Shown one piece after another: positions 1-64,000 of a DNA stretch of 64,000 nt. This DNA is from Podarcis liolepis. Its lineage: Eukaryota. The stretch's first letter is position 1. Each line of letters begins with the position of its first letter. Both the position numbers and the translations under genes were made by a program. Location of the stretch: the NCBI GenBank assembly GCA_965112155.1, contig OZ218105.1; one strand, written 5' to 3'. The notes below the pieces were generated by a model. The model was not told the origin of the DNA. It saw only the letters and a list, made by a program, of their open reading frames with translations, and ran no database searches.

Positions 1-385
1 AATAATGTGTTGTGGTGTCGAAGAGCTAGGTGTGGCCATCGCCTGCGCCTTCAATTTTTGGGTATTCCGTTAAAGGAATCTGGCAGTCGTGTATTCTGTC
101 CGATGCCTGCGTGGCGGGAGGCCATGGCACGACCCTCGGTGACATCAGGGGAGAGCCTATAGTTGGATTAGCATCAACAGGCTCCACCTACTGGTGAAAA
201 ACCCCCTTTGTTTGTTTGTTTGTTTTTTCCGAGTGGGTGGGGTCAGCTGACGTAATCCAATGCCTAAGCCAATACCTTTTCACTTGCTGTAATCAATAAA
301 GTTGTGGCCTTTTCTTGCCCATTAACCTTATATCACATGTCCTTGTGTTTCATTCCACTGCACGGGGTTCGGGTCCTCGAACCAC
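1..385 (+). mobile_element. Terminal-repeat-like fragment of a retrotransposon (LTR or DIRS/Ngaro type), cut off by the window start
   Basis: CpG-retaining segment with TGCCTAAGCCAA (261-272) and AATCAATAAAGTTGTGGCC (291-309, contains AATAAA). Both motifs recur inverted, with near-identical spacing, at 16536-16583. Family assignment is inference. Confidence 0.45.
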
Positions 386-2944
386 AATATCAATTTACCC
401 AGCTTGTAGTGCTTGGCTATATTACAAATTTGAGATGCATCTCCCCCAAATTGCTCCAGCTCAGAATGTCAAATGAGATTCCTCATTCTATGAGATTATG
501 CACATGTGCAGTCAGAATTAACAGATCAGGCATCCAAATGTCAATTGCTTTGTAACACATGCACAAACATTCTTAAATGTTAGCCTCCTTACTTTAATTG
601 CTTTGAACTATGCAAACCCTACTTTTGTTTTTTGGCTTGATTCACGCCATCACTTCAAAATACAGTTAAACTTAATAATGGTTTAAAGGTGTACATGCAG
701 TATTCTAGTGCATAGGTTGAAAATAATGGGTGCTTCAATCTTCTCCCACTCTCACTGTTGTCACATAGCCAGGAATAAAGGCATGGTTTGGTTTGGCATT
801 ATATCCAAACCTAGGCTCATGGTTTGTGTGTTGGCAGGGACAGATGCACACATATATTGATGCTTTGCATCCTCCAATTCTTCCACTTCAGGACAAAAAT
901 GTCAGACCCAAACAATTCCGGCTGGGTGGTAATCTTATATGAGACATGGTAGTTTAAAATTATGGAAATATGATGTTCTGTAGTACAAATAAATAAATCT
1001 GTTCTAGTATAAGCATGCTGCTATTTCTCATTTGTTCTAGCTCAGTCCAGTGGAAATTAACATGAGCTTCTCAAGTGCACGCTAACCAATTTAGTGGAAA
1101 AAGGTTTATTGGAAATGACTAAATAATATTGTATTTGCTATGGACATCAGATTCCTCATGATCCACCTGCCAAATCATTTTGCACAATTTACCATGTAAA
1201 TCAGCGCTATTACATAGAAACATAGCATTTCCCTGTTCGTAATCCAAATAATTAGATTAAACAGCATAGAAACTCACTTGATTAAGGTTTTACCTATATG
1301 TGAATCCTACTAAACATTGTGGGCAACTCACCAGAGGTCTACTGATCCCTGTGATGCATGCAACATCTAGCTGAGATCTAAGTTGGCTATCATTAACGCT
1401 CTCGACATAAAACATGCAGCCTGCATTTCTTATTAAGTCATGCATTTTAAAGGCTCTACAAAACACACAGTGAAAATGCACAAGTTAAACAACTATGAAA
1501 GAAGTAATGTGTTGCTCAGCATTCACAATAGGACTTTTCAAAATGGAAGGATACACAGGTTTCCACAAACCTGCTCAGTGGGTTATCAAGGTTATTCCCT
1601 TTTATAAGCAGGATGTTGAGTAGTGCATGGACGCTCTCCCTTGGCTTCTTGTTTATGCTGCCGTTTGGACCAGATGAGAAAAAAGCAGGACTTTTTTCAA
1701 AGCAGCGGGAAACATTACTCCTGCTGTTTGCATTCTTTAAACTGCAGCACTAATACCAACTCCTCCCCCCAGCAGCAATATTATGCTATCACTAGAGGTA
1801 TGAGGGAACACAGAATTATAAAATAAGTTACACTATACATCCGCCAACCTCCATTTTTGGTGTCTGAACAGGTAGAACAATACTGGCACCATAGTTATGC
1901 TGTTGCCAGTGGAATATCTTCAGAAATTGCTGGCACAAGGGATATTAGTCACACCCTGCTGTTGTTTAGCAGAGCTGGCCCAATGTATTTTTCTGCCTGA
2001 GGTGGAGCAACAAATGCATAGTACCCAAGGCCAGCCAAGTTATTTTAGCATATGAAGAGCTGCTTCCTCTCATGGCAGTAAAAATGATGGTGATGATGAT
2101 AACAGCAAATAGCAATAATAATACCTAACTAAGTTCTGCCATTTCATGAACCCAAAATCAGTTGCCCCTCTCTTCCTGATGGTAGAAAGTAGAGAATAAG
2201 ATGGCACTGTCAATCATTCTTTAGAGAAAATGTTGCTATGGCATTTTGCAAAAGTGGCCATCTGTGTGTGGTTTTTAAAAAATAATTATTAAGCTTTCTT
2301 TCCCCCATGAATGAATTAAATCTTCATCACTATGGACTGCACACCACTAAACAAGTGTTCTTCATACATGCCAGTTGTTTCCATCATAATATACATCATC
2401 ATTCTGTCTAATTACCCTTCTCTCTTCACCCATCAAATTGCAACTTTCAATAGAAATAAAACAGCTTCTTTTCTGCTTTTTGAATGAAGAATGAGCTCAT
2501 GCTTAACAAAAATACTAGCCGGACATAACATAAATTTACTGCTCATTTGCTGTCAGTACTAGGAAGTATTTAAACAGATCCCGCTACTTTAACATCCTGT
2601 GAAACTGGGGAAAAGAAATGTCTTCCTTCTGATTCACACTTTCAACATACTTACTTGCTAATTCAGATTATAATTTTCTTTCTACATCTATAGTGTAGTC
2701 ACCATCCATGTCTGGGAAAAGAGTATCATATGGTAATTCTGACTAATTGAAATAAGCCGCTGTGGTTATTTTAATTATGGAAATTATACAATTATAGAAT
2801 GTATCAAAATTATAAAATATATTAAATTGCTGTGCAAAAGGTTACATTCATACGCTGAATAGATTTTAGATAATTGCCCTCTGCTTTATAGAAAACTTCT
2901 GAGGAACTTATTCAAATCTGCTGCCCATTATTCTCTGCAGAATT

Positions 2945-3061
2945 ATTCCCAAACTATTTCTCTCCAGATGTTGCGAGGCTCTCAGCCTCGGCCAGCATGG
3001 CCAATGATGATAAAATTGTACTCCAATAGTTTTTGGAGGGCACCAGGTTGGGGAAGGCTGT
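2945..3061. mobile_element. Short palindromic hAT-like MITE (CAGCCTTCCCCAACCTGGTGCCCTCCAGATG type), decayed
   Basis: Ends TGGAGGGCACCAGGTTGGGGAAGGCTG with internal GCCAGCATGGCCAATG. Related decayed copies lie at about 4905-5030, 36027-36165, 46270-46370 and 62000-62085. Confidence 0.6.
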
Positions 3062-3988
3062 CTTAGAACAAATTCACCAATTGGGTATCCTCCAGATAGT
3101 CTTGACTAGAACTCCTATCAGTGCCAGAACTGATCCTCTGTCCTCACCAGATACTTACAAAAAGCAATATTTCAGAAGAGCCTAGTATTGAATAGCTGGC
3201 TGTAGCATGGATGGTTCATAAAAAATATATTGTTTTACCTGTGGAAAACAACACTACATGCATTTGCAAGTAAGTCTTGCAGAGTCCCACTTCCTCCCAA
3301 GTAAGTGGGTGCAGGATTGCAGCCAGGGATTGATAGCTTTATCGGTGATAATAGGTTTATAATGCAAGATCTTTATCAGTGGCTAAGAAAACAGTCTATT
3401 TATCTTTTTTATTCTTCTCTGTGGACACTTATGAAAATAGGGCCCTGAGAAAAATGTACTTTTTAATTGTAAATTCTGCTATTATTTTTACTAGATATTA
3501 CAGTATATATGCTAAGTACAATGCAAGGAGGAAAAGCCTAAAGCTACGAGTAAGGGCAGGGCTTTTTTCAGCCGGAACTCAGTTCTGACACCTCTCTGCC
3601 AGGCTCCATTGCCATTATAAGAGAAAAACAGCACTGCCAAGCTGATGAAGTTGTAGCAAGCTTGTGCTGGGGGAGGTTTAGCAACCGCAAACAATACAGA
3701 AGATGTTGCAAGATAAGATTTCAGTTGGGATTTATTTAAAGGAAACAAAGTGTCTAGGAGAAGCAAGACAAAAATGGGGCGGATAACAACCGAATGACAG
3801 AAGTACACAAAGGGATCCCACTGAATTTGTCACAGATACTGAAAGAAATCAGGTTTACTAGGTATTGAAAAACCCTTCAAAATATAATAAAATAAAAACT
3901 GGCAAGATTTTAAGCATTCATACTTACTGATGCGCATCCAGGGTGTCTCTATTTGGACACAAATGGATAAAGGGTGTGAATGTCAGTA

Positions 3989-4234
3989 CAGTGGTACCCC
4001 TGGTTGAGAACGGGATCCGTTCTGGAGGCCCGTTCACAACCTGAAAAGAATGCAACCTGCATCTGCGCGTACGTGGGTCGTGATTCACCGCTTCTGCGCA
4101 TGTGCGTGATGTCATTTTGTGCGTCTGCACACGCGGCAAAACCCAGAAGTAACCCTTTCTGGTATTTCCGGGTTGCCATAGGATGCAACCTGAAAACGCG
4201 CAACCTGAAGCAAACGTAACATGAGGTATGACTG
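3989..4234 (+). mobile_element. Tc1/mariner-pogo-type MITE, family A
   Basis: TA|CAGTGGTACC...GAGGTATGACTG|TA, imperfect TIRs and TA TSD. A homologous copy in the opposite orientation is at 44280-44531. Confidence 0.85.
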
Positions 4235-6140
4235 TATTTCATCAGCATAAAACCATGTGAAACCCACACAAAATTTCATACTGTGATCAGTGCCTGTTCA
4301 ATCCCAAAAAACCTCATCAATGCTGAAATGAAATGAAGCACAGCACTTTGCAGGATCTGGAATAGACGGAAGGAGATGTCTTTCCCCCAGTGCTTACTTT
4401 ACATGGCAAATTCTGACCCCCCACAATTGTTATCAAAAGTGTAGCAGTTTAAAATAGAGCACAAAAATCTAAAGAACAAATTTTGAAATGGAATCTAAAG
4501 ATGTCACCATGACATCTGTATTTTACCAGTCATCCCTCTTTCTTTTTTTAACGTCTCTGCAGTGCCTCTTTCAAATATCACAGAATGTGTTTCAGCTGAA
4601 CTGATCTGGAATGATTTTTTAAAAATAAAAATATTTATAGACCGCACCTCATACAGAAAAACTCAGGGTGCTATACAATATTTACAAAATTACAAAAGAG
4701 ATAAAATGCCATTAAAAGCAATACTGATCACAAAAATGACTGCCTTATCTTAATTGGGGCACCAAATGCCCAACTTTAAGGCAATTTGCTTTCTGAAACA
4801 CAGGAGAAAACTAACAGCACCTCCTCCAGATGTATATGGTTTTATATCATTTGAAACAACATGTTCTAGTTTAAATATGGAGGGTCTGCCTAATTACACT
4901 AGAACAGGGCGAGTCAATGCAGTGTCCTCCAACTGTTGTGGACTCCAGCTTCTATTAGCCTCAGCCACATGGCCAATGGTCAGGGATGATGGAAGTTACA
5001 GTCCCAACAGGGCACCACATTGACTACTCAGCTAACACAGACTTGATAGGTGTGTTTGGATGATCAAATCGTGGCTTAATATAAGTTAATATATGACCGA
5101 GCCCATTTGCATTTTCCTTTGCATGAGCTAGAAAACAAACAAGACATCTTTCATTAACTATAGTTTGAAGATGCTTTTTATATCTTCTTGGCTTGCTCTA
5201 AAGCTATTAACCATGACTTCTTTTCTTGGACAAAATGGGAAATTAAAGTTAATGGAATACTTCTACTGGTTTGTTTGCTGGCTCACGAAATGAGAGGAGC
5301 CAAGGTGCTGTGTGCATAGGCAAAAGAGTAATTAGTAGAATAGTAGTAGTAGTAATTATTTTTTATTTGTATCCCACCCTCCCTGGCCAAAGCCGGGCTC
5401 AGAGTGGCTAACAACAGGTAAAAATAGCACAGTGTGCATAAAATCGCACAAACAATTAACATTGGAATGCAGTTAATTTTGCCCCATTTCCGAACTATGG
5501 ACAAGAGATCAGGGATGCCACATGAGCTTGGCATTTTCTTCATCCCATGAAAGCCCCTCCTTCCATTCTAGAACTCAATACTGTTAAAAAAATATTTATT
5601 ACATTCAGCCATGTAGAATCAAACAATTTCATAACACTACATTAAGTCATGGGGAAGAACCATTTGCACCCTTTAACTTAAATTTACATTCAAGTCAATG
5701 TAATGCAGCCTATGTAATAGTGAATGAAAGCGACGAAAGCAAATAAAGCCCACAGTTGCAAAAATTAATATACCAATGTCCCAAGCACTTTGAGAGCTTA
5801 GTGCTCTGCTCTAAGAGAGGATTGGGAGGGCCAGGAAGAGTGTGGCAAAGCCGCAGAGATGCACAATCAGCAGCAAGATATAAAGATAGCTGCCAGTGTG
5901 TCTGATGCAGGTCTTAGGGAGGAATAGTGAAGAGAGAAAGTGTGTGAGAGTGAGATGTCAGCAGGAAGGAGCTTATGAGAAAAAGGACAGAGTTAGAATG
6001 AAATAGGGAGAGAAGGAGGTGAGAAAGAGCCTAAAGTAAAAAGAGCACAGTAACCAGGGAGACAGAGGTCCCCAGAAGGGGTGGCATAGTTACAGAGGAA
6101 GCCAACAAGGCTAGAGAAGGTAGGAAGGAGGGAGAAGAAT

Positions 6141-6211
6141 TAGAATAATAGAACTGTAGAATTGGAAGGGACCCCACAGTTCATCTAGTCCAACCGCTTG
6201 CCATGCAGGAA
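6141..6211 (-). mobile_element. CR1 LINE 3' end fragment
   Basis: Reverse complement gives TTGGACTAGATGAAC..GGGGTCCCTTCCAATTCTACAGTTCTATTATTCT, the typical CR1 3' hairpin and octamer tail. Confidence 0.7.
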
Positions 6212-7797
6212 TTGGCAAGCACTTTTCCAAGGGGGCCATGAAAAGTGAGCAAGATAAAGAAGGAAGGGCTGAGAGGTGACAGGTGCACCTTAACAGGAAG
6301 GCAGGTTTTGGCAGGGACGTAGCAGGCAGAACATGTGTGTGATATTGTCCAATGGAAATACTGTAGAGGGTGACAAGAGCCCTAATCTCAGCCTGACTTC
6401 CATGCTCACTAGACATCTCTGAATATAAGAAACCTCCTGGCATTGTGAGAATCCTTGGGAGCCAGGGATGAAGATTTTGAGGAGTTTACAACCTGTAAGT
6501 CTGCCTATTTTGTTTGTCTGCTTCCTTTAAACATCGGCTTTCTTCAAGAATCTTCTGAAATTAACAGCTTGCCTGATTCCAACATGCAATGAATTCTGTG
6601 TTTATTTTTGGAGGTTCTGCACTAATTTAGAAAATTTAGGGAAATTGGTAAAGGAATGTTCAAGTGATTTCCATTTGCAGCTCATGAGACTGCAATACCA
6701 TGCAGCTATAACAGAGACACAAACTGAGATGAAGAATGTGGATCAGGGAGGTGGGGCAAAGTGGAAAAAGCCTCTTCGATCTTTCCGCCCTTCCATCCCT
6801 TCCCATCCACTGCTGCTGCCTTTGCTCCCTCATGAACACAGCAGCAATGGACTCATAAGGGTGGTAGGAGGCACTATGAGAAAACTGGTTCTACATTCTA
6901 AGCCAAAAAAAGAGGCAAAGGTACTCAAAAATAAAATATTTTTAATTGAAAATACTTATAGTGATCTGGTCACAGCATGCTATTGTTGTTTTCATTATTA
7001 TTATTACTAATATTGATGTTATTATTTATTGATTGCCTTCTATACAAGCCCCCCCCCCCAGAGTGCTTTGAATAGCTGTCTGTGGTGAACGTGAGTAGTT
7101 GCAAATGATCTCCTTGTGTAGGGACTCTTCAACATGCCTAAACAAGAAGGGCTCTTTTTAAAATAAATACATTTTGAGATGTGTGTTAAATTGGTCTGGG
7201 AAATGATCCAGTTTTGGGGATGATCTCAGATAATTTCCTGGTTAATCTGCAGCAAGTAGGAGGAAAATTCACCCATTCTAGTCAGAGCAGCGGCTGCAGT
7301 TACTTGGAGACACACCTTAACAACTACCATGACCTATGTGTACCATAAGCAGTTACATCCAAGAGATGTAACTGCCCTTTCACAAACACACGCTAAACTT
7401 CACACAATACATCAAAAGCTAGAAACAATATAGATGAGACCAGCCACTCACTGTACTCCTAATCCCTAAGGGGAAAAAATGTTATAGGAGAAGAACAGTC
7501 CAAGTCCTGTAGTTGAAACAGTTTTTCACGTCTGTGGAAGACTACTCGGTTCTTATTTTTAAATGCAACATAAAACGTCTTCAAGCCAGGTAACTCAAAT
7601 TATACTGGACAGCATGAAGCAAGGGAACAAACGCAGTATCTAGCCCACCAGCATAATGTATTTTTCCACCCCACTCCTTCACAATACCCAATGCCATCCA
7701 AATATTGTAAGCATATTATATGACCTGTGATGCTTTACTGTCATTGTTACTCCTTAATGCAGACAAATGCATCTGTGCAAATGCTTACAACTGCGGC

Positions 7798-8010
7798 ATG
7801 ATCAATGGTTACTACTTATGATGGCTGTATTACCTCTAGGATCAGAGGCAATATGCTTCTGAATACTAGAGCTGGGGACTGCAAGCAGGAGAGCGCTGTG
7901 GGCCCATGTCCTGTTAGTGGGCTTCCCATAGACATCTGGCTGGCCACAGTGAGAACAGAATGCTGGACTAGGTTAGTCTGATCCAGCAGGGCTGGTCTTA
8001 TATTCTTATG
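7798..8010 (+). mobile_element. Old CR1-type LINE/SINE 3' end
   Basis: GGCCACAGTGAGAACAGAATGCTGGACTAG...CTGATCCAGCAGGGCT...TCTTATATTCTTATG tail. A related partial copy is at about 18880-18990. Confidence 0.6.
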
Positions 8011-8025
8011 CTGGAGTACTGACTG

Positions 8026-8695
8026 TCTCGCCAGAGTAGTGCATGCTCTGGTTATCTCCTGCTTGGATTACTGCAACGCACTCTACATGGGGCTACCTTT
8101 GAAGGTGATCTGGAAACTACAACTAACCCAGAATGCAGCAGCTAGACTGGTGACTGGGAGTGCCTGCTGAGACCACATAACACTGGTCCTGAAAGACTAA
8201 CATTGGCTCCCAGTACGTTTCTGAGCACAATTCGAAGTGTTGGTGTTGACCTTTAAAGCCCTAAAAGGCCTCGACCCAGTATACCTGAAGGAGCGTCTCC
8301 ACCCCATCATTCTGCCCGGACACTGAGGTCCAGCGCTAAAGGTCTTCTGGTGGTTCCTTCACAACAAGAAGTGAAGTTACAGGGAACCAGGCAGAGGGCC
8401 TTCTTGGTAGTGGCACCCGCCCTGTGGAACGCCCTCCCTTCAGATGTCAAAGAAATAACAACAACAACAATCTTTATTAAAGTCCAGAGACCCAACACAT
8501 CATTACAAAGCAATACACAATTCATACAGCCTACTTCCAGGTTAAACAACTACCTGAAGTTTAGAAGACATCTGAAGGCAGCCCTGTTTAGGGAAGTTTT
8601 TAACGGCTGATATTTTAATGTATTTCTAATCTTTTGTTGAAGCCACCCAGAGTGGCTGGGGAAACCCAGCCAGATGGGTGGGGTATATATAATAA

Positions 8696-8756
<61 letters not shown>
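8026..8756 (+). mobile_element. L2 LINE 3' portion with (TAT)n tail
   Basis: Decayed ORF2 C-terminus (ARVVHALVIS.LDYCNALYMGLPLKV..KLQL.QNAAARLVTG; RAFLVVAPALWNALP), 3' UTR CCACCCAGAGTGGCTGGGGAAACCCAGCCAGATGGG, and (TAT)n at about 8697-8756. Confidence 0.9.
8463..8544 (-). mobile_element. About 80-bp 3' end of an unclassified non-LTR retroposon inserted in L2
   Basis: Absent from the homologous L2 copies near 19905 and 30070. The minus strand reads ...GACTTTAATAAAGATTGTTGTTGTT. Flanked by AACAAC at 8457-8462 and 8545-8550. Confidence 0.65.
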
Positions 8757-9858
8757 TAGCGGCAAATGCCACGAAATGTTCTTTTACTATATTTCTTCAG
8801 AGAGTCCCCTACCTCCTCATGATTCTACAGCATACTTTTACCTCCTTGAATTGTCAACATGTCAACACACTGTGAATCTCTATTTTGTTCCTATTGAAAA
8901 ATACAGCAATATAACAGTATTATATGACATGTAACACCAGAACTTTCCCAACCCATGATAAAAAAGTGACACACATAAAGTCACTTGGGGGAAGAAAAAC
9001 AGGCAAACTGATTAAAGCAGTTGAAAATTACCTTTCTTAATTTTTACACGAAGCTGTTATAATGTGCAAAGACAACTTGAGTAAGAATCCTTGGGGGTGG
9101 AAACAAATTGCAGAAAATGTTTAGAGCCATATATGCAATTTCTAAATCATTCTAATGAGCAGCCTCATATTTTATAAACCTTTGCTCTCTTGATGAAGAA
9201 TTGCAGGCTGCATTATACTTTAAAGGAGGCAAGCAAAACAGCCTCTCGAGGCAACAGATGAATAAAAGATGATGTTTTCCCAAGGGAGAAGCATTAAGCA
9301 CTTTATAGCACAACAAAACTGAGAAACCCCAAGCAAGGAAGGGGGACACAGCTGGAATTCAGCAGGGAGGAGACTGATATTAGTTTTGGCATCTGCATTA
9401 TTTTAATTCCCATTGGGGTGCAAGCAGATCCATAGCATTTTACTGAAGGCAAACAAAGCAGAGCTGTATAGCTTCAACCAACCCCTCCCGCCCAAAAAAG
9501 TCCAAGGTTCATCCCACAGATTCAAAGTAGGTTTGTCATCAAGTATACACACAACAGGAATCATTAGCCAATGCTTGACAACTGTATATGATACTGATGG
9601 CCGTCAATATTGTTATAGATCTAGGGTACCAAAGCCTGGTAGAAATTAATAAATGGTAGTATTTAGATAATATTTGGGATATGAAGGGAAATACAAGCTG
9701 TGCCAGACAGGAAATTTCTGGGTTATCTTATGCAAACCAACCTGGTCAGTCTGGCTAAGCGCAGAGCCGTTAAGGAACAATGGAGAACCAGGCACTGAGC
9801 CATTAATGTCCAGCTCTGAGGAGTGGACACAGAGAGGAGAACTGGCATGTTGCCAAGG

Positions 9859-9863
<5 letters not shown>

Positions 9864-9897
<34 letters not shown>
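9864..9897. repeat. (TG)n microsatellite
   Basis: Directly visible. Confidence 0.95.
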
Positions 9898-9898
<1 letters not shown>

Positions 9899-10972
9899 TG
9901 ATGCCACAGGAACAGAAGTAAAACTTTGGAAAGAGAGACACTGCAAAGAAATCTACTCTTCCTTACTCCCTGTTGTTCAAACACAATTCAATTGATTCTG
10001 GCTTCTAAATTTAGAACACAGTAAGCTCAGTGATTTTTATAAAAGCAAATGAATGCATAATCATAGTCAGGTACACACAAAATTGAATTACAATCTCAAT
10101 ATTTGCTATGGTACTGATTTACGTTTGTCAAACTGGTATGCTTAATTGCACTTCCAATATTATAATAGGGTGCCTATGAACATTCCTTATACCTTGGGCA
10201 AATATAACAGCTCACTCTGAATCACGTTTAAAATGAATAGAGAAATATGAGCAAAACATCCACCAAAAAGACTGAGCAACCCAAACGAGGGAATTGTATC
10301 TTGACCACTTAATGTAGCATGAAGGTCCCAAAGGGCACAGCCATACAAATGCTTTTCAGCACTTTCAGATAAGCAGGTGATGCATTTCCAGATAAGCAAG
10401 GCGAAAGAAGCTTTGACTCTGCAGACAGCTTGCCTAGACCTTTAAGTCCCAATATATTCATGAGAAACTGATCTCCCTAATCTCCCCATATAGAAACTGT
10501 CACTCTTGTAGATGTTGCCTCCTTCTGATAAACTGTTTCAGAAGTGAATATCAGCAATAATTTTCCAAGTGGAAACTTACTAGAGCATGCAAACAACTTC
10601 CTGCTGAGCTGACCAGCTATATTTCCCCCATCAAAGTTCTCCACACCTTTGCTTCCCCAGATTTCATATGAGGTGCAGGTGTATGGTAGATTTTTTGTCA
10701 CTACTTGACGGAACAATGCAGATGAATCCTTACCAAGTGGTTGCACGCACTGCATGGCAAATCACCACTAGGTAAATTATTCCTTCATAACCACCCAATC
10801 ATCCACAAGGGGATTCTTTCTTTCAGTTCTCCAGTGAACCGATCAAAATGTATTTAATTGATGGGATGGACAGTCTATTTCAATAAATTAGTAATTTTTT
10901 AAAAAAATAAATAGACAAAGGTATGAAGGAATACAGAAAGAGCAGGCACATATTGGTCAACATAAGGTAAGT

Positions 10973-11283
10973 CAGGGCTGTCTTAAGCATATGCGGCGCC
11001 AGGGTGCAAAGATCCACCCAGCGCCGTCCCCCCCAGGTTGCCCCGTCCCAGGCGCACAGGAGGGCGGAGCTGGACGACTGCCTCAGCGTCTCGCTAACTC
11101 AGTCGCCCCTGAACTCGTGGCGCAGAGCCGTCCACAGCAGAAGAGCCCACTGCTGCGCTCCAACTGATGGGTGGGCTCTTCCCTGGACTCAACTCTCAGG
11201 CCCTGGACTCTCGGCCTGGCGCCCCTGATAGCCCAGCACCCAGGTGCCCCGCACCCCTAGTGCCTATGGTTAAGATGGCCTTG
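10973..11283. mobile_element. GC-rich hAT-like MITE
   Basis: Termini CAGGGCTGTCTTAA ... TTAAGATGGCCTTG are imperfect inverted repeats. Flanks AGGTAAGT and CGGGAAGT match 6/8, consistent with a decayed 8-bp TSD. Confidence 0.7.
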
Positions 11284-11651
11284 CGGGAAGTGGAACCTCC
11301 ATCAACTGTACCAAGATGCCAGTTCCATCAGAGTCCTCTCTCCATCAGCTGATACCTAGCAACAGCCATCACATCAGGTTGTAGCAGAGGGAGAGAATCA
11401 AAGCAAGCCAATGCTGATGATTATATTAATATTTATTTACATCCTACCTTTTTCCCAGACAGGGACTCTACGTGGCTTACAGATAAATTGGAAAAGCTAA
11501 AAAGATAGCAAAGGTAATCATTAAAAAGTAATTAAAAGCTAATAGAATTAAAATCATATAAAAAGATCTATTTAAAAAACAGAGAACAAGAAGAAGTAGA
11601 AGCAAAAACAACAAAGCAAAACATCACAGAACTAGGCCTTTCCAGTCATTT

Positions 11652-11726
11652 CATCACCATCACCATCACCATCACCATCACCATCACCATCACCATCACC
11701 ATCACCATCACCATTATCATTATCAT
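11652..11726. repeat. (CACCAT)n microsatellite
   Basis: Directly visible. Confidence 0.95.
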
Positions 11727-12818
11727 TTTGCCTTGCCCTAAAGATATTATCGAGACACAAAACTGCCCTAAAGGCAATGTGGCTCAATGTACCAATTTGT
11801 GGGCTTCAGCGCTAGAATTTTCCAAATGTTATTTTGCTCAGGTCCAAATGTTTGCCTGAACACAGAGCATAAAGAAGTTTATAAGATGAAGATGGCTGAG
11901 GTCAGAATAGATCTATCTCAGTGCACAGTAACTTGCTTATAAATGATCACCTTTTCCTCAAAATATTATTCAAATTCTATTTCAGGCAAGAAATTGTGAA
12001 TTATAAATTTAGGATGCATTCTATGAAGCCACAAATATAATCTGCATTTTCCCCACAAGCCAGAAAAGCTTCTTTGAACAGCGCTGCCAGGGTCTTAACA
12101 AAGGAGCCTTCTCGGTTGTTTGTGACTGTGCCAAGTTTATTAAAAACTACTGCAATTAGTCAGAGCAGCCATTACACTTTGGACTGTGGGTGTGCTATAG
12201 CAATGTGGCATGTGCCACAGTGGGAGATGTTCAGAAAGGCAGCTTTCACTTGTGTGACTATATTGCCCTCTAATGCCTGATTTAATCAATACTTTCAGAC
12301 TCCAAATATATTCCCTTAGACAAGGATGTGAAGCAAGGCTGGTAGAGACTTCTGCTTCAGACCTTGACGGCTGCTGCCTTAAAAATATTTGGTTAGCAGG
12401 TCCAATCCTCTGACTCAGTTTCACATGTTCATATGATATTGGGAGTGGGGCGTGAGTAGTTTTATGACAATAAATTGAAAAAAGAAAAGGATAAAAGGAA
12501 ATCACTCATGCATGCAAAGCTGAGAGTGATTTTAATACAACGGAGGAAAAGTTTGGTTTGCAGACATTGCCTAAGACATCAAATTCTGTTGATGTTATTC
12601 CAGTTAAATAAGATGATACAATTTGGTGTGAAATAGAACACCTAGGTATGTAAAAAATAGAGAATTCATCTCTGAAATGTTGAAAATAAAAACGCTGTTT
12701 AAAAGTATATATAGAACTCATATGCTTGGAGAGACTTGGTCTTATGCCAATTCATGTAACCAGATTTCCAGACAAGGCATTCTGTCCATTCATGATTTCC
12801 CTGCATACAGGGAACATA

Positions 12819-13043
12819 CAGTGGTACCTTGGGTTAAGAACTTAATTTGTTCTGGAGGTCCGTTCTTAACCTGAAACTGTTCTTAACCTGAGGTACCACT
12901 TTAGCTAATGGGGCCTTCCGCTGCAGCCGCACAATTCTCATCCTGAAGCAAAGTTCTTAACCCGAGGTACTATTTCTGGGTTAGCGGAGTCTGTAACCTG
13001 AAGCGTCTGTAACCTGAAGCATCTGTAACCCGAGGTACCATTG
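12819..13043 (+). mobile_element. Tc1/mariner-pogo-type MITE, family B
   Basis: TA|CAGTGGTACCTTGGGTTA...TAACCCGAGGTACCATTG|TA with internal TAACCTGAAG repeats. Inverted copy at 39722-39949. Confidence 0.88.
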
Positions 13044-13045
13044 TA

Positions 13046-13485
13046 CTGTACTTTTCTGTGTATAAGACGGTGTTTTTTTACCTGAAAACAACGCTTAAAA
13101 ATTGGAGTCGTCTTATACATGGGTAGTCCGGGGGGGGGACGACGTTCGAAATGATTTCTGTCTTGAGTAGTAGATTGTCACTGGCGTTATTGCAGGTGAT
13201 AGGCTGCTGTGGCAATGTCCACTTGCAATTGGTTGCTGCGAGAATGTCCGCTTGTGATTGGGCTCTGCTGTGGCAATTGGGTGTGTGATTGGGGGCGGCT
13301 AGTGTTGATCGGAAATAGGATAGGAGGCTTCTGCATTGCGTTCGATCGCAAGCATTTGGAATTTGGGTGAGCTTTTTTTTCATTCCTCCCATTCTGGACA
13401 ATCTTCCCCCATTTTCTCAAAATTGGGTCCACAAAATTAGGGGGCATCTTATCAATGGGAGCTTCTTATAGACGGAAAAGTACGG
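13046..13485. mobile_element. Tc1/mariner-pogo-type MITE, family C
   Basis: TA|CTGTACTTTTCTGTGTATAAGACG ... CTTCTTATAGACGGAAAAGTACGG|TA: about 24-bp imperfect TIRs and TA TSD. Confidence 0.85.
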
Positions 13486-14472
13486 TACATATACTGACTA
13501 GATTTTTTTCACTGAAAGTTCCATGAACAGCAGATTAGACTGAATTTCACAGGATTATCAGAAAGCAGAGTTGCCCTTGCAAACTGGCTACACTAAAGTT
13601 GCACACCAGAATCACATTATTCATTATGTTTATATATACCAAAATGTGATTCCCTCCCCCTGCCCCCATTTCATAAAAGAAATTGGAAGACTAGCATGTA
13701 TTGCACATTCTTATGTTTCAATTTTTTGATAAAAATGTATTCTCCCTCATTCTGAAGTTCTGCTTCTAATTATTTGTCCAAATAGGAAACCCCTGAAAAA
13801 GAGGTATATCTGATTCATTACACTTTAATTTATGTGCAGCATATTCCAGAGCATTTATAGTTAACTGTTGCCATCAGTTAACCACCTTCTGACTTTCTCA
13901 ATCAAATCCTAATAAGGTCATGCTATACCCAGTTATCTGGGTTTTTGCACAGATTTAAAATTAGCACAGTAAATTACAGTGAACATATTTTACATGATCT
14001 GTGAAATCAAGATCAATAGTTCCAGTCTTCCAAATATTTCCTTTTGAAGCCTACATCAATGTTTTTCTCCTTTCTGATTTTGCCGGGCCAGGCACAAATT
14101 CTGTTTCCAACAGAAATAGCAGCTATAACGTCAATTGCATACTTGGATAGTGAGCATCATGCCTCCCACAGAAGTACCGAGGGAATCAGAAGATGAATTT
14201 TACTTTAAACAAATGGTTACATAATGACAAAACACTTACACTGTCAGGCTCTGACTTGGAGGTGCCACAGTGCAAAATCCAATATATTTTCATTAATAAT
14301 TTAGAGTGATTTGTGATCTCTGCCATAAAGCACTCTATTTTGCTAACTCAGTGAATATACTTCTATGCTTCTGTGGGAGGGGGGCAGGGGAAGGTACCGT
14401 AATCAATTTGAGATAATCAGAGCACTGGATATGTTTTAGCCTCTATGGACCTAAGTACACAATCTATGCTAT

Positions 14473-14805
14473 CAGGGTTGCAGAACCCAAGGCCCAGGGT
14501 CTGTACCAAGGCAGGGCACACACTCTCTCATTGATCCTGCTCTACACTCATCTTCAAGTGCTCTAGCCTAACTGGAACACGTCCTTGGACTTTGATGATG
14601 CCTCTTGCTTAACTGGACAGAAAGAGGTGTAAAAACCTTTGTCTTTTGCATGGCTGGAATAATAACCTACGATACCCAGAAAATAGATGCACCCATTGCC
14701 TCCATTCACTTTTGCCCCTGGCCACACACACTACTGTCCTACGGCCTCACGGAGGTTCTTCACAAGGGAACACAACCATCGGGTTGCAAATGGCTCCTCA
14801 CCCCT
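14473..14805. mobile_element. Old hAT-like MITE
   Basis: Starts CAGGGTTGCAGAACCCAAGGCCC and ends ...GGCTCCTCACCCCT, resembling decayed CAGGGG..GAACC TIRs. No clear TSD. Confidence 0.4.
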
Positions 14806-15502
14806 CGCTCTTATCTTTTACGCTTGTTACATGGAGGAGCCTGCAGCAAGGCAGCTCAGTTGTTGCAGCACCATGGAGAGTTCTGAGTGAGCGACTTGCT
14901 CTAACAAGGACTGGAAGTGAACCGAGTTCTTGCAAGTCTGTCTCCAGTCCACATCACTTAGGCTCTTTCCCTGTTTCCAGGACTAGAGGTCCTTAAAGGC
15001 CTAACCCTCTGTCTTGAAGAAAGGCACCTCTTCACACAAAAGCCATGCATGTTTCAAGGCTAACGAATGAATTAATTTATGCAGAATAATTGACAGTAAC
15101 ATACAGCTCATGTTTCAATACAGCTTATGAAGTAGCATTTTCTTCTACTAAAAGAGGGAGAGAACATCCTGGATGCGTTCAGGACTCCTAGAAATCAGAT
15201 GGACAGACACAAACATGAACAAGGGATGCATGAACATCCTGCAGCTTGCACCCAAAGTTTCAGCTTTTTGTGAGTGTTCAATCTGAACACACAGAAAGTT
15301 CAATGGTGCTCAAAAACATTCACTGTCATTACCATCTCCCCTTTCTTCTGTCCCTAAAGATCCTAAATGCACTTGGATGACAGAATGAAAATGGAAGGTA
15401 GAGGATGCTGTCCAGCCCATGATGAGCCATTTTCCCTGGCAAAATAAATCATGTAAATTGTGTCAGTTTCCAATGAGGGTGCTAGCACTGGCTATCGTTG
15501 TT

Positions 15503-15565
15503 GTTATTTTATTTGTATCCTGCCCATCTGACTGGATTTCCCCAGCCACTCTGGGTGGCGTCCTA
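15503..15565 (-). mobile_element. L2 3' tail fragment
   Basis: TTTATTTGTATCCTGCCCATCTGACTGGATTTCCCCAGCCACTCTGGGTGGC is the inverted L2 3' UTR seen at 8640-8690. Confidence 0.75.
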
Positions 15566-16489
15566 TCTCTGGCAGTACAGTGAAGTGACTTCTGGCACCA
15601 CCTTCCTCTGCTTTGCCCCAGTTACATTTCTGGGTTCCTGGGGACAGGAAAGGAGGAAGTGGTGACAGTGCTTGAAAGGTTGGAAGTGAGCACAACCCTG
15701 ATTGCACCTCTACCCTGCTCACAAGATTTCAATCAGAGGTGCTCACTTTTGTTATTCTTTCTGCTCAAATTCTTGCAGCATCCCTAACAGGAATACAAAA
15801 GTTACGCCAATACTCATAAACTCATAGCAAGAAGATAATCACTTTTGGATCTGAGCATAACGGTAAGCCAACCAATTAGGTTAGAAAGAAAGACTTCACA
15901 ACCTGTCTCCTAACTTGGGCAGATTGAGAAATTAAGGAACCTAGTGGCATTGTGATGTGGCAACACCTCTTCACATTATGATATTGAAACCTTGGTAATA
16001 GAACCATTTGCTTATGTTGTGAATTTTGGCTCTGCCAAGTCACTATACAGTGATCTGGAAGCACTCACCCTCTTGTCCCTGGCCATTCACTGCATAACAT
16101 GCCAGTGCAAGGTGAGCAAATGGGCAGGTCTCACAAGGTCACAATGCAATGACTAGCATTGCCCTGATCCTTTTTGCTTACCACTTTGAAGCTCTAAGCT
16201 GAATGTAGCCAGGGACAGGAGACAATAGGATATGGCCTAGTTCCCTCCCCTTGGCCAAGGATAGCCTGGAATGGAAGTAAGCTTATACTGTGCCACTAGT
16301 CCATCTGGATAGGGAGCAGGAAAGAGAAATCCCTCAGCTGACAGTGGAAACTTCAGGCAGTCAGGTGCAGAGAAACAATCTCAAGGAATAGGTCTCACAG
16401 GCCTTTACCAACATTAGGCTGAAAGTTATGGTGCCCACTGTGGACCTAGTCACAGTGATCTATCCCTGCAGGCAGTGAGGCCTGAGCCA

Positions 16490-16620
16490 AGAAGGGAACA
16501 AACTGGACAAGACAAACTTCTGGGGTTTTGAAATTGGCCACAACTTTATTGATTCCAGATGTAGAGTGGATTTGGCTTAGGCACTGGGTATATATCCCTC
16601 ACAGCCCCCTGGAGAAGGCC
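16490..16620 (-). mobile_element. Inverted relative of the terminal-repeat fragment at 1-385
   Basis: GGCCACAACTTTATTGATT (16536-16554) and TTGGCTTAGGCA (16572-16583) are exact reverse complements of 291-309 and 261-272. Confidence 0.5.
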
Positions 16621-19600
16621 TGTCTCAAGACAGGGTCAAAGTGTTGGAGCTTCTATACTGAAAGTGTTGGAGTTTCTATACTGTCTTAAACAGCGAGTTA
16701 CAGTTCTGTGACAGTTCACTGGCAGGATGTGGGCTTTTTCCAGGGTGGTGGGGGGGGTTCCACCCCTTACATTTCATGTTACTCTTTTCTGATCCTCCCC
16801 ATCATTACATTTACTCTGTTTCCTTGAATAGGACAAGTGGGATACGTCAGATAAAAAGGAAATTGTATGGGGTGCTTTCTGTATGCTTCTACATTTTTAA
16901 AGCTTACATATAAATAGAATTGTTCACAATTTCAAAAACATATAAAAGCATTATCCTTACATAAGAATATGACAAAATTAAATGGAACTGCTCAGTAGTC
17001 TAATAGTCTAGAGTGCTACTTTGCAGAAGATAGCACTTCAATGGTCTTACAAGTCTTAAATTAGCAGCCACTATTTACAACATATGGCTTTGCAGAAGTG
17101 AGTCAGAAAAAGACAACAAAAGTAATTAAATTTCCATCTTCGCCCTTGGTCCTATTGTCTCATAGTTTCGAGTATATAAAGCTAATTGCTCAAGAATTCA
17201 GGAAAAGCAACACAATATTTTCTATACTATCCTCTTACTGGCTTACTATTGCACTATTTTATTAACAAGCATAATCATTGGAGAGTGGGTGCTTAATAGC
17301 AGCAGTCATCATCCTGCTTGTTTTCAGAACAACCCTGGAACTGGTGACACGCACATGGCAAGTAACTATGTCAATCACACACACATATTCTTATCCTTCA
17401 GCTGTTACAAGAACAGCAGTGGGGCTAGGGTGAATGGAGAAGCCAGGTCACAGTAACCCCCACACTACTGAGGTAACGTATGAAACAGCCTAAGGCCTCC
17501 CAGTGAATTCATATCACTGTTCCAATCTGAATCAGGAACATCTCAGCTCATTGTTTATTATCTTAGTCATTTCATTGCATGAGCATTCAATGGCTATGGT
17601 TAAAGAAAACCTAGGGGATTACATGATGAATTCAATGACTTGAACTAATGGAGAGTGTGTTAACTCCCATGAATGCTACTCAAATCATCCCTCCATTCAC
17701 AGTGGACACATGCCTAGATTCAATTGCCAGTATCCCAGAACAAAGAAATGACATAGTCAGTGATGAAAGCTCCTTGATCAGACTGCATTTGTAGATCCAA
17801 ATCCACTGAGGTTCTAGATTCAGCCAGCCATTACATGGATAGCATCCACTTCCATAGAGACTTCTCATTTCTAGAGGAGATGTTTCCACACACTCATCCA
17901 GTTAGATCAGGGCAAGTATATATCTAAAATATTTATCTTTTTTTTTAATACCACATGTTTTTAAAAAAACATTGGGGCAGGGAATTGAGAAGACCTAAAA
18001 CCAGAAATGTGAGGAGACAAAACCACAACGTTTCTAAACATTAACAGTGTGATGGATAATAAAATTTTCATTACTTGAAATTATGAGATGATGAGCTACA
18101 TAAAATACAGAACCATGAAGAAAGTGAAGGACATCCAAAACACGTAGTTTTAATGTTTGAGATTTTTCTGCTTTTTATTATGTTTTGAAATATAAGATAG
18201 TCAAAATAAGTGGGACCCAGAATTCACTTTCCAGTAACATAATTATGAGTGCTGTAACAAAACATCTGCTCCACTCTTCATTTTTCTTTTGGACTTTCTA
18301 CAGGCTTGAAAAATAGTTATGTACCATAAATATCCCTCTATGAGTCATTTCCTTAAGTGAACAGCTGCCTTCTAATTAGCCAAATGTTCTTCATTTTAAA
18401 TCATACAGCTAAATGAACAACCTGCAACAGGATGAAATCCAATGATTTTTTTAAAACATCAAAACAGCACAAACCTGCCATTTGTAGCAATCTGTAGAGG
18501 TCAATACACCGACTTCTGTTCCAATGGGTTTAAAATAATCTTCTCAATTGTTTGAACCGAAGAATGTTCTCCAGCACAAGATGAATCTAAAACAGCGGGA
18601 AAAGCACAGCCTTCAGAAAGTCTTGAATACAAACATGATCAGGAATTCTTTAGATTTAGTGATAATAATGGGAATAAAGGACACCACTCAGACAAATGTG
18701 GAGCACAATCATAATGAACATCTACTCAGAAGTAAGCCCTGCTGATTTCAAGTGTTTAATTCTAGGTAAGTGTCAACAGGATGGCAATTTGGAGCACATT
18801 AACTCATTTAAACGCTTACCTCTCACCTAGTATAGCTAAACTATGTAACTCTCTCCCTCAGGAGGCTTCAACAAGAGGTTGAACGATTCCTGGGGAATAT
18901 GACTCTCAGTGGCTACTAGCCACAAAGACTATATTCCACCTCCATTGTCAGAGCCATTACGCCTCTGAATACCAGCGGCAGGGCATCATAATATACGCTT
19001 AAAGTACAAATAATAAATTGAGCATCTTCAACTGTGTGCACTGCCAACCATGTGGTCCCAGGTACTGACATGGAGTCTGCTTCCCATTGCTCCACTCATT
19101 TGCCACTAAAAATACATGAAAGAGGTCTAGGATTAGATTAAATTTGGTTGCTATAAGAATAATCAGATAACAGATTTAAAATAAATGCAAAACATCAAAT
19201 TTTACTTTCAGTCCCACCATATGCTCATATCAAAGTAGATCTCTTCTCAAAAGCTGTGCTTCTGGAAAAGTGACCTATCTTCCTTTGGGGGGAAAAAAGC
19301 CAAAATAATCTGCATTCGTTTCTAAAGGCCATTTTAAGATATTTTGGGTGCTCTTGGCTGCCATGCTGCCTTTGCTTTATACATGGGTGGGAAATGCTAT
19401 TAGCTTTAATAAAGAATACAAAGAACTTTATTGGTTCAAAATGTGCTTAAAGTCTGACCCAAGTTTCCTTTCCTTTCCAAATATAAATTATGAAGCAGTC
19501 ATTAACCTTCATTGAAAAATGAATCACATTATTAGCTTCTTCACTGTGACAGAGGACACAGTTTCTTTTTTCAAAAGAACAAAGTGGACCCTAATGTAAA

Positions 19601-19751
19601 TCACTCAATTTGTATCAGCATATATATCAGGGAAAGTTAATATTTTGCATATGTGTGGAATATTTCATATTTGAGCTTATCGCAATTTGACCAAACCCCA
19701 AAGCACATCTACAAAGTGGTGGGGGTGATGATGATGATGATAATAATAATA

Positions 19752-21212
19752 GTTTATTTATACCCCACCCATGTGGCTGGGTCTCCCCAGCCACTTTGGG
19801 CAGCTTCCAACAAAATATTAAGATACAATAGTCTGTTAAACATTAAAAGCTTCCCTAAACAGGGCTGCCTTCAGATGTCTTCTAAAAGTCAAGTAGTTGT
19901 TTTTCTCTTTGACATCTGGTGGGAGGGCGTTCCACAGGGTGGGTGCCACTACCGAGAAGGCCCTCTGCCTGGTTCCTTGTAACTTGGGTTCTCGCAGCAA
20001 GGGAACCACCAGAAGGCCCTCAGCCCTGGACCTCAGTGTCCAGGCAGAACGATGGGGGTGGAGACGCTCCTTCAGGTATACTGGAATGAGGCCGTTTAGG
20101 GCAGGGGGTCAGCAAACTTTTTCAGCAGGGGGCCAGTCCACTGTCCTTCAGACATTGTGGAGGGCCGGACTATATTTTTTTGGGGGGAGGGAATGAATTC
20201 CTATGCTCCACAAATAACCCAGAGATGCATTTTAAATAAAAGCACACACTCTACTTATGTAAAAACACCAGGCAGGCCCCACAAATCACCCAGAGGTGCA
20301 TTTTAAGTAAAAGGGCACATTCTACTCAAGTAAAAACATGCTGATTCCTGGACTATCTGCAGGCCAGATTTAGAAGGCGATTGGGCTGGATCCAGCCCCC
20401 GGGCCTTAGTTTGCCTACCCATAGTTTAGGGCTTTAAAGGTCAGCACCAACACTTTGAATTGTGCTCGGAAACGTACTGGGAGTCAACGTAGCTCTTTCA
20501 AGACCGGTGTTATGTGGTCTCAGTGGCTGCTCCCAGTCACCAGTCTAGCTGCCACATTTTGGATTAGTTGTAGTTTCCAGGTCACCTTCAAAGGTAGCCC
20601 CACATAGAGCACACTGCAGTAGTCCAAGTGAGAGATAACTAGAGCATGCACCACTCTGGCTGGTAAACAGCTGCTGGCCACAGAATTGACCTGCGCCTCC
20701 ATGGACAGCTGTGAGTCCAAAATGACTCCCAGGCTGCGCACCTGGTCCATTCTGTCTTGTCAGGATTCAACCTCAATCTGTTAGCCGCCATCAATCCTCC
20801 AACCGCCTCCAGACACTCACACAGGACCTTCACCACCTTCACTGGTTCTGATTTGAAAGAGAGGTGGAGCTGGGTATCATCCGCATACTGATGAACACCC
20901 AGCCCAAACCTCCTGATGATCTCTCCCAGCAGCTGCATGTAGATGTTGAAAAGCATGGGGGAGAGGACAGAACCCTGAGGCACCCCAGGAGGAAGGAACA
21001 AAACCACTGTCTAACAGTGCCCCCAGCTCCCAGCCCCTCTTGACGGTCCAGAAGGATATGGTCGATGGTATCATAAGCCACTGAGAGATCCAGCAAAACT
21101 AGGAAACAACTTTCACCATTGTCCCTAGTTCACCGGAGATCATCAACCAGTGCAACCAAGGCAGTTTCAGTCCCATGATGAGGCCTGAATCACGACTGGA
21201 AGGGATCCAAAT
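19752..21212 (-). mobile_element. L2 LINE with reverse-transcriptase remnants, internally deleted and interrupted by a hAT MITE
   Basis: Minus-strand ORFs contain LDLSVAYDTIDH, GVPQGSVLSPMLFNIYM, HQYADDTQL, RLRLNPDKTE, SLGVILDSQLSM and HALVISHLDYC. The 3' UTR matches the copy at 8026-8756. Confidence 0.92.
20102..20423. mobile_element. hAT (Charlie-like) MITE inserted in L2
   Basis: CAGGGGGTCAGCAAACT ... AGTTTGCCTACCCATA termini. Perfect 8-bp TSD GTTTAGGG at 20094-20101 and 20424-20431. Confidence 0.9.
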
Positions 21213-22442
21213 AGCAGTGGAAATTCAAATTCTATTTGTCATATAGGTTGATTTATACTTTTCTACCTACCTTAATGAGAAGTTACCTCATTAGTTTCAG
21301 TCACACGAAAAGAAGGCACAGAAAATGAAGGGGAGCCTCTACCTAAGTGGAAAGTTCTAACTTGAAAATATGAGTGGAGCTAACAATCAAGGTCCTGGAA
21401 CAAGGAGACAATTGGAAAAGAAGTACAAATCTACTGTATTTTAGTGCTGAGTATTTTAATTTCCAGGTGTCAAGATTTTGAAAGCATATGTTTTGAACTC
21501 AAAGACCACAATATCCTCTTTATGAATATTATCCTGGCTGCCTTGTTAGGCATTAGCAATAGAAGGACATCAGAATGAAGTTTATGTGCAGATGACAAGA
21601 TGAGGGGAAGAATGCCTGATGGGTGTGGAGATTAAGATTTAGGAAGGTTATGGGAAATGGGATCTAGGAAGTATGACACACTAAGGGTAGCTGAAGGAAA
21701 GCAGTAGATAATCTAGGAAGAAGATACAGTACCTGGTTGAAAAATAAATGGTACAGGCAGAGTCACAAGAAAAGCCTCAAGAAGGCATGGAATTAAGAAA
21801 TAAGAAGCTAACTAAGATGGGAGTTAGACTTGGAGAAGCAAGGCAGACTTGGCATCAAAAACTGGTGCCAGCTACCTGCAGAAGTCTATCAGGGTGTATC
21901 ACCCTGCTAAGGCATTAAGATCTGCTGTGGATGCCCTACTTACTAGTCCATAATTGAACGGGCTTTGTATCTCTACAGCTCAAGAAAGGGCCTTCTAAGT
22001 CACCACTGAGATTGTCCTCCCTCTTGAAATCCAGCTGGCACCAACCCTGATTGGTTTACTTAGCTTTTTAGCCAGGCTTTGAATGATGTGGGTTGGCAAT
22101 GAATTGGACCACTGATAGATTTTAAAGCTTTTATTGGAATTGCCTTATACTTAGCTTCAATAGTTTGATGTTATATTTGGTATAACATCACCTTCTTTGA
22201 TGAAGGCCAGGTCAATAATGAACCAATGAATGAATGAATAACCAGCATCCTTGGACACCTGTTGAGTCCCAGTGCCCCAGCAGGGTCCACTCCTGCTGAT
22301 GCCCACCCTGGTTCCTCCACATCAGGTGTCTGGGTCTGCAAGCCAGCGTTTTAATTTTCTACAATGCCCCCAATATAGCACTGCTCAGTGGCATGTGGGA
22401 AATTAAAATTGTGGCCCATTTCCACCCACTGGATATGTTAGA

Positions 22443-23165
22443 GGCATTGTTCATGGATCATTGCCTTGTCGTGGCGAAGGGGCTTGAATAATTCAGAGAA
22501 GCTATGAGCTATGCCATGCAGGGCCACCCAAGATGGATAGGTCATAGTGGAGAGTTTTGACTAAACGTGATTCACCTGGAGCAGGAACCGGCAAGCCACT
22601 CCAGTATCCCTGCCAAGAAAACTCCATGGACAAAAACATCACCTTGCTGACAAAGGTCTGTATAGTTAAAGCTATGGTTTTCTCAGTAGAGATGTATAAA
22701 AGTGAGAGCTGGACCATAAAGAAGGTTGATCGCCGAAGAATTGATGCTTTTGAATTATGGTGCTGGAGGAGACTCTTGGGAGTCCCATGGACTCCAAGAA
22801 GAACAAACCTATCCATTCTTAAGGAAATCAGCCCTGAGCGCTCACTGGAAGGACAGAGTGTGAAGCTGAGGCTCCAATACTTTGGCCACCTCATGAGAAG
22901 ACTCCCTGGAAAAGACCCTGATGTTGGGAAAGATGGAGGGCACAAGGAGAAGGGGACGACAGAGGACAACATGGTTGGACAGTGTTCTCAAAGCTACTAA
23001 CATGAGGTGCTCGCTTCGGCAGCACATATACTCAAAGCTACTAACATGAGTTTGACCAAACTGCGGGAGGCAGTGGAAGACAGGAGTGCCTGGCATGCTC
23101 TGGTCCATGGGGTCACGAAGAGTTGGACACGACCAAACGACTAAACAACAACAATAACAATAATA
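22443..23165 (+). mobile_element. RTE/BovB LINE derivative, internally deleted (5' region fused to the ORF 3' end), with (CAA)n tail
   Basis: 5' part TGCCTTGTCGTGGCGAAGGGGCTTG...CCACTCCAGTATCCCTGCCAAGAAAACTCCATGG joined at about 22634 to ITLLTKVCIVKAMVF...ESWTIKK.DRRRIDAFELWCWRRLL.VPWT.RRTN.SILKEI.PE.SLEG...KLRLQYFGHLMRR. Ends GGGGTCACGAAGAGTTGGACACGAC..ACGACTAAACAACAAC. Confidence 0.9.
23007..23032 (+). pseudogene. U6 snRNA 5' fragment (nt 1-26), tailless retrocopy
   Basis: GTGCTCGCTTCGGCAGCACATATACT is identical to the vertebrate U6 5' end. Flanked by the direct repeat CTCAAAGCTACTAACATGAG (22987-23006 and 23031-23050). Confidence 0.92.
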
Positions 23166-24838
23166 AGGAAGGTACCTGAGTGGTTTAGTAATTTGGAGGC
23201 TTCAACATTCACATGCATCTCTCTTTACATGAATAATCTGCTGCAGCAATTCTCTTGTCAAGAGAAGAGTATTATAGAAAAGTGATTTGTCATCTTCTGG
23301 CATCAGAAAATTACTGACATCAGTTAGTTATATGTCATTCAGCTATGCAAGGCAGCGGCAACTCTTCAATTCTTGATGGAAGCTTTATGGGGGGAACTGG
23401 ACTTTTTATTTTTTTAATTATGAGAACTCATGGTTACAATATCTACTTGGCAAAAATTTGCTGTCACAATACAGAAACAAAACTTTTACCAAACCCCTCC
23501 TCCAAACAACTGATTATGAAGTGCACCTCAGATTTAGACTGTGTTGCTTTCCTTTGAACAAAGCCACCAGAAGGAATCACAAGTTATTGCTCATGGATGA
23601 CAAGTATAAGATTGCGGTAATGAAACCTCAAGGCTCACGTTGTCATTTGGAATTAAGATTAAATAACTTCAAATGTTGGTTTGTTTCCAACAGTATTCCT
23701 ATTTAGCTCTCCATCATTCACTAAGCATGGGAACACGCTCCTCTAAAGCTGAAATGTATTTCACTCCATCTTCACTAGCAAGAGACAATAACTTGATGTG
23801 GTAATTTGTTCATATAGGAGCTGAATTGCTTCACTAAAGATTCACAGTACAAAATGTGTTATTAAAATCCTGCAGCTACCATCTGTTAACTGGGAAAATA
23901 AGCTGAATCACAAACCTGTTAGGACCTTCATCCTTGCCAGTATCCATGATTCAATCACAAGGCTCATGATTTTATGATGCATATTTTCACTGCTGATGTA
24001 TTATATGATCTGCCCCTTTAGCAGAGGCATTCCCTTAAGAGTCAAGGGCCTGCAGCAAGCCTCCCTGCACTGCAAGGTCAGGCTCTTCCTTGATCAGGTC
24101 CTCTCCAGATGCCAAGTGCTCCTCTAATCAGTTCTTCCTTTTGTGCTCTTCCTGCGGCACATGCAGAGTGCTAATTAGGCAAGCACTTCAAGACACAGCC
24201 TGGCTCAGGGAGAGGCCTCCGTTGAACAGAGGCAGGTGGAGGGAATGTGAAAGAGACAGCAATGGAAACCTCAAGGCTCAGAGAAGAGAGAAGAACAAGA
24301 AGGAAATAACTAAGAAGACAAATGCAAGGGAAAACTGAACTGATGAGAGAGGCTGACTTCAGAAGGATTTTTCAAGAAGACTATCAGCCTTACCATACTT
24401 AAAACAACCCGCAATATATTCCCTTTTTACGCAGAATGACCATGAGAACTGTAGGGGGCTTAAAGTGGAATCATTACCTTAATGACATTATTTATTTAAG
24501 GGAGTTATTCATTACAGAAGTAGGTGAGTTTCCAAACCCCAAAATAATTGTTCTTATTCAGCTTATACATTTCTGACGCCTACAGTTTGTACATTACATT
24601 ATCCACAGGTGCCTGGCAGAAGTTTTTTTGCTGGCTATGACAAAAGTCACGGTTTCCCCATTCATTTCTTTGAAGCACCATTTAGAAAGGTGGAAGCTCT
24701 GCATTGTAAGGAAAGCTGGCTATGGCTCTGCCATCAGCATACACTATAGTAAGCCGAAATCAAAGATATAAAGTCCCACACACATTACATGTGAATGCTA
24801 GTTCCACCTTTCAATAAAGACCAGCTACTAAATCAAGG

Positions 24839-25193
24839 GGGGCATGGGTGGCTCTGTGGGTTAAACCATGAAGCCTAGGGCTTGCAGATCAGAAGGTCAG
24901 CGATTCGAATCCCCGTGATGAGGTGAGCTCCCATTGCTCGGTCCCAGCTCCTGCCCACCTAGCAGTTCGAAAACACATCAAAGTCAAGTAGATAAATAGG
25001 TATCGCTCTGGTGGGAAGGTAAACAGTGTTTCCATGTGCTGCTCTGGTTCACCAGAAGTGGCTTAGTCATGCTGGCCACATGATCCAGAAGCTGTACGCT
25101 GGCTCCCTCAGCCAACAAAGCGAGATGAGCGCCACAACCTCAGAGTCGTCCACGACTGGACCTAATGGTCAGGGGTCCCTTTACCTTTACCTT
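24839..25193 (+). mobile_element. Sauria-type SINE (lacertid form), full length
   Basis: tRNA-like head (GGTGGCTCTGTGGGTTAAACC ... GATTCGAATCCC), body TAGATAAATAGGTA, tail (CTTTAC)n. 13-bp TSD TACTAAATCAAGG at 24826-24838 and 25194-25206. Confidence 0.92.
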
Positions 25194-25966
25194 TACTAAA
25201 TCAAGGCAGATTTAAGAGTTTTTGCTTGGGGCAGAAGAAGACTTCCACTGTAATTAATTCATCACTGTCAGGTCAAATCCTTTGTCATCCATTTAGACTT
25301 CACTAGGAAGAACCTCCACCCACTGTATTTTTAACATGTGCTCATATTCTACAGGTTAGAAACCTTCTAAAGTTTATGTTCGAGACATACATGTTAAAAC
25401 ATGGTTGTGATACAGTTAAGCTGCCTCATATACCCATGTGAGAATATGTGTGTGCCTTCTCAGTTTCATGTGCAAAGTGGACATATGACTGAAACAATGA
25501 GTGGGAAAAGCACATGGTATAGTCTGCCAGAGCTCTTGACTCCTCAGAATTTAGGTGGAGACTGCACATTTGAAGACATCTCCATTGCAAATCCCCCTGG
25601 ACATGAACAAAACAAGCTGTATTTGCTCCAAGACACAAGCTGCTCAAGTGCAGGGAGCTTTTGATATAAAAAGCAACACACGTACCACACCAGTGTGCTG
25701 AAGTGGTGCAATCCCACACAAGCTGTAACACATCATTTCCCATATGTTTTCATTGGCTCAAAATCACTTAAGTTTGTTGCATTTCAAAAGGCTGTATTTG
25801 GAACATGCCCCTGTTGTTAACCATGCTTCACCGTCCCCCACCTCCTGTGTTCTTGCCCTTTAATGCTAAATTTGTATACTGTACATCCATTGTGTGTCAC
25901 AAAGGACATGAAGAAAAGCTTCTCAGCCAGAGAATCGGGGGGGGGGGGGATATCGCTGGAGCTTAC

Positions 25967-26132
25967 TTTGCCATGGCAACGAATGGAATTTAGAAAAGAA
26001 GCCAAATATAGATGACTGAATAAGGCTTGCTTGGTAACGTCACTAGATTTTTATTTTGTTTCTGTAAGCCAGGGGCTTCTACCACAAAAGGTTGGAGTCC
26101 TTAATTCATCTCTTATAATTATTTGAGGGAGA

Positions 26133-26198
<66 letters not shown>

Positions 26199-26250
26199 AA
26201 ACATTTCCAACTCCAGCATTTCTGGTTCAAGAAGATTTTTGCATGGCAAC
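25967..26250. promoter_or_regulatory. Candidate RFX X-box cluster with adjacent CRE half-site
   Basis: TTTGCCATGGCAAC (25967-25980), CTTGCTTGGTAAC followed by an overlapping CGTCA (26026-26042), and TTTGCATGGCAAC (26238-26250). Motif match only. Confidence 0.35.
26133..26199. repeat. Compound (AT)n(GT)n(GC)5(AC)n microsatellite containing a perfect 56-bp palindrome
   Basis: 26144-26199 is self-complementary (23-nt TG arm, (GC)5, 23-nt AC arm). The whole tract alternates purine and pyrimidine. Confidence 0.95.
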
Positions 26251-26935
26251 AGCTACAGTGTCATCTTACATGAGGTAAGAAGGTCAGAACAATAGGGTAC
26301 TATTCATTTGCCTCACAACCCCAACATTTCTAACAACCTTCCCCAACCTATCCAATAACAAGCATGGGCATATTTGTCCCAGTACTAGGGAAACTAGACT
26401 GCACTCACAGTCTAAGGACAAAGCGTCTCCCACTTCCTCTTCTATTTATACTGCACTTTCCAAGAACTTTACCCTCATGTCAAGAAGGGAGTTCAGAGTG
26501 GGTCAGGAATAACTCACAAGGTTTCAGTAAAGTTAACTCTTTATTCAAAGAAACAAAACAGCTCAGGGTCCAGTGAGCACAGCAACTTTCCCCAGGAACT
26601 CAGCATACTGCATGTCTGCAAATACTAGTATGGGCATTTAACTATAGAATTAATAACATTATTTTATGATTTACTAAAGAAAAGAGACTGAATATTTTTG
26701 TGTGTTTAAATAGGTGAATAATTATTGGTTTAAAAAAATCCTGGAAAACACTGATTGAATCTTAAGTAATGGAGTAGTTAATAAGGCATTTAAAATCATG
26801 ATTATGTTATTAGATAGATTTCTTATTATGAATTCACAGGAGACATTCATTATCACTAACTGATTAAGGGAAAATTGTGAGTAAATTGAGCAAGCTGGCA
26901 TAGGACAGATGACTTTAAGTCCACTAGATTTTTAA

Positions 26936-27026
26936 GGTTGCAGTCTTTTAGCCACTTACCTGGGCAAAAGTCCCCTTAAATTCAATGGGGCTTGCTATGG
27001 AATAGACATAATTAGGATTGCACTGT
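26936..27026. mobile_element. Old ~90-bp palindromic MITE-like repeat (GCAATCC...CCCATTGAATTCAATGGG...GGATTGC type)
   Basis: Hairpin-like structure with related decayed copies at about 3268-3325, 18725-18790, 39065-39125, 43549-43602 and 61394-61480. Confidence 0.55.
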
Positions 27027-28756
27027 CAGCCAAAGCTAAAGAATAAGCGTTTTTATTTTATTTTATTTTATTTTATTTTAAGTAACTGATATAAAGTCCG
27101 CTAGTGATTTTGTATATATTGATTGATCATATGATCTTATCCTCAAGCTACACCCAATAGGCAAAACAGGATTCCCCTGTACTAGTGGAATCCAATGCTA
27201 TGCTGGAGGGAGGAGGATGTAACAATACTTTTGGCTGCTGGGATTCCAACAGCAGAAGAGGTGGAGTTGGGGGGACTTGGCCAAGTTAGCAGAATGGCAG
27301 GAAAAGAATGAAAGTTAGAATTCGATGCTTGTTCTAACAACTGAAGATAGAATAACTTTATACCTACTAAAAAGGTGCTGCTGCTTCCCTTTTCTTCATA
27401 TAAGCAAAACACTCACTGGAGTCAACCAGGAGCCAGAAAGCAGCCCCTTCCATTGCATTCCCAGCTACCATCACGAGCAGAATAGGATTCTGATGTAACT
27501 TGCAGCAAAATATTGCACACCACGAAGACTACATAAGGCCTACCAAGGAACACAGACCTTATACATCAAAAAGTGCACCATGGGCACACATATCCTTGCC
27601 CCCTTGTCTCAAGAAACATGAATGCACAAGTGGGAGTGCGAATAGAGTGCAAGTGGGAGTGCGAATAGTGGGAGTTAGCTCATACGAATAGAGTGGGTCA
27701 ACAGGATCAACTGAAGCATAGCAAAAGACTTAATAACCCTAGAAATATAGTTATAAAGCTATTGAAACAGACATGTAGGATAAAGGCACTGTGCATAATT
27801 CTTATTATACAGAAAAATGAATAACTGAAGACATCAAGTAGGTAGATTCAGTCTGCAATCCTAGCCCCATGATCTTTTTCCTGGCCACTGACACCATGGA
27901 AAGCACGGTGGATGGAATGATACCACGGGGAATGTTGCCACCAGCAATAGCAAGCAGAGGGCCCCAAACTGGGCTGTTACGGGGTGAAGTAGAATAGGAC
28001 TAGCCACAGATCTCCTGGATCTTAAGCACTCCATTCCCCTCAGAGAGGTCACCAACTGGGCCCACTAACTATGCCAGCCTGGAGCAGGCACAACAAAGAG
28101 TAATGAAAAGAACTGCCTCCTGCCATGTTCTCAGCTGGGTTGAGGATTGCTCGGCCCCTCACTAATACCTTATGATACAGTCAAGAAAATCTATATTGAG
28201 AAAAAGTTACATATCTGATAAAAATAGGGAATGCTAGTAAACATTGAAAGTGTTTCTTTTAAAAAGGTGGTTAGTGGTTAGAAGTGTAACAGAGGCTCAG
28301 TAACATCTGAAGATATTACTAAGGTCTGTATCAAGTACATTCGCATGAAAAGCCCAGGAGCTAAATTGTTAAAGAATCTGCAGGATTTGCCTCCATCCAT
28401 TTTATTTTATTACTTTCCTCATTATGGTGCAACAGAAGGCTATTAGCTTTCCCCTAATTAGCTATTAATAGATTAAATAGTCCACTAATATCCCAATAAA
28501 GAGACTAAATAGCAAGGCTGATTCCCCCCCCCCGTTTTTAAAATAAAAAATCTTGTTGATAATATTATCTCTGACAAAAATATCTCCAAGCAATTTCTGA
28601 ATGGTGCATGCAGTGGCGTAGCGTGGGGGGTGCCAGGGGTGCCGGCCGCACCGGGCGCAACATTTTTGGGGGCGCGTTTGGCCGGCCCACCTCGAGGAAG
28701 TGGGAACCTCTCCAAGGCACAGCGTGCCGTCGGTAGAGGAAAAAAGCCGCGCAGCA

Positions 28757-28848
28757 GCAAAGTCGGGAGGAGGAGGAGGTGGAGCGAGCCTGCTAATTCC
28801 TTGCAAAGTCGGGAGGAGGAGGAGGTGGAGCGAGCCTGCTAATTCCTT
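28757..28848 (+). repeat. Perfect 46-bp tandem duplication
   Basis: GCAAAGTCGGGAGGAGGAGGAGGTGGAGCGAGCCTGCTAATTCCTT twice. Confidence 0.95.
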
Positions 28849-29179
28849 GCTGGGAATTAAGCAGCTCAAAGAGGCAAAGGAAAAGAGGTGGAGCCGCTGG
28901 CCCGGAGGGGAGGAAGCTGGAAAGAGCAGCGCGCCAAGCGCACGTGACGCAAAGAGCCTGCCCAAGTGCAGGCTGAGCTCCCCGTGGCAGGGGCGGAGGG
29001 AGCCTCCCTTCCTTTTAATGGGCAAGCATTTTCACGCGGGGAATCGACAGCAAATCCTCGGGCAACTCTCGGGGAAGGGGGCATGTGGGAGAAGTGTGGA
29101 TACCTCGGTTGGTTGGAGCGCGGTGATGAGAACGCCAAGGTTGTGTCTCTGATCCTCGTTTGGGACGGCTGCATATTTA

Positions 29180-29241
29180 TCCCTGCATTGCAGGGGGGGT
29201 TGGACTCGATGACCCCCAGGGTCCCTTCTAACTCTATGATT
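29180..29241 (+). mobile_element. CR1 3' end fragment within the cargo
   Basis: CCTGCATTGCAGGGGGGGTTGGACTCGATGACCCCCAGGGTCCCTTCTAACTCTATGATT. Confidence 0.75.
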
Positions 29242-29882
29242 GGCGGGGGGGGGACTGGACTGAGAGGCTGGCCTTAGGGACAGAGGCAGATCTAGCTGCT
29301 CCAGCGCCCGGAGCGGTGCACATGCCATGGGGTGAGTGTCCCAGGGGGAGAGATGCCCATGGGGGGGTGGAGCGAGCTGTCCATGCTGGGCTGCTTCCTG
29401 GGGGGTGGGGAGCCATGCCGCTTTGCCAGCGCCCTTCTTCCTTTCCCTCTTCCTTTTAACAGCTATGGGGAGGCTCCCCCCCCCCAAGCAGCCCGGAAGC
29501 GAGGGGCAATGGCGCGACGCCGGCCCACAACTCCAAAGCCTCCCCCAGCTGTCAAAACAAAGGGGGAAGGTGGGGAAGGCCGCTGGCAAGGCGGCGCATC
29601 TCCACCCCTTCCCCTGACGGCTCGGGGTAGGCCTGGGAGTCACGGTGCGCCGAATGTCATCCCCCTCAGTGATGACACCTGGTGTGGACCGCCCCCACCG
29701 CCCCCTTCCTCTGCCCCTGCATAGGGACAGGCAGAGCCTGGGCTCCTCGGAGTTGACAAATGGAGGGGACCAGCAGCTGCCCAAAGAGGGGAAATATGAT
29801 TGACTTATTCGCAGAATCTATAGCCCTCTCTACAGCTGAATTCTCCCCACTCCCAAGAGTGGGGAGCAAAGTAATGAAAACA

Positions 29883-29927
<45 letters not shown>

Positions 29928-30247
29928 TTATTTAAGCCCTGCCTATCTGGCTGGGTTTACCCAGCCACTCTGGGTGGCTTCCAACAGAATGTTAAAGTAC
30001 AATAACCTATTAAACATTAAAAGCTTCCCTAAACAGGGCTGCCTTCTGATGTCTTCTAAAAGTCTGGTAGTTGTTCTTCTCTTTGACATCTGGTGGGAGG
30101 GCGTTCCACAGGGCAGGCGCCACCAGCAAGAAGGCCCTCTGCCTGGTTCCCTGCAACTTGGCTTCTCATGAGGGGACCGCCAGAAGGCCCTCGGAGCTGG
30201 ACCTCAGTGTCCAGGCAGAACAATGGGGGTGGAGATGCTCCTTCAGG
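29883..30247 (-). mobile_element. L2 3' end with (AAT)n tail within the composite hAT unit
   Basis: Highly similar to 19752-20076; (AAT)n at 29883-29927. Confidence 0.9.
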
Positions 30248-30385
30248 AAGAAGAACAATTTACAAAATCTTTTAAACAGGTCCATTGAAAAACTAATCAA
30301 CGTCCTATTTGTCTGGGGGGAGGTGGGGGGCAGTGCCTGCCTGCCCCTTTCAAGCACGGCTGGGAAGAGGCCTCTGCAGGCTGAG

Positions 30386-30533
30386 CAGTGGCGTAGTGTG
30401 GGGGGTGCAGGGGGGGGCCGGCCGCACCGGGCGCAACATCTGGGGGTTAGGGTTAGGGGGCGCAAATCCACGGGTTAGGGGGCGCAAATTACTTCCCTTG
30501 CCCCGGGTGCTGACAACCCACGCTACGCCACTG
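30386..30533. mobile_element. 148-bp hAT-type MITE forming the right end of the composite unit
   Basis: Left TIR CAGTGGCGTAGTGTGGG, subterminal GGGGGCGCAA and GGGTTAGGG repeats, and the right TIR. Its own left flank AGGCTGAG does not match the right TSD. Confidence 0.85.
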
Positions 30534-30829
30534 GGTGCATGTACTGCATCTTGTGCAGTCAAGTGTAAGGGAACTTTAGCTGGAGTGGACTCAGTAAATT
30601 GGCAATGTGTGGTATTAAAAGAGATTCAATGGGTAGATATGTTCTTTGAAAAGGTTATCTAGAAGCTGTTATCTAGATGCTTACAGTGGTATCAGTAAAG
30701 TCACCAAATGGACCACAGAAATAATTTTGCAAAAGATATATGAGCAAATGAATGCACTGAGGAATGCTCCCCCCCCCCGCCATTTAACTGTAATTATAAA
30801 GTCAGGGTTTTCTGAGTGCAACTGAACAC

Positions 30830-31016
30830 AGGAAGCAGCTTCATTCTGAATCATGCCATTATTCCATTTAGCTCAGAATTATCTCCACTGTGTGGCAGCA
30901 GCTGCCCAGGGTTTCCAATAGAGATCTTTTCCAGTCCTTTCTGGAGATGATGGGGACTTAACTGTGGACCATTTGCATACAAAACCTGTGCTCTACCAGT
31001 TAGCTATAGCCCTTCT
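30830..31016 (-). mobile_element. Old tRNA-derived SINE (Squam3-like)
   Basis: The minus strand starts GAAGGGCTATAGCTAACTGGTAGAGCAC...GGTCCACAGTTAAGTCCCCATCATCTCCAG (decayed A/B boxes), followed by AAACCCTGGGCAGCTGCTGCC. Confidence 0.6.
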
Positions 31017-31921
31017 TCAAAAACATATTTACTTGGATATTGAGAACTGTGAATATTAGGAAGTTCGTGGAAAAGAAATGTCCCGACTCTTCTTCCTGTT
31101 GCAGCCCCTTGAAAAGCCTCTACATAGAGTTGGTGGAGGATTCTCTAGAACAGGCTAAGAATGGCACAGAAAGTTGCAGGAAGGGGATATTAAAAGCCCT
31201 CTTCTATCTACTTACTTCTGTTCTGAGGTTCCATGTTATTATACCTTCTACTCAGTAGTTTATTGGCCAGAGTATTATATTATACATATTATAATTTATT
31301 ACATGCAATAGACAAAGGAACTGTAAAAACAGCCACTCAGTCATTTTCAGATTTCTCAGAATAATGCAACTCAGCACTAGAGGAATCCAATGCAATGTTC
31401 CAAAATGCTTGCTACAAGGGTGGGATAAAGATGGTTTGCCGAATCATCATGTAAATGAACTAGATGGTTCTAAATGTTTGTAAGGGCAATTATAAGATCT
31501 GTTAGAATAAACTGATCCAGAGTGACAGATAGACACACAGGTGTGGCTAGGAAAGGTTAATAAAACTTAATATTAATTAATCTTTTTTCCTGAAACATTT
31601 TTTTTTAATTCACTACTAAATCTTGCAAACTGCTAGCACAGGAAAGTGCAAAACGTGACATTATTAACAATCTACAAAAAGCAGATAACTCATACACATA
31701 CTATACATGTCTAAATCACCATGTTTCATAACAATCCTTAAGGATGTACGAGATTCGAGACACCAGGACTACTACAAAGCTGATAGTAAAACACAAACCA
31801 GGAAAAGATACATATAATTTCTCAGTATAGATTATAACATGTAAAAATCTATGTAGGTCTCCTGTCTTAGCAGCTTTATGCATCATCATAAGGATATATT
31901 TATTAAGGGACACCAGCTCTC

Positions 31922-33813
31922 CACTGGTCAACAACAAATTTATTGTCTGCGTTTTTTCAGTTGATTTAGGACAAATCTGATGTGCTGAATCCAAAAATCA
32001 CATTGGTTTTGCTCAATCAGGTCAAGTTTTTGAGCTATGGCCACAAGTCTTTTTTTACGTTTTTGTTCACAAGTACGCTTGTGTGGAGCATTTTAGAAGA
32101 AGTTCGTGGGGGTAAAATGCCATGTCGAATAATTGTTTTGATTGGAAATGATCGTTTTAATGACAAGAAGTATTCAGGTCCGATAGTTCTGGGTGATTAT
32201 GTTGAAAAGGGATCAGTTTGAAGTCATAAAACCTCGAAATCTTCCATAAATTGGTGCGGCTGGGATCAACAGAAAGAACCGGAGCAGCCTCAAGTATCCT
32301 GATCTTCAATCAGCACGTCGTCCTGTAGCTCATTGTGATGAAATTCCAGTGCCTATCTTCGGAGAACTTCCTGACATTAGTGACAAAGATGCCTCCAGTG
32401 TTGAAGGACATGAAGAAGAAGTGGTTCTTGAAGATGATGCTCCACATCCATTTTCCCAAAAGGAGTTGAATGATCTAGTTCACGACCTCAGCTTGTCAAA
32501 GGACTCTGCCGAATTGTTGGCATCCAGATTGAAGGAAAAAAACCTCCTCTCTGACAGTGCTCGCATCAGCTTCTTCCGCAACAGGCATCAAAAGTACCTC
32601 CGTTTTTTCTCGGAAGAGAAGGACTTGGTGTACTGTGCAGATATTGCACAGCTTCTGCTCAAGCTTGGAGTGCCACAGTACGAACCCAAAGATTGGAGAC
32701 TGTTCATTGACAGCAGCAAGCAATCACTGAAATGTGTTCTGCTGCACAATGGCAACCAGTTTGCCTCTATACCCCTGGCTCACTCGAGTACACTGAAGGA
32801 GAACTATGAAGCAGTGAAGTATGTGCTGGAGAAAATTGGTTATGATCAGCATAAATGGTTTATTTGTGTTGACCTGAAGATGGTGAACTTTTTGTTGGGA
32901 CAACAGTCTGGCTTCACCAAGTACCCATGTTTTCTGTGTATGTGGGATAGGAGGGACCGTGCTCAGCATTACACGAAGAAGGACTGGCCTGTGCAGGAGG
33001 AATTGGTGCCTTGCAAAGAAAGGAACGTCATCAACAACCCTCTGGTGGACAGAGACAGAATAGTCTTTCCACCGCTGCACATCAAGCTCGGCTTAATCAA
33101 GCATTTCACCAAGGCTTTGGACAAGGATGGTGACTGCTTCACTTACTTGAGCCAGGCTTTTCCAGGATGGACCATGGAGAAGTTGAAAGCTGGCATCTTT
33201 GACGGTCCTCAGATCCGTCAGCTCATCAGCGATCCAGAGTTCAGAAACTCAATGAATGAAGTGGAACTGGAAGCATGGAAGGCATTTGTTCTGGTAGTGA
33301 AGAACTTTCTTGGCAACAATAGGGCCAGAAACTACGCAGAACTTGTCAACAACATGCTGACTGTTTTCAGAAACCTGGGCTGAAACATGAGCGTCAAGAT
33401 GCACTACCTATTTTCACATATGGACCGGTTTCCTGAGAACCTGGGTTCAGTGAGTGACGAGCAGGGGGAGAGATTCCATCAGGACATGAAAGAGATGGAG
33501 ACCAGGTATCAGGGTCTCTGGGACGCAGTCATGATGGCTGACTACTGTTGGACTCTGAAGAGAGACCTCCCTGCCGCTGAGCATTCCAGGAGTTCCAAGA
33601 AACAGAAGCTCAAGCCCTGAAGTTTGAAAAATGGTGAAGCAACATGCAATTTACGTGTACTTATGTTTATCAATGCCCACCATTCAGTTTACAGTAAACC
33701 TGACCTGATGGAGAGAAACGGATGCCATTTCCTGATTCAGCAGTGCAAAAATACCCTAAATCAGTTGTAGAAATCTAGACAACATTCAAAAAGTAAAAAA
33801 TTGTTGCCCAGTG
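31922..33813 (+). mobile_element. Chapaev3-like (CMC superfamily) DNA transposon
   Basis: Termini CACTGGTCAACAA ... TTGTTGCCCAGTG (12/13). Imperfect TIRs extend about 110 bp (shared TGATTTAGG, TGCTGAATC, ATCAGGTCA.GTTT). Encloses a transposase frame. No TSD recognisable. Confidence 0.8.
32250..33620 (+). pseudogene. DDE transposase pseudogene (Chapaev3-like), one in-frame stop and missing N-terminus
   Basis: One frame is open from 32250 (GINRKNRSSLKYPDLQSARRPVAHCDEIPVP...) through WRLFIDSS, ICVDLKM, TKYPCFLCMWD, PPLHIKLGL and GIFDGPQIR. TGA at 33381-33383 is followed in frame by NMSVKMHYLFSHMDRFPENLGSVSDEQGERFHQDM...MMADYCW to the stop at 33620. This joins ORFs 32349-33383 and 33387-33620. 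Confidence 0.88.
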
Positions 33814-33967
33814 AATAGAAAACCAAACAGAAGAAGAGTTGCCAACTGTTTTTGTTGTTCTTCCATGTTCAGGAACAAAAGCAAGAAGACAATGTATTTA
33901 AATTAGTCACTAATTTGAAAGATACAGAACAATAACAAGGCTACTTACAATGGGTGCAATCCCGCCT

Positions 33968-34323
33968 AGGTAAAAGTAAAGGGACCCCTGACCATTAGGT
34001 CCAGCCACAGACGACTCTGGGGTTGCAGCGCTCATCTCGCTTTACTGGCCGAGGGAGCCAACGTATGGTTTCTGGGTCATGTGGCCAGCACGACTAAGCC
34101 GCTTTCTGGCAAACCAGAGCAGTGCATGGAAATGCCATTTACCTTCCTGCTGGAGCGGTACCTATTTATCTACTTGCACTGTGACATGCTTTCAAACTGC
34201 TAGGTTGGCAGGAGCAGGGACCTAGCAACAGGAGCTCACCCCTTTGTGGGGATTTGAACCACCAACCTTCTGATTGGCAAGCCCTGGGCTCAGTAGTTTA
34301 ACCCACAGCACCACCCGCGTCCC
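33968..34323 (-). mobile_element. Sauria-type SINE, full length
   Basis: Reverse complement of the 24839-25193 family, with GGTAAA tail at left and CCACCCGCGTCCC head at right. Confidence 0.92.
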
Positions 34324-34621
34324 CTACCTACCGTTAAGTATGGCTAAGGGGCCTCAGGATGTGATCTAAGTGCTCCTCCACTGGTTGAGATGGACGTACA
34401 CTGGCAGGATGATGCTTACACTACCAGATGCCCCTTGTCACGCTGACAGAAAACAGTGCCCCTGTAGCTGTTCCACCAGCAAAGTTCTGCTGGCAGAATG
34501 GGGAGTGGGGCACAATGGGGTGGGTGCTGATGCACCACACCCCCAAAGTCCCCTCATTTTCCCCAGGAACCATTGAGATTCTATGCCAGCAAGTTTGTTG
34601 CTCTTTACTGAAAATATAAGC

Positions 34622-34661
34622 AATTTATAGGAAAGAGCAAAAATTTATAGGAAAGAGCAAA
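34622..34661 (+). repeat. Perfect 20-bp tandem duplication
   Basis: AATTTATAGGAAAGAGCAAA twice. Confidence 0.9.
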
Positions 34662-36379
34662 AATTGTTACAACAAATAAGGTTTGAGTGAAAATAATGCA
34701 CCATAGTCCAGATAGTACAAATGTTTTGAATGCTTCAAATGCCTATGAATTCATATACCCATGGTATTTAGCATTTTATATGATAAACTGTCTCACACAA
34801 TGTTGGAAATGCAAGGTACAAAATGCAGATCATTACCTTCGTTAGTGGTCTTGTCACAGTATTGTAAAGTTCAGGACTAAAATGCTGAGTTTAATAACGG
34901 ATGTAACTTGGAACATGTTCTCATTGGATCCAAAGGTGATGTTATTGTGTCATTTAAATAGTAAAACAGATGGAAGTGATATAGTTTTGGTGCTAAATAT
35001 ATTAACTGTAGCACGACCAGAAATTGTTATGGCAGAAAAGACAATGAAATAGCATTTAAAAAATGGATATGCTTTGGGGGGGGATATAGAACACAGAAGA
35101 ACCAATAAGATATTAAAAGTCCCAGAAGAAAAGGTATCATATTTTTATTATTAATCTGAAATACAGGGTAACCAATTTTCCTCTATTTTATGTTTCTATA
35201 CCATTGATTTGAAAGGTGTATTTTTTTTTTAAACAATAAACTAATAAAAAGGAGAACTCCTATTGCAGCCAAGAAAGAACAACCCAGTGAGTCACAGAAA
35301 GGAGAATTGTGCGTAACTCATTAGGGCTTAATTTCTCTTAATTACAGATATATGATGTGACATGGAGTGATTGAGAGGACCACACTGTCAGTTTTCATCA
35401 ACATAACCTTAAATAGGTCAATGTCAGGAAGCTTTTAAAGAAATCATATTGCAGCTGAGGAGAAAATCTTTCTGATAAAGCAAAATATGGAAATTACATT
35501 GTTTTGAGCTGCTTGATAAATTGGGACATCTATATGAATAATCTTAGGCAGAACCAACCAAATAGGACAAAGGCAGCCATAGTCATCTGTACAGCTGCAT
35601 TCCAACACACGTTAGCAAATATTTAAGAGCAGGTAAACTTCCCCACATAAAACCATTTGATAAGTTGGTCATGTGTATCCTCTCCCCAGTCCTAGCATAT
35701 GAAGGAAGACTTAAAGGTGTATAAACCATTTGGGTGCATCTTTCAAACTATCAATTCTAGCTGAATAAAGCCAGCTAGTCTGAAGGGTGGGACTGCACTA
35801 AGGGCTGTATTGCAATCACCCTCTTGCCTTGAAGGGATATGTGTCAGGGCGCTTAATAACACATATCCCACTTTCCTCTCTTGGCTTTTAGTAAGAAGGC
35901 AAACTTTTCATGCCTCCATAGGAGTAAAGTTAGGAGTAAAGTTGCCAAATATTCATGAAAGCCATTGGCATTGGCATCATTGTCTCTAGCAGCAACTTGT
36001 GCTGTAAACTACCTTTTGATTTAAAACAGGGATAGAGAACTTGTGGCCTTCTAGATCCTGTTGATTGCAGCCCCCATCATCATTGGCCACTGGGAATGCT
36101 GGAGGGGTCTGATGGGAGCTGGAGGCCAACAACACCTGGAGGGCCACTGGTTCATCACACCTGGTTTCCAGGGACTGGGGAGATTGCCGAAAGAACTGTA
36201 ATTGGGCAGACTGTGTGAACCTAAAAAATAAGTCAATGGGTGAGGACAGTTGAGCCATATAATTCTGAAAGTGTCTGCTGAATGAGCAGAAGGGAATAAG
36301 TGAAAGAAAAGTGCTTTAAAGAGTAGAACCAGTACAAAGAGACAGGGGGATAGTGAAGATGATGAATAACTGACATAAT

Positions 36380-36495
36380 ATGATCGTGACACCCAGTGCA
36401 ATTAATACACTTGAAGCTGTATTATGAACCAGCTGAAGTTTCTGGACCATTTTCAAATACAATCCCACAACATTATTTAGTTGCATGTTCCTTAT
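36380..36495 (-). mobile_element. Old L2 ORF2 fragment
   Basis: GLYLKMVQKLQLVHNTAS resembles the L2 GLPLK...KLQL.QNAAAR motif. Confidence 0.55.
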
Positions 36496-39400
36496 AAGAC
36501 CATTATAATAATGCCTATTATTATTATTATTATTATTATTATTTTGACACTCATCCAGAGTACATGTATTTAACATTCCTTACTTTATCAGTGACACTGT
36601 GTAGAAGTCTACCAAGAGTAGTCATGTTCTTAAAAAGCTAGAATGATTTTTTCCAACTAGTATCCGAAAGAAAGCTATCCACCCACAATACCTCGTTCCA
36701 AAGCATCTCATAATTTGTTGTTTACATATTCTCAGTGTATCTAGTTGTTCTATTTATAAACAGTATAACCAACATGACTGCCTAAAAGGATTTGCAAAAT
36801 TTAATTTCAAGAAAAACAAAACACCTTGTTTTTATTAACTTCAATTTTTGCTTCATCTCTGCATTTTTGCTACGGTAGTTTCTCACACTGTTATTTCTAA
36901 CACTTAAATAAGAACAGAGGAGCTTGCTTCTTTATATATATAGAGGGGGAAAGGTTCCCTCCACTGAATAATTTTGATGCTGATAAAATACTATTTCACC
37001 TCTGCTCTCATATTTCTGGCTAAAAATGTTCCTTACTTTCTGAAGTACCTGCAGTATTTTGTTCACCATCAGTGCACACTGGAGCTTCAGCAGCTCTCTT
37101 TATTAAGGCTGTCAGCTCTGATCACCGCAGCTGCATTCCTCATCCTGTTCTTCCAGGGAATGTAAGCTTGAAAGTTAGCCTAAATGAATTGCTTTCAGCG
37201 GTAATAACGCATTGGCAATTTTTCATGCAGCCATCACAAGCAATTTGGGCAGCATGTTGTATTTAAATCTTTTATTCTCATTTAACGCTTTCCAAAAAAA
37301 AAACCCACCTCGGAGGCATTCCTTCTACCTCAGAAAGTTCTGAAGTACTTGTTAATAAGAGGGCTCTATAGCAGACTACTAATTCCTTTGATGAGAGGCA
37401 TGCTTTCAGAAAAGAATAACTCTTTTGTCTGTTAATAATAGGGAACCCATAACTTTTCAATTTGATCTCAGTGACAGGGAATTATAAAAAATGGGAATCT
37501 TTCCCTGTACAAATGTGAATGCTAAGTTTGCCGTGCCTGATCAGTTGTTTCAAATTACATCATCACAGGAATTCCACTAGTAGATCAGGACTATTTAAAA
37601 GCCCACCCCATTCAGAATAATCTTTGACCTATAAAAACAACCCTGCAGAACTTGTGTCTTGCAAAGTCAAATGCAGCCCACTGGCTGTCTTCCAGGAGTT
37701 TGATATCCCGCCATCAACACTTCTACGTAAAATGGACTGTGCATTTAAAAACGAAAAGTATCTATGGCAGACATGCACATTTTGTGATGCACCAGGCTCA
37801 ACATAGGCTTCCAGCCATGATGGCTTATTAATTGCTAAATAAGCTTCTTTGGTTCCTGCTGCAAAAACTGGGTGACATAAAATCTCTGTTCTGGTGCCTG
37901 GTCTATGCTGTAATATGCATGCAAGTACCACTCCATGTTGCAGTTGTTGAGTAATATGGATGCATGCATGAAGCTTCTCACACATTTTAACCAAAGGCAG
38001 TTTTAATTATGTGATGCTCAAAAAAGAACGTGGAACATTCCACCCAGGATTGTACCCTTCAGAATGCAGGTCTGAGATTGTGTGTTTCCACCCTATCCAG
38101 TCTAACAAGTTAGGGAGAAATCTGAACTTAAATGCTTCTCCTGACAGAATCACTCTCTAGATTCACAGACATTCATAGCCGCCAAACATGAAATTGCCCC
38201 CATCCCTGTTGGGACCGTAGCATGTGCATTTCTCCTAATCTAGTTTTTCAGTTATTTGAATTGCAATAAGTATACTGAAATAAGATTCTGCTCTGACAAC
38301 TGAGATCCACTGCACATTGAGATGCACTGAAAAGCACCAGTACTTACGAGTATTAAAAATACTCTGAACACAAAAACCAAGTGCTGGGGAGTGCATGAGG
38401 GCTTAATAAGTAAGTACCCAGATATGTGAACTTTGTCAAAACCTACTCAAAACAGCTTCTGTGTGCATCTTTTTCTCCCACATAATCCTTTTGATGGATT
38501 GATGAATAACTCCTGTTTAGACACAAGGGAAGCTGTTTTTCACAAGTATAAATATCACCACTAATTATTTTGGTCAGTAGGAAGAACAAGGTTGACAATA
38601 ACAGTGACATTTAGAAAAAAGCTGCAATAGCCAACTATTATCCTTTTCACCATGTTATAGAAATAACACTTGCCATATAAAATAGGAGTGCAGAATCCAA
38701 AGCTGAAAATATACCAAAAGGCTGTGTCATCAGAACCCCGCAACATAATGCAGGGCCATTATATGTCATCTCAGCATAGATCAATCCACACTATTCCCAG
38801 CACAGCACTCAACATTTAGAAAGTGTGTACACTGCATAGCAATGTCAGAGACACCAGGCAAAACAAACAAACACAAAAATGAATACAATTAAATATAAAT
38901 ATCACAATTACTAGTCAATTTCACCTACGGAAGAATTCTTTCACACCCCATGACTATGATAATTCAAATTCAAATGAACACAACAAAAACTCATTTTCTG
39001 ATTAATCCCAAGGAAACTCAGATCCTATGTCTGCCCTACTCACAGCCAGTTTTTTATAGATAATGGCACAATCCGAACCATGTCTGATCAGAAGTAAGTC
39101 TTATTACTCTTAATGTGGATCCAGTTTAAGTGAGATGTTGAAGTTGGTATTACCAAGTGGAAACTAGCAGAGAAATGGAGTGCAAATCTCCAGTCTAGCA
39201 GGCTATCCCTTACAAGCTCTCTGCTCCTAAGGTGATGGAATCTGAGAGGAGTAGTCAAGCACATAGAGGATAGAAGGGTTCTGTTGGACCCAGACGTCTG
39301 CTAGGTGTTTGCTCCCTTGGATCAGTCCAGATTACTGAATGACTAGTCTCTGGTGCCCTTGTCTCCAGTCCATGCTTCTTGCTCTTGGACTAATAAAATA

Positions 39401-39721
39401 ATAATAAATTGGACTAGATACAGGCCCTGCTTGCTTGCTGACTACTTTCACCCTTCAACTCCAGACCTGAACTTAGAACTGCTTCCATAACCAAGCCAGC
39501 ACAGAAGGATGCAAGCCTTTTCTATGCCAAGTGTGAAGAATATGATCTATTTAGTGAGAAACTCCAATGAAAATCCTCGTTACATATTTTTACATGGCTG
39601 TTTATTTGTATATATTTAAATTTTTTATATATGGATGTTTTATGATGGCCTATATTTGTAATGCCCAATAAAGGTTTGGCAAAGTAGATATATTTAGTGC
39701 AAGTGAAACTTCAGGAACATA

Positions 39722-39949
39722 CAGTAGTACCTCGGGTTACAGACACTTCAGGTTACAGACGCTTCAGGTTACAGACTCCGCTAACCCAGAAATAGTACCT
39801 CAGGTTAAGAAATTTGCTTCAGGATGAGAACAGAAATCACGTGGCAGCGGGAGGCCCCATTAGCTAAAGTGGTACCTCAGGTTAAGAACAGTTTCAGGTT
39901 AAGAACGGACCTCCAGAACGAATTAAGTTCCTAACCCAAGGTACCACTG
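39722..39949 (-). mobile_element. Tc1/mariner-pogo-type MITE, family B
   Basis: TA|CAGTAGTACCTCGGGTTA ... TAACCCAAGGTACCACTG|TA; inverted homologue of 12819-13043. Confidence 0.88.
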
Positions 39950-40656
39950 TATACTGTAAGGAAGCCCCCAAATGGACAAGAAGAGATCCCACTTCTCTGA
40001 TGTACCGGTAAAACATCAGTTCAAAGTGAAAAATGAAAATATGGCAGATATATGAACTGTAAGACAAATTAACTTAACTGCCTTCAAACAAAAAGTATCT
40101 CAAACAAAGAACCAGGTAGTATCCATTTATATTGAATCCAGGAGTTTTGGCTCCAGGGAGCTTATTCCAGACCTGTTACGATTTTAAAACATTTATATGC
40201 TTGAAACGTCAATTTGTTTAAAAGCCAATGCATATCCACTCATGTCCACAGCCTTCTTTGGTATAAAAAGCTCTCTCCCATCAAAAGTGTTACATTCTTA
40301 GGGTTCAACCTAGACATAGAAACACTGTCCAGGTTACTTCAATGGAATATAGAATACATCATAAATAACTTATAGAGACAATGCAAAATAAGTTTTTAAA
40401 AGTATCACCCCAGTAACATCCCTGCTCCTATTTAACGAGCGTGACCACCATCCCTCGCTTTCGCTGTCTAAATCTATTGAATATGAACAGGTCACAGACA
40501 ACTATGCACACAGTTTTTCACAGGGACAAATTGGGGAGAGCACATGTTTGGCAGCCTTTGGAACATCAACTCTAATATCCAACTGCTCTGTTCCTCCTGC
40601 CTTTCCTGGTGTTAACTTGATCTGCTTAGATCAGTGAGCTCTGGCAAGAAGAGGAT

Positions 40657-40722
40657 TTGCAGGCTGTTGGACTAGTTGACCCTTTGGGGACCTTTCCAAC
40701 TCCACAGTTCTATGATTCTATG
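40657..40722 (+). mobile_element. CR1 3' end fragment
   Basis: TTGGACTAGTTGACCCTTTGGGGACCTTTCCAACTCCACAGTTCTATGATTCTATG. Confidence 0.7.
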
Positions 40723-40764
40723 GCAGGGTCCAATATTATGGGCCAGGGACACCCCGGGCAAAAA

Positions 40765-41515
40765 GATCTTTACAAGATGCCTGAAGCAAATTGTAGTTGC
40801 TGCTTCACATATGGAAGAGGAAAGGGCTTTTCACAGTAGAGGAGCAAAAACAGAAAAAGTCCATTTTCAGGTCACCTGTAATATTCTCTAGGGTCTAGTA
40901 CAGGGGTCTGCAACCCACGGCTCCGGAGCCACATGTGGCTCTTTTACACCTTTGCCGCGGCTCCGGGGCGGATACTAGCGAGGGGAGGAGGCGCATTGTG
41001 CGCCCCGACACTCCCCACTGTGGCGGGCGCTGTACTGGCTGTGACATCGCATGGGGGCGGTGCGTGCGTTAGTCACGCACCGTCCTGACGTCACCTTCCT
41101 GCCCGTTGTCAGATCGTGGCTCCGGAGATATATTTGTTTTAAATGTCGCAATGGGTTTGCGGCTCCCAGGTTTTTTTCCTTCAGAAATGGGTCCAAGTGG
41201 CTCTTTTTGTCTTAAAGGTTGCAGACCCCTGGTCTAGTAGAATTTCCCCAGAAGGATCTAAGTGATCTTACATGTTTATACAGGGGCAGGCAGTCTTTCA
41301 GGTCCCAAGTTGTTCAGGGCTTGTACATGTTTACAGCAAGACCTTGGAACATGGCCTGGTAGCTGATCAGCAGCCAGAGCAGTTCCCTCAGCACAGGTGT
41401 AATAATATGTGTGCTGCCAGGTGCTCCAGTCAACAGCTTGACACAGCATTCTGTACCAGCTGCAGATTCTGGGCCAAGGCCAAGAGAAGCCCCACACAGA
41501 GCGCATTACACCATG
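40765..41515 (-). mobile_element. Old L2 fragment interrupted by a hAT MITE
   Basis: Decayed L2 3' ORF/UTR on both sides of the MITE (AGGGCTTTTCACAG; GCAGCTTGACACAGCATTCTGTACCAGCTGCAG). Confidence 0.55.
40901..41231. mobile_element. Young hAT (Charlie-like) MITE
   Basis: Perfect 15-bp TIRs CAGGGGTCTGCAACC and GGTTGCAGACCCCTG. Perfect 8-bp TSD GTCTAGTA (40893-40900 and 41232-41239). Subterminal GGCTC repeats; CpG-rich. Confidence 0.93.
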
Positions 41516-44279
41516 ATCCTATGCCAGCTTTGCCAGAATCTCACATCAGCACTGCAAACAGATACATTATGCAAATTGGGGAGGGGGGGTCAGGCTCCAT
41601 ATTGGCATCCAGTGCTTTTGTTTAGAGCTTAGTTAATCATTTCAGCATTGGTGCAGTATGATTTCGAATTGAGGACACAGTATGCCTGTGTTCTTTCAGA
41701 TTAGCTGTTAAGGCCTCAAAGGTTCTTTAATCATGTTTTGGGATTGCTGTGATTCGTATCTCAGCCTTCCTGAAAGTTGCTAGATACTTGAAGTGCCAGG
41801 TTATATATAGATAATGCTTATCACCCAAACTGCAAAACAGTTTAAGGAAAGGGAACATTAGAAGATCTGTTTGGCTGCAAAACAGCAATCACAGTCCATC
41901 AGAGCAAAAAGGATTAAAAAGTGACGTTACATATTATGGTTGATTTAGACATTAACCCAGGACCTTTGGATTTAGTTTCCTTTGGATGAGAAATTTCTAG
42001 TGTCTTGTGTAATATTTGCTTTATTTGATTTTAAATAAATGAAGAGCACATGGCGGGGGGAACAAAAAATCCTTCAGCAGCTAACTCCTTGAGTTTTAAT
42101 AGAGCAACTGAGGGCAATGGAGGCCCCAACCCCAGCACTGGCCAACTCCAGGTCAAAATCACTGCCATCAATCATTTTGCCTCAATCTGTCTCTGATAAT
42201 TCAAACCTACTGTACTTATATACATACACACTGCCACTGCTTATTTGCTCATTTAGGAAAAATCTGTAATTATTAAACAAAGGTTATTTTGTAAAATCCT
42301 TGACTCAATAGCTGAGGCAAAACAATAGGGATGGACAAGTTGACATCAATCAAACTCATATTATTTCATACCAGTATAAAACGTTTTAGAAAAAAGCTAA
42401 TGATATTGATTAAAAAAGGTCAAATGTGTTTGCATAACATCAGGCGTAAGGCAGGTAAAGACCTGGTTGAGCTGAAATGAGTTGGCAGGCTCTGCTAATC
42501 AGCTGGCTGGTGGTACCCACAATGGCCTATAAAACAGCTGAACATTGTGTCTTGCAGAGTGCTTTGAAAAACACTTTGCAGGCTGTACATTTGTCTGCAG
42601 CATTTGATTTAAAACTGTGCAAGTAAAAAAGGTGATTGACAAGCAGGTAGCCCCACTTACACATCAAATTTGGTCAATGTTGGGTGAGGGAGATAACAAC
42701 CTGGATAGATCCTGTTCCTGGTGGTGAACTAAGGAGTCTCAAATATCAGTGGCACCCTGTGCAATGCCAAACATTGGCACACCCCGCTTTTCACCTTCCA
42801 TTCTATGCATCTCCATCGATTTAGGGGTTGCACACAGGCACAAGCAAAATGAATGGCTTCTTGGGCACAGCAAAAGGTCTCTAGGTTTTCAAGGCAGAAA
42901 AAGAACTTTGCCTAAGTTAACTCATGGTTCTGTCCTGAACCAAGGAGGAAAGTCTTTTAGATGATGGTCCTTGGAATTTGAAAAGGGAGACTGAGGGCTA
43001 TAATAAATTGAAAACTATGTATGGCTTGAAACCTCTCTTTTTGTTAGAACATATCTGACTTCTGTCATCAGAGGGAACAACGTGTTCCATTCTTAATTTG
43101 GATGGCTACTAATATTCTTTGTACAGGAGCAATAAGCCAGTTTTTAAAAGCAGCTTTCCCTCTTTCCGTGGGGATGTTTTTGGCAGCTGTATTTATAGAG
43201 GGTCTGATTGAAAACCCACTGAAGCTCATGGCTTATTATTTCCAACAGGTTTTTTGGCTTCAAAACAGAAATGGAGGCAGCTGTCCGTAAAGGCATTGAT
43301 TCTGGTCAATCATCAAAATCATTAAGAAAAAGGCATAGGATAAAGCACGCTTAATAATATTTGGCATTTATATGATGATTTATAGTGTGTTGCATTCATG
43401 ATCTTTTAATGTTTACAACAATAATGTAAGGTAGGCCAGTTTTATTATCCTCATATTATATTCTTTTATATCATAGGGCTGCAAGAGAAGGACATTCTTA
43501 AGGTGAGGCAAAGTTTGAATCAAGGATTTTTAGCTGATTTTTAGCTCAGGCTGCAGTTCTATACACACTTACCTGGAAGTCGACATGCATAGGATTACAC
43601 AGCCAATCTCCTAGCTACTTTAATATAAAAGTTGCTTCAGTCTCAGTTTCAGCCTAGAGAAGTAGCTATGGAAATATGCGATGCAGATTTAAATAATTTT
43701 GAAAGTTTCTGTAATGACGTAAGTTGAAGGAATCACTGAAGAAAATGTAAACTGATAGTATTACCCTTTGAAATATTATTTACATCTTCAAAAAAACATA
43801 AACTTGTAATAACCTAAAATTTCTATAAGTGTGATCTGATTTGTTTATACTTACATCATATTTGTTTCAATAATGATGCTACTAGTGGTTTCATTTTATT
43901 TGAATTTTTGTGGATATAGCATCCACATACCACTAGTTAACAACCATAGAAGATGTGTCCTTCATTGTCTATTAGCCAAGATGCTCAGAAGAGGGCAGCT
44001 TCATGGTCTGGATACCCCAAATCTATGACAGGATTGTAAATGGCATGAAGCAAATTACTTCATAATTAATTATCTTGTGACTTCACTTCATTAATAGCCA
44101 CTGTGGATGAGTACACTGGGATCATTCTTTCAATGAGAAATAAACTAAAACTGAACAATGCCCAGGACTTCAGTGAAGCTCGGAGAACATAAATGACTAG
44201 ATTAGCAAACATGCTTAATTATTTCTAAGAAGTGAAACAAAGTATGTGAAGAAAATATATAGCCAAGGAAGATAAAATA

Positions 44280-44531
44280 CAGTCATACCTCGGGTTAAAG
44301 TCACTTCGGGTTAAATCTTTTCAGGTTGCGTCCCGCGGCGACCCAGAACTAATGGAACGGGTTACTTCCAGGTTATGCCACTCGCGCATGCACAGACATT
44401 CAAAATGATGTTACACGCATGTGCAGAACCGGCGAATCGCGACCCATGCACGCGCAGACGTGGGTTGTGTTCTACCCAGGATATGAACAGGGCTTCAGAA
44501 CGGATCCCGTTCGCATCCAGAGGTACCACTG
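44280..44531 (-). mobile_element. Tc1/mariner-pogo-type MITE, family A
   Basis: TA|CAGTCATACCTCGGGTT ... GAGGTACCACTG|TA; inverted homologue of 3989-4234. Confidence 0.85.
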
Positions 44532-47500
44532 TATAAGTTGTGGTTTATTTCATGATCAAGGACAGAGAGTCCATGATATTCCAGGACTTAAAAGAAGCCT
44601 GTGTTCTCCCTTGCATTAGTAGACTTCTGTCTGCCTAGAATTGTATACAACCAAGTAATATTTGAACATTAGTAGTTTTTGAGATAAATTATACAATTTC
44701 ACATCACTAGTAGATATAGCAACCTTGCAAAAAAAGTTAACACAAACCCTCTACATTTAAACTGGAGGGAAATAAACAACAATTTCTAGTGAAATCTCAT
44801 ACGAAAGCTTCAGAATTCTGCTCTGCAAAAGATACTGGCTTGGAGCCACCGAAAAGGCCATGGAAGAGGGCTGGCGGAAGTCGATCTTCCTTCTCCTAGA
44901 TGCCCCACAACACCTGAAAATCCAACCCCCAAGAGACTGGGGGCACTATTCAATGGGGTGAGGTGTTGTTCAGTGGACTGAGCAAAAAGCGAGACCCCCC
45001 AAGAAAAAGCTAGAGGCACCTTCTGTGAAAGGGAATCAGCTTCTGCCAGCCTCCTTTTGTGGGATTCTCTGTGGATCCAGTGGATCCTATCCATACATGC
45101 CTAGATGCTGATGTGAGAAAGCCACATTATTTTACTTCTCTCAAAGCAATTAACAAAAATTCACCCAAAGTGAAATTGCATTTTGCTTGGTATAAAAGTA
45201 ACCACTAATGTATGGTTACATTAGTGGGTGGGTGGGTGTGTGCGCGCGTGCACACACACACACACACACAGTCCAATAAGTGAAATGCAGTAAAAATATT
45301 ACATTTTTTTGAGAGCAAGACAATGTTTTTCAATAACCATTATTAAGATAAAAGAATAACTGCATACTTTTGTTTGAATATACCAGGGGCTGTAAATCAG
45401 AGGCTATTCAACAGACTACAATATGTGGTACAACACAATTTGCTAAAAAGGCAACATTAATTGGGGAAAGCTGAAGATCTTTAATGAAGATGGGAGTTTA
45501 ATAGCAGGAAAAGAATATGAAAGAATGACAATCTCAATAAGAATTAACTTTCTTAAGACCCCTATTCAGCAAGGGTAATTCCAAACAGCTTTTGGGGATG
45601 TCTTAATGCAAACAAATGTGAGCAGTTTTGACTACACATTCACATTTGTTTGCACACCAGAGCTTAGGCTTTATCCTGTACAAGGTTCTAGGCAGCAGCA
45701 AGGCTGACGAGACAGGGGCGTTTCAGAGGTATAAGCAAAGTAGCTGCCAGAGAATGTGTCCCAAAGGTCCATGGTGTGAACGGAACTCCCCTCAGTTTGA
45801 ATAGTAATTGGCTTGACAATTGCCAGCATCATCTATGAAAGGTATTTTTAAAAGTTGCATTTCCACACTGCTACTTTCAAACTGTACTGCAAGAGCCTCA
45901 CATTGCCTGGGCAACCACTAGTCACAAAGGTATAGCTGTTTATATTACATCAATTTTATGTTTTCCCTTTGTGCTTTTTTGCTCCCAGAATGAAATTCAT
46001 TTCATATTGTATAGCTGATATAAATATACAAGTTGTCTCCTGTGATGTTCACTGTGTTCTTTGTTCTGTTGGTCTGTTATTTATGTCCTCTGTTTAGTGA
46101 TTTTTAAGCATTATCAATTTGTCTATTGGAATGATCTGAAGTTTTTGTATTCCCAGCAGCTAAGAAAGAGAGAGACATGCAGACAAAAACCCAACCAGAA
46201 ACCTGCTGTGGTTGGAATGTCTCCTCCTACAAAATGTCATCTAACACCAATTGCCTTATGGCAGCTGCATAAGCTACTGTTTCGCACTACAACTTCTAAC
46301 AACCTCAGTCAGCATGGACACTGGGATGATCAGAGTCCCACAATATTTGAGGGCACCAGGTTGGGTAAGCCTTATCTATGGGAATGCATTCAGGAGAAAG
46401 AGGTGGGAAGGTTAAGACAACGCTGGACACCTAGTCTAGGTGGGCTGGTTTTATTTTGTTTTAAATGGGTAGTTTTGGATAACTGCACTGCATTTTATAA
46501 ACCTTGTGACCCACTTTAAGAACTCCTGTTAAAGACTGGAATATACATCTACCAGATAGATAAAAATAATACATTTGTTTTTGTAAAAGACACATTTAAT
46601 TATGCATACTCTGTCCTTCCCTTTTATATTACAAATCTTTTTTTTAAAAAAAAGTTCAGGCAGTTCAATTTCAGCAATATATGAACATGCACCAAAATGC
46701 CTTTCTTCAGCACCTGAAATATGCAGATGTTAAAAATGTATAAATAAATAATATTAATTATTAGAATTGCAAGCAGAAAACTACTTTCTTTGAAATAAAG
46801 CCACACAACAAATTTGACTTGTGAACCATATATTCTTGAATTTAGAATTTTGCATTGGTGGGTGTAAATGGGAGAAAAATCAAAATCCTGGAAAAGCCAA
46901 GGAGTTAAATAATCAAAGCAAGGGAAAAGGAGACAGGAATGAGAAATACTGAGTGATGGAGACACCATCCAAAATTAGCTGACACCATAAACAGGTTGTT
47001 CTGAAAGTATTTGTATTCCACCAACCAATTTCTTAGCACAGAAGTTGCAAGCTGCAGCCAAAGTGAGAATGTCTGGTTGGGACACCGGAACACCAAGTCC
47101 CAGTTGAAATCCTACATTCTTCTATATGTCATAACTAAATCTACAGCTTACAATTCTCTTGACAGCCTTTGCAATACATAGTCTATGTTAGAACAACAGC
47201 TAATTGTTTGAAGAAATATCAACAGAGCATCATGTGTTGGGGGCTCTGTTCTTGGTTTTATTGCCCCAACTGTTTAAAAGAGAGGAGCTGGGGAGAGCAG
47301 GGCAGCCCAATCACAGTGGATCAGGGTAGGGGGAGGTATAGTGTAGGAGGTGGGGCAGGCTGGGTAAGAGGCATACAGCACTAGCGCAGGGGGATGACCC
47401 TTATCCTTACCCATGCACACAGTCCACACACTCCCTAGATCTGCCCTGAAGGTTGGGGGGAAAACCCCTGGACAGTTTTAGGGGGCACATGGAGCGAGGA

Positions 47501-48779
47501 GAGGGGGAGATAATTCCACTGAGCAAGGAGAAATCCTTGCTCTCGTAGAACAAGCTGCTTAGTGCCACATTGAATGCAACTCCTGGTTATAAAAGCTATG
47601 CATACTACAGTATGTTTATACAACTTTACAGTTCTGGAGTTCCACTATTCTTTTGTCCACAACAACACTGAAAACTGTCTGTCATGCTATTAAACCTGCT
47701 TGAATCTTAAGATGAACACTCCTTTCAAGATAGTGGAGTCGTGGATGATCTGCTTGAACAGGATGCTAATTTTAGACTTGGCCTACATGCCTTTTTTTTC
47801 TTGCCACTAGGATGATTCATGCTTCTTCAAATGCAAAGCTCCAGCTTCAAGTTCTCATATATATCTCATGATACAGAAGTCAAAGGACAGAAGATGAGAA
47901 ATTCCCGCAAGGAATATTTTTATATATTCATTGTGACAAAGGCTCCAAGCCACTTGCCAGACCTGAAAACTCTCACTGACAAAACAACAATCCCGATACA
48001 CTCTTTCCCCATCTCTGTAGTAGTCTTGGAAAAGTTGCCCATGAGGTAGGATGCAGACAAAATTACAAGTGTGGCTTTGGATGTTATAAAGCCGTGTGGG
48101 AGAGGAAGCACACCCAAGCACAAATTGTATCTTGCTTCAGGGCTGGAGGAAGGAAGAAAGGACAAGTTCCAGAATCAGTAACAAGTGCTCATTTCCCGTC
48201 AGAAAATTGCTTAGCTGGGTTTTTACAGTGAGCTATTAAAAAGAATGGTTCTGGGGTTGACAGCCCTTGACTGGTCCAACAGACAAACTGAAGAACTATG
48301 AGGACATGTGCCACTTCTGCCACTGCTGCAAATGCACACCAGTGCATCCAATAACACTGAAACATATAGACTAGTCATGGGATGTGTAAAATACCAGGAA
48401 AGATTAGGAGCATTCCACAGAGAAAAGTAGTAAGAACATAGAAAAAGAAAAAGAGACACATAGATAATTGAATGTCAGCTCAAGGCTTGTTTTAGTGTCT
48501 TTCACAGCTCCAAATCATCTAAGTAAAGCTCTGCCAATTGATTCCTAACCAGAACAAAGGCAGCATAATTGCACCATGGCCCTTTCTATGTTGTGATGGC
48601 AAGGACAATAAAATAAAATAAAATCTTATTCATATGCATTTCCAGAAAATGTAGGTTATGGATATAATGTGCTGTTGATTTCCTGCATCTCCAGTAAAAC
48701 AGATTCAGTTAATATTTCTTATATAGTTTATTAGGAGGTAAGTACCATTGATACATGGATTTGAAAAGAAAAGAAAAAC

Positions 48780-49780
48780 CTTTCAGAACAGTGCTTGTGT
48801 TCTCAAAACTGATTTAAATAGCTAGGACCATTCTTCTTGTGAGATAGCAGGACTGTGATTTGCCAAGTCTTTCTCCCATTTGGTTTTATATGTAGGCTGT
48901 AACTGAGTGTATGCAATGCCAGTGAGTAATAGATACATTTTGCTAATTAGTTTTTTTTTTTTTTGAGCTGGTGCTAAGTAAAAGATCTTCACAAACTGAA
49001 TATTGACATAATAATCCATATTTAGTCATTTGTTCCACTAAGAGTCTAAATTGAAAGAAGTAGAACATCGGGGGTCTTATTTGATTTAGAGCTTCTACGG
49101 CTTGATCATACAAAATTACATATCCATCTCTGCACCATTTAACAAGATATAACATGTTTTGCTAAGCCCAAATTGATGAGTTTACGGTAGGATATAACTG
49201 ATTCCCTATAAATTCATTTGGACATTATGGAGGTCAATAGGGATGTAGCTGGTGCTAGTTTTTGAAGCTCATTTCAAATTTACAGTACAGATTTGGTGAG
49301 TGAGGTAAGTTTGGGATCCAGAATTTGTGTTTTTGGCTTGTACCGCAGAAATCCCCCAAGTACCTTTTGCTATTTTTTATTGGTGTTTTGTTACTTTGCA
49401 GTGTTTGATTTCTAACGGGAGTGTGTTAAGTAGAATTTTTTTTTTGGGGGGGGGGAGAATAGTTACTAACCTGCCTATCAAGGATAGAGAGAATGTCTCC
49501 CAGTTTCCCAAATTTTTATTTCTGTTGTCATTTTATTACAGTTATATTCTTTTATTATCTGTTTTCAGAATGCTGCCATATCCCCAAATATCTGACTGGA
49601 TTGTTTTTCTATTGAAGGCCAATTTGTTCCAGGAGTTTCTTATTCTTAAGAGTCCTAGGCTCTGTGGTTCAACCCACAGCGCCACCCACGCCACCCGCAT
49701 CCCAATGAGAATAGAGGCATCTAAATTTCTGTGACTGAAGCCAGCTTTTATATTAATTTAGATAAATCATATCCATGCAG
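48780..49780 (-). mobile_element. Degraded L1-clade LINE ORF2 fragment
   Basis: Minus-strand remnants PVRYLGI, NKNLGNWETFSLSLIGRLVTI and LISKMYLLL...KTKWEKDL....ISQEEW resemble vertebrate L1 ORF2 downstream of the RT domain. Many frameshifts. Confidence 0.6.
49648..49703 (-). mobile_element. Sauria-type SINE 5' head only
   Basis: AGTCCTAGGCTCTGTGGTTCAACCCACAGCGCCACCC...GCATCCC matches the SINE head at 53575-53619. Confidence 0.8.
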
Positions 49781-51495
49781 AACAATGTAGAATGAGAAGC
49801 TTCTAAGAGCAGGCAAAGTAGGACATGTAGTCAGGTTGTGAAGAAAGGGAACTTGACTCCAGTCATTCATGGTATCCAGCTTCAGTCAGCTGACCCTGGA
49901 TTCTTGCTGCTCTACTCCAAGTAACCAGTGACGAGGGGCTGCTGAGGTTCAGGGAAAGTGGATTGCGTAAGGCAAACTAGAAAATTCACAGCAATGATGA
50001 GATTAGAAGTAGGGGTTCCAGACTCATAGTTCCTTCTTAGAGCTGCTATACTGCACTAGATCTCTAAGCTTCTGTGAAAGAATAAATACTAATAAAAACA
50101 GAACATAAATTTATTTTATGCTAGTGAATCCATTCTGTTCAGAGGGACACAATACCCATACATTTGAAAGTGTTTAACGTTCATCATTACTGTATCAGTT
50201 CTGCTTGAGATAATAAAATAGTCTTGCATCGGAAATATTTGCGTATGGGAATACATTTTCCCCATCAGTGCTGAATGTCGCTGTGACACACAACTGGCTC
50301 CCAATCAGTGTCTTCAAATCTTAATACAGGAATGCCAGAGGAACTGAATTTCATACTGAACTTATGGCTGATACGTAGCAGACTAGAATCGATGTAGTTG
50401 GGTGGTTGTCATTTGCTGGCATGGTGCTTTTATATATACATAGATCTGAATGATGCAATTGCATTTCTCAATTAACTCAATTGAAAACTTGGCAGTTAAC
50501 TTTTTGGAAGAAATGTTCAGCAGGACCTGCATAAGAACATATTGTCCTTAGCTTTTTATTTCACTATATAATAGATTGTCAGCCTGGCACTATATGATAG
50601 CAGGCAATGTGGGAGTGTGCATTTCCTCAAATTCTACATTGTTTGATGTTCTATAATTTCCATTAACATATTTATGACATTAATATATTTGAAATGTTAC
50701 ACTTCTGACCTCATAAGGGTTATCTAATATAGAAAATTGAGGGGTTTGGATTTCCCCTGACACTATACTGTTAAATGTTCTGTCATTTTTTATATTATAC
50801 AAAGGTTCAAAGAAACGTTTTTGACATTCATGGAATTTTGTCTTTTCAGTTGGAGAGAAATGTCAAATGAAACAAGGTTTTTTTTTATTTGCTGATAACT
50901 GAAAATTGTAAGATGGCTGGCATGTATAGAAGCCCCTTGTTTTCTTAACAAATTATATTACGTTTTGTAATTTTTGTTTACTAAGCAAACAGAGAACGCA
51001 TCTGTGGATCTGCCATCATGTACATTTGCCTGTTTGTACAACTGTGTAAATAGGACTTGGAGCAAACTAGAGCAAAATGTATGTGAAGCACTTTAGAGTG
51101 TTCAACATGCTGATTCAATGCTAAGTATTATTATTAAAGTCCAACAAGTATTATTATTATAAAATCCATTGTAATTTAATTATATGTCAACATTTTGCAT
51201 TTAATTTATGCAGATTATCTCTATGGGCAGTTTTGTTCCCTCTTTCTACTTCTGTTGTCTGCCACCTGAGAGCCAGAATTTCAATGAGCACCGAGACATA
51301 TGCATCGTGTCTACTTCAAGTACCATGTTACTTTCAATTATGAAAAACTAAATATTTTCCTTTGGTATGCACTTTTTTTTACTATTTTGAAAAGCAACCT
51401 ACAACACCAATTCTGCTTTACTTAGGATTCCCCTGGAAGAATGGTTTTCAAACTGGGTTAAAGGGGAATCTGTCATTCCTTGGATACTTATAAGG

Positions 51496-51870
51496 TAAAG
51501 GTAAAGGTAAAGGACCCTTGGACCATTAAGCCCAGTCAAAGGCGACTATGGGGTTGCGGTGCTCATCTCACTTTCAGGCCGAGGGAGCTAGTGTTTGTCC
51601 ACAGACAGCTTTCTGGGTCATGTGGCCAGCATGACTAAACCGCTCCTGGTGCAATGGAACACGGAGACGGAAACCAGAGTGCACAGAAACGCTGTTTACC
51701 TTCCCACCACAGCGGTATCTATTTATCTACTTGCGCTAGTGTGCTTTTGAACTGTTAGGCTGGGAGAAGCTGGGGAAAAACAATGGGAGCTTACGCCCAT
51801 TGCATGGATTCAAACTGCTGACCTTCTGATTGGCAAGCCCAAGAGGATCAGTGGTTTAGACCACAGCACC
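51496..51870 (-). mobile_element. Sauria-type SINE, slightly 5'-truncated
   Basis: (GGTAAA)n tail and family body. 10-bp TSD ACTTATAAGG at 51486-51495 and 51871-51880. Confidence 0.92.
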
Positions 51871-53272
51871 ACTTATAAGGAGACCCTAAATGAGAAGAAG
51901 ATCAGTAGTGGGCCAGCTTTTCTGAAACACAACTTTCCTACCAAAACAAATCTTCTCCCATAACATGCAGTCATGGGAGAATAGCAATGGTGCACTCTTC
52001 AAGCCTGACATATGCCATCTTACATTTGTGTGACTTTGTCCTCAGCTGATTTGTTTCCCTTCCTGTCAATTTCACAAAACAAAGCTCTTCCTCTGCTTTC
52101 CCTTCTGCACTGGGATCCCTCAGGGATCTGTTCCCAGCCACCTGCTATTCTCTATTTATACTTTGTTTCTAGATGACCTCATATCCTATACTGCAGATTG
52201 CAGTGCCAGCCAATGACAGTGCTCTACTGTAGAATTTTACCCCTACACCCAATGCTGCATTTCCAGTTCCAGTAATTAAGTCTACTTGGCTAGTTCATTG
52301 GCAACTCAAACCCAATATGTTCAAATTTAAATCTTCACTCCAAGCCATCCTCTTCTCAGATCCACTATCTATCCTGTTGATAAGGTATTTAGCCTTTATT
52401 TTATCTTTAAGTCTTCCTTCTCCAGCACTACCAATATTAATTCTGCCGTCAACTTATGTCACTTATCAATGTACAACATAGTGAAAATATAGCCCTTTCT
52501 CTCCCAAAAACTTAAACCAGATTTTCCTATGTCTCTACTGTGTTGAAATTTTTTTGTTCCACAACTCTGCAAAATATGCAAATGTGTTCCACTTCCCAGA
52601 TTATACCTCGTGAACAGTAATTCAATTCTCTTTCTTTCTCACACACACAACCCTCCACAATTCTCTTATAGTTGTTTGGAGTTTCAGATACCTAATTTAC
52701 CAAAGGATAAAGCCAAGGTGATTTATGCCAGCATCATTAGATACCAATCAGCATCAGAGATAATCTCTGTTGGACAACAATGCAAAATAAAATTTAATGA
52801 CAGTATTAAATTAGTCCCAAATGAACTGTATATCAGCACTTGTCCACCACTGACTTTTATTACAGGATAATACATACCTATTTTATTAAAGTTGCTTTGA
52901 ATTATCGCTTGTTTATGCGACACCTATGCCTGCATCAAGATAGCACAGAGCATACCAAGGGAGCTTTTTATTTTAAAGGCCTAAAATATGAGATGATGAA
53001 ATTGGTCTGAGAAGACAAATCCCTGAAACAATCCGCATATTATGGTAAAGTTATTCACATTCAATAGCTTATAAGGCTGTCTCATAAATAAAATACACAC
53101 TGTATTTTATTCTTTTTTCTCTCCTATGGGTTCATAATATGAAATGCTAGACAATAATGTTTACACTTTCAAATATATTACTGACTTTTCTCTCAAATAA
53201 AATATCTACCTATTTGAAATGTGAGAGAAACAATGCAAATATATACCCTAAATTCTGTGAGTAACAGGCACA

Positions 53273-53619
53273 TAAAAAGGTCCCCTGACCATTAGGTCCA
53301 GTCGTGACCGACTCTGGGGTTGCGGCGCTCATCTCGCTTTATTGGCCAAGGGAGCTGGCGTACAGCTTCCGGGTCATGTGACCAGCATGACTAAGCCGCT
53401 TCTGGCGAACCAGAGCAGCGCACGGAAACACCTTTTACCTTCCCGCCGGAGCGGTACCTATTTATCTACTTGCACTTTGATGTGCTTTCGAACTGCTGTG
53501 TTGGCAGGAGCAGGGACCGAGCAACAGGAGCTCACCCAGTCGTGGGGATTCGAACCGCCAACCTTCTGGTCGGCAAGTCCTAGGCTCTGTGGTTTAACCC
53601 TCAGCGCCACCCACATCCC
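53273..53619 (-). mobile_element. Sauria-type SINE, young CpG-rich copy
   Basis: Family body with retained CpGs; B-box-like GGTTCGAATCCC on the minus strand. Confidence 0.92.
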
Positions 53620-54987
53620 AGGGCTGCCATACGTCTGGATAAGACGTACAAGAACAGTCAGAAACAGAAAAAGCCATTGAAAACAATAAAACGTTAACAT
53701 AATTAAAGCATAACAAAAGCAGCATGGCACCAGCCCCCTCATGAAAAGCAGTCAGTTTTCAAAAGCCTTGTTGGAATAAAGGGATCTTCACTTGCTAGTG
53801 GAAGGTTCCTTATTCCTCACATGCAAGATAAAGTTTAAACTATAGGTTGGAGCAAGTTGAGTTGGTTCCCTCTGAAGAAAAAAAATTATGACTAAACTTT
53901 TAGATTTCCCCCTTTCCTCCCTATCATCTAAGACAGAAAATATAGAATGACCATGCAATTACAAGGTGTCCAGAATAGCTGAACACTCCAGTTCTTAATA
54001 GCAATACAATGAAGACAAGCTATTCAAAGACAACTCTTTTGTCTTCTCTTCATTTAATATTGTCTTGAAATTCTCTTTGCTGTGTGTTTTGAAGACTAGC
54101 TATTAATCTGTCAATAATTCATGCAGAGCCAGGAAATATCAAACCGTGGGTTTAGAAAATAGCACAGGCACTGCGCTGTCTTGGTAGCCTGTCGAGAGAT
54201 TATTTTTAATTCAGTGAAATGTCCAAGTCTTATATGAGACTATTCTCTTTCAGCAAGAAGGTACAGCAGATTCAGATTGGAAATCTCAGCTGGAGCTAAA
54301 TTTGCCATCCAAGCAATCCATAAACAGGGAAACAAGTGAACTTTCCCTAGCTGTTCCACATAGAAATGTGGGAAATATGGAGAAGGAAACACAACACAAG
54401 CTATATCTTTAATCACATAAGCATTAAGCAACAGCTATTGTCAGTGGGTCTTTGAATATCCATTTACAAAAGAGAAAGGTAGAGGCATCCAAATCAGACC
54501 AACCAAATGAAGAACAAGATCTACAGTTTGAAACCCTTGTTCAGTGACTGCCTATACCCGCACAGAGAATTACATTCTTCACTAAAGTCCCAGAATTCCC
54601 CTGGTTTAAAGTGGTCTTTGTGCTCCAGACATGTACCTTCTCTTCCCTTTTCTTTTTGCTTCTGGCCTTAGTTCACACTCTTTGCAGTTTTATATCTCCA
54701 AATTTGAAATAACTACAAATCTGAAATATCCTCAGGCTCCAACTTGGTTTCTGCTTTCTGACAGTATAGTTATCTACACAGCTATCTGGTTTTTGACGTT
54801 GCTTGTGTCCCGTGGTTGCTGAGGTTCTACATTCTTCTATCAAATGAAGCCTTGGGTGAAAGACAGTCATGCTAACTTGCTTTGTGATGTTGTATCAAGC
54901 CAAACATACGTAAGTTCTAGTGTTCTTTGAAAGTACAGTAATGCAGAAAGTACAGGAAAGTGAAGCAGCAGCAAAGGAAAACCATAG

Positions 54988-55200
54988 TTTAGGACCACAA
55001 TACCTCAAGGACCACCTCTCCCCATATGGACCAGCCTGGAAACTACAGTCCTCATCGGAGGTCCTTCTTTGTGTGCCCCACCCAAGGAAAGTATGGAGGG
55101 TGGTCAGACATGAGGGGGCCTTTTAAGTAGGGGCCTCCCATCTGTGGAATGCTCTCCTCGGGGACCTGTGCCTGGCACCATCCTTGTCAATCTTAAGGCT
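54988..55200 (+). mobile_element. Old L2 3' fragment
   Basis: LGPQYLKDHLSPY.P...L.SS.E.LL.VP, then AGGGGGCCTTTT...CCCATCTGTGGAATGCTCTCC. Confidence 0.7.
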
Positions 55201-58200
55201 AACAATATATAGAAACCCATTGCTTTCTTAAGTCAGGATTATAAATCCTTGGCTATTTTAGCAAAATAAAAAGTGGTAGGAAAATATGCTGGGGAAACCT
55301 TGGACCCATGGCATAGGCTTATGCTGACTACTGCCTAGTCTCTTTTAAACCCATTTTTGGACAAGATGAGTAGAAGGGAAACTTAGTGGTTGCTGAAAAA
55401 GAATGGATTAATGGAAGGAGGACCATTTATCAATGCGTTCCTTTGCATGTGTGGCTTATCCACTCCGTTAAGGAAGTGCATATATAAGTGCCAAGCAGAA
55501 CAGTTTCATGAACTTTCCACAAGCAAATGCACATGAAATTTCTTTTTTTAAAAAAATTATGACCATCATCACTATAATGACATGAGATTACCAGAATGCA
55601 ACTTCTACGCAAGGTATGAGATACGCAGAAAATTGTCCACGTAAGGCAGTGTGACATAAAACCAGCCTTGGTTTCTTCAGCTTCTTCAGCCTAAGCCTAA
55701 GTGATTACTGTGTCACTACTTTATGAACCTCATTAAAAGCTGCCTACATTTAATAAGTACTGTTTCCTTTATGTACTTTATCCATCTTTAACTACTTGCT
55801 TACCTTAAGTAAGAGAGAATATATGTTCCACATTTATTTCAAATAGTGATTTTCTAAAATTCTAGATTTCTATTTCTCTTTGTAAATGCTTATTGGCTTC
55901 TAGAAAAATGTTCTTATTGGGATGATGAAATGTGATCCTGGTGTACTTTTATCAATCTTGAGCCCCTATTATAAACATAGGTCATGTTGTCTTGACTATA
56001 AAAGAGTGTTTTAAAAGACAAAATTCCATTTAGCCATTTTATCTTGTGTCTGTGCTCAAAATCTGGCATCAATCTGGCATAAAGACCCTGACCTGCTTTT
56101 ATAAATTCTTCTGTTGCTTAAGTCACTTACACATAAAATAGTCATTCAACATATATAACATTGCAATGTGTTTAAGTGGAAATGAATTTCCATAGACTTT
56201 TTGTTGAAATACAATAGGGCATACTATAAAAGGTCCTCTTTGTACCAAATGCATCAAGAGCTGCACAGTGCTCATTAGAGTAAAGTGCACAAATGGTAAT
56301 AGGAAGCAACTAGCAACTGCTTGCACATGAAATCATTTGTGACTGAAGTTATTTAATATTTGCTGGCTCTCAGTGTGCTATGCAAAATTACTGAAGCACA
56401 CAAAAGTAGCTCTTTGGCCTGGGGGTGAAAGAGCACAGCAGATTGAACAGGCTTGTTGCTTTCTCTGAAATAAAAAATAAAACAAACTACTTTAAGACGC
56501 TTTCCCAAAGTCAGCATTAAAACAAACAAAGAATCCCCGCCCCCTACAAAACTGTTTTTTGATTTCTTTAATTAAACTGGATGGGGAAGGGATTGCAGAA
56601 GTAGAGCAGAAAGCAAGTACTATTTCACAGAAACTTATTTTTCTGCTTCTTTGAAACTTTAGGTAGAGGGACGGGGGTGGGGAAAGTAGGTCTATACTCT
56701 TAACAGAAATGAGATGAAAAGAAAACTTCAGTTAGAAATAAAAGCAGCGGGAAACAGAAATAAAAAAATGGTACAATGCTGTGTAAGCTGGTATAAAAAG
56801 GGAGAGAAAAAGAGAAGAGTTAAAATCATAAGCAGGCATGAAATTTCAGTTAGGTAACAGAGAATTTAAATTCAATGAAATATAAGGATAACTGTAGGAA
56901 TCATTTAGATGAAATTATGTAAGTTTTGAAGCTCCATCCTCCCCTAGTTTGAATATGTGCTGGCCCAAAATAATTGAAATTAAAAATACATTTAGTTGGG
57001 ACACAATTATTTAAATACTTTAGCAGACTTTCTAATCAAACATTTTAGCATCAGATTTAGGTATCCTCCTTATTTAATCACCACTGCATCTGCCCATCCT
57101 TCATATTAGCGGTAGAGTGGGACAGGAGAAATATGGCTACCTGCAGTGTCCAATGTAGTGGCGTGAGGGAAAAGTGGATTGGTTAGGTAAGACTCAAAAG
57201 AAGCAGGATAAAGAGAAGTGGGGTGGCATCCTATTCCATCACATCTCACTTCGAGTATGACTACCTGTATTGTTTCATCTCAGTGAAGAATAGGACCTTC
57301 AGGGAAGAAGAAATGTGAATCAGGACTGCAGCACAGGGGGAAATGTTTCTGTTCCTGTCACATCTGGAACTTAGTGCAGTGGGTAACAATTGAAATAAAT
57401 TCAAATTCAAATATAAGCCACAATTACTGAAGGGTTTCCAAACATCAGGACATACGACCCTTTACATTCAGCTGCAGCCATCTCCTGTTCCTCTCAGTCT
57501 TCACCACAAAGGTCAATAGATTCCCTACTTTAAATCAAATGTACTACCTCATTCTTCTACTTTTTGTTTAATATTTTGGCAGTTGATATGAAGGGTAGGA
57601 TTTCCCATTGTACATGAGGGAATTTTTTAGAGATAGGCAAGACCTCCTGAGCTCCCCTGAAATCACATACACCCCCCACCCCTGAATTCTGAACCAGGAT
57701 GGAAGGCCTGTTAAATTCACTGGAAGAAGGTTCGGGAGTTTGCTAGAGTGGTTCTATCAAGTCCCTGAAGTTTGTTTCTGAGCCACGCTCAGAACTTTGC
57801 TGGCATCCTTAGGCATTTCCAAACTCACACAAAGTAAGAAGGAAAGTCAAGAGTTGCATGGAACTTCATATATGCAACTAAGCCCCATGGATCTCTGGCC
57901 TCTGGCGACAATAATTTCTTATAGGTTCATTGATGGAAATCCTCTAAGCATTTTAAATATTTATCTAAAAATGTTATTCAAAGCAGTTGTGTTTCCTGAA
58001 AAAACAAAAACAAAAAAATACAGTGGAGCAAAAACTACAAGCATCCAAGCTTCTTCCTCAAAATTCCCAGAACATTTTGCACCTACTAGATCAGGATTTA
58101 GATTCCAATGAATGAAGGCAAACAAGGTTTGCTCAGGGGCAGATTGCTTTCATTTCTATGGAACATTTAAAAATCTGAAAATGTTTACGTCCTGTTTCCT

Positions 58201-59603
58201 ACAGCAGTGTCACCTGGGGTGAGTCCTTAGTAGACAGTCCTGCATGTACCTCACTTTAACTTCTCTGTAAAGGAGCAGAAAATAAAAGTATATGAATGGA
58301 TTGCTAAACTAACATGCTTGTGTGAACATTCTCTCCACACCTTCCCAGCTAGAGACTGGCATCTCCCCCAAAATCAAGTGCCACAAATACGTGAGACCTA
58401 CCAGTGTCTTGCCTTACACTGTGAATCAATGCTGGTAACCAACACTGCTGCCCTTCCATTTGCACTTTGGGGAAATTCCCCTATAAGGTTTTTTTGGGGA
58501 GGGGATGTTAAAACAAATTTGCTCATTCTGTACATAAAACTGACAACTCCTGATTGCTTTCTGTGGAGCCCAAAGAGCAAAAGTGACAAAACACCTGAGG
58601 AAAAGATTCAAGGTGTTCTCAACACAGCTTTCTTTTTCTACTCAGGGTATTGAAATCTAAAAAGAAACCTGCAGCAAACTGAACAAACCACATTTCACTG
58701 TACTGCCCCTGATTCTGGGTCAAACTCAACAACCTATCAGCATGCAGGAGCCAGATGCTTTTCTCTGGTTCACAAATCCACTAGAATTTAATTCTTATAT
58801 CACAATTGGCACTTCAAGCATATACACTTCTAAAGCTCAGCATTCGGGAACCTACTCTTATTCTCAGTCTTTCAACGTTTTCTGTTGCTGAAATTTCTTT
58901 TGTCAGAAGAACCTTCTTTTCTGAAAGGTTTTATTTGTTACTTTTTTGTGTAGCCCTTTAAGCTGCTGCAAAGGTAGAGATGTGTACTGGATGCAGTGCT
59001 TCTGCTGTGCTAACAGCTCTGGCAGGGTAACTCAAGTAGACCCAAGAAGTTATAGTAGTGGATCTCTGTATGCCAAGCCCCTGAGTGAATGAGCGCTGTT
59101 GGGGGAATTTTGTGGTGAAGGGATGGTGGTGTTTCATGGCACAGATGCTACTGAAGAGAAAACAAGTGTAGGAAAAGATGCACGAGGTGGCTGGTACATT
59201 ATTCATCTATTATACTCATTTCTATACCACAAAGCTCAGATAAAATTCACCTATGTGATGGCGGTAAAATAACCCTCAATTAAAATCACAACGGAGCACT
59301 GAAACCAAAGCAAAACACATTAAGGAAACAGAAATAAAGAATGGGTCATCTTACAAGACGGTTATTTAAAATGGTAAATAATTTTCGTAAGAAGCCTTGC
59401 TGAAAGAAACAAGTCTGAAGCTGGCACCTAGAACTCATTGCAGATGGTGCCAGCTTAATCTGATTACACAGAGAGTTCCACAACCTATGCAAACACACCA
59501 AACACACAGTTTCTTTTTGAGGACAGTCAGGTCAGATATGGGTATAAGGAATAAGGTGATCTTATAAGCATACTGGCCCCAGATAGTTTAGGACTTTATA
59601 TGC

Positions 59604-60250
59604 TGTTATGAGTTTGGGGTGTTAACTTGAGTGCCAGACTCTTCTAATTGCTGGATCCAGCAAGTGTTAAAATTCACTCAAGGCATATATATATATATTT
59701 TTAAGCCAGGCTAGCTTCCTAGTCAGGTGCAAAGAGAACAAAGGTGTATTAAGGGGCTTGGTGTGAGAAGGCAAATGGGTGAATCATAGAATCATAGAAT
59801 CATAGAGTTGGAAGAGACCACAAGGGCCATCGAGTCCAACCCCCTGCCAAGCAGGAAACACCATCAGAGGACTCCTGACATATGGTTGTCAAGCCTCTGC
59901 TTAAAGACCTCCAAAGTAGGAGACTCCACCACGGGTGGGGCCGCTTTCTCAACCAGAAGTTAGAGCAAAGAGTTTTAGAGGTGATCTAGAAGTAAAGCGG
60001 CAAGCAAGGGAGCCATGCCAGATCTCTGCTTGAATCCAAGGTTGTGGCTATGGGAGAAGCAAGAGTTTCTTAGGGTGTTAATGCTGCGAACCCCTCCTTC
60101 ATGGGCTCAGGTTGTATACATGTGTAAATATATCCTAAAATCACCATAGTCTCCTCTGTGCCTCATTCCAAATGGAAACACAAACCCTGGGTAAGCACTA
60201 GGAACCTCTGGAATCTCACACCACTTGGGAGACTGGGGTGGAGTGCAACT
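59604..60250 (+). mobile_element. Solo-LTR-like element
   Basis: Begins TGTT and ends GCAAC(T). It interrupts the L2, whose sequence resumes at 60251. Possible 4-bp TSD ATGC/ATAC. Confidence 0.5.
59782..59931 (-). mobile_element. CR1 3' end inserted in the solo LTR
   Basis: (AATCATAG)3 tail followed by AGTTGGAAGAGACCACAAGGGCCATCGAGTCCAACCCCCTGCC. GGGTG occurs on both sides. Confidence 0.85.
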
Positions 60251-63200
60251 ATACTATAAGTAAGACCATGAAGGGTATTGCCAGCCAGTGCAGGTCCATC
60301 AGTACTGATGTTATATGTTGTTGGTAATCAATGCCTGATAAGAATCAGGCTGCAAACCAGCCTCAAGGGTAACCCTACATAGAACACATTACAATGGTCT
60401 ATTCTTTTTAGGTTACCCGTGCCAAACTATCCTGATTCAAGAATGGTCACAGCCTGAAAGGCACTTAGGTAACCTGAGCCTCAAACAGCAAAGCTGGGTC
60501 AATATGTCCCCCACCCCAACTGTGAACTTCACACAGAGTTCAGAACAAGAAACTGGCTGATCTTCTGAACACAGGAACCACTCACCTACAATGTTTTCAT
60601 CTTGCCAGTGTTTACACTCAATTTAAACTCAATTAATTGGCCCTCATCCAGTCTGCAATTGCATCCAGGTTCCATTCCAGAACTGGCACACACTCACCTA
60701 ATTTTGATGTTATGGAGAAACAGAGCTGGGTGTCACCAGCATATTTGTTACACCATCCCCTAAAACTCCTAGTGACCATTTAAACATTTTAATAATAGTA
60801 ATTTTCTTTAGTGACCACTTCTGCAGATCCCCTGTGATGCCAAGTGGTTCTTGATCCATTCAGGACCGCTGTCCCATGTGTCCTTTTTAAAGAATTAAAA
60901 TCAGGCCACACCTACTTTTATACTTTGACCATTACACTTCAGCAACACCAACACCCTGTGTCCCCCAAAGGATTGGCCATGAATAAGTAAGGCCCCCAGA
61001 TGCTGGTCATCTGCCTTACAACAACAAATCAACTAGATGTTAAAAGCTCATTCAAAATAAAAATGTTTTCAAAAGCCATCCAAAACAGACCTCCAATGGT
61101 AAGATACTCCACAGTCATGCCACAACCAGTGAACAGGCTCTGTCTCTTGTTCTGACATGTCTACTCCAGTGCTACTGTGAGGAGAAAATTCTTGAGGTTT
61201 AAATGTTAGCATTAGCACTTTTAAATGAAAAATGAATAGGCAGCTAGCATAGACGAATTGAGTTTAGAGCTTTATGCTTCATTCTTCATGCCCCAGTTAA
61301 TAATCTGGCGACTGCACTTTGGAAGTTTTCAGAGTATTTTAAAAGATAGCAATGTGTAGAGAATATTGTACTATCTAGTCAGGAAGTGACTAATGCTGCG
61401 ATCTTAAGAAACATGCCAGGAATAAGCCCCATTGAACAAAACAGGACTTGCTTTGGGGTAAACAAGCATGGGATTATGACGTGAGGTATGGATAACTAAC
61501 ACTATTTCCATCTCTTCCATGAAAGACCAAAGCTCTAAATGCATGCAGTAGCAACTTTATTTTTAGAGGGTTGTTTTTTTAAAAAAACAAACCTCTAGTC
61601 TTCTCCAACTTTGAAGTTGCTGTTTTTTAAAAAACGAAAAACAAAACCCTGTCTGAATGACAAATCAGTTGCTCCCTTAAGAGAAAATATAATTTGGATG
61701 CCAATCTAAAATATGTAGACTATAGTAAACCTTATGATTTATTTTCATTGCACAATCTTAATTCACCTATTTCATCAACATAAAATTCAGAATGCAAGAT
61801 TAGTCATACCTGCCTACATCATACCTGTTTGTTTATAAACTAAACTAAAATATTATTGCTTTAGCTCCACCATTTCTGGCAAGAAAGCACTCTTTTCAAA
61901 ACCAGCAAAGAAACCACCGAGCACGTCCCTAATTACTTTGTACCATACCTTTCAATGAAGTCTTAGCACAGATTTAAGAATGGTTGGATAGCTGAGATCT
62001 GATCCATACATTTTGGACTACCACTGCTGACTGGGCTGATGAGACTTGCCTTCCAAATAATTAAGAGAATACCAGGTTGCAAAAGCTAGCTCCTGGTGGA
62101 ACCTACTAAAGCATAGGAGGTTATTGTATACTGTTAAAAATAACTACCAATAGATGTTAACTGACAACTTTCTCACAGTCAAGTTCCAGCTGGACACTAC
62201 AAATCTCTACCCTGAGGCAAAGAAAAACTGCCTGGGGGAAAATGCTACTGCAAGTGATTGTGACATACTGTCTTGTTTGGATGAAAATTCCAATGTCAAG
62301 ATCATCTTCTGGAAGCTACCAATAGAGCAAACACAGCATCAAAGATTTAACCATCTCAAACAGAAATGAAAAATCATTTTTGATTATCTTTATTTATTTT
62401 ACCTTCTTTTATGCTTTTGCATAAAAGCATTCATTTATTGGAATCTTTGGAATTCAACAGGAAACACTACTGATGTTTTTGTTCTACCCCAACAGATCTG
62501 AAAAGCAAAATTTAAAAACAATAACTAAATTTCCTACCTTTTCTGATCCTATTTCAGTTCAGGAACTCAAAGTATAAAAGAAAACTCAAATAATCTTAGC
62601 TACCGTCTGAAGTATAATAATAGAACATTATAGGCTCTGGTTTGAGTCTAGCCCGACCATGTTTTTGAAAGAAAATGGTTTTAGCAAAAGTTCTCTCATC
62701 AGCAGAATCCTTCATGTCCTTGCTACTGTTTAGAAAGTTCTTCTAAGATGGGATAAATGCCAGGGTTAAGGACCAAAGTCCATAATTGTTTAAGGGCTTT
62801 TCCACTAACAGACTTTATGCTTTCAGACTTTATGTTTTCAGTCTTGAGTCTTCTAGCTATTGTCTGCCACTGAATTCTTTTCAATGTATTAGCAAACTGC
62901 AGAACTTGCATCGCTAATTATGCACGTTATCTCAGATGTTCTGCAAGAACTTTCAAGGTAAGAGCCGATAAGAGCAAACTTCTCTTCTAAATTATATATG
63001 TATCCAACACTGTGTGAGTGGAAGGCTAGCATGTGCAATTAATCCCCCCTCCTTATCCTCCCCCAACAGTCCTCAAAAAGCATCTCCAGAAGGTTGGGAG
63101 GTCCCAACAAGACCTGTGAACTGTGTCACTCAGGACCACAGATAGTGGGGTGGAATATCCTGAAATCAGGCAGAGGACCATCCAGGGCAATCCAGTTTCA

Positions 63201-64000
63201 GGCCATTGCCCCCTCCCCCTACAACCCCATATGACCCAACATGCAATGTTTGCTAGGTCCTCCTGATCTTCTGCAGAGGCTTTTAAAGCAACAGGGACCT
63301 GCATGGGGAAGGAGGAGAAGGGAAAGATCTGTTGCACACTGCCCTTTCTTTGTACAATATTGGATGCCATCCACAGTATATAAGTCAAAATGAATGAGGA
63401 GATATATATTTTTGGAGGCAAGTGCAATATCTCATGTTGCGCAAAAAAATGTTTAAATCATAGCGGAACATCAGTTTCCAGAAAAGGTATATGTCTGCCC
63501 TCTAGACCTTCTTGATAGATTTAAAAGAAGGTCATAACTGCCAGAACACTTCTAATGGAAATGAGAATCTTATTCAAACTAGTGTTCTGTCACTGCTCTC
63601 CTACAATAAACAAAGAGTGCATGTTTTGTCAGGTCTGGAATCAAGCAACTGCTTATTAAAATGCATTTTTGTTACCAAGAGGCTCTTACAGCATCCTCTA
63701 CATTTAAATAATGCTGACAAAACAATTCTACTTGTTTCGTTGGCATTTATCTTAACAACTGTCATAAAGAATGCACCATGCCTGCAAAAAAGTGCCCTAT
63801 TAAATTGTAACAGTCTATCAAAGGGTGTCATTGATTGTTAGAAGGAGATTCTTGTCTTCACTGTAAACAGATAAACCAAAGAACAATAAAAGCTGTATAT
63901 GTGTTTACTACTGGCCATAACAGCCAGTCAATATGTTAAACTACTGATATGTTTGCTGCCCTGGTGTTCTGCACCTTGACTTGACTCACTGCCCAGCAGT

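What the first reader, a model, noticed from the sequence alone, without database searches (positions are those of the whole stretch)
28611..30533. Pack-like composite hAT element: three transposon ends, one TSD and 1.7 kb of captured GC-rich DNA
Seen directly: a left end at 28611, a second near-identical left end at 30386, and one right end at 30533. The perfect 8-bp TSD GGTGCATG flanks the outer ends only; the inner left end is preceded by AGGCTGAG. Established: 8-bp TSDs and CAG...CTG termini are hAT hallmarks. Inference: the whole 1.9 kb moved as a unit, pairing a distant left end with the right end of a 148-bp MITE and carrying non-transposase cargo. Cargo-carrying DNA transposons are well known in plants (Pack-MULE/CACTA) but much less described in amniotes, so a lacertid family would be notable.
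Basis: partly seen in the sequence, partly recalled or inferred. Interest (0 to 1): 0.72.

Follow-up and report, generated by a model that had tools for sequence, protein, structure and literature searches.

The report
Gene-capturing jumping DNA in a lizard
This 1.9-kb stretch is one of 26 young, near-identical copies of a jumping DNA element that carries pieces copied from two separate places in a lizard genome, and it belongs to a much larger group of such elements, one of which carries a gene's first coding exon, likely moved by an enzyme that nearly matches those of newts and toads.

Summary
Confirmed and extended. The three ends and the outer 8-bp duplication are exact. The genome holds 26 copies of the whole 1.9-kb composite (0.8% apart); 24 have an exact outer TSD, while the inner AGGCTGAG is inherited (25 of 26). 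The interior is captured host DNA from two TIR-less donors: about 330 bp of a CpG island upstream of GAS2L1 (C16) and 1.39 kb of a glycine-receptor-like intron (C13, two-thirds old TE remnants), joined at a 5-bp microhomology. It is one branch of a large clan: 644 exact outer left ends; 21 of 37 sampled elements have three ends; nine different inner junctions; two more donors found, one giving the first coding exon of ZNF704 (13 copies). A 4.8-kb element with the same ends, a TSD and an open 825-aa hAT transposase exists once, is absent at its site in two other runs, and is 95-97% identical to newt and toad proteins. Best reading: Pack-hAT built by template-switch capture, with a whole MITE added later as the right end. 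Pack-hATs are known in animals, but almost all single-copy; this scale, serial capture and anatomy were not found in my searches.

The parts
28603..28610 (+). Left copy of the 8-bp target site duplication GGTGCATG
28611..28675 (+). Outer left end: 17-bp TIR plus subterminal sequence; first 70 bases identical to the left end of the autonomous element on C7
28675..29002 (+). Captured piece 1: CpG island at G000:C16:24,976,056-24,976,650, about 9 kb upstream of the GAS2L1 CH-domain exon; 280 bp of the donor (L039:1137-1416) are missing; inherited from the parent Pack family
28757..28848 (+). 46-bp tandem duplication, present in 9 of 24 aligned copies (a sub-lineage marker)
28998..29002 (+). GGGAG microhomology shared by the C16 arm and the C13 donor at the junction (one extra C follows in the element)
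28998..30385 (+). Captured piece 2: G000:C13:1,878,376-1,879,762, single copy, no TIR within 50 kb, between a CpG-island exon candidate and exon 2 of a Cys-loop receptor gene (glycine receptor alpha type by recalled motifs); 94% BLAST identity, 3.85% mean substitution distance to copies
29097..29245 (+). tRNA-derived SINE-like remnant, present at the donor (family label recalled, not tested)
29281..29719 (+). Older nested TIR element (439 bp, 10/11 TIR) with 8-bp TSD CTTAGGGA, perfect at the donor, one change in this copy; present at the donor
29884..30246 (-). 3' piece of an L2-type LINE with (AAT)n tail, present at the donor; other copies in the window at 84-86% (L2 label recalled from the C-terminal motif)
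30378..30385 (+). AGGCTGAG: last 8 donor bases, the likely target site of the inner MITE; fixed in 25 of 26 copies; donor runs on without a MITE
30386..30533 (+). Whole 148-bp MITE of the same family: inner left end (not used) and the working right end
30534..30541 (+). Right copy of the TSD GGTGCATG

Best explanation
This is a young non-autonomous hAT transposon that carries host DNA from two donor loci and has moved 20-odd times as one unit between its outer ends, likely cut and pasted by the family's own transposase and likely given its right end by a MITE that landed in the cargo after capture. Steps: (1) shown: a parent Pack family joined the left end to the C16 CpG island; (2) shown: the arm was cut back at base 392 and joined to C13 DNA at a 5-bp microhomology; inferred: by template switching during repair of a break in a parent copy; (3) inferred here, shown for sister subfamilies: a 148-bp MITE inserted in the same orientation at AGGCTGAG, supplying a full right end; (4) shown: outer left end plus MITE right end transposed together, each time making a new 8-bp TSD; (5) inferred: the 825-aa transposase whose element has the same ends does the moving in trans.
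For: 26 full copies in three independent searches (one search scored all 28 candidates: 26 copies, the donor, one 39-bp fragment). Exact outer TSD in 24 of 26, 23 distinct. Mean pairwise distance 0.83%, 24 copies. Both donors lack TIRs; C13 flank beyond AGGCTGAG is single copy. MITE-into-Pack is shown in sisters: the GGTGGGAG junction lies in a nested element absent from the C16 donor, and AGTCCCTC and GGTGGGAG forms are truncations of the longer L027 interior that shares their 280-bp deletion. Donors are empty at 4 of 4 inner-junction sites that exist in a donor (C13 AGGCTGAG, C16 AGTCCCTC and GCGCTCGC, C8 CTGTGCTA); C13 site also bridged without a MITE by contigs of runs X1 and X4. The inner MITE differs in sequence from junction to junction. 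The longer parent has only 19 bp of right end, a reason for a MITE to be needed (inference). Autonomous element: 4,801 bp, TSD CTGACCAG on both sides, same ends, PF14291 plus PF05699.
Against: No intermediate with C13 DNA running past AGGCTGAG survives, so step 3 is by analogy for this family. A 5-bp microhomology fits template switching and deletion alike. Copies are 3.85% from the assembly's donor but 0.83% from each other; many 'element' letters also appear in run X4, which shows little extra depth over the cargo, so the donor haplotype here is not the one captured and the capture cannot be dated. Two copies lack an exact TSD (L013, L018) and L016/L019 are one insertion duplicated. Transposase activity was not tested.
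Confidence: 0.6

Rival explanations
1. Hybrid made at the donor: a parent copy landed just upstream of the C13 segment, lost its right part by a microhomology deletion, a MITE landed 1.4 kb further on, and the hybrid was excised from that haplotype, which was then lost.
For: Explains an empty donor and cargo that ends exactly at a MITE; same model proposed from real-time data in Arabidopsis (PMC6379663, passages). Donors lie in or near CpG islands, where insertions could cluster; a family MITE sits 258 bp past the short cargo at the ZNF704 donor.
Against: Cannot account for the sister junctions that lie in DNA absent from the donor and shared with dispersed parents. No family end within 50 kb of the C13 donor. 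The MITE at the ZNF704 donor is not the one in the composite, whose cargo carries the empty allele of that site.
Confidence: 0.22
2. Ac-type composite insertion: the right end of a MITE at C13 and the left end of a parent copy downstream were used together during replication; re-replication copied the MITE with its upstream flank and 392 bp of the parent, and the broken ends joined by microhomology.
For: Gives in one step three ends, outer 8-bp TSD and an inner 3-4-bp microhomology junction, as in maize Ac/fAc (PMC4270019, passages); same superfamily.
Against: Needs a MITE at the donor site; 0 of 4 donor sites carry one and two other runs bridge the C13 site empty. Maize CIs are 14-24 kb and were not shown to amplify.
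Confidence: 0.1
3. One-step gap repair: after excision of a parent copy, the right side switched to an ectopic MITE at C13 through shared right-end sequence and copied through it into its flank, then joined the left arm.
For: Right ends are near-identical across 6,552 exact matches; L022 has a swapped right terminus inside an intact TSD, so ends do exchange templates.
Against: Templates would mostly be established MITEs, yet none of 4 donor sites holds one.
Confidence: 0.06
4. A native CpG island at this locus hit by two MITEs, or a segmental duplication.
For: None.
Against: 26 copies on 14 contigs start and stop at the TIRs with different flanks; donors lie on other contigs.
Confidence: 0.01

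Closest known systems
Animal Pack-TIRs (Tan et al. 2021, PMC8277862; seen: abstract, sections 7, 9, 14, passages, one supplement row)
   Same: hAT ends around host DNA with a TIR-less parental copy; microhomology at a breakpoint; multicopy cases with distinct TSDs, e.g. Pack-hAT-N8_XT carrying a 5' UTR piece.
   Different: They report 370 cases, only 4 multicopy (three frog, one alligator; the example has three copies) and 0 in their one lizard genome. Here one subfamily has 26 copies, others 13 and 15, cargo is stacked from several donors, and a whole MITE forms the right end.
Rice Pack-MULEs (PMC5861414; seen: abstract, section 23) and plant Pack-hAT/Pack-CACTA (PMC8903248, PMC6379663; passages)
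   Same: Many multicopy families, chimeric cargo, donors GC-rich and near gene 5' ends.
   Different: Vertebrate host; CpG mutation is about 10-fold raised in these copies, so they do not look unmethylated; no expression shown.
Maize Ac/fAc composite insertions (PMC4270019; passages)
   Same: Three hAT ends, outer 8-bp TSD, internal microhomology junction.
   Different: Made next to the donor from resident elements; here donors are empty and the product became a dispersed family.
hAT transposases labelled 'zinc finger MYM-type 1-like' / TTF-type in Pleurodeles waltl, Pelobates cultripes, Pelodytes ibericus
   Same: 94-97% amino-acid identity over most or all of the 825 residues.
   Different: Their element ends and derivatives were not seen; the Tip100-group label for this clade is recalled, not tested.

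Membership tests
hAT superfamily | 8-bp target site duplication | tested here: met
   24 of 26 copies exact; definition as stated in PMC11008031 (passage)
hAT superfamily | Short terminal inverted repeats (about 15 bp) | tested here: met
   17-bp perfect TIR between outer ends
hAT superfamily | Partner element with the same ends encoding a hAT transposase | tested here: met
   C7:56,298,644-56,303,444, open 825 aa, PF05699 E 7.5e-12, PF14291 E 1.2e-16
hAT superfamily | Catalytic DDE triad in register with Hermes | tested here: inconclusive
   Motifs that fit recalled hAT D, D, CxxH, W, E positions at 341-345, 409-413, 439-442, 498, 772; no PDB hit by phmmer; not folded
Pack-TIR / Pack-TYPE | Interior is host DNA with a parental copy free of the TIRs | tested here: met
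   C13 and C16 donors
Pack-TIR / Pack-TYPE | Non-autonomous (no transposase inside) | tested here: met
   5 longest-frame candidates without Pfam hit; interior fully assigned to donors
Pack-TIR / Pack-TYPE | Moved after capture (several copies, distinct TSDs) | tested here: met
   23 distinct exact TSDs
Pack-TIR / Pack-TYPE | Carries gene fragments (exons) | tested here: inconclusive
   This subfamily: intron and CpG-island DNA, no coding exon found; whether the C16 piece is promoter or 5' exon is untested. Sister subfamily L106 carries the first coding exon of ZNF704
Ac-type composite insertion | Both parent elements resident at the donor, product next to it | tested here: not met
   No family end within 50 kb of the C13 donor; site empty in the assembly and bridged empty in two runs; a lost haplotype is not excluded
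Any named Repbase/Dfam family | Match to a deposited consensus | not testable with these tools
   No repeat library is offered

The most novel reading that the evidence does not exclude
A hAT transposon that crossed between amphibians and wall lizards has set up a still-segregating, plant-like Pack system in an amniote: hundreds of multicopy elements that serially pick up CpG islands and first exons, in which the three-ended form is the birth form of each new capture (two-ended forms arising by deletion), and whose one intact transposase gene now sits behind a captured host CpG island that may serve as its promoter.
Probability: 0.35. Interest if true: 0.85.

Novelty: new variant of a known kind. 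Interest (0 to 1): 0.66.

Why it matters
How cut-and-paste transposons capture host DNA is still argued from old or plant examples. Here donors, nested intermediates, derivative families and an intact, apparently polymorphic transposase gene are in one vertebrate genome, so capture models can be tested by population sequencing and in cell assays. The clan scatters copies of CpG islands and of a first coding exon with start codon and splice donor, raw material for new promoters and chimeric transcripts, and its copy depth differs between the runs of different organisms laid here. The transposase also points to a horizontal transfer between lizards and amphibians.

Tried and rejected
Methylation escape (captured CpG islands keep copies unmethylated and mobile): CpG transitions 73 of 4,057 cells against 40 of 22,536 at other C/G sites, ratio about 10, C16 arm 5.7 (cells, not events); not supported. 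Structured RNA: 11 Rfam matches at E up to 1, all far below gathering. Coding cargo in this element: none. Host exons near the insertion: 56 of 72 long frames of the window scanned (those in the element left out), only an RT hit. Expression: no RNA holder listed for the C13 donor; no reads on the transposase in two RNA runs of organism C, 12% and 6% read, but the C7 site is empty in that organism's DNA run, so this says nothing. Searches were aimed at the wrong stretch (flank of the C7 element) and are not used. Tree of 24 copies on the cargo was star-like, no usable order. PDB sequence search with the transposase: no hit. Earlier scan notes: three look-ups, nothing. Literature: nine searches listed no paper on this family, on Pack-hATs in lizards or on this transfer; subscription papers, Repbase, Dfam and bioRxiv supplements were not seen and may hold it. 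PMC10702118 (passages) did not let me name the SINE.

Full report
Observation. The three ends and the outer TSD are exactly as described. The window lies at G000:C8:47,306,001-47,370,000 of a 1.57-Gb assembly. Host genes found near donors match wall-lizard proteins best: a GAS2L1 exon is 100% identical to the Podarcis muralis entry and a ZNF704 piece 94-95% to Podarcis raffonei and Zootoca, so a lacertid host is likely.

The element is a family. Three searches with different interior pieces each gave 26 full matches including the window. All 26 run from the outer left end to the MITE right end. Of 24 uninterrupted copies 22 have an exact 8-bp TSD; the two interrupted copies (L014, L016, each with a 6.6-kb LTR retrotransposon in the AAT repeat) also do: 24 of 26. 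L013 is shifted by two bases, L018 has none, and L016/L019 share one TSD in inverted orientation 24 kb apart, so 23 distinct TSDs. The inner AGGCTGAG is exact in 25 of 26. Mean pairwise substitution distance over the C13 cargo is 0.83%, range 0.22-2.17%: a recent burst.

Donors. each gave a 27th match that stops where the MITE begins: C13:1,878,376-1,879,762, 94% over element bases 388-1777, with no TIR in 9.9 kb or 50 kb. It lies between a CpG-island exon candidate and exon 2 of a Cys-loop channel gene (glycine receptor alpha is my recalled label). The SINE-like piece, the nested 439-bp TIR element and the L2-like piece are all at the donor, so about 950 of 1,387 bases are passengers. The donor flank beyond AGGCTGAG is single copy (40 of 308 candidates scored, the rest matching a repeat at its far end). 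The left arm matches a second TIR-less locus, L039 on C16, a CpG island (GC 0.63, CpG o/e 0.66) about 9 kb upstream of the GAS2L1 CH-domain exon. The arm lacks 280 donor bases at a GCC microhomology and joins C13 DNA at GGGAG.

Other runs. Contigs of four runs were laid on the C13 donor. Cargo-specific contigs had depth 2,056-2,260 against about 80 in the flank (X1), 496-617 against 19-26 (X6), 106-144 against 6-10 (X3), but 27-47 against 23-30 in X4. The tool warns that depth is no copy number; I read it only as a sign that the family is amplified in three organisms and little or not in the fourth. X1 and X4 bridge AGGCTGAG into the right flank with no MITE; X3 and X6 do so with fewer than 31 letters on one side.

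The clan. The outer-left-end variant occurs 644 times exactly, the right end 6,552 times. I took 40 of the first 45 listed left ends on C1 (five left out as already held or listed in other searches); 37 close with a TSD (up to one mismatch), and 21 of those have an inner left end, at six different junction words. With AGTCCCTC, CTGTGCTA and AGGCTGAG that makes nine. Interiors average GC 0.66 and CpG o/e 0.70 (37 elements, not independent). Two more donors were sought and both found: C15:6,128,604-6,129,476 for the 1.59-kb family (15 TSD-bounded copies plus the donor among 16 loci) and C8:30,152,108 for a family of 13 copies that carries the first coding exon of ZNF704 with ATG and splice donor, frame intact in 6 of 13 as translated, plus one with a single stop. 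In that family three-ended forms run on in the donor to CTGTGCTA, where the donor has no MITE, and the two-ended forms look like deletions from the cargo into the inner MITE (inference).

How the third end arises. In sister families the order is visible: L027 holds the C16 island, a nested TA-flanked element absent from the donor, and only 19 bp of right end; L028-type and L029-type elements are the same sequence cut short by a whole MITE at GGTGGGAG (inside the nested element) or AGTCCCTC. So MITEs inserted into dispersed Pack copies and became the right end. For the window's family no such intermediate survives, so this is analogy. Rival routes (hybrid at the donor, PMC6379663; composite insertion, PMC4270019; gap repair into a MITE-bearing locus) need insertions at the donor; none of four donor sites has one, but a lost haplotype is not excluded.

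The partner. A Pfam search (150 of 315 candidates scored) put an 841-codon open frame 2 kb from L027. The whole is a 4,801-bp element with a TSD and the same ends: left end, C16 island, inner 19-bp right end, then an 825-aa transposase. It is the mirror three-ended form. Only one full copy is in the assembly (6 of 6 candidates scored). Contigs of X1 and X4 join its two flanks across one target site: the insertion is absent there, so it is likely recent. Its protein is 96% identical to a Pleurodeles waltl protein (784 of 814), 94-95% to full-length Pelobates cultripes proteins and 97% over 611 residues to Pelodytes ibericus, while the GAS2L1 CH region is 74% between this lizard and P. waltl and the best other squamate hit listed is 37%. 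One control gene and no DNA-level test: horizontal transfer is likely, direction unknown.

Against a grander reading. This subfamily carries no coding exon; its copies show about tenfold CpG mutation; no expression was shown; Pack-hATs are described in animals (208 of 370 Pack-TIRs, PMC8277862 section 7).

Comparison and novelty. It works like, and passes the tests for, a Pack-hAT. In PMC8277862 only four animal cases are multicopy and the one lizard had none (supplement row; that genome had just 77 annotated DNA TEs). Rice Pack-MULEs share the bias to GC-rich, open-chromatin donors (PMC5861414 section 23). My nine searches listed nothing on this family; repeat databases could not be checked. 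Verdict: real, new variant of a known kind, interest 0.66.

Noticed in passing
G000:C7:56,298,644-56,303,444 (L170:1145-5945, minus): Sole intact transposase gene of the family, behind a captured GAS2L1-upstream CpG island; site empty in runs X1 and X4; 95-97% identical to newt and toad proteins, suggesting horizontal transfer.
   Followed up: partly
L170, run X4: Transposase contigs with 0-1 differences over 330-940 bases at depth 4-6, while flanks differ by about 3% at depth 47: a rare insertion in a pooled sample, recent exchange between species, or cross-contamination.
   Followed up: no
L106, L193-L206; donor L205:2609-3853: Sister family of 13 copies carries the first coding exon of ZNF704; L194 and L196 share nearly the same TSD (one change); L197 sits inside another MITE's TIR.
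   Followed up: partly
L032:2276-8864 and L033:2044-8666: Two copies each took a different 6.6-kb LTR retrotransposon (82% alike; one has an open 1,561-aa pol frame with RT, RNase H, integrase and a Tf2-type SH3 hit) in the same AAT repeat.
   Followed up: partly
L041-L044, L053-L059 (C20:35.8-37.5 Mb): The 714-bp sister element is repeated with identical flanks, some 1.66 kb apart: part of a tandem or satellite array; its two flanking 8-mers are inverted rather than direct.
   Followed up: no
L022 right end: The last 17 bases before the TIR are replaced by other sequence inside an intact TSD.
   Followed up: no
window 32250-33380 (+): 377-codon open frame, no Pfam hit; Atlas neighbours are unnamed arthropod-rich clusters (0.92-0.95) and, as a lead only, RAG1-like clusters (0.85); likely a Chapaev/Transib-type transposase remnant (label recalled).
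   Followed up: partly
L031:4642 and window 29768: A 13-14-base segment present in 19 of 24 copies and in all four laid runs is missing, with different edges, from the assembly's donor and from the window's sub-lineage (L001, L006, L010, L013); L005 has it but lacks the bases after.
   Followed up: no
L078:1-874: A Pack element nested in the left end of another family member, whose interior starts like the autonomous element's 5' region.
   Followed up: no
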